This document shows positions 1 through 29,504 of a DNA stretch of 29,504 nt, in pieces. The notes under the pieces are model-generated. The model made no database searches. It was not told the DNA's origin and was given only the letters and a program-made list of their open reading frames with translations. The number at the start of each line of letters is the position of its first letter. Within the stretch, counting starts at the first letter, position 1. Position numbers and translations under genes: made by a program. The DNA comes from Fastidiosibacter lacustris. GTDB taxonomy: Bacteria > Pseudomonadota > Gammaproteobacteria > Francisellales > Francisellaceae. The stretch lies in assembly GCF_003428155.1 (NCBI RefSeq), contig NZ_QLIR01000022.1, forward strand, positions 1-29,504, given 5' to 3'.

Positions 1-25
1 GATGAATTTATTATTAGTATCCAAC

Positions 26-86
26 ATGAGGTTGCTCCTGTTTTTGATTTATTTTGTTTCACGTTTATCAAAACAGGCAACCTCAT
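26..86 (-). terminator. Long imperfect stem-loop downstream of the Hsp70-like gene; possible transcription stop or REP-like element
   Basis: 26-44 ATGAGGTTGCTCCTGTTTT pairs with 70-86 AAAACAGGCAACCTCAT, giving 17 bp with a 2-nt bulge and a 25-nt loop. No U-run follows on the minus strand, so it is not a canonical intrinsic terminator. Confidence 0.3.
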
Positions 87-139
87 CTAAGTCAAGATGA
101 ATGTCAGATTATATCTAGACTAATACACTTTAAAAATGG

Positions 140-1924
140 TTAACGAATTGTTTCAAATGCAATTTTCCATTGATCATTATTTTCCAATGATTTTGCTGTT
201 AATTCCAATGTTCCTATTTCGGTATGCATTGCACTGATATGAACTGGAACCGACGTACCATTTGTGTAATTATCTGCTGATAGGGTTAATCTAAGTGGCG
301 ATAGTTCAATTAACCCAGCTTGCTCCCAATTAGTAAATACATCGCCCAATTGATCATTTACACGGTGGTTGGCAGCAAAGAACCTAAACTCAACGGGCTC
401 CCCCACGATGAGGGAAAAAGTTTCTGCTTCGTAAGTCGTAACCTCACCTGCTTCCATACCTTGAGTAGCAATACAAAGTGCTTCAGTTTGTGGTTGAAAG
501 CCAGGAATCGCAGGCATGGGTGATTCAATTCCAATATAAAATGAATGCGATGCGCCACCTTTAATACGAATACCATTTCCTTGTAAAGCATCAGCAAAAA
601 CTGTTGCACCAATGGCTACTGACGTGTCATATTCCGCATTTTCCAATTCAACGGCAAAAACTTTACCTTCTATCTCCAACCATTTATTAATTGTTTGCAT
701 AATTTGAGTGCGCAAAATTTTTGGTTTAAAAACACCACCATTGAATAACACGACGCTTGGTGCTACAAAGCTCTGCTCTTTTTCGGCTTGTTTACTCAAA
801 AACAAAGCCAAATGTTTAGTAATTGCTGGCTCTTGCGCATAGGTTAAAGAAAACCGACTCAAACCTGATCGTGGATTTGCTTTGGGGTGATCTGTAATCG
901 ATACTTGTGGGAAAAACCCTTGTAAAATAATGCGTTCGACATCTTTTTTAGCCAACGTCTCTGAAACAGCGTTAGCAAAGATATTTGAGGATCTGCCTGG
1001 AATAGAAACCGATATTTCATTCAAACTCTTATCACTTAACAGCTTTTCTTTTGCATTACGACAACTATGTACCAAAGCCTGCATTTGCCAAGGTTCTAAG
1101 CGCTGACCGCTGTCCAATAAACGCTGTTGCAGCGTATGTGCTAGCATTAAATCAATATTGTCACCACCTATTAAAATATGATCACCTACAGCAATTCTTC
1201 TTAGTGCTAAATTCCCGTTATCATCTTCTACTTTAATGAGTGAAAAATCTGTTGTCCCACCACCGACATCAATGACTAAAATAGTATCATCAATCGATAG
1301 TTTATCTCGCCAATTTTCATTATTATTAATCCAACCATACAAAGAAGCTTGTGGCTCTTCCAGTAAAATGACATCTTCAAAATCACATAACCTTGCAGCT
1401 TCTGCTGTTAAATCCCGAGCGGCTGGTTCAAAGGATGCAGGAATAGTGATGATTATTTTTTGCTGAAATAAAGGCGCATCAGGAAAAGCACTATTCCACG
1501 TTTTCTTTATGTGTTCAAAATAATAAGTATAGGCCTCAAGTGGGGAGATGCGTTCAACACCCTCCGCAGCTTGATAAGGTAAAAGCGCTTTTCTCTTATC
1601 AATACTGGATTGACATAACCAACTTTTGACACTAGAGATTACTCTATTAGGAGTTGTTTGTGCTTTTAGTTTGGCATGCTCACCCACAATCACTGTTGTT
1701 TCACTTTGCCATGGCAAATTTATATCCGACAGAGTGAGTTCAAGTTCACTTGGAATATACAAAAACGAAGGCATGAGTATCTTTGATTCATATTGATTTT
1801 TAGCAAAAAATTGAGGTATAGCTAAACTACAAATACTATCCTCGCTCTTTAACCTTTTATAGGTAATAGCAGAATTTGTCGTTCCTAAATCTATCCCAAT
1901 TAAATATTTTGCATGATGAGACAC
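140..1924 (-). CDS. Hsp70-family ATPase (DnaK/HscC-like actin-fold NBD) with a non-canonical C-terminal domain
   Basis: 594-aa ORF. N-terminal phosphate-1 motif IGIDLGTTNSAI, then VIDVGGGTTDFSLI and IGGDNIDL in Hsp70 order. The C-terminal ~200 aa do not look like the DnaK lid. The start codon abuts the stop codon of the upstream DUF2760 gene. Confidence 0.85.
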   Translation of the reverse strand: MSHHAKYLIGIDLGTTNSAITYKRLKSEDSICSLAIPQFFAKNQYESKILMPSFLYIPSELELTLSDINLPWQSETTVIVGEHAKLKAQTTPNRVISSVKSWLCQSSIDKRKALLPYQAAEGVERISPLEAYTYYFEHIKKTWNSAFPDAPLFQQKIIITIPASFEPAARDLTAEAARLCDFEDVILLEEPQASLYGWINNNENWRDKLSIDDTILVIDVGGGTTDFSLIKVEDDNGNLALRRIAVGDHILIGGDNIDLMLAHTLQQRLLDSGQRLEPWQMQALVHSCRNAKEKLLSDKSLNEISVSIPGRSSNIFANAVSETLAKKDVERIILQGFFPQVSITDHPKANPRSGLSRFSLTYAQEPAITKHLALFLSKQAEKEQSFVAPSVVLFNGGVFKPKILRTQIMQTINKWLEIEGKVFAVELENAEYDTSVAIGATVFADALQGNGIRIKGGASHSFYIGIESPMPAIPGFQPQTEALCIATQGMEAGEVTTYEAETFSLIVGEPVEFRFFAANHRVNDQLGDVFTNWEQAGLIELSPLRLTLSADNYTNGTSVPVHISAMHTEIGTLELTAKSLENNDQWKIAFETIR

Positions 1925-2422
1925 TTATATCACCTCCACTTCAGCTGGTTGTAATATATTCAGATTCGCTTCACTCGTTACATTGGGCAAGTAAATTTCC
2001 TTTATTTTCCACCCTTGATGAATCAAACGACCGTGTAAAACATTTGTTTCACTTACGTTACCTGTTAAATCTATGCTTTGACGATCAAAACCTGAGTGTA
2101 ATGTAATTTCGCTATTTTCTTTTTCTAGGCACACAGGTTCTATTGAACAATAACCATACAATGCTTTTTGGCATTTATTGTGTATTTCTCTTGCTACAGC
2201 CGCAACCTGAGTATCATCATAATGATCTAAGTTTTGATGTAGAAAATCGATAAGCCTTCCTTTTTTTTGTAATATAGCTAGTAGTTGCTTTGCTGAGTTT
2301 GTATCCATTTCCCCTTGTTGAATATTGGTGGTTGATGAATATGTCTCTGTGTTATTCTCAGTTACAAGTGTGCCTGTAAAAAAGCACTTCAAACGTTGCT
2401 TCCATGAGAGTTTAATCAACAT
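1925..2422 (-). CDS. DUF2760-like protein, the usual partner of atypical Hsp70 genes
   Basis: 165-aa ORF. The central LLAILQKKGRLIDFLHQNLDHYDDTQVAAVAREIH and the C-terminal HQGWK...LQPAEVEV resemble DUF2760 as I remember it. Stop at 1925-1927 directly abuts the Hsp70 ATG at 1924 (translational coupling). Confidence 0.65.
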   Translation of the reverse strand: MLIKLSWKQRLKCFFTGTLVTENNTETYSSTTNIQQGEMDTNSAKQLLAILQKKGRLIDFLHQNLDHYDDTQVAAVAREIHNKCQKALYGYCSIEPVCLEKENSEITLHSGFDRQSIDLTGNVSETNVLHGRLIHQGWKIKEIYLPNVTSEANLNILQPAEVEVI

Positions 2423-2544
2423 GCTTTGATTCCTAAATACATCTCTTTAATCATGCGTATAGTTAGTTTAACTCAAGCCTATATCAGCTACAAACCATTT
2501 TACGAGGTTTATAATCCACGATTACATCAAAAGTATTTCATGTT

Positions 2545-2573
2545 TTGACTAGTAATCTTATTTAACCAATAAT
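2545..2573 (+). promoter_or_regulatory. Candidate sigma70 promoter for the acyltransferase/ACP operon
   Basis: TTGACT (2545-2550), 17-nt spacer, AATAAT (2568-2573), about 34 nt upstream of the 2607 ATG. AT-rich background makes chance matches likely. Confidence 0.3.
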
Positions 2574-2606
2574 TACAACTAAAAATTATGGTTAACTAAC
2601 GATACA

Positions 2607-3386
2607 ATGCTTATTTTAAAAAAGGTTAATTATTTATGGCGGCTTTTTGCAACAGGGCTATGTTTTTTATTGTTTTCTATTGGTAGCTTAATACTTGGTT
2701 ATCTGATCATTCCAAGTGTAATTGCCATTTCTACAATCACAAAATCCAAAAAGTCAAAAAAGCATATTGTACAATATTGTATATATCTGACTTTTAGATA
2801 CTTTACCCAAACCTTGTCATGTTTAGGTTTAGTTGATTATCAATTTAATGGCTTTGAAAAATTGCAACAAGATCAAGGTACTTTATTTCTTGCAAACCAC
2901 CCAACCTTGATTGATTATGTTTTGATTGTTTCTAAACTTCCTTGTTGTGACAACATCGTAAAAGCATCACTATGGCAAAACCGCTTTGTTCGCAAAGTCA
3001 TATCAGATGCAAGCTATATTCCTAATATTAATCCAGAACAGACTTTTGATGGTATAAAAAATACATTGTCAAAAGGTAATAACTTATTGCTATTTCCAGA
3101 AGGAACACGTAGCTCACCAAATAAACCTATTACGTTAAAGCGAGGGGCTGCACAAATTGCATTAAGAGCAAATGCACCAATTCGAGTGATTTATATCACT
3201 TGTATTCCAAGCACACTGGCAAAAAACGATAAATGGTATAAAATACCCGCCAAAAAACCAGTCTTCACATTAACTGTTGGTGATCTTATAGATCCCTACT
3301 TGATTTTGCAACAATGTAATGGTTTACCTTCTGTTGCAGCAAGAAGACTGACAAAAATACTTGAAGAACAACTACAAGGCAAATAA
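2607..3386 (+). CDS. Lysophospholipid/1-acyl-glycerol-3-phosphate acyltransferase family (PlsC/LPLAT)
   Basis: 259-aa ORF with an N-terminal TM segment, HX4D catalytic motif (NHPTLIDY) and FPEGTRS motif. Confidence 0.85.
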   Translation: MLILKKVNYLWRLFATGLCFLLFSIGSLILGYLIIPSVIAISTITKSKKSKKHIVQYCIYLTFRYFTQTLSCLGLVDYQFNGFEKLQQDQGTLFLANHPTLIDYVLIVSKLPCCDNIVKASLWQNRFVRKVISDASYIPNINPEQTFDGIKNTLSKGNNLLLFPEGTRSSPNKPITLKRGAAQIALRANAPIRVIYITCIPSTLAKNDKWYKIPAKKPVFTLTVGDLIDPYLILQQCNGLPSVAARRLTKILEEQLQGK

Positions 3387-3391
3387 TAGCA

Positions 3392-3712
3392 ATGAGCAAT
3401 AAACAACTTGAACTTGAGCTTAAAAATCTCATCATTGAGGTGCTGAATCTCGAGGACTTAACCGCTGATGATATCAATAGTGATACATTATTATTTGGAG
3501 ATGAGCTTGGTTTGGACTCCATTGACGCACTTGAACTTGGTGTGACCCTCAAAAAGAAATACAATATTGAGATAGATAGAGAAAATGAGGATATAAAGCA
3601 ATATTTTGAATCTGTTGCAAAACTTGCACAATTCATTAAGCAACAAAAAAAGACAAAAAATGATCACATCAAAAGAAAAAATTCATCAAGAATTAAAAAG
3701 CATATTTGCTGA
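3392..3712 (+). CDS. Acyl carrier protein (phosphopantetheine attachment site), with an unusual basic C-terminal tail
   Basis: GLDSIDALEL matches the ACP DSL-type serine motif. The ORF runs 53 nt into the next ACP gene; the 3' end may be an artefact of a 1-nt change in an A-tract (see findings). Confidence 0.75.
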   Translation: MSNKQLELELKNLIIEVLNLEDLTADDINSDTLLFGDELGLDSIDALELGVTLKKKYNIEIDRENEDIKQYFESVAKLAQFIKQQKKTKNDHIKRKNSSRIKKHIC

Positions 3713-3914
3713 ACTTTTTGAACTTGATCCCCAGAATGTCACATTGCAGGCAAAATTATATGAAGACCTTGACTTAGATAGCATTGACGCAGTTGATTTA
3801 ATTGTCTATCTTCAAGGCAAAACAGACAAACAATTTAAGCCTGAAGAATTTAAGTCAGTAAAAACGGTCTCTGATATTGTCGACATCATTCATCAAGAAC
3901 TCAGTAATAAATAA
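3660..3914 (+). CDS. Acyl carrier protein, second copy
   Basis: LDLDSIDAVDL serine motif. Start chosen at the internal ATG (MITSKEKIHQELK...) of ORF 3606-3914, giving a typical ~84-aa ACP. TAATG overlap with the next gene. Confidence 0.8.
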   Translation: MITSKEKIHQELKSIFAELFELDPQNVTLQAKLYEDLDLDSIDAVDLIVYLQGKTDKQFKPEEFKSVKTVSDIVDIIHQELSNK

Positions 3915-4507
3915 TGTCATTTCGCACTGTTGCTACAATAATCATCGGAATATTAATAGTTTTATACCCATTTATTGTATTTATTGGTTTTCATACTCTG
4001 CCTATCAAATGGTTATATCTATTATTAATTTGCTTATTTGCAATACGTGCGGTTTTTTCATCCAAACAAAAAAATCAAAGACATATAAGCAAAAAAATTT
4101 TTGTATTTGCTTCTTTAGGAGGGTTGGCATTTAGCCTATCAGGGCTTATGTTTGAGAACATTTTTTTTGTTAAGTTTTATCCAGTTATTATAAGTTTGCT
4201 TTTTTTTATTGTTTTCGCAACTTCATTGACTCAAAAGGAAAATGTTATCTATCAATTTGCTAAGAAAACTTCATCTAAAGAACTACCACATTTTGTGGTT
4301 TCTTACACCAAAAAGGTCACAATTTCATGGTGTTTGTTTTTTTTATCTAATGGCTTAATTTCACTTTATACTACTATGTTCAGCTCAATGAAGGTTTGGA
4401 TGTTATACAATGGTTTTATTGCTTATTTTGCGATTGCAACCATGATCACAGCTGAGCTTATTATTCGATTTTTTGTAAAGAGAAAATATAAAAATGATAG
4501 TCTTTGA
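3914..4507 (+). CDS. Small polytopic membrane protein of unknown function
   Basis: 197-aa ORF, very hydrophobic, about 5-6 predicted TM segments. Overlaps the neighbours by 1 nt (5') and 14 nt (3'), so it is part of the operon. Confidence 0.7.
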   Translation: MSFRTVATIIIGILIVLYPFIVFIGFHTLPIKWLYLLLICLFAIRAVFSSKQKNQRHISKKIFVFASLGGLAFSLSGLMFENIFFVKFYPVIISLLFFIVFATSLTQKENVIYQFAKKTSSKELPHFVVSYTKKVTISWCLFFLSNGLISLYTTMFSSMKVWMLYNGFIAYFAIATMITAELIIRFFVKRKYKNDSL

Positions 4508-5852
4508 TTTTCTATCATTTTCAACAAATACAGCAGATAAAGTTATTTTTTGCCATGACAAAAAAGATATTTTTCTATCTCAAATTCAAGATCAGATTTT
4601 TTTACTTGCGTCTAAACTAGTTAACTATTCTCAAAAGAATATTGCACTTTATTGCGATGATATTTACCATTTTTGTATTGCCTTTTTTGCTTGCCTTATT
4701 ACTGATAGAACAACTATTCTGTTACCAAATAATACTATTGGTGTAAAAAAAGAGTTAAAAGATCATTATGACGCTTTCTTAACTTTTGATGTATCTAAAA
4801 ACAGTTTCACATTAGATGGTCAAACTATAATTTTAACTGAAAAAAATAATGTCACTCAATCCAAAATTAGAATGACAACCATATCAATTGATGATTTGCA
4901 ACAAAAAGAAATTATTTTTTTTAGCTCTGGTTCAACTGGAACACCTAAAAAAATCACCAAACAATTTAGCTATGTTTTAAACGAAGTTATTGTTTTAGAG
5001 AATATATTTGGACAATATACAGCTAAGCTTTCAACTTTTTCTAGTGTTAGCCATCAGCATCTATATGGCTTTATTTTTTCCTTTTTATGGCCGCTATTAA
5101 CTTGTAAAAAAATCTATACCAAACTGATTCGCTATCCAGAAGAATTACAATTTAATTTGAAGTACAAAGAAAAATTTACCTTTATAACAAGCCCAACCTT
5201 ATTATCTCGTTTAGATTTCAGTGAAAAATTAAATAATATTATATGCTTTATCGCAGGTAGTTTGCTTAAAACCGACATAGCGCAGAAGGTCAAGCAAAAT
5301 CTACAATTAGAGCCATTTGAAATTTTAGGTAGTAGTGAAACAGGGATTATTGCTTGGCGTCAGCAGCTAAAAAATGAGCGTTGGCATTGTTTTGATAGTG
5401 TTCTCCTTCATCACAATTTTGAAAACTTATTAGCCGTTAGTTCTAATTTTTTTCCTGAAAAAATTTTAAGTACAGGTGATAAAATCCAATACCTTAATGA
5501 TAAAGAATTTATTTTACTAGGACGTTCGGATCGTATCGTTAAAATTGAAGGCAAACGCTTATCGCTTACTGAGCTTGAAAATAAGCTTAAATTACACCAC
5601 TGGATTGAAGACTGTTATGCTTTGAACTTACATAAAAATCGTGATTATATTGGTATTTTTATTGTGCTATCTCTTGTAGGTAAAAGTCAAAAACTCAACC
5701 AATCAGCACATATCTTTCACAGTCAATTACGTGCACATTTAAAACAGTGGTTTGAAAATATTTTGCTACCCAGGGCTTTTCGTTACGGCAATGAAATCCC
5801 ATTAAACCAGCAAGGGAAAGTTGATAAAGATGCTATTGCAAAATTGTTTTAA
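4494..5852 (+). CDS. AMP-dependent synthetase/ligase (adenylate-forming, acyl-ACP/CoA ligase-like)
   Basis: 452-aa ORF. AMP-binding core motif FFSSGSTGTPKKI, then ILGSSETG, GDK...GRSDRIVKIEGKR and C-terminal QGKVDK, typical of the ANL superfamily. Confidence 0.85.
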   Translation: MIVFDFLSFSTNTADKVIFCHDKKDIFLSQIQDQIFLLASKLVNYSQKNIALYCDDIYHFCIAFFACLITDRTTILLPNNTIGVKKELKDHYDAFLTFDVSKNSFTLDGQTIILTEKNNVTQSKIRMTTISIDDLQQKEIIFFSSGSTGTPKKITKQFSYVLNEVIVLENIFGQYTAKLSTFSSVSHQHLYGFIFSFLWPLLTCKKIYTKLIRYPEELQFNLKYKEKFTFITSPTLLSRLDFSEKLNNIICFIAGSLLKTDIAQKVKQNLQLEPFEILGSSETGIIAWRQQLKNERWHCFDSVLLHHNFENLLAVSSNFFPEKILSTGDKIQYLNDKEFILLGRSDRIVKIEGKRLSLTELENKLKLHHWIEDCYALNLHKNRDYIGIFIVLSLVGKSQKLNQSAHIFHSQLRAHLKQWFENILLPRAFRYGNEIPLNQQGKVDKDAIAKLF

Positions 5853-5900
5853 CTTCTTTTTGAAAAAAATATTCTCCAATTTTGATCAAAACGTTAACAT

Positions 5901-6314
5901 ATGCAAAAAATTAACCAATCACTTAGTATGGATAAAAATAAATTTGAATACCATCATATGGGCATTCCAACAACTAAAAGAAGAGCTGACGAACGCTACA
6001 GCTCAACCTTCAAAATGTATACCACAAAAGGACATAATTCTTTTAGAATACAATACCATCGCTTTGAAGTTGGTTGCCCACTTCATCCACTCATTCAATC
6101 TAAACCACATGTTGCTTTTAAAGTTTATAATCTAGATAAAGCAATTAAAGGTCATAAAGTCATTCTTGAACCTTATAGTCCATTTAATGGATTTAAGGTC
6201 GCCATGATTGAAGTGGAAGGAGCTCCTGTTGAATTAATTGAAACAAGTTTAACCGAAGAGCAAATCTGGAATGACGATCATAAAGGATCCCATGTCTATC
6301 CTGAGAAAGAATAA
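5901..6314 (+). CDS. VOC (glyoxalase/bleomycin-resistance fold) family protein
   Basis: 137-aa ORF. HHMGIPT near the N-terminus and VELIE near the C-terminus fit the metal-ligand His/Glu pattern of VOC proteins. Start uncertain (alternative ATG at 5928). Confidence 0.55.
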   Translation: MQKINQSLSMDKNKFEYHHMGIPTTKRRADERYSSTFKMYTTKGHNSFRIQYHRFEVGCPLHPLIQSKPHVAFKVYNLDKAIKGHKVILEPYSPFNGFKVAMIEVEGAPVELIETSLTEEQIWNDDHKGSHVYPEKE

Positions 6315-6560
6315 AATCTTTTTAAAACAAAGCTTTTAGCCGATCTACTAAAAAGTTTAATTTTTTGCCAAAAGACTAGGTTCTGTAAACCAAATTTTTT
6401 TACCACAGCCATATTAAACTTCCCTAAATGTGCAAAAACCCACTGAAACTGATCATTCTTTTATCAAATCTAGAAAAAACTCTGCAACAGTGTTTCAGCT
6501 TAGAAAAAAGCACTCAATCACGCCCCTTGTGGAAGAACCCCCAAAAAGATGGATCGTTAT

Positions 6561-7118
6561 TTAATCATCCATATTAAACCTTGCTGCACTAGGAATCCAG
6601 CGATATAAAATAGGAATGGAAATACCTAAATCTTTTGGTAATAGACCACTTTCAAGTAGCTTTTTGGCAGATTCTAATTTGCTGTCAGTCATTTTCCTTT
6701 TACGCCCATCGACTCGACCATTTTTCTTAGCGGCCTACAGCCCTGCTTTCGTTCGCTCAATGATGAGCTCTCATTCCATTTCTGCAAGAGATCCCATAAC
6801 ATGAAAGAAAAATTGACCTGATGGCGTCGATGTGTCTATTTGATCTGTGATACTTTTAAAGTTGACTCCCGCTTTATCTAAAGTTGAGACGACATCAATT
6901 AAATGCTTAAGGGATCGGCCTAATCGATCAAGTTTCCAAACAACAAGAGTATCCCCTTTTCTTAATACCTCAAGCGCCAAGTTTAAACCTTCTCTGTTTA
7001 CTTTACTGCCTGTTGATTTGTCATCATAAATTTTCTCACATCCAACATTAAGTAACTCTTTATGTTAGAAAGATAAATTTTGATCTTACGTACTTACACG
7101 CGCATAACCGACCAGCAT
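6561..7118 (-). pseudogene. Serine recombinase (Hin/Gin/Pin invertase or resolvase type) inactivated by four in-frame stop codons
   Basis: A single 186-codon frame reads MLVGYARVST*DQNLSF*HKELLNVGCEKIYDDKSTG...VVWKLDRLGRSLKHLI...SLAEME*ELIIERTKAGL*AAKKNGRVDGRKRKMT...ILYRWIP. The YARVST catalytic-serine motif, DRLGRS and a C-terminal HTH are present. It has 2 TAA, 1 TGA and 1 TAG, and no frameshift. Confidence 0.85.
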
Positions 7119-7121
7119 ACC

Positions 7122-7376
7122 TTACTCTAAAACCCATTGACCATTTTTTTTAATTTCTGTGTGCATAGCATCAGGTGCAATATCAAGTTCTCCAGGCCAG
7201 GTAACAGCGCCATGGCTAATGAAAGCTTTGTTAAAATAGTCTTCATCTTTTAGTACTTCAAAGACACCTGTGAGGTGAGACGGTTTAAATTTCACCACGC
7301 CTTCTAAGCCGTCTTCAAATTTTACTTTAAGCATCAGGTGCTGTTGTGGTACAACTGAGGTGACATTCCAATACAT
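7122..7376 (-). CDS. DUF2442 family protein
   Basis: LKVKFEDGLEGVVKF...AVTWPGELDIAPDAMH matches the DUF2442 pattern. Start placed at the internal ATG at 7376, which has an AGGAG Shine-Dalgarno 7 nt upstream. Confidence 0.75.
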   Translation of the reverse strand: MYWNVTSVVPQQHLMLKVKFEDGLEGVVKFKPSHLTGVFEVLKDEDYFNKAFISHGAVTWPGELDIAPDAMHTEIKKNGQWVLE

Positions 7377-7386
7377 GTGTATACTC

Positions 7387-7647
7387 CTACCGTAGTGGCT
7401 CAATTTTATAGGGCATTTTTTTCTGGGTGCATAGTTCCCAATCAAGCAGTAATTCTTTTTGATGCAACTCAGACCAGTCTAATATAAGGTTGAGCGCTCG
7501 CCGTGGTAAATTACCTTCTAATATTTTTAGTTCTTTAATATCGATAACACCTTGGTATTCTCCATAAATGGCATGAAAATGTGGTGGTGCATGATCATTC
7601 CAAAACATTTGGATAATAATCCCATAAAATGAGCTGATTGTTGGCAT
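7387..7647 (-). CDS. DUF4160 family protein
   Basis: MPTISSFYGIIIQMFWNDHAPPHFHAIYGEY... carries the H-x-PPHFHA signature of DUF4160. Start placed at the ATG at 7647 with GGAG upstream. Lies immediately upstream of its usual DUF2442 partner. Confidence 0.75.
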   Translation of the reverse strand: MPTISSFYGIIIQMFWNDHAPPHFHAIYGEYQGVIDIKELKILEGNLPRRALNLILDWSELHQKELLLDWELCTQKKMPYKIEPLR

Positions 7648-7923
7648 AAGCACTCCAAATATTCTCATAACGCATAAAAAGTATATAATGCCGCCTTATT
7701 AGATTCAAGAATGGTTTTTGAGAACATCGGACGCTTGAGAAATCATTGTCACAGCTATTCTCAATAAAACTGCTCACAAACGACCATTTTTAAGAAGGAA
7801 CCCATGTTGAATAAAAAACGTATTTCATTGCTGACAGATTCAGAAATTGATGGGCTTTTTCAAGGAGTAATTGCGTTAAGAGATCTTAACACTAGTCCTA
7901 TACTCCGTCCCCATTCAATACGG

Positions 7924-8318
7924 TTAATGTAAAGCTCGATAACGATATTGTAAATTAACTCTGCTTTTTGAAAAGCAGATACTTTTCCTGGCAAGTCGCT
8001 TTATTCTGATCCTAAATGTCAAAAACTTACGCCCAATCTTCTGTGTATTACGTTTCCCTATGTCATGATATTCATCGGGAATATATTTGGAATAGCTATG
8101 CCAGTCATCACTGTAGAATAGTTCAACCGTGAAACGTTTTGAGAAGTAATTACAAAGCTTTCATGCATATGTCTACCAAAATAATAGGCAACAATTTGAC
8201 TTGTCTTGTAGCAGCTATACTTTTGAACTCCTGCTGGATTCGATTTTAGCTTATGCTTGCCTGCCTTAGTCGTTTTATTAGAATTGCATGATCTGCAACA
8301 AACGTCAATTTTTGCCAT
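7924..8318 (-). pseudogene. IS1-family transposase remnant: InsA-like N-terminus joined to an InsB-like C-terminus by internal deletion and frameshift
   Basis: ORF 8318-8058 begins MAKIDVCCRSCNS...QKYSCYK (InsA-type zinc-finger layout). A second frame from about 8110 reads FYSDDWHSYSKYIPDEYHDIGKRNTQKIGRKFLTFRIRIKRLARKSICFSKS...*, which matches the IS1 InsB C-terminus. The catalytic core is missing. Element ends not identified. Confidence 0.6.
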
Positions 8319-8409
8319 TTTTGATTTAAGAGTATGAAAGCAAATGTGCTAGATAACAACACTACCCATTTTACAACCCTGCCAAAACCTTTATTTCTAC
8401 GCAAATAAG

Positions 8410-8912
8410 TATAGTCATTCTAAAATAAACCAATCCATAATATATTGATAAGCTTTAATTGGTAGAAACTTTTTATGGAACGGATGTCATACAGTATAGA
8501 TTTGAAAAAGCGTGTCGTTAATTTTGTGCGAGCCGGTGGCTCAAAAGCAGAAGCTTGCAGGCGCTTTTCTATAAGTAAGTGGTGCATTGACCAATGGTGT
8601 AAACGAGACGATTTAGCACCTATTTCACCACCAGGACGTCCTCGCAAAAATTTAGATTGGAAGACTCTAAGAAAAGACATTATGGAAAAGCCTGACAAAG
8701 CTCTGAAGAGAACATGCCAAAGAGCATGGAGTGAGAATAAACGCTATTTGGTATGACTGCAAACAAATGGGAATAGTCATAAAAAACGACTAAATATTGT
8801 GAACGTTGCCATGAAAAGCGCATCAGCTATTTGAAAAAACGAAGAATGTATGGTGACTACGACAACCTAGATCAGCTGATCAAAGGGATGGAAATATATT
8901 GGAATGACTATA
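8410..8912 (+). mobile_element. Internally deleted, non-autonomous IS630/Tc1-mariner-family element (503 bp) with intact terminal inverted repeats
   Basis: Perfect 11-bp inverted repeat TATAGTCATTC (8410-8420) / GAATGACTATA (8902-8912), extendable with mismatches and starting and ending on TA. The interior encodes only N- and C-terminal transposase segments. Confidence 0.7.
8475..8756 (+). pseudogene. IS630-family transposase N-terminal (HTH) fragment
   Basis: MSYSIDLKKRVVNFVRAGGSKAEACRRFSISKWCIDQWCKR...PPGRPRK is typical of the IS630 N-terminus. A shift near 8700-8715 leads to REHAKEHGVRINAIWYDCKQMGI, then ERCHEKRISYLKK in another frame. The DDE domain is absent. Confidence 0.7.
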
Positions 8913-9063
8913 GTTGTAAACTAATTGATAAATATTTTGAAGCATACCTTTTTATCTACAAAGTGAGTCTGCACGGTTTTAATTAGTAAAAAAATGGCTA
9001 TACTATGACGCTAGGTTGTTTCCAATAACCTACCTAGATACAAAGGAACTAAGGAAAATCAAT

Positions 9064-10056
9064 ATGATCAAGCATTTGCACTTTTTTATATCTTGCATAA
9101 AATGGTTGCACAGCTCTCTGTTACTGTTTTCGGTTAGATATAGAAAACTAAACCCCCAAAAGAGTAGTGCAAGCCCTTTATTAATAATTGCAGGATTAGT
9201 CTCTCTTTTATTATTAAGCGGCTGTAGCTCTGGTGTGTTAGACCCACAAGGTCCGATTGCACATCATGAATTAAGATTACTTGTATTTGCAACTCTATTG
9301 ATGTTGATTGTTGTACTACCTGTGATTTTTTTAACTTTCTGGTTTGCCTGGCGCTACCGTGCATCCGCAACTAAGTCAAAATATCGCCCTGAGTGGTCGC
9401 ACAGCACAATTCTAGAGATTATCTGGTGGACCATTCCGTGCGTTATTATTTTAATTTTGGCGATTGTAACTTGGGTGACAACACACTCACTTAATCCGTA
9501 TAAACCATTAGAGTCTGATAAAGCACCAGTTGAAGTCGAAGTAGTTGCACTTGATTGGAAATGGATGTTTATTTATCCTGAGTATGATATTGCTACGGTG
9601 AATAAACTTGTCATTCCTGTTGGACGTCCAATTAACTTTAGAATCACGTCGGCTGCCCCTATGAACTCTTTCTTTATCCCGCAGCTAGGTGGACAGATTT
9701 ATGCGATGACTGGGATGATTACGAAGTTACATTTATTAGCACAAAATCCAGGTCAATACCGCGGCTTTTCAGCAAACTATACAGGTCTGGGGTTTGCACA
9801 TATGCAGTTTTACGCCGATGTAACTTCTGAGCAAAACTTTAATGACTGGATTGCTGAAGTAAAAACGGATAAGAAAACATTGACATGGGAATATTTCTGG
9901 GATCATTTGATGAAACAATCAATTAACGACCCAGTAACTTATTATGGGCACGTTGATAAAAATCTTTTCAATGAGATCATTATGTATTACATGATACCAA
10001 ACTATAAGCGTGGCATGATGGGGCATATGCACCATATGTCAGAAATGAGTCATTAG
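9064..10056 (+). CDS. cyoA: Cytochrome bo3 ubiquinol oxidase subunit II
   Basis: Lipobox LLLLSGCSSGVLDPQGPIA, two TM helices, then a cupredoxin domain (ALDWKWMFIYPE, NSFFIPQLGGQIYAM, FSANYTGLGFAHM). Start uncertain: the ORF track begins at TTG 9016; I chose ATG 9064. Confidence 0.9.
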   Translation: MIKHLHFFISCIKWLHSSLLLFSVRYRKLNPQKSSASPLLIIAGLVSLLLLSGCSSGVLDPQGPIAHHELRLLVFATLLMLIVVLPVIFLTFWFAWRYRASATKSKYRPEWSHSTILEIIWWTIPCVIILILAIVTWVTTHSLNPYKPLESDKAPVEVEVVALDWKWMFIYPEYDIATVNKLVIPVGRPINFRITSAAPMNSFFIPQLGGQIYAMTGMITKLHLLAQNPGQYRGFSANYTGLGFAHMQFYADVTSEQNFNDWIAEVKTDKKTLTWEYFWDHLMKQSINDPVTYYGHVDKNLFNEIIMYYMIPNYKRGMMGHMHHMSEMSH

Positions 10057-10075
10057 TAAGAAATAGGAAAAAAAT

Positions 10076-12106
10076 ATGTTAGAAACGTTAATTGGAAGGC
10101 TCAGTAACCCACATGATGTCTTCCCATATTTGTATGAACCTATCAGCCAGCAATTAATCTTCCTTGGTATGTTTATACTCATTGTCATTGGTGGTGCGGT
10201 AGTATTGGGTGGTGTTACTTACTTCAAGAAATGGGGATACCTTTGGCGTGAATGGTTTACAACTGTAGATCATAAAAAAATTGGAATCATGTATATCATT
10301 GTTGCAATGGTGATGTTATTTCGTGGTTTTATGGATGCAGTGATGATGCGCGCGCAACAAGCTTTAGCATCAGGAGATCATACTGGTTATTTAATCGCTG
10401 AGCACTTCGATCAGATTTTCACTGCACATGGCGTAATCATGATTTTCTTTGTAGCAATGCCACTTATGTTCGGTTTGATGAATATTGTAATACCGTTGCA
10501 AATTGGTGCACGTGATGTAGCATTTCCTTATCTAAACTCTTTAAGCTTTTGGCTTTTTGTTGCTGGTGTTGTTTTAGTTAACATGTCATTATTGATTGGA
10601 GATTTTGCTCACACGGGTTGGTTGGCTTATCCACCATATTCTGAGACTGCCTACAGTCCTGGAGTGGGGGTTGATTATTGGATTTGGGCGTTGCAGATAT
10701 CCGGAATTGGCTCTTTAATGACAGGAGTAAACTTCTTTGTCACCATTATTAAAATGCGCTGCAAGGGCATGACATTAATGAAAATGCCGATCTTTACTTG
10801 GACTTCTCTTTGTTCAGTTGTTCTCATAATTGCTGCTTTCCCTGTGTTAACTGTAACATTAGGGCTTTTGACACTCGATCGTTATTTTGATATGCAGTTC
10901 TTTACCACAAGCGGTGGTGGAGATCAGATGATGTACGTCAACTTGATTTGGATTTGGGGTCATCCTGAGGTTTATATTTTGATCTTACCTGCGTTTGGTA
11001 TTTTCTCTGAAATCACAGCGGTATTTTCAAGAAAATACTTGTTTGGCTATGCAACAATGGTATGGGCAACTGTTGTTATTACCATCCTTTCTTTTTCAGT
11101 ATGGTTACACCATTTCTTTACGATGGGGGCAGGAGCAAATGTCAATGCTTTCTTTGGTATTATGACAATGATTATCTCTATACCAACCGGTGTAAAAATC
11201 TTTAATTGGTTGTTTACCATGTTCCGTGGACGAATTACCTTTACTACACCAATGTATTGGTTAATGGGCTTTTTGGTGACTTTCACAATCGGTGGTATGA
11301 CAGGTGTATTGTTGTCCGTGCCAGGAATTGATTTTCAAATGCACAATAGCGTGTTTTTAATTGCTCATTTCCATAATGTTATTATAGGTGGTGTGGTATT
11401 TGGCTATTTTGCGGGTCTTATCTACTGGTTTCCTAAAATGTTTGGCTTTAAGCTGAATGAGCGCTTAGGAAAGTGGTCATTTTGGTGCTGGATCATCGGT
11501 TTCTTTGTTGCCTTTATGCCATTATATTATTTAGGTGCAATCGGGATGACCAGACGTTTATATCATTATGATGCATCAACTGGTTTCCAACCTTGGCTCA
11601 TTGTCGCTTGGGGTGGTGCAATGCTAATTGCAGTAGGTGTTTTTCTGCAAGTTTTGCAAATCATTGTTAGTATTAAAGATCGTCATAAAAACCGTGACTT
11701 AACAGGTGATCCTTGGGATGGGCGCACACTCGAGTGGGCAACCCCTTCTCCTGCACCATTTTATAATTTTGCATTTGATCCTGTGGTTGACTCACGAGAT
11801 GGTTTCTGGGAACAAAAGCACAAAGGTTTAAATATTGAAAACAGACCTGTATCTGAGAAAAAAGGTTATCAAGATATACATATGCCACGCAACACCGGAG
11901 TTGCTTTTGTAATTAGCTGCTTTGGCTTGGTATTTGGTTTTGCGATGATATGGCATATTTGGTGGTTAGCAGCAGTTGGTTTAATTGGAGTTGTAAGTTC
12001 AATTATTGCACGTTCGTTTAATTATGATATTGACTACTACGTCAAAGCAAAAGAAGTTGAAAAAATTGAAAATGAAATTAAAAAGATGAATAAGGTCGGT
12101 ATATGA
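10076..12106 (+). CDS. cyoB: Cytochrome bo3 ubiquinol oxidase subunit I (heme-copper oxidase)
   Basis: 676-aa ORF with hallmark heme-copper motifs (WFFGHPEVY-type: [17 protein letters not shown]; HHFFTMG; FLIAHFHNV). Confidence 0.95.
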
Positions 12107-12708
12107 GCGCCACAACTGTAGAAAATCATTATAACGAACACCATCATCACTTTGATGGTTCTAAAAGCGTTTTTGGCTTTTGGATATATATTATGAGTGA
12201 CTGCGTATTGTTTGCGACTTTGTTTGCAGTATACGCAGTTTTTCACACTCATACTTTTGGTGGACCAAGTGCAAAAGAATTATTTAGCCTACCATTTGTC
12301 TTTGTTGAAACGATGCTTCTTTTGATCAGTAGTTTTACTTTTGGTTTGGCGATGTTATCTCGCACAACAGGGAATACAAATACAGTCAATGGTTGGTTAT
12401 GGGTGACTTTCTTCTTAGGTCTAGGGTTTATTGTTATGGAATTTTATGAGTTCCATCATCTTTATATGGAAGGGCATTCGTGGACGCAAAGTGCGTTTCT
12501 ATCTTCATTCTTTACCTTGGTGGGCACGCATGGTTTACACGTAACTATTGGTTTGATCTGGATTTTGAGCATGATTTTTCAAATCCGTAAGCATGGTATT
12601 ACACCGATGAGCAAGACAAAACTTACCTATTTAGGTTTGTTCTGGCATTTTTTGGATATCGTGTGGATTTTCGTATTCTCTATTGTTTACTTGATGGGAG
12701 CAATCTAA
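12103..12708 (+). CDS. cyoC: Cytochrome bo3 ubiquinol oxidase subunit III
   Basis: 201-aa polytopic ORF, ATGA overlap with cyoB, position and length typical. [10 protein letters not shown] and [12 protein letters not shown] motifs. Confidence 0.9.
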
Positions 12709-12709
12709 T

Positions 12710-13048
12710 ATGTCTAAAAAACACTTGTACGATCATGATACTGGATCAGCATACGGAACCTATAAAACCTATATCACAGGCTTCTTATTATCCGTAATTA
12801 TTACAATAATTGCTTTTTGTATTGTTGGCTTTAAGACATTTCCACCTATTGGCTTATACATATCTGTTTCCATTTTAGCCTTTATCCAGCTATATGTACA
12901 ACTTGTATTTTTCCTTCACTTAAGTACAGATTCAAAGGCGCGTTGGAACTTAATTAGTTTTGTCTTTGCAGTTATTGTAGTATTAATTTTGGTAATCGGT
13001 ACACTATGGATTATGTTCAACCTTTACAGCATGATGATGGTCATGTAA
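12710..13048 (+). CDS. cyoD: Cytochrome bo3 ubiquinol oxidase subunit IV
   Basis: 112-aa ORF with 3 TM segments, immediately after cyoC. YITGFLLSVIITIIAF is typical of the CyoD N-terminus. Confidence 0.85.
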   Translation: MSKKHLYDHDTGSAYGTYKTYITGFLLSVIITIIAFCIVGFKTFPPIGLYISVSILAFIQLYVQLVFFLHLSTDSKARWNLISFVFAVIVVLILVIGTLWIMFNLYSMMMVM

Positions 13049-13053
13049 ACCTA

Positions 13054-13890
13054 ATGAAGTTCATCAAACTGGTCAAACCCGGTATTATTTTCGGCAATAT
13101 TGTTACCTTGTGTGGTGGCTTTTTTGTTGCAGTACAAGGCAATTTTTCATGGAGCGTATTTTTGAGCGCACTTTTTGGCATGGCATTTATAATCGCTTCT
13201 GGCTGTGTGCTTAATAATTACATCGATCGCGACATTGATCAGTTGATGAAGCGCACCCAAAACAGACCTTCTGCTTGTGGTCTTGTTTCGCTTAAATTTG
13301 CATTAAGCTATGCTTTTATTTTAGGTGCCATTGGCTTTGCTATATTATTGGTTGGGACAAATCTATTAACCATAATTATTGCGGCAATTGGACTTTTTGC
13401 ATATGTTGTGGCATATACTTTATGGTTTAAACGTAATTCCATTTTTGGTACGGTTATCGGTGCAATTTCAGGATCAATACCACCAGTCATAGGTTATACG
13501 GCGATGACAAATCACTTTGACTTGGTTGCGGTTGTGTTGTTTGTCATTTTATTTTGTTGGCAAATACCACACTTTTTTGCAATTGCGATTTACCGCAAAG
13601 ATGATTATGCCGCAGCAAACATTCCAGTATTGCCACTAAAACGTAGCATGCTTTATACCAAAGTCAATATACTGTTGTTTGTACTACTATACGTTTTGGC
13701 AACATTCATGCTCATGATTGTTGCCACAGTACACCTTTTGTATTGTGCTGTTGCAATTATTTTAGGTGCGACTTGGATAATGTTAAGTATTCAAGGTTTT
13801 AAAATGGAGAATCATGAACAGTGGGCACGTAAAATGTTTTTATTCTCTATTATCAGCATTACCCTGCTGAGTATCTTTATGGCAATTTAG
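13054..13890 (+). CDS. cyoE: Protoheme IX farnesyltransferase (heme O synthase)
   Basis: UbiA-family polyprenyltransferase motifs NNYIDRDID and TLWFKR. Start placed at ATG 13054 (MKFIKLVKPGII), just after the cyoD stop, rather than at the overlapping ATG 13006. Confidence 0.9.
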   Translation: MKFIKLVKPGIIFGNIVTLCGGFFVAVQGNFSWSVFLSALFGMAFIIASGCVLNNYIDRDIDQLMKRTQNRPSACGLVSLKFALSYAFILGAIGFAILLVGTNLLTIIIAAIGLFAYVVAYTLWFKRNSIFGTVIGAISGSIPPVIGYTAMTNHFDLVAVVLFVILFCWQIPHFFAIAIYRKDDYAAANIPVLPLKRSMLYTKVNILLFVLLYVLATFMLMIVATVHLLYCAVAIILGATWIMLSIQGFKMENHEQWARKMFLFSIISITLLSIFMAI

Positions 13891-13986
13891 CTATCTCTCT
13901 CATATATTAGATAAAATAGACCCCCTTATCTGATCAATTCGGTTTCTTAAGAAAATACCAAGCATATACAAATAAGGAATCTAGCT

Positions 13987-14290
13987 ATGAGTCTTAAACT
14001 ACTTAGCATAGATATTGCAAAGAACATTTTTCAATTACATGGTAATGATAATAGTGGTAAATGTGTATTTAAAAAATGAATACGTCGAGATACATTAACT
14101 ACAACATTTGCTAATTTGCCAAAAGGCACAATCATTATGGAGTCTTGTGGTGGCAATCCACTGGCATAGAAAATTTATGGTTATGGGGCATTAAACGAAC
14201 GTTTACCCTCTATTTTTGAAGATATAATATAAATAATGAGTTGACTTCAATGTCAAGGTTGCCACTTCAAGAATTAGAAGTGATTATACT
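13987..14290 (+). pseudogene. IS110-family transposase remnant (N-terminal fragment with stop, frameshift and internal deletion)
   Basis: MSLKLLSIDIAKNIFQLHGNDNSGKCVFKK*IRRDTLTTTFANLPKGTIIMESCGG, then HWHRKFMVMGH in a shifted frame, then LPSIFEDI. This follows the conserved order of the IS110 N-terminal domain but spans only about 300 bp. Boundaries approximate. Confidence 0.55.
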
Positions 14291-14425
14291 TTTTAATAAT
14301 CTTAAAATTATCCATTTTTAAAATGAAAATGGATTATATTTATGAACATTTAAATAAAGACCATTGCATTAATGAGCGAATCCATATATGGAATTAACCC
14401 CTATATATGAAGAAAACCACTAAAT

Positions 14426-14459
14426 AAAAAAGGGTTGCCAAAACTGTCAACCCTTTTTA
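14426..14459 (-). terminator. Rho-independent terminator of the cold-shock gene (also hairpin plus T-run on the + strand)
   Basis: AGGGTTG (14431-14437) pairs with CAACCCT (14448-14454) and the stem is extendable through flanking A/T pairs. On the minus strand a run of 7 T follows, 20 nt after the csp stop. Confidence 0.7.
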
Positions 14460-14478
14460 GTTTTCCATATGCTTAAAA

Positions 14479-14685
14479 TTATCTTGTGATTTGCACGTTC
14501 ACTGCTTGTGGACCACGACGTCCGTCTTCAATGTCAAACGTTACACGTTGATCATTTGCCAAGGTTTGCATTCCACCTAAAGCGGTCACATGCACGAACA
14601 AGTCCGCCCCGCCATTATCAGGTTTAATAAAGCCAAAACCTTTAGCTTGGTTAAAAAATTTCACTGCGCCAGTTTGTTGCGACAT
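14479..14685 (-). CDS. CspA-family cold-shock protein
   Basis: 68-aa ORF. GAVKFFNQAKGFGFI (RNP1) and DLFVHVTAL (RNP2-like). Preceded by about 200 nt of non-coding sequence, consistent with the long csp 5' UTRs. Confidence 0.9.
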   Translation of the reverse strand: MSQQTGAVKFFNQAKGFGFIKPDNGGADLFVHVTALGGMQTLANDQRVTFDIEDGRRGPQAVNVQITR

Positions 14686-14886
14686 AATCCTATACTCTCT
14701 TATTTATTAATTAAACTAAAATCGACTCCATGTATTTAAAAGGTTTTGTGTTTAATAGTCACCTCCTCATCCTGAATGACATTAAGGTGCATAATAAACG
14801 ACAAAAATCAATCAAAGATCAAAAAGTCATGCTCAGTATAACAGCAGTTGTTAAAAATAAAATCGTTTTATCGTGTCAAATGTAAA

Positions 14887-15543
14887 CTATTTTTCAGATA
14901 TGAATTGATGGTAATTTTGATGTGAGATGAAAATTATCCCTTCTCCTTGTTTATAATCAATAAAAACTTCTTCACAGATAGCATGATTACGCGTCCCAAT
15001 TTTATTACTGAATTTAAGCGTTTCATGATCAAGATCAAATGCAAATCCTTTCAAGGTCAACTCATGTAATTCAAACAATGGCACGATTGAAATCATTTTG
15101 CCACGCACCTTTTTAAGGTGCGTTCTAGCTGTTAAAAAATAGGAAATACCATACACATCGATCATAGTCATTTTAATTTGAGCTTTATATGCTAATGCGC
15201 TAGAAATATTTCCGAGATAATGATCCATTTCGCCTCCACCAAAACCAAATATGATCACCTCTTGAAACTGATTGTCAATCAACCACAATAATGCTTTTTC
15301 AAAATCGGTGGTATTTTGATCATAGTATAATTGATATGGCACGTGCGTTTTATGTGCTTGTTCAATAGAATCACCATCACCAATTATGAGTCCAAGCTTC
15401 TTACAAATCGTGCTAGAAACTTTAATCTTATTGAAAGCACCGTCCGCACAATAAATAGGTAGGTCATTATAATAGCGCTTTATATACGATTGACAAAATG
15501 GCAAATTGATTTCACCATTAATAAATAATATTGCTTTCTTCAT
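14887..15543 (-). CDS. Thiamine pyrophosphokinase (thiamine diphosphokinase)
   Basis: Ordered TPK motifs CADGAFN, IIGDGDS, DQNTTDFEKAL and GGGEMDHYLGNI. Start placed at the internal ATG (MKKAILFINGE) rather than at 15615. Confidence 0.75.
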   Translation of the reverse strand: MKKAILFINGEINLPFCQSYIKRYYNDLPIYCADGAFNKIKVSSTICKKLGLIIGDGDSIEQAHKTHVPYQLYYDQNTTDFEKALLWLIDNQFQEVIIFGFGGGEMDHYLGNISSALAYKAQIKMTMIDVYGISYFLTARTHLKKVRGKMISIVPLFELHELTLKGFAFDLDHETLKFSNKIGTRNHAICEEVFIDYKQGEGIIFISHQNYHQFISEK

Positions 15544-15689
15544 TGTCTCAATTATCTCAAAAGTTTTATTTTCGCTCGTATAAAAACTCAACCTCTTATA
15601 TTCATCACAAATCATTTTACAGCCTTTCTGGCTTTAAATTTTGCGCGATGGGTATATACTTTTAGCACAAGACATAAATCTTAACCGTT

Positions 15690-16571
15690 ATGCATCAACA
15701 CATTACTACATTTTTACGCTATTTAAAATCACAGCGTAATTATGCTGATCACACACTTTGCGCCTATCAAAATGACTTATTGACGTTTGAACAATTTTTA
15801 GATTCTGCAAATAAATCCCTTGTCGATACACGTAAACAAGACGTCCAATTATGGCTTAAGAAACTCCATAGCCAAGGAATCAGCGCAAAATCCATACAAC
15901 GTAAATTAAGCGCCATTAAATCTTTTTTTCACTATTTTGTTCATGAAGAGATAATTGATCAAAATCCAGCCTATAGCGTCAAGGCACCTAAAGCAGCCAA
16001 AAAACTTCCTAAAACACTTGATGTTGATCAAATGCAAACACTGTTAAATTATCAACCAGACGATAGCCTTGAAATTCGGGATCTTGCTATGCTTGAATGC
16101 GTTTATAGCAGTGGTTTACGCTTAAGTGAACTGATTGCGCTTAGCTTTTTGCAGCTTGATCTATCACGTAGGCTTATTCGTATAATCGGTAAAGGTAATA
16201 AAGAACGAATCGTTCCACTTGGTGAAAAGGCATTACTGGCGCTAAATAGATGGGTTATCGTGCGAGCAACCCTCAACTGTGACCATGACTATATCTTCAC
16301 TACCCTTCAAGGTGTACCAATTAGCGCTAGAAACGTCCAAAAGCGATTTGAAAAATTTGCCAAGCAACATGCTCCAAAACACATTCACCCACACATGTTA
16401 AGGCATGCTTTTGCAAGCCATTTACTAGAATCTTCCAAAGATTTAGTCGCAGTACAAAGTTTACTAGGTCATAGCGATATTTCTACAACTCAGATCTATA
16501 CCCATTTAGATTTTCAACAACTTGCAAACGTTTATGATCAAACCCATCCACGCGCAAAAAGGAAATCTTAA
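15690..16571 (+). CDS. xerC: Tyrosine site-specific recombinase XerC (a XerD assignment cannot be excluded by eye)
   Basis: 293-aa ORF. N-terminal core-binding domain (FLRYLKSQRNYADHTLCAYQNDL) and catalytic R...HxxR...Y set (GLRLSEL, HMLRHAFASHLL, LLGHSDISTTQIYTHL). Confidence 0.8.
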   Translation: MHQHITTFLRYLKSQRNYADHTLCAYQNDLLTFEQFLDSANKSLVDTRKQDVQLWLKKLHSQGISAKSIQRKLSAIKSFFHYFVHEEIIDQNPAYSVKAPKAAKKLPKTLDVDQMQTLLNYQPDDSLEIRDLAMLECVYSSGLRLSELIALSFLQLDLSRRLIRIIGKGNKERIVPLGEKALLALNRWVIVRATLNCDHDYIFTTLQGVPISARNVQKRFEKFAKQHAPKHIHPHMLRHAFASHLLESSKDLVAVQSLLGHSDISTTQIYTHLDFQQLANVYDQTHPRAKRKS

Positions 16572-17061
16572 TTATTCGAATCCTGACACTTTGATGGACA
16601 ATGTTAAAAATTGGCAACGATAAACATAAACCAATAAAACTATTGAGTATGTTCCAACCTAGTATAAAATGCTGAGATAAATTGATGATCACCAGTATGA
16701 AATTAACCAAAATAATCAGATATACCCATGTTATCTACAGGAAAGTTCAGAACAGCGGATAAATTTACGATGATCAAGTTGTATATCTCTAAATCAGTTA
16801 AGCTTGAGAATCGTTCAAGTGCTATTCAGGCATTCCAGATGTCATAAGTGGTAAAGCGGACAGAAAAATGTTGTCATATATGGGGTGGATGAGGATAAAA
16901 GTTAATTCTTATAGTCAAACATTATTTATAAATCTTATAATTGCCTTAAAATATGAAAGCGAAGTTGAATATCATTATATCACAGCAGCTGATTTAAGTT
17001 GGCAAGCAGTTAATATTGTGAGTGTTTATATGTATGCGTTAAAGTGACTAGGAGTTGAGTA

Positions 17062-17814
17062 ATGATGAACACAGTTTATTACTTACCAAAGGATAACAAC
17101 TATATTGAAGTACCTCAAAGTATCTACGTTCGTACTTTGAGCACTCAACTTCAAAGTGGATTTTACTTAACTTATATCGATCAAAAACTGACTCTATGCC
17201 ACACCAGCTCTAAGCTCACACTTTGCGTTGATTTTGCGAATGTTGAAATTCAAAATCGCATTAAAACGAATGCTGCTAAGCTTGATTTAGTCAAAGCTGT
17301 TGAAGGCAAGCGTAAAACTCAACTTTCCATCCTTGATATGACAGCAGGCTTAGGACAAGATAGTTTTTGTCTTGCTTCACGCGGTCACCATATCACTGCT
17401 ATCGAGCAAAATCCTTATGTTTTTCTGCTTGTCAATGATGGTTTAATTCGTGCTCAACAAGATATAAAACTACAAGATTCAGCTAGTCGAATTAGACTTT
17501 ATTTTGCAAACGCTATAAATTTTGCCACACTTGATTTATCACATCAAGCTTATGACGTTATCTATCTTGATCCGATGTTTCCTGAACGACTTAAAAGTGC
17601 TAAGGTTAAAAAAAACATGCAATTACTTCATCAACTTGTTGGTATTGATGAGCAAAATAATGATGCTCTTTTTCTTTTTGCGCAAAGCTTCTTTGCAAAA
17701 AAAATTGTCGTTAAGCGCCCACGCTTAGGCGAATTCTTAGTTGGGAAAAGACCCACCAGCCAACTCATAGCAAAAAGTAGTCGTTTTGATATTTATGCAA
17801 GTCATACAACTTAA
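17062..17814 (+). CDS. rsmJ: 16S rRNA (guanine1516-N2)-methyltransferase RsmJ-like SAM methyltransferase
   Basis: 250-aa ORF. ILDMTAGLGQDSF (SAM-binding motif I of RsmJ) and VIYLDPMFP, with the characteristic C-terminal KRPR. Confidence 0.8.
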   Translation: MMNTVYYLPKDNNYIEVPQSIYVRTLSTQLQSGFYLTYIDQKLTLCHTSSKLTLCVDFANVEIQNRIKTNAAKLDLVKAVEGKRKTQLSILDMTAGLGQDSFCLASRGHHITAIEQNPYVFLLVNDGLIRAQQDIKLQDSASRIRLYFANAINFATLDLSHQAYDVIYLDPMFPERLKSAKVKKNMQLLHQLVGIDEQNNDALFLFAQSFFAKKIVVKRPRLGEFLVGKRPTSQLIAKSSRFDIYASHTT

Positions 17815-17958
17815 ATCAGATAAAAGCTAAATATAAAAGATTTATCATCTGTTCAATAAAAAGGTTGATCTTAGCTAAGATTGATACTGATCATCTTACT
17901 TTAGTCTTAAACTATAGATATAGCTTTGATCGAGTTTTTGATGGCACATTTTACCCCA

Positions 17959-18306
17959 TCATTGAGATAACTTTAGTCCTATGTTAGGAAATAACATGTC
18001 GTATGATTTTTCGACTCTAGTATGTTGTTCCGTTAATAAATTCTCAATCGTAATACCCAGATAATTGGTTATGGCTAATAAAGTTAATATGGTTGGATTA
18101 CATTTACCGTTGACAATTTTACTCACTGTTCCTGTCGACAGTCCAAGTTCTTTACTCAACTCAACACTATTAACATTCTTTTGATACATGTAAATTTTAA
18201 GGTTCGTTCCAATAATATTTAATTTTTTATAACCATCAATTGCATTCACTTTTAAAGTTTCAATTTTCATATTCACACTCAAGTTCACTTTAACTAACTC
18301 ATACAT
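17959..18306 (-). CDS. XRE-family helix-turn-helix transcriptional regulator (orphan)
   Basis: IGTNLKIYMYQKNVNSVELSKELGLSTGTVSKIVNGKCNPTILTLLAITNYLGITIENLL is a classic Cro/C1-type HTH. Start may be the internal ATG at 18270. Confidence 0.7.
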   Translation of the reverse strand: MYELVKVNLSVNMKIETLKVNAIDGYKKLNIIGTNLKIYMYQKNVNSVELSKELGLSTGTVSKIVNGKCNPTILTLLAITNYLGITIENLLTEQHTRVEKSYDMLFPNIGLKLSQ

Positions 18307-18498
18307 AAAAAAATTCTAACTTGAAATAAAAATTTGTGCAACAAAACTATTGCAATAGTATTCAATAATTGATACGCTTGATCGGAGTCATTATTAAGGT
18401 CACCCCCATACCTTAATGCTAAACACCCCTCCCTACATGAAAAGGATTTACTCAACTAGCAAGGAAATGACTCAAGTCCCATTATTACCTGAGAACTC

Positions 18499-18541
18499 TA
18501 TCTTCTTTAAAGAAGATAAAAGGCATTATGCCTAATTTTTT
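18499..18541. terminator. Tandem hairpins with flanking T/A runs; a likely bidirectional terminator about 190 nt downstream of the dap-operon end
   Basis: Perfect 20-bp palindrome TATCTTCTTTAAAGAAGATA (18499-18518), then AGGCAT-T-ATGCCT (18521-18533), then AATTTTTT on the + strand. On the minus strand the second hairpin is followed by TTTTAT. Confidence 0.4.
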
Positions 18542-18733
18542 GGATAACACAAGTTATTTTTTTGAAATTTATGTTTGTACAGGATGTTTTTTCATTTGAG
18601 TAGCTCTTGAATTGGTTTTTGATAAGCGTTAGTAATCATAAGCAGCAGAACTTCTTTTGCTTTAATCAACTAAACTAAATTCCACATTTTTAAATAACGG
18701 CGATACCATTTGCGTAAGGTTAGTCGTGAAATA

Positions 18734-19843
18734 CTATAAAACTACATTCAACAAATGACTTCCTTGTTGTAATGCACCTTTTGCATTAATGCTGATAACA
18801 AGTCCATTAAATGGAAAAGAAATAGAGATGGCTGTTTGACTCGACATTTTAAGGCATCTACCAACCAGTTGATCTTTTTTAATAACGTCTCCTGGTGCAA
18901 TAAACCATTCATATAAACCACCATATAGCGCATGCAGTGCTTTGAAGTTATCTTCGTTATGAAAGGTAACACGACTTGATAGGGCATTGCTACTATCTGA
19001 ATATGGCTGAACAACTTTGTGATGAGCTAGGTAGTTTAGAATGCGCAATGCTTGCATTTGTGCTTTTTGACTATTGATTAATTCTTCTGAACCTAACTCA
19101 AGTGTGAAACTTTCAACGCCAACAACTTCTTTTCTACCTAATTCACCAAACGCTCTTTGTAGACTCCACCAAGGATAAAACCCTGCTTCGTCTAACGCAC
19201 CATTGCATTTGTTTTCGATTAAAAACACATGCTCAAAACCAAATTTCTCGGCGCTGTTTTTTGCATATGCAGGGCTATAAAGATAATCAATTGAATGCGT
19301 ATCGGTATGTAAATCTAGAATAATATCTGCTTCAAGCGCATGTTTTTGCATCGTGTAGTTTAAGCGTTTAGCGCGTGATAGCATATATTGATTTGCTAAA
19401 GCTTGATCAATTTGTTGATATAACACTTCACGCAAAGCCTGTTTATAAACTTTCATATCACTTTTAAGATGTGTTTTAGCAAAATCATGGTAATTAATAT
19501 CAGGTTTAAAGTAATAACGGTTCCAATTATCGCCATTTGTTGAATCAAACCGACCCTGGTGACCTGCACCTATGAGCATATCGCGTCCAATCGGGTTGCA
19601 TTGTGGAATAATTGTAATATCGCCTAAAGGTTGCTTATTTTTAAAATACTTGAGAAGTACCAAAATAACGGCATTACCCTGAATTTCTGATGCGTGCATG
19701 CTTGCTTGAATATAAACTTTTTTGGCAGCAGAATCACCGCCTTTTATAACAAGCTTAGTCACCTCTATTGCCTCACCAGCAGCATTTTCACCTACTTTTA
19801 TTTTTTGTTCTGAAATATATTCATATCCACTCATACTAACCAA
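18734..19843 (-). CDS. Succinylglutamate desuccinylase/aspartoacylase (AstE/AspA, M14-like zinc hydrolase) family protein
   Basis: 369-aa ORF. Zinc-ligand pattern HxxE (MHASEIQG) plus a downstream His (ILDLHTDTHS). The C-terminal barrel-like segment GGLYEWFIAPGDVIKKDQLVG is typical of the family. Overlaps the upstream decarboxylase gene by 13 nt. Confidence 0.8.
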   Translation of the reverse strand: MVSMSGYEYISEQKIKVGENAAGEAIEVTKLVIKGGDSAAKKVYIQASMHASEIQGNAVILVLLKYFKNKQPLGDITIIPQCNPIGRDMLIGAGHQGRFDSTNGDNWNRYYFKPDINYHDFAKTHLKSDMKVYKQALREVLYQQIDQALANQYMLSRAKRLNYTMQKHALEADIILDLHTDTHSIDYLYSPAYAKNSAEKFGFEHVFLIENKCNGALDEAGFYPWWSLQRAFGELGRKEVVGVESFTLELGSEELINSQKAQMQALRILNYLAHHKVVQPYSDSSNALSSRVTFHNEDNFKALHALYGGLYEWFIAPGDVIKKDQLVGRCLKMSSQTAISISFPFNGLVISINAKGALQQGSHLLNVVL

Positions 19844-21039
19844 CTCTGTGCGTTTTTTGTTTGTCTTATTATCCTAATGTGACCCTTATTAAAAACTACC
19901 TCAGCAGGTAGCTTGTGGCATAAAAAAAAAGGCATACTTTCAGTAAAACCATAAGCACCTGTTGTATGAAATACCAAGTAATCATTTATATTCACATCAT
20001 CTGGTAACTGAATTTGTCCAAGCTGATCTAAATTGGTACATAACGAACCATGCACCTGAATAGGTATGAGCTTAGCAAAACTTTGGCGTAATAGAGTTGT
20101 TGGAAATGCTTCCCCAGTAATGGCAGGTCTAAGCAAATGCTGACTCCCTCCCTCAACAACAAGTAAAGTTTTACCATAGATTTGTTTACGATCAACAACG
20201 CGTGTCAAATAAACACCACATTCAGCTACTGCGTAACGACCTAATTCAAGCCAAAACTGAAGCTTTGGATAACTATTGATTAAATTTTTCAATAATATTT
20301 CAATATCTTTTAATACTAAAGGGACTTGTAATTGAGTATATGGAACACCTAATCCACCACCTAGGTCAAGCACTCGTAAATTTATGTTAATCTCGTCTGC
20401 AAGCATATTAAGCGTTTTAGAAATCGTAAACCAAATCTGTTCAAGCTTGTCTTTAGATAAAACATTGCCCCATTGAAAGCAATGAAAGCCGATGATATCA
20501 ACATAATGACTTCGTTGTTTATTTTGCTTAAAATAATCTACCCAATCTTGTGGTGGCAATCCAAACGGGGTGATACATTTGCCACCTAAAACATTTTTTT
20601 CGCTCAAAGCCCACTTAAGCTGCACCCGCAATAAGACTTGTACGTCAACCTTTTTTTGATTCACAATGTTCGTTAAGTCAACCAATTGCTGAATGCTCTC
20701 TATCACAAAAACACGAACACCTCTATCAATAAAATACATAAGCTGTACATAGGATTTAGCAGGTCCTGTGTGAAGAATACGCTGAGACAGAACACCCTGA
20801 GCTAACACCTGCTCAAGCTCACCGATACTTGCAACATCAAAGCACATTTTTTCAGTGGCTAGTGTTTGAATAATGCAAGATAGTGGATTGGCCTTTAATG
20901 CATACCAAAGCTTAACAGGAAGAGAACTAAGCTTTTTAATATGTGATGCCAGCACATCTAAGTCATAGTAAAAAAATGGTGCATCAATCTGTTGGACTAA
21001 GCTTTGCAAATATGGTTCATGCAAGTTAAGATCAAACAT
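19831..21039 (-). CDS. Fold-type III PLP-dependent decarboxylase (Orn/DAP/Arg decarboxylase family); diaminopimelate decarboxylase by context, but divergent
   Basis: 402-aa ORF. PLP-lysine motif YALKAN, glycine loop LDLGGGLGVPY, ELGRY, C-x3-D (CTNLD) and TGAYGF. The stretch after the PLP-stacking His reads FHCFQWG instead of the usual H-x-G-S. Confidence 0.75.
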   Translation of the reverse strand: MFDLNLHEPYLQSLVQQIDAPFFYYDLDVLASHIKKLSSLPVKLWYALKANPLSCIIQTLATEKMCFDVASIGELEQVLAQGVLSQRILHTGPAKSYVQLMYFIDRGVRVFVIESIQQLVDLTNIVNQKKVDVQVLLRVQLKWALSEKNVLGGKCITPFGLPPQDWVDYFKQNKQRSHYVDIIGFHCFQWGNVLSKDKLEQIWFTISKTLNMLADEININLRVLDLGGGLGVPYTQLQVPLVLKDIEILLKNLINSYPKLQFWLELGRYAVAECGVYLTRVVDRKQIYGKTLLVVEGGSQHLLRPAITGEAFPTTLLRQSFAKLIPIQVHGSLCTNLDQLGQIQLPDDVNINDYLVFHTTGAYGFTESMPFFLCHKLPAEVVFNKGHIRIIRQTKNAQSWLV

Positions 21040-21788
21040 TAGCGCAATGCCTCCTCTAGGCTTAGTGCTTGATCACTCTTATCGTCACGATATTTTACAA
21101 TAATCGGACAAGCCGCTTGCAAGCTATTTTCCTTTGCCCAAGGTTGTAACAATGGGCGTGTACCAGGGATCACAACCGCACCCTCTGGGATTTTTTCACT
21201 TTTATCTAAGATCCTTTCATTGACACAGTCGTAAACGTTAACTCCTTTTGATAGTACCACTGATGGTGCAATTACTGCGCGTTTACCAATTACTATTCCT
21301 TCAACAATAATCGCTCCAGCACCAACAAAAACATAATCTTCTATGATCACAGGATTCATACCGATTGGTTCTAATACACCTCCTATTTGGACGCCTGCTG
21401 ATAAGTGAACGTATTTACCAATTTGTGCACATGAGCCAACCAATACGTGACTGTCAAGCATCGTATTTTCATCAACATACGCACCTGTATTAACATAAGA
21501 AGGAGGCATAATTACGACCGATGGTGCAATATAGGCACCTCTTCTGACAGCTGATCCTCCTGGTACCATACGTATACCATCCTTAACGCTAAAAAGCCTA
21601 GGTGGCAAATTATGCTTATCAACAAACCCATGATATGCTGCGTCAAAATCTTTATTTTTTCCAGCTTTAAACGCCTCTAGAATCGCTTGTTTGACCTCAA
21701 TATTTACCTGCCAATCACCATTATCTTTTCGGCTGGCTGACCTTAGTTTACCTGTTTGTAAATCTGCTAAAACTTGTTCCCAGTTCAT
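21039..21788 (-). CDS. dapD: 2,3,4,5-tetrahydropyridine-2,6-dicarboxylate N-succinyltransferase
   Basis: 249-aa ORF. The left-handed beta-helix core PSYVNTGAYVDENTMLDSHVLVGSCAQIGKYVHLSAGVQIGGVLEP...IIED aligns closely with my memory of E. coli DapD. 1-nt TAATG overlap with the next gene. Confidence 0.85.
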   Translation of the reverse strand: MNWEQVLADLQTGKLRSASRKDNGDWQVNIEVKQAILEAFKAGKNKDFDAAYHGFVDKHNLPPRLFSVKDGIRMVPGGSAVRRGAYIAPSVVIMPPSYVNTGAYVDENTMLDSHVLVGSCAQIGKYVHLSAGVQIGGVLEPIGMNPVIIEDYVFVGAGAIIVEGIVIGKRAVIAPSVVLSKGVNVYDCVNERILDKSEKIPEGAVVIPGTRPLLQPWAKENSLQAACPIIVKYRDDKSDQALSLEEALR

Positions 21789-21806
21789 GTTGTCCTCAGT
21801 TTGTTT

Positions 21807-22697
21807 TTATACTACAGCTGTGTAATATGCCTTAAGTATTTCATCAGCTTCACTAAGTTGTGCCAAGCCAGTAAGCTCACTTGCCACTAAAGGCGCTCTT
21901 AAAGTATTGCTTGCAATTTTATTAGTGTGAGCAAGCCAAACTTTTGCGGGAATCGGATTTGCCACACTAAAACAGGCCTTAGCTGCTGTTTGCCACAAGC
22001 TTTGTTCTTCATTTGTGATCTTACCTGCTAAAGCAGCTGTAACGTAGCATTTAGTTTCGATAGGCCAAAGATTGGATACAACTGATACCAAGCCTTTGGC
22101 GCCAACCTGTGCTAGTTCTGGCATCATTGCATCCTCTCCACTATATACAGCCACTGAAGATGCGATCTCAACATAGCGTTTGAAACGTTCAATATCACCA
22201 GAAGCCTCTTTTAATGCCCATAGGTTGGGATGCTCTTTTAATGCATCAAACGCCTGAAAGCATAAATTAACTCCTGTGCGAGAAGGAACGTTATACAGCA
22301 TACAAGGTTTTTGAGAACGATCCAAAAGTGTATTAAACCAGGCAATTTGCCCTTGTGTTCCTGGTTTAGCATAAATGGGTGTTACTATTAAATAACCATC
22401 TATTTTCTGCTGGTTACAGAAATCCAACCACTGTACTTGTTGTGGTAGCTGATAACCACCTACTCCAACTAAAAGTGGGACGTTTAGGTTTAAAGCACAA
22501 GTAAATTCTACGACTTGACACTGCTCGGTAAAAGTAAGTGCCAATGCTTCACCTGTACTACCCAAAATTAATACGCCACAATCAGCATCTTCTTGCTGTC
22601 TTAATAATCTTTCAAAGCTTACAAAGTCGATTTTCCCTCCATCTAACATTGGAGTGACAACCGCTGTATATAAAATATTATTTAAATTTATTGTCAT
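21807..22697 (-). CDS. dapA: 4-hydroxy-tetrahydrodipicolinate synthase
   Basis: 296-aa ORF. GSTGEA, YNVPSRTG and Schiff-base lysine context ALKEASGD. ATGA overlap with dapB. Confidence 0.9.
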   Translation of the reverse strand: MTINLNNILYTAVVTPMLDGGKIDFVSFERLLRQQEDADCGVLILGSTGEALALTFTEQCQVVEFTCALNLNVPLLVGVGGYQLPQQVQWLDFCNQQKIDGYLIVTPIYAKPGTQGQIAWFNTLLDRSQKPCMLYNVPSRTGVNLCFQAFDALKEHPNLWALKEASGDIERFKRYVEIASSVAVYSGEDAMMPELAQVGAKGLVSVVSNLWPIETKCYVTAALAGKITNEEQSLWQTAAKACFSVANPIPAKVWLAHTNKIASNTLRAPLVASELTGLAQLSEADEILKAYYTAVV

Positions 22698-23362
22698 AAG
22701 ACACCTCCTACTAATTCATCAAACTGATAAAACCCGATGAGTGGTTCATTTTTACAGACAAAACGCGCTGCCCATATCGCGCCTTGTGCAAATAGTCTTC
22801 TATCATGAGCGGTATGTTTTAATTCAATCTTTTCATAAGGGTTGCTGACTACAAGCCTATGCTCACCTTTTACATCTTCTTTGCGAATAGATTCAATTGG
22901 GCAATTGTCAACGCTAAGCCATTTTTGCCATGAAATTGCCGTTCCACTTGGCGCATCTAGCTTCTCTATATGGTGCGTTTCCAACAGTGCAAACGAGGTA
23001 TTTGTCACTAAGTTTTGCAGATTGCCTAATGTACTAAGCATTTGTTTAATCAATACCATCGACAAGCTAAAATTATTGGCTACTACCCAAGTTTGGGCAT
23101 TTTGGTTAACGCTATCAATAATTTCATCTGTGTAGTCAAATCCAGTTGATCCACACACTACCATAACCTTACTTTGAAGCAAAATGGGTAAGATTGAACG
23201 TAGCGCTACAGCATTAACAAAGACAATCGCAACGTCTGCCTTGTTAAGCTTTTCCACGGTAACCAAATTTTGAGAGTCAAATATATCGCTTATTTCATTA
23301 TCCTTCAATAAATCAATAACGGCTTGTCCCGTTTTGCCTTTACCAATTACAGCCACTTTCAT
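22694..23362 (-). CDS. dapB: 4-hydroxy-tetrahydrodipicolinate reductase (short form, 222 aa)
   Basis: N-terminal Rossmann MKVAVIGKGKTGQ and signature ETHHIEKLDAPSGTA. First gene of the operon. Confidence 0.85.
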   Translation of the reverse strand: MKVAVIGKGKTGQAVIDLLKDNEISDIFDSQNLVTVEKLNKADVAIVFVNAVALRSILPILLQSKVMVVCGSTGFDYTDEIIDSVNQNAQTWVVANNFSLSMVLIKQMLSTLGNLQNLVTNTSFALLETHHIEKLDAPSGTAISWQKWLSVDNCPIESIRKEDVKGEHRLVVSNPYEKIELKHTAHDRRLFAQGAIWAARFVCKNEPLIGFYQFDELVGGVL

Positions 23363-23748
23363 ATCACATTATCCTTATAAGTTTGAAGGAAAATTTGATC
23401 ATAAATCCTTTTGATCAGCATCTTTGCATTTTTTTATTTACTAATTAAGCGAATATTATGCCTACTTGCGCTATGACTGAAAAGATGAATATGATCATAA
23501 GACAATACACTAAACAACTTACCACTAACGCCTTTATGCTGTACCAATCACGGAAATTAATGACAGGTTAAGTTCAATACTGATTTCAATATTATCTATA
23601 GTCTGTAATTCATGCCGTAGATTACCGTTACTAGCTTATTATCCACTTATGACTACCAATATGCTTTAGAATTAAAGCAACGTTCACTTCACTGTTACTG
23701 ACAAAATCACTATAACCTGACCTTTTTATCACGATCAAAAGGTTTGTG

Positions 23749-24624
23749 TTAAACTTTTTTAAAATACTTACGGCTTAAATCTAAACCAAAAAGCTTTTCT
23801 AACTTTATTTTAAAACGTTGACGCTTTTCTTTTTTGGTCAATATATGATGAGTATTGGCTTGAAAAATTTCCTCTTGCTGTGGAAAAAATCCTTCAATAA
23901 TTTTAGGATGTGTCCCAACAAACTTCATCAGGATTTTGGGATCGATATCGCTGTATTTCGAGTCAAAACCTTCTGATTTTCCCCAATGCTTATTGACCTG
24001 GCTAATCTTCTTACTCATTGCAGATTCAGGACGCACCCAACCATAATGATAGATATAATTATCCAATAGTTTTGCCTTGGGATAACGCCCAATACGATTG
24101 GATTTTTTAGGATCCAATACCAACCAGTACAAACCATCTGGTGCATAACTTCTAACACTTGCTTTAATGACTCTAGGTGCGTAGCGATACCAAGTTGGTG
24201 ACGCTAAATAAGTGTTAGTATTACCATAAAAATGATAATAACGAAAAGCCAATGCTTCGACTTCTGGATCGTTTTTGTACTGTTGCAAAGCCTTTTGAAT
24301 ATCATCTAAATCCTTTTCGTGAACAATTTCATCTCCTTCTAGATAAAAAAGCCAATCACCAGTACAAGCAAATTGAGCAATCATTTTTTGCTGGGCATAA
24401 GTATATCCTTTTACCTGCATGTGTTCATTCCAGATGGTTTCAATAATTTTAATTTTTGGATTGTCTTTGGTTAACTGATACAGAATATCAGGACTTTTAT
24501 CTTGAGATTTTCCAAGCGCAATAATAAATTCATCACAAATCGGTAAAATCGATAAAATAGATTGAACATAGGGAAAACACAACTCTTCGGCATTGCGTAA
24601 AAAAGTAAACCCTGATAGTTTCAT
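23749..24624 (-). CDS. Glycosyltransferase family 2-like protein
   Basis: 291-aa ORF. N-terminal FLRNAEE...ICDEFIIALGKSQDKSPDIL and an acidic YLEGDE (DXD-like) motif resemble small GT2/GT-A enzymes. Assignment made by eye only. Confidence 0.55.
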   Translation of the reverse strand: MKLSGFTFLRNAEELCFPYVQSILSILPICDEFIIALGKSQDKSPDILYQLTKDNPKIKIIETIWNEHMQVKGYTYAQQKMIAQFACTGDWLFYLEGDEIVHEKDLDDIQKALQQYKNDPEVEALAFRYYHFYGNTNTYLASPTWYRYAPRVIKASVRSYAPDGLYWLVLDPKKSNRIGRYPKAKLLDNYIYHYGWVRPESAMSKKISQVNKHWGKSEGFDSKYSDIDPKILMKFVGTHPKIIEGFFPQQEEIFQANTHHILTKKEKRQRFKIKLEKLFGLDLSRKYFKKV

Positions 24625-24964
24625 GACAAATCTGATTCAAATAATTTTGCAATAGTTTAGGGAAAACAAATTCAGAATGATACTAAAAAACATCAATTCG
24701 ACATAAAAGTTCATAATACAATCCATTCTCTAGTCTTTTCCTTTGTAAACGAAAATTTTTTCATTTGAGCAATTCTCGCAGTGATTTATTTAAAATTTTT
24801 CTTTACACTAGTCGTCAGCTGTTTGCTGTTTGAGGTGCTTTTTCATATTGCGCAAATCAGAAAAAATAACGTTTCACGCAGCATTTTGCAATCTTTTCTT
24901 CGTGTACAGAGAATCGATGTAGAAAAAGTAAATATTACTGAGTTAGTCCAAGCTGGGGTGCTAC

Positions 24965-26134
24965 ATGAAAATCTACACTAAGCGAGATTTATACCTTATT
25001 AATATCGCATCAACTTTTGCTTACGTAGGAGCTGCCGCCACGTGGAGTGGGATACCTTATTTGCTTGTTAAACTGACGGGTGATGCTCAACACTTTGCTT
25101 TTATGCTGATTACAAGTCAGATAATTGGTGTTGTTGCACCTTTCCTATCTAAATATGTTGTGGATTGTTATAGCCGCAAAATAATAAGTATACTGTCAAG
25201 CATAGGTGCAATTATATCGCTTTTGTGGTTAATAAACTTAGACTTTACTACCTCAGTAGCTATGTTTTATATTGCAAGTTGCTGTCTGTGGCTAATGTTA
25301 TATATGGGAGAGCCCGCTCGTAAAGTGTGGCAAGGAAATATAATTAAGGAAGTGTATGAGCGTTGCGAAGAAGGAATGGCAAGGTTTAATGCAATTAATA
25401 TGGTTGGTAAGGCGATTGGTTTTAGCATTGGACCCATCCTTTTTGGGTGTTTGGGATATTATGCATTTTTTGTGGAGGTACTTGGCTATATCTGTGAAGT
25501 TATACTTTTATTTTTTATTACCTATGAAGCATCCTTGGCTGGAATAAGAGAAGTTAAGAAGGTTACACTAAAATTTCTTGCACAAAATAGACATTTTTTT
25601 TGGATTTTAGTTTCAACAGGTATTTTTGCTTACCCTGTGTTATATGTAGGTCAAAACTTATTGATTTCCAAGTTTAATGCTTCAAGCTTGTTAATTTCCT
25701 TATTTTGGCTGATGCTGACACTAGGTTCTATTATAAGCAATTTACTGGTGAGTAAGAGAGTTATGCGAAATTGTGATCAACTAAAAATATATCGAATATT
25801 ATCTTATGTCGTAATGATAGCCATGATAGGCATGCTTTTTGCTCCATCACCTTATTTACTCATAGCGTTTGGTGTCGGATGTACACTAATTAATCCTATG
25901 TTAAATGTAATTGCAAATAAGGACATATTTATTCGCTACCCAAATCAGGTTAGAGGACAGGTAATTGCCTTATCAACCTCTTTTGCCGCTGTGATAAATA
26001 TTATTGTGTTAAGTCTGCTACAAGCATTTGATTTGACCCAAGTAAATGTTTCCCTGTATGTTTTAATTGGAATGCTTAGCATTGTGGTTTTTAGGAATCA
26101 TCACGTTCGTTGTTATTCAAGTGTAAGAAAATAA
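24965..26134 (+). CDS. MFS-type transporter
   Basis: 389-aa ORF with about 11-12 hydrophobic segments in two halves. The loop after TM2 (VDCYSRKII) resembles the MFS D-R-x-x-R-R/K motif. Confidence 0.6.
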   Translation: MKIYTKRDLYLINIASTFAYVGAAATWSGIPYLLVKLTGDAQHFAFMLITSQIIGVVAPFLSKYVVDCYSRKIISILSSIGAIISLLWLINLDFTTSVAMFYIASCCLWLMLYMGEPARKVWQGNIIKEVYERCEEGMARFNAINMVGKAIGFSIGPILFGCLGYYAFFVEVLGYICEVILLFFITYEASLAGIREVKKVTLKFLAQNRHFFWILVSTGIFAYPVLYVGQNLLISKFNASSLLISLFWLMLTLGSIISNLLVSKRVMRNCDQLKIYRILSYVVMIAMIGMLFAPSPYLLIAFGVGCTLINPMLNVIANKDIFIRYPNQVRGQVIALSTSFAAVINIIVLSLLQAFDLTQVNVSLYVLIGMLSIVVFRNHHVRCYSSVRK

Positions 26135-26242
26135 GGACTTATGGGACACCGATACTCAGCATCATAAATTGGAGATGTTGCCATAAAGAAGTTAAATTGC
26201 AGATGTATAATCTTTAGTGTATTGACTTGTTCAAAACTATGA

Positions 26243-28489
26243 TCAAACGTAGCTTTCAGTCTCCAATGGAAGAAGCGTATTTTCATGAGTTGTTTGCCAC
26301 AATATATTAGAGAAAGTCATATAAACATTACTCAACCACACATCAGCCTGTAATTGTTCTTTCTCAATGCTATCTTGAGCAAGGTATCTTGCGTCATTAT
26401 ATAACTTAAACTTTTCAAACAAGTGTTGTTTGATACGCTGCTCCAATAATGTACGCTTATCACCAAAGCTCGTTTCGCCTTTTACATATGAAATATAATA
26501 ACGATCTGCTTCAACCTGCTCTAAGGCTTTTTTATAATTCTCAACGCCATCACCAATGTAATTTTGTTTTGGCCAGTTAACATCAAGTGGAACAAGGGTC
26601 GTATTACTCCAGCGCTCTAAATGATTATGATTAAAATCTTCTAATGCGGTAAGTTCAAAGCGATAATCTTTATTTTTACCTTCTTTATCCTTCTTTGATT
26701 TAATCATTGCATAAGCTTCATAGCTTAGCAGCTGATGATCAGCAAAACTTGCCAAGAAACTCAGCTTTGCCAAAATATATGACTTAGGATTGTTAATATC
26801 GTTTTGTGCGACTCTTTGCTGCCATGCTGTTTGGTCAGCTAAATTCCGGCTATTTTCATTGGCTTTTTCATGTAAATATTTCTTTAGTGTGCACAAATTG
26901 ACACAAGAGACATGCTCTCGCCAATAACTGTTCATAATACTTGGAATTCCTGCATTAACTAGCTTTAACTGGGTTAATACAAAAAATGCTGTCAATAAGG
27001 CAATCGCTTGTGAAAATTCTTCTTTGGAATGCTGATGAAATACACTCAACAGAGGACGAACATTGTTCCAATGTTCCTTTTCTAAGTAATGCAAAAACAG
27101 TTTGGTTTTGTCATCTAGATCAAGGTAGATACTGCCTTCTTGATTCATATTGGTATTTTCAAAGCTATAGCAGAAATATAAGTGATCTCGAATTTTTTTA
27201 ACAAACTGTGTTTTTTGCTCTTTCTTTTCAGTGGAAATTGCAAAATACTCATCAATTAAGAACTGGCGTTGTGCCTTTAAGCTTTTGCTTACCTTTTGCT
27301 TATTTCCCGTTAAAATATAGCCAAGATCGACAATAAATTTGTCTAATGTCTTTGTTTTACCTTTATTTTGCGTGGAATTTAGCAAATCATGTATTTGCTC
27401 AAACAAAGTATACTCTACTGACTGTTGATAGTCTTGATAGCCAACATAACGAATGACTTCTGGCTTAAATGTGTCAATAGCATTCAGCGGCTCACCAGTG
27501 GTGTTTAATGCCTGAAAAATATTATGTGAATATGAGTTCTTAGTTACACTAATGACTGTGAAAGCACAACGGTAAAGTACAAACTCTGCTAAATAAAAAA
27601 GAGCAACGATTTCTTTTAAGTGTTTAAGCTTTTCTCCTTTAATAGGCAAATGAGGATTTGTGATGGCAGACAACTCGAATCGTTGCAAATATTCATATAA
27701 ATGACTGTCAGGTCGCAAGAAAGCTTCTGTCATTTCTTCGGACTGCAAAATGTCATTTATTTCCTGATCAATAATTTTAAAAAATGACTTTAAATTCCCA
27801 TTATAACCATAATCAGATTGACGATAATTAAATAAATAAGAAGCAACATCAGAATTATAAAGCACTTTGGACTCAGAAGTTGACCAACAGTCGTCATACA
27901 TGCGAATAATGCGTGGATAAACACAAAATGGATTCTCTTTTTCATCCCCTTCAGCAACTGTGAAGCGGCAAATGTCATGAGTGGCTCCTGTAATAGTACC
28001 AATACATGCTGTAATACCGTAATATAGGTCAAGAATCATGACTCGATTTTCACATTTATCATCTTCTAGATTTTCAAAATAGCGTCTATCTTCTTTGAGC
28101 TTCTTGCTAAGTTTGTTAAGTCTTTGATAAATTCTTGAAGCCAGGAGGGTAAATGTTGTTAAGCGTTGCTGACCGTCTACCACAACAGAGACCTGAGAGG
28201 GCATAGCTCTTGTATCACAAGGTTCAACGTCCAAATTGCTATTATTATCTTCAACTAGCACAATTGCACCAAAAAATACTAATGCGGATAAATCATCTGA
28301 AAACATGCCTTCTTTAAGGCTATTAAAGAGATCACCCATATTTGTTTTGCCATCACCATCCCAAGCAAACGGACGTTGATAACTTGGGATATAATAGCCA
28401 TTTTTCTGCGCTAAAGTCATATAAACACTCTTGGGTGTTGAAGTAAAAATGCCATCGATATTGATTTTCATTCCTTCATATTTTGTCAT
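26243..28489 (-). CDS. DUF262 (ParB/GmrS-like NTPase/nuclease-fold) domain protein with a long uncharacterised C-terminal half
   Basis: 748-aa ORF with a strong AGGAGG Shine-Dalgarno. DUF262 hallmarks YYIPSYQRPFAWD, VVVDGQQRLTTFTLL and IFQALNTTGEPLNAIDTFKPEV. I see no DUF1524-type His-Me motif in the last ~400 aa. Confidence 0.85.
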   Translation of the reverse strand: MTKYEGMKINIDGIFTSTPKSVYMTLAQKNGYYIPSYQRPFAWDGDGKTNMGDLFNSLKEGMFSDDLSALVFFGAIVLVEDNNSNLDVEPCDTRAMPSQVSVVVDGQQRLTTFTLLASRIYQRLNKLSKKLKEDRRYFENLEDDKCENRVMILDLYYGITACIGTITGATHDICRFTVAEGDEKENPFCVYPRIIRMYDDCWSTSESKVLYNSDVASYLFNYRQSDYGYNGNLKSFFKIIDQEINDILQSEEMTEAFLRPDSHLYEYLQRFELSAITNPHLPIKGEKLKHLKEIVALFYLAEFVLYRCAFTVISVTKNSYSHNIFQALNTTGEPLNAIDTFKPEVIRYVGYQDYQQSVEYTLFEQIHDLLNSTQNKGKTKTLDKFIVDLGYILTGNKQKVSKSLKAQRQFLIDEYFAISTEKKEQKTQFVKKIRDHLYFCYSFENTNMNQEGSIYLDLDDKTKLFLHYLEKEHWNNVRPLLSVFHQHSKEEFSQAIALLTAFFVLTQLKLVNAGIPSIMNSYWREHVSCVNLCTLKKYLHEKANENSRNLADQTAWQQRVAQNDINNPKSYILAKLSFLASFADHQLLSYEAYAMIKSKKDKEGKNKDYRFELTALEDFNHNHLERWSNTTLVPLDVNWPKQNYIGDGVENYKKALEQVEADRYYISYVKGETSFGDKRTLLEQRIKQHLFEKFKLYNDARYLAQDSIEKEQLQADVWLSNVYMTFSNILWQTTHENTLLPLETESYV

Positions 28490-28546
28490 TGCTATCCTCC
28501 TGAAAGTTTATTTATTACGACAAATAATGTTTCATTATGTTTTTTA

Positions 28547-29155
28547 TTAAAAAACTTTGAATCCAGTTTCATTGATTTGTTTCACGTGTGACATCACCAG
28601 GTTGTTACGGGTAATCGCTGAATGTTGCCAAAATGCTTGATAAGATGTTTGTAAGGTGTTGATACGATGTTGATATTTTTTATCTTTGCTTAGCTGTTCT
28701 AATACGGTATGAAATGCATAAACCCCATTTGTCTCATCGTGCCCATAAAAGCGCGGCAATACATTTTCTTCTATACAGTATGGTGAAATATATTGCGCTT
28801 TTTGCTTAAGTAATACCTCGCTTAAACAAAAATAAAGAACATCAGTTTGGAAGTCTTTGACGTACATCACATCAACATTTTCTAACTGCGAGTTATACTG
28901 TTGCCCTGACTCATGCAAAGGTAGTTTCAAACTCATTGAGCTTAGCTTTGTTCGTGTGAAAATTTCGCCTAAGTAAGCATATTGTTTCACTTGAATAGAG
29001 CTTAACTTTTCATGCAAAAAACGCTCTATTTGCGTTAACTGACCTTGCAGTATTTTTACCGAGTAGTTGAATACAAAAACATCTCTACTGCCATATAGTT
29101 CTTCAATCGTATAAAGGCTTGCTTTAGCGACTGCTCCTAGTGATGGTAAGCTCAT
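28547..29155 (-). CDS. Hypothetical protein with a C-terminal Rx6H motif (possible HEPN-like fold), co-oriented 57 nt upstream of the DUF262 gene
   Basis: 202-aa ORF with no overlapping competitor. ITRNNLVMSHV lies 12-20 residues from the C-terminus. No other family motif recognised. Confidence 0.6.
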   Translation of the reverse strand: MSLPSLGAVAKASLYTIEELYGSRDVFVFNYSVKILQGQLTQIERFLHEKLSSIQVKQYAYLGEIFTRTKLSSMSLKLPLHESGQQYNSQLENVDVMYVKDFQTDVLYFCLSEVLLKQKAQYISPYCIEENVLPRFYGHDETNGVYAFHTVLEQLSKDKKYQHRINTLQTSYQAFWQHSAITRNNLVMSHVKQINETGFKVF

Positions 29156-29504
29156 TATTGACCTAAACAGCTATCGATAAATAATAAAGCACATCATAAA
29201 TATTTATATATTTTTGCAACAGGTGTTATTAAATGAATCATGATCCTATGAAAAATCACAAAAAGCAACTTTAGTAATCAAGGCTAAATACAACAACGTG
29301 AGCACCCGTCAATTTACCTTAATAATTTATACGACAAAATTACTTGGTGTTAGCATTGATCAACGTAAAACAACAACTCTTTACAACAAAGCATTACAGC
29401 GATACTGGAATTTTAAGATACCATCTGTATTTGAGGTAAAGTGAATGTAAGGAAACCTTAGATGATTAAAAGTGTTGTTCTAAAGTATCTTCAAGCGACA
29501 CTTT

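What the first reader, a model, noticed from the sequence alone, without database searches (positions are those of the whole stretch)
26243..29155. Two-gene module: small HEPN-motif candidate plus a 748-aa DUF262 protein without an obvious DUF1524 nuclease, a candidate uncharacterised defence system
- **Seen, large protein:** it carries the three DUF262 hallmarks (IPSYQRPFAW, DGQQRLTT, F-x-ALN-x-x-GEPL).
- **Established:** in the characterised DUF262 defence proteins (GmrSD-type type IV restriction, SspE, BrxU), this domain is fused to a C-terminal DUF1524 His-Me nuclease.
- **Seen, C-terminal half:** the ~400 aa after DUF262 show no such motif by eye.
- **Seen, small protein:** a co-oriented 202-aa gene sits 57 nt upstream. 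Its only recognisable feature is R-N-N-L-V-M-S-H near the C-terminus, which fits the Rx4-6H HEPN catalytic signature and its usual C-terminal placement.
- **Inference:** the effector nuclease may be supplied in trans by the small protein, with DUF262 acting as the sensor/NTPase.
- **Context:** the pair lies in an accessory-looking stretch (GT2, MFS) and converges on the MFS gene.
Basis: partly seen in the sequence, partly recalled or inferred. Interest (0 to 1): 0.72.

Follow-up and report, generated by a model that had tools for sequence, protein, structure and literature searches.

The report
Nuclease-dead SspE-like gene with small partner
This is a rare two-gene unit from a lake bacterium: a relative of the phage-defence enzyme SspE that keeps its DNA-sensing motor but has lost its DNA-cutting site, always found next to a small orphan protein that is not the RNA-cutting (HEPN) enzyme first suggested.

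Summary
Both ORFs and all quoted motifs are present. The window is a whole 29.5-kb contig of Fastidiosibacter lacustris.

The 748-aa protein belongs to the SspE branch of DUF262 proteins (PADLOC SspE 2.5e-74; fold match to SspE 9e-23). Every NTPase motif is intact. Its C-terminus is a decayed DUF1524. The general-base His, present in 104 of 106 canonical relatives, is L/M/I/P in this clade, and other conserved site residues are lost or variable. Canonical relatives sit beside sspBCD; this clade does not.

The 202-aa protein has only two other 50%-identity clusters among 1.84 billion representatives. In all four lineages it lies directly upstream of the His-less gene. A WYL-WCX regulator of comparable divergence joins the module in four sampled lineages. 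Unsaturated comparisons give dN/dS of about 0.06-0.09.

The HEPN reading fails. Rx6H is not conserved (H to Y), arises in 47% of shuffles, and lies in a beta-strand of an alpha/beta model. That model's top matches in two libraries are weak matches to DUF262 proteins.

Best reading: a WYL-linked accessory, probably defence, module. An SspE-derived NTPase acts as sensor rather than nuclease, with an obligate small partner; the effector is unknown. New variant of a known kind; moderate interest.

The parts
28547..29155 (-). 202-aa orphan partner gene. It has no sequence family. The predicted fold is alpha/beta, possibly DUF262-like. Conserved motifs are LENV-V (residues 91-96) and RFYG-D (135-140).
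   Evidence: ORF. No Pfam, PADLOC, NCBIfam or PHROGs hit. Only 2 other clusters in 1.84 billion representatives. Always directly upstream of the SspE-like gene. Alignment A3. Model and fold matches.
28586..28609 (-). RNNLVMSH (residues 183-190), the proposed HEPN Rx6H motif. It is not conserved and is not above chance.
   Evidence: H to Y; R out of register. (47% of shuffles). (beta-strand 186-193 in the model).
28490..28546 (-). 57-nt spacer with an AGGAGG ribosome-binding site (28496-28501). No terminator, so the genes are probably co-transcribed.
26243..28489 (-). 748-aa SspE-family protein (including the stop codon).
   Evidence: PADLOC SspE 2.5e-74. PDB sequence hits EcSspE 20yv 2e-42 and SspE 6jiv 3e-30. 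Foldseek 7drr/7drs about 1e-22, DndI 1e-10, BrxU 2e-4.
27455..28462 (-). DUF262 (GmrSD_N) NTPase/reader domain, residues about 10-345, with all family motifs intact. DGQQR lies at 28163-28177.
   Evidence: Pfam 7e-23. Column statistics over 111 sequences. Model pLDDT is mostly above 85. dN/dS 0.02-0.03.
26705..27454 (-). Helical middle domain, residues about 346-595. It corresponds to the SspE DNA-binding region, and the invariant Q407-R408 is kept.
   Evidence: PADLOC SspE matches extend to residues about 505-603. Match to SspE CTD 7dri. Invariant QR.
26246..26704 (-). Degenerate DUF1524 (His-Me finger) remnant, residues about 596-748. FELTALED replaces IEHIAPQ, with L613 (26651-26653) in place of the general-base His. 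A clade-specific insertion of about 45 aa follows.
   Evidence: Alignments A1 and A5. The canonical C-terminal profile is not significant on the core. hhalign aligns only 26 columns around GNLTLLP. pLDDT 46-73. dN/dS 0.13-0.27.
29466..29504 (-). Last 12 codons (KVSLEDTLEQHF, then stop) of a co-oriented upstream gene cut by the contig end. It may be the C-terminus of the WYL-WCX regulator.
   Evidence: Sequence. Resemblance to the WCX C-terminus PKVLRESITQHL in L008. Unproven, because no Fastidiosibacter WYL protein was found.

Best explanation
The locus is a small accessory operon, most likely a WYL-regulated anti-phage or anti-plasmid module, built around an SspE-derived protein that has stopped being a nuclease.

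**Shown**
- The 748-aa protein keeps the complete DUF262 NTP-binding and hydrolysis apparatus and the helical middle domain of SspE.
- Its C-terminal DUF1524 has lost the general-base His in every clade member. Other conserved site residues (the HIAP Pro, the metal-binding Asn, the conserved Trp and Lys) are lost or variable.
- The gene is under strong purifying selection.
- It is always preceded by the same lineage-restricted gene of about 205 aa.
- In sister taxa a WYL-WCX transcription factor is added. It has diverged to a similar extent although its position in the gene order differs.

**Inferred**
- The large protein works as an NTP-driven DNA sensor or switch, as the N-terminal half of SspE does, and not as the executioner.
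- The small protein is its obligate partner. It is either a motif-less DUF262-fold subunit that forms a hetero-oligomer with the large protein (compare TgvA-TgvB), or the carrier of an unrecognised effector activity.
- The WYL protein sets expression.
- The module probably acts without phosphorothioate marks, because no ssp or dnd genes lie nearby.

The effector step is unknown.
For: - **SspE family:**
- **NTPase motifs intact; His absent:** 100% conservation of the NTPase motifs. The His is present in 104 of 106 canonical relatives but is L/M/I/P in this clade. P616, N638, W646 and K649 are also lost or variable.
- **Asn point mutations in the HNH motif abolish defence:** StSspE N676A, EcSspE N724A and DndI N541A (PMC9646914; PMC13251355; PMC11662687).
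- **Purifying selection:** omega 0.06-0.09 for the whole gene, 0.13-0.27 for the C-terminal domain and 0.087 for the small gene.
- **Linkage:** the small gene is upstream of the large gene in the window, L001, L008 and L009.
- **Rarity:** the small family is limited to these lineages in 1.84 billion representatives.
- **WYL-WCX regulator:** present in L002, L007, L008 and L009. The L008 and L009 copies are 35% identical over their full length.
- **Defence context:** hsdRMS lies next to the module in Cysteiniphilum, and a CRISPR-like array lies in L009.
- **Variable surroundings:** mnmE in Cysteiniphilum, MFS and dap genes in the window.
- **PT genes:** canonical relatives lie next to sspBCD, and this clade does not (versus 14, 25, 50).
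- **Precedent:** other His-less SspE-like proteins carry extra neighbouring genes, namely PbeA and PbeC beside P0021.
- **Small-protein fold:** the top matches are SspE in the PDB and DUF262 proteins in BFVD. Its secondary-structure order parallels the large protein's N-terminal domain.
Against: - There is no phenotype data, and PADLOC does not name the pair as a system.
- No nuclease or other effector can be identified in either protein, so the killing or blocking step is a guess.
- The DUF262-like fold of the small protein rests on one of five AF2 models (pLDDT 71, the others 31-35; 3-sequence alignment).
- The Foldseek matches supporting that fold are weak (E 0.02-0.26). Sequence profiles show nothing.
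- In the window the module is flanked by housekeeping genes with no compositional break.
- PT genes elsewhere in the genome could not be excluded.
- Some relatives look damaged: the gene is split in L004-L006 and truncated in L009, and WYL is lost in C. litorale. This could mean the family is dispensable.
- The sample is only four or five lineages.
Confidence: 0.5

Rival explanations
1. One reading: the small protein is a HEPN RNase that supplies the effector nuclease in trans, and the DUF262 protein is the sensor.
For: - An Rx6H string lies near the C-terminus.
- A DUF262 plus HEPN defence system exists: PD-T4-2 (PMC10952713).
- The large protein lacks its own nuclease site.
- The linkage is conserved.
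Against: - The His is Tyr in both Cysteiniphilum orthologues, and the Arg is not in register in P0123.
- 47% of shuffles carry the motif.
- There is no HEPN, Pfam or PADLOC (including PD-T4-2) hit at E up to 1.
- The model is alpha/beta with the motif in a strand. HEPN is an all-alpha bundle (established knowledge).
- No HEPN structure appears among the fold matches.
Confidence: 0.04
2. An ordinary SspE that works with sspABCD encoded elsewhere in the genome. The C-terminal domain would still nick DNA through a non-canonical site, and the small gene would be incidental.
For: - Strong SspE profile and fold matches.
- The PT-reader Tyr in P-x-Y-Q-R and R109 are conserved.
- N629 is retained.
- The C-terminal domain is still under constraint.
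- The upstream side of the window is unseen.
Against: - The general-base His is absent in all clade members, and the metal-binding Asn is variable.
- No ssp genes lie within 10 kb on either side in two Cysteiniphilum genomes, or in the 26 kb of the window downstream of the pair. Canonical sspE genes abut sspBCD.
- The small gene is linked in 4 of 4 lineages and is under purifying selection.
Confidence: 0.1
3. A domesticated, non-defence DNA-binding NTPase. A ParB/DndB-like regulator or chromosome-associated factor would act with a small cofactor.
For: - There is no nuclease.
- The ParB-superfamily NTPase and the DNA-binding middle domain are retained.
- DndB is a DUF262-type protein that is not a nuclease (PMC11662687).
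- The flanks in the window are housekeeping genes.
Against: - The distribution is patchy and very rare, and the genomic context varies.
- The module is associated with WYL-WCX, type I R-M and a CRISPR-like array.
- The closest relatives are all defence effectors.
Confidence: 0.15
4. A decaying remnant of an SspE system on its way to loss, with no current function.
For: - The active site is lost.
- The gene is split in L004-L006 and truncated in L009.
- WYL is lost in C. litorale.
- The C-terminal domain is more relaxed than the N-terminal domain.
Against: - Full-length ORFs are kept at 60% identity across genera.
- Omega is 0.06-0.09 overall and below 0.3 even in the C-terminal domain.
- All NTPase motifs are invariant.
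- A conserved clade-specific insertion is present.
Confidence: 0.08

Closest known systems
SspE of the SspABCD-SspE phosphorothioate-sensing defence system (StSspE 7DRS, VcSspE 6JIV, EcSspE 20YV)
   Same: - Overall architecture and length.
- DUF262 with P-x-Y-Q-R, DGQQR and N-T-T-G-E-P-L motifs.
- Helical DNA-binding middle domain.
- It gives the best profile, sequence and fold matches.
   Different: - The HNH/DUF1524 site is destroyed (His to Leu and further losses).
- It is not adjacent to sspBCD (versus 66, 67).
- It has a conserved small upstream partner and a WYL regulator.
- It is only about 26% identical to canonical SspE.
TgvAB of Vibrio cholerae VPI-2 (two-protein GmrSD-like type IV restriction; PMC11411939)
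   Same: - A two-gene unit in which a DUF262-only protein and a longer DUF262 protein are both required.
- It is embedded in or next to a type I R-M system, as in Cysteiniphilum.
   Different: - TgvA has a bona fide DUF262 with DGQQR, and TgvB has an active DUF1524.
- Here the small protein has no DUF262 motifs (fold-level hint only), and the large protein has no active nuclease.
His-less SspE variants inside PT islands (P0021 with SspABCD plus PbeA/PbeC; P0054 with DndB and PAPS reductase)
   Same: They are SspE-family proteins lacking the catalytic His and are accompanied by additional genes that could act in trans.
   Different: - They are separate lineages that remain next to PT-modification genes.
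- Their partners are Pbe proteins or other large proteins.
- They have neither the 202-aa family nor WYL.
DUF262 systems without DUF1524: PD-T4-2 (DUF262 plus HEPN), Dazbog, Menshen (PMC10952713, PMC12065111)
   Same: A DUF262 sensor is coupled to a separate effector gene.
   Different: - The large protein does not match their PADLOC models, and the small protein matches none.
- The large protein retains a DUF1524 remnant and the SspE middle domain.
BrxR/CapW-type WYL-WCX regulators of defence islands
   Same: An HTH-WYL-WCX protein overlaps the module's genes in sister taxa.
   Different: It was not seen in the window itself. At best, a 12-residue fragment at the contig edge hints at it.

Membership tests
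SspE (SspABCD-SspE) | N-terminal DUF262 with the DGQQR NTPase motif and the P-x-Y-Q-R reader motif | tested here: met
   Pfam GmrSD_N 7e-23. All motif columns are identical to the 106 canonical relatives.
SspE (SspABCD-SspE) | C-terminal DUF1524 His-Me (H...N...N/H) nicking site | tested here: not met
   No PF07510 hit. The His column is H in 104 of 106 relatives but L/M/I/P in this clade. P616, N638, W646 and K649 are lost or variable. The canonical C-terminal profile is not significant.
SspE (SspABCD-SspE) | Encoded next to sspBCD(A) phosphorothioate-modification genes | tested here: not met
   No DUF4007, PAPS_reduct or large ATPase in L001 or L008 within 10 kb on either side, or in the window. 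All are present beside canonical relatives. Only 349 nt upstream of the small gene is visible in the window, and the rest of the genome was not searchable.
SspE (SspABCD-SspE) | PT-stimulated GTPase and PT-dependent protection | not testable with these tools
   This needs biochemistry and PT mapping.
GmrSD/BrxU type IV restriction enzymes | DUF262 plus an active DUF1524 in one polypeptide (or GmrS plus GmrD) | tested here: not met
   The nuclease site is absent. The BrxU fold match is much weaker than SspE. The PADLOC HEC-05/06 hits cover the N-terminal domain only.
HEPN (small protein) | Conserved Rx4-6H in an all-alpha fold | tested here: not met
   The motif is not conserved and is expected by chance. 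There is no HEPN profile hit. The model is alpha/beta.
PD-T4-2 / Dazbog / Menshen | Match to the systems' component models | tested here: not met
   PADLOC returns only SspE, Orf5, HEC-06 and PDC-M55C for the large protein, and nothing for the small one.
DUF262/ParB-like fold (small protein) | Fold similarity plus NTPase motifs (QR, DGQQR) | tested here: inconclusive
   The top Foldseek matches are SspE (PDB; E 0.06-0.26) and DUF262 proteins (BFVD; E 0.018 and 0.037). The secondary-structure order is parallel. Only 1 of 5 models is confident, there is no profile signal, and the motifs are absent.
WYL-WCX (BrxR/CapW-like) regulated defence module | An HTH-WYL-WCX gene in the operon | tested here: inconclusive
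   It is present in L002, L007, L008 and L009, absent in L001, and unresolved in the window, where only a 12-aa edge fragment is visible.

The most novel reading that the evidence does not exclude
A phosphorothioate-independent, nuclease-free defence system derived from SspE. Two DUF262-fold proteins, one with a full NTPase and one stripped of all motifs, would act under a WYL switch. They would stop invaders by a non-nucleolytic route, such as NTP-driven clamping or occlusion of foreign DNA, NTP depletion, or recruitment of an unlinked effector.
Probability: 0.15. Interest if true: 0.7.

Novelty: new variant of a known kind. Interest (0 to 1): 0.45.

Why it matters
SspE, DndI, GmrSD and BrxU are all understood as a sensing NTPase that licenses its own nuclease. 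This is a clade that keeps the sensor under strong selection but has discarded the nuclease, and that has acquired a fixed small partner and a WYL regulator. It would show how the DUF262 sensor can be rewired to a different output.

The clade apparently lacks nearby PT genes, so it could also reveal what an SspE-type reader recognises other than phosphorothioate.

The practical value is limited by rarity (a few Fastidiosibacteraceae and Francisellaceae genomes) and by the lack of any identified effector.

Tried and rejected
- **Exact-sequence look-ups** of both window proteins found nothing.
- **Small-protein profile searches** in Pfam, NCBIfam, PADLOC and PHROGs gave nothing.
- **Profile tests of a DUF262 relationship** were negative: hhalign of the small-protein alignment against 111 SspE-like proteins gave probability 0.3, and an HMM of the DUF262 N-terminal domain scored within the shuffled range. 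DUF262 homology is therefore not shown at sequence level.
- **Canonical DUF1524 tests on the clade** gave an insignificant HMM score on the core and an hhalign match of only 26 columns at probability 14%. Homology of the remnant rests on positional alignment within a full-length homologous protein.
- **The 139-aa ORF upstream of marine relative P0007** is not similar to the 202-aa protein.
- **The metagenome scan** used generic patterns and returned only distant DUF262 proteins.
- **Viral-contig scans** for both proteins were empty.
- **The WYL homology search** did not find a Fastidiosibacter copy, so the window edge is unresolved.
- **Promoter and terminator scans** were not above chance, and repeats around the pair were unremarkable.
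- **A nucleotidyltransferase reading** of the small protein (G63 ... LENVDV as GS...DxD) was considered by eye and dropped, because the acidic pair is not in the right spacing or conserved.
Full report
**1. Observation.** The two ORFs are exactly as described: 26243-28489 (-, 748 aa) and 28547-29155 (-, 202 aa), 57 nt apart. An AGGAGG site lies 6 nt before the large gene's ATG, and there is no terminator-like site in the spacer. The three DUF262 hallmarks are at residues 34, 105 and 325. Pfam gives GmrSD_N at 7e-23 and no DUF1524. RNNLVMSH is at residues 183-190 of the small protein.

The window is a complete 29,504-bp contig of Fastidiosibacter lacustris. A second assembly of the species carries the same pair at 99% identity. 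Both assemblies end 301-349 nt upstream of the small gene. The last 12 codons of a co-oriented gene are all that is visible there.

**2. The large protein is SspE-like.** PADLOC SspE models match at 2.5e-74, 4.4e-65 and weaker, but the matches stop around residues 505-603. The best solved-structure sequence matches are 20yv (2e-42) and SspE 6jiv (3e-30). Entry 20yv is identified as EcSspE from PMC13251355.

An AlphaFold model built on 111 homologues has pLDDT 82.9 and pTM 0.77. The N-terminal and middle parts are above 85, and residues 600-748 score only 46-73. Its Foldseek matches are:

| Structure | E-value |
|---|---|
| SspE 7drr/7drs | about 1e-22 |
| DndI 9jfl | 1e-10 |
| SspE C-terminal domain 7dri | 2e-6 |
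| BrxU 7p9k | 2e-4 |

**3. The nuclease site is gone.** In the homologue list, the five closest proteins carry only PF03235: the second F. lacustris assembly, Cysteiniphilum, a Francisellaceae MAG and a marine lineage. Almost all canonical relatives, at about 26% identity, carry PF07510 plus PF03235. In the 111-sequence alignment every N-terminal motif column is identical between the clade and the 106 others. This covers P35, Y37, Q38, R39, W43, D105-R109, P192, R196, D200, N329-L335, Q407 and R408.

The C-terminal columns differ:

| Feature | Canonical relatives | This clade |
|---|---|---|
| General-base His (IEHIAPQ) | H in 104 of 106 | L / M / I / P |
| Pro of HIAP | P in 105 of 106 | L / M / L / S |
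| Structural Asn of GNLTLLP | N in 105 of 106 | N in all |
| Metal-binding Asn | N in 104 of 106 | N / E / K / N |
| Conserved Trp | W in 103 of 106 | G / G / W / F |
| Conserved Lys | K in 104 of 106 | V / Q / E / N |

A profile of the canonical C-terminus does not score significantly on the clade's core. hhalign aligns only 26 columns around GNLTLLP. The region is therefore a positional remnant of DUF1524, not a working His-Me finger, and it carries a clade-specific insertion of about 45 aa.

The literature shows that Asn point mutations in this motif abolish both nicking and defence. The examples are StSspE N676A (PMC9646914), EcSspE N724A (PMC13251355) and DndI N541A (PMC11662687).

**4. 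It is not a dying gene.** Nei-Gojobori estimates on unsaturated pairs give omega of 0.06-0.09 for the whole gene. By region, omega is 0.02-0.03 for the N-terminal domain, 0.08-0.12 for the middle domain and 0.13-0.27 for the C-terminal remnant. The small gene gives 0.087, based on few substitutions.

**5. The small protein.** It has no hit in Pfam, NCBIfam, PADLOC or PHROGs. The word-indexed search of 5.8 billion proteins found one homologue, from Cysteiniphilum at 52% identity. An exhaustive HMMER search of 1.84 billion representatives added one more, P0123 from a Francisellaceae MAG at 30% identity.

Across the four sequences the Arg of the proposed motif reads R/R/R/H and the His reads H/Y/Y/H. 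The invariant motifs are LENV-V and RFYG-D. An Rx4-6H string occurs in 47% of shuffles of this protein.

AlphaFold on the 3-sequence alignment gave one confident model out of five (pLDDT 70.9, pTM 0.72; the others 31-35). It is a mixed alpha/beta fold with residues 186-193 in a strand. HEPN is therefore not supported.

Unexpectedly, the model's top PDB matches are three SspE chains (E 0.06-0.26, probability up to 0.66). In the independent BFVD library the top two are DUF262 domain-containing proteins (E 0.018 with probability 0.85, and E 0.037).

Its order of secondary-structure elements mirrors the large protein's N-terminal domain:

| Protein | Element order |
|---|---|
| Small (202 aa) | b14-16, a17-21, b25-29, a33-56, b60-68, loop, b95-102, a104-115 |
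| Large (748 aa) | b15-21, a22-26, b30-34, a47-62, b71-81, loop, b99-105, a107... |

Sequence profiles do not confirm this, and the QR and DGQQR positions are not conserved. I treat "motif-less DUF262-like partner" as a lead with roughly 35-40% credibility.

**6. Linkage and context.** Every known member of the small family sits directly upstream of a His-less SspE-like gene:
- **Window, F. lacustris:** the small gene, then the large gene.
- **L001, C. litorale:** 208 aa, then 753 aa.
- **L008, Cysteiniphilum sp. QT6929:** 208 aa, then 751 aa, then a WYL-WCX gene overlapping by 8 nt.
- **L009, Francisellaceae MAG:** WYL-WCX overlapping the 207-aa gene by 10 nt, then the DUF262 gene.

Two further contigs, L002 and L007, begin at the large gene and show WYL-WCX downstream. 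Between Cysteiniphilum and the MAG, the WYL proteins are 35% identical over their full length. The small proteins are about 30% identical. The large protein is 42% identical between the window and the MAG. The three genes have therefore diverged to a similar extent despite the different gene order.

The surroundings differ between genera. Cysteiniphilum has hsdRMS and mnmE. The window has MFS, GT2 and dap genes plus a cyo operon and other housekeeping genes. The MAG has a 60-nt-period CRISPR-like array. There is no compositional break in the window.

The 12-residue fragment at the window edge (KVSLEDTLEQHF) resembles the WCX C-terminus PKVLRESITQHL. It is too short to decide, and no Fastidiosibacter WYL protein was retrievable.

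**7. Relation to PT systems.** Canonical relatives P0013 and P0033 lie beside DUF4007 (SspB), a roughly 1,100-aa ATPase (SspC) and PAPS reductase (SspD). SspA is also present beside P0013. None of these occurs within 10 kb on either side in the two Cysteiniphilum loci, or anywhere in the window.

Two other lineages have also lost the His:
- **P0021:** it matches a PADLOC SspE model end-to-end. It sits between sspABCD and a downstream PbeA / CxC / PbeC / dnd-associated gene set.
- **P0054:** it lies in a locus with DndB and a PAPS reductase.

Nuclease-dead SspE-like proteins therefore recur and already sit inside catalogued SspE models. Those lineages stay within PT islands, however, whereas the Fastidiosibacteraceae/Francisellaceae clade has a different and unique partner set.

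**8. Mechanism.**
- **Shown:** an intact NTPase/reader domain, a retained middle domain, a lost His-Me site, purifying selection, obligate adjacency to the small gene, and a recurrent WYL regulator.
- **Inferred:** the large protein senses DNA and switches conformation on NTP hydrolysis, as SspE does, but cannot nick. The output must come from the small partner or from an unlinked factor.

TgvAB, in which two DUF262 proteins are both required (PMC11411939), and PD-T4-2, which combines DUF262 and HEPN (PMC10952713), show that split or trans arrangements exist. Neither is matched here.

I put about 0.5 on [quoted passage not shown]. The rivals follow:

| Explanation | Confidence |
|---|---|
| Domesticated non-defence DNA-binding NTPase | 0.15 |
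| Ordinary SspE acting with distant ssp genes | 0.10 |
| Decaying remnant | 0.08 |

**9. Verdict.** This is a new variant of a known kind, the SspE/GmrSD family. It is rare and untested, and the effector is unknown. Interest is moderate.

Noticed in passing
L009:523-990: Seven repeat copies at exactly 60-nt spacing lie just upstream of the WYL gene in the Francisellaceae MAG. This looks like a CRISPR array of roughly 30-nt repeats and 30-nt spacers. There is no Rfam hit.
   Followed up: partly
L009:4510-4968: A direct repeat of about 58 nt (GCTGCGAGACATGGAGAGCGGAACGCGAGGTCGAGTAGACCCGGGTAGTCTT) brackets about 340 nt. It cuts the DUF262 gene at about codon 438. It is either an inserted small mobile element or an assembly artefact.
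   Followed up: no
L004:535-2670 (also L005, L006): The marine relative P0007 is split by an in-frame stop into 81-aa and 614-aa ORFs in three independent samples. It is preceded by an unrelated 139-aa ORF and followed by a DEAD-box helicase.
   Followed up: partly
L094:8001-15218: A Pseudoalteromonas SspE variant without the catalytic His (P0021) lies between sspABCD and a co-oriented PbeA / CxC / PbeC / dnd-associated-4 set. This is a composite Ssp-Pbe island in which the SspE copy is probably nuclease-dead.
   Followed up: partly
L096:1764-11092: Another His-less SspE-like protein (P0054) sits in a locus with a PAPS reductase, DndB, an nSTAND-like ATPase and two unannotated genes of about 305 aa flanking it.
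   Followed up: no
window:29298-29444 (+): A 48-aa ORF (MSTRQFTLIIYTTKLLGVSIDQRK...) runs divergently between the small gene and the contig edge. It has no family hit.
   Followed up: partly
window:29156-29504 and L003:1-301: Both F. lacustris assemblies break within about 50 nt of each other, 301 and 349 nt upstream of the small gene. This suggests a repeat or another assembly-breaking element just beyond the window.
   Followed up: no
window:140-2422 (-): An Hsp70-like 594-aa gene lies immediately downstream of, and abuts, a DUF2760 gene on the minus strand. The pair is unrelated to the finding.
   Followed up: no
window:15690-16571 (+): A tyrosine recombinase (Phage_int_SAM_1 plus Phage_integrase, XerC/D-like) lies about 10 kb from the module, with an HTH_3 gene and a SAM methyltransferase nearby. 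No evidence links them to the pair.
   Followed up: no
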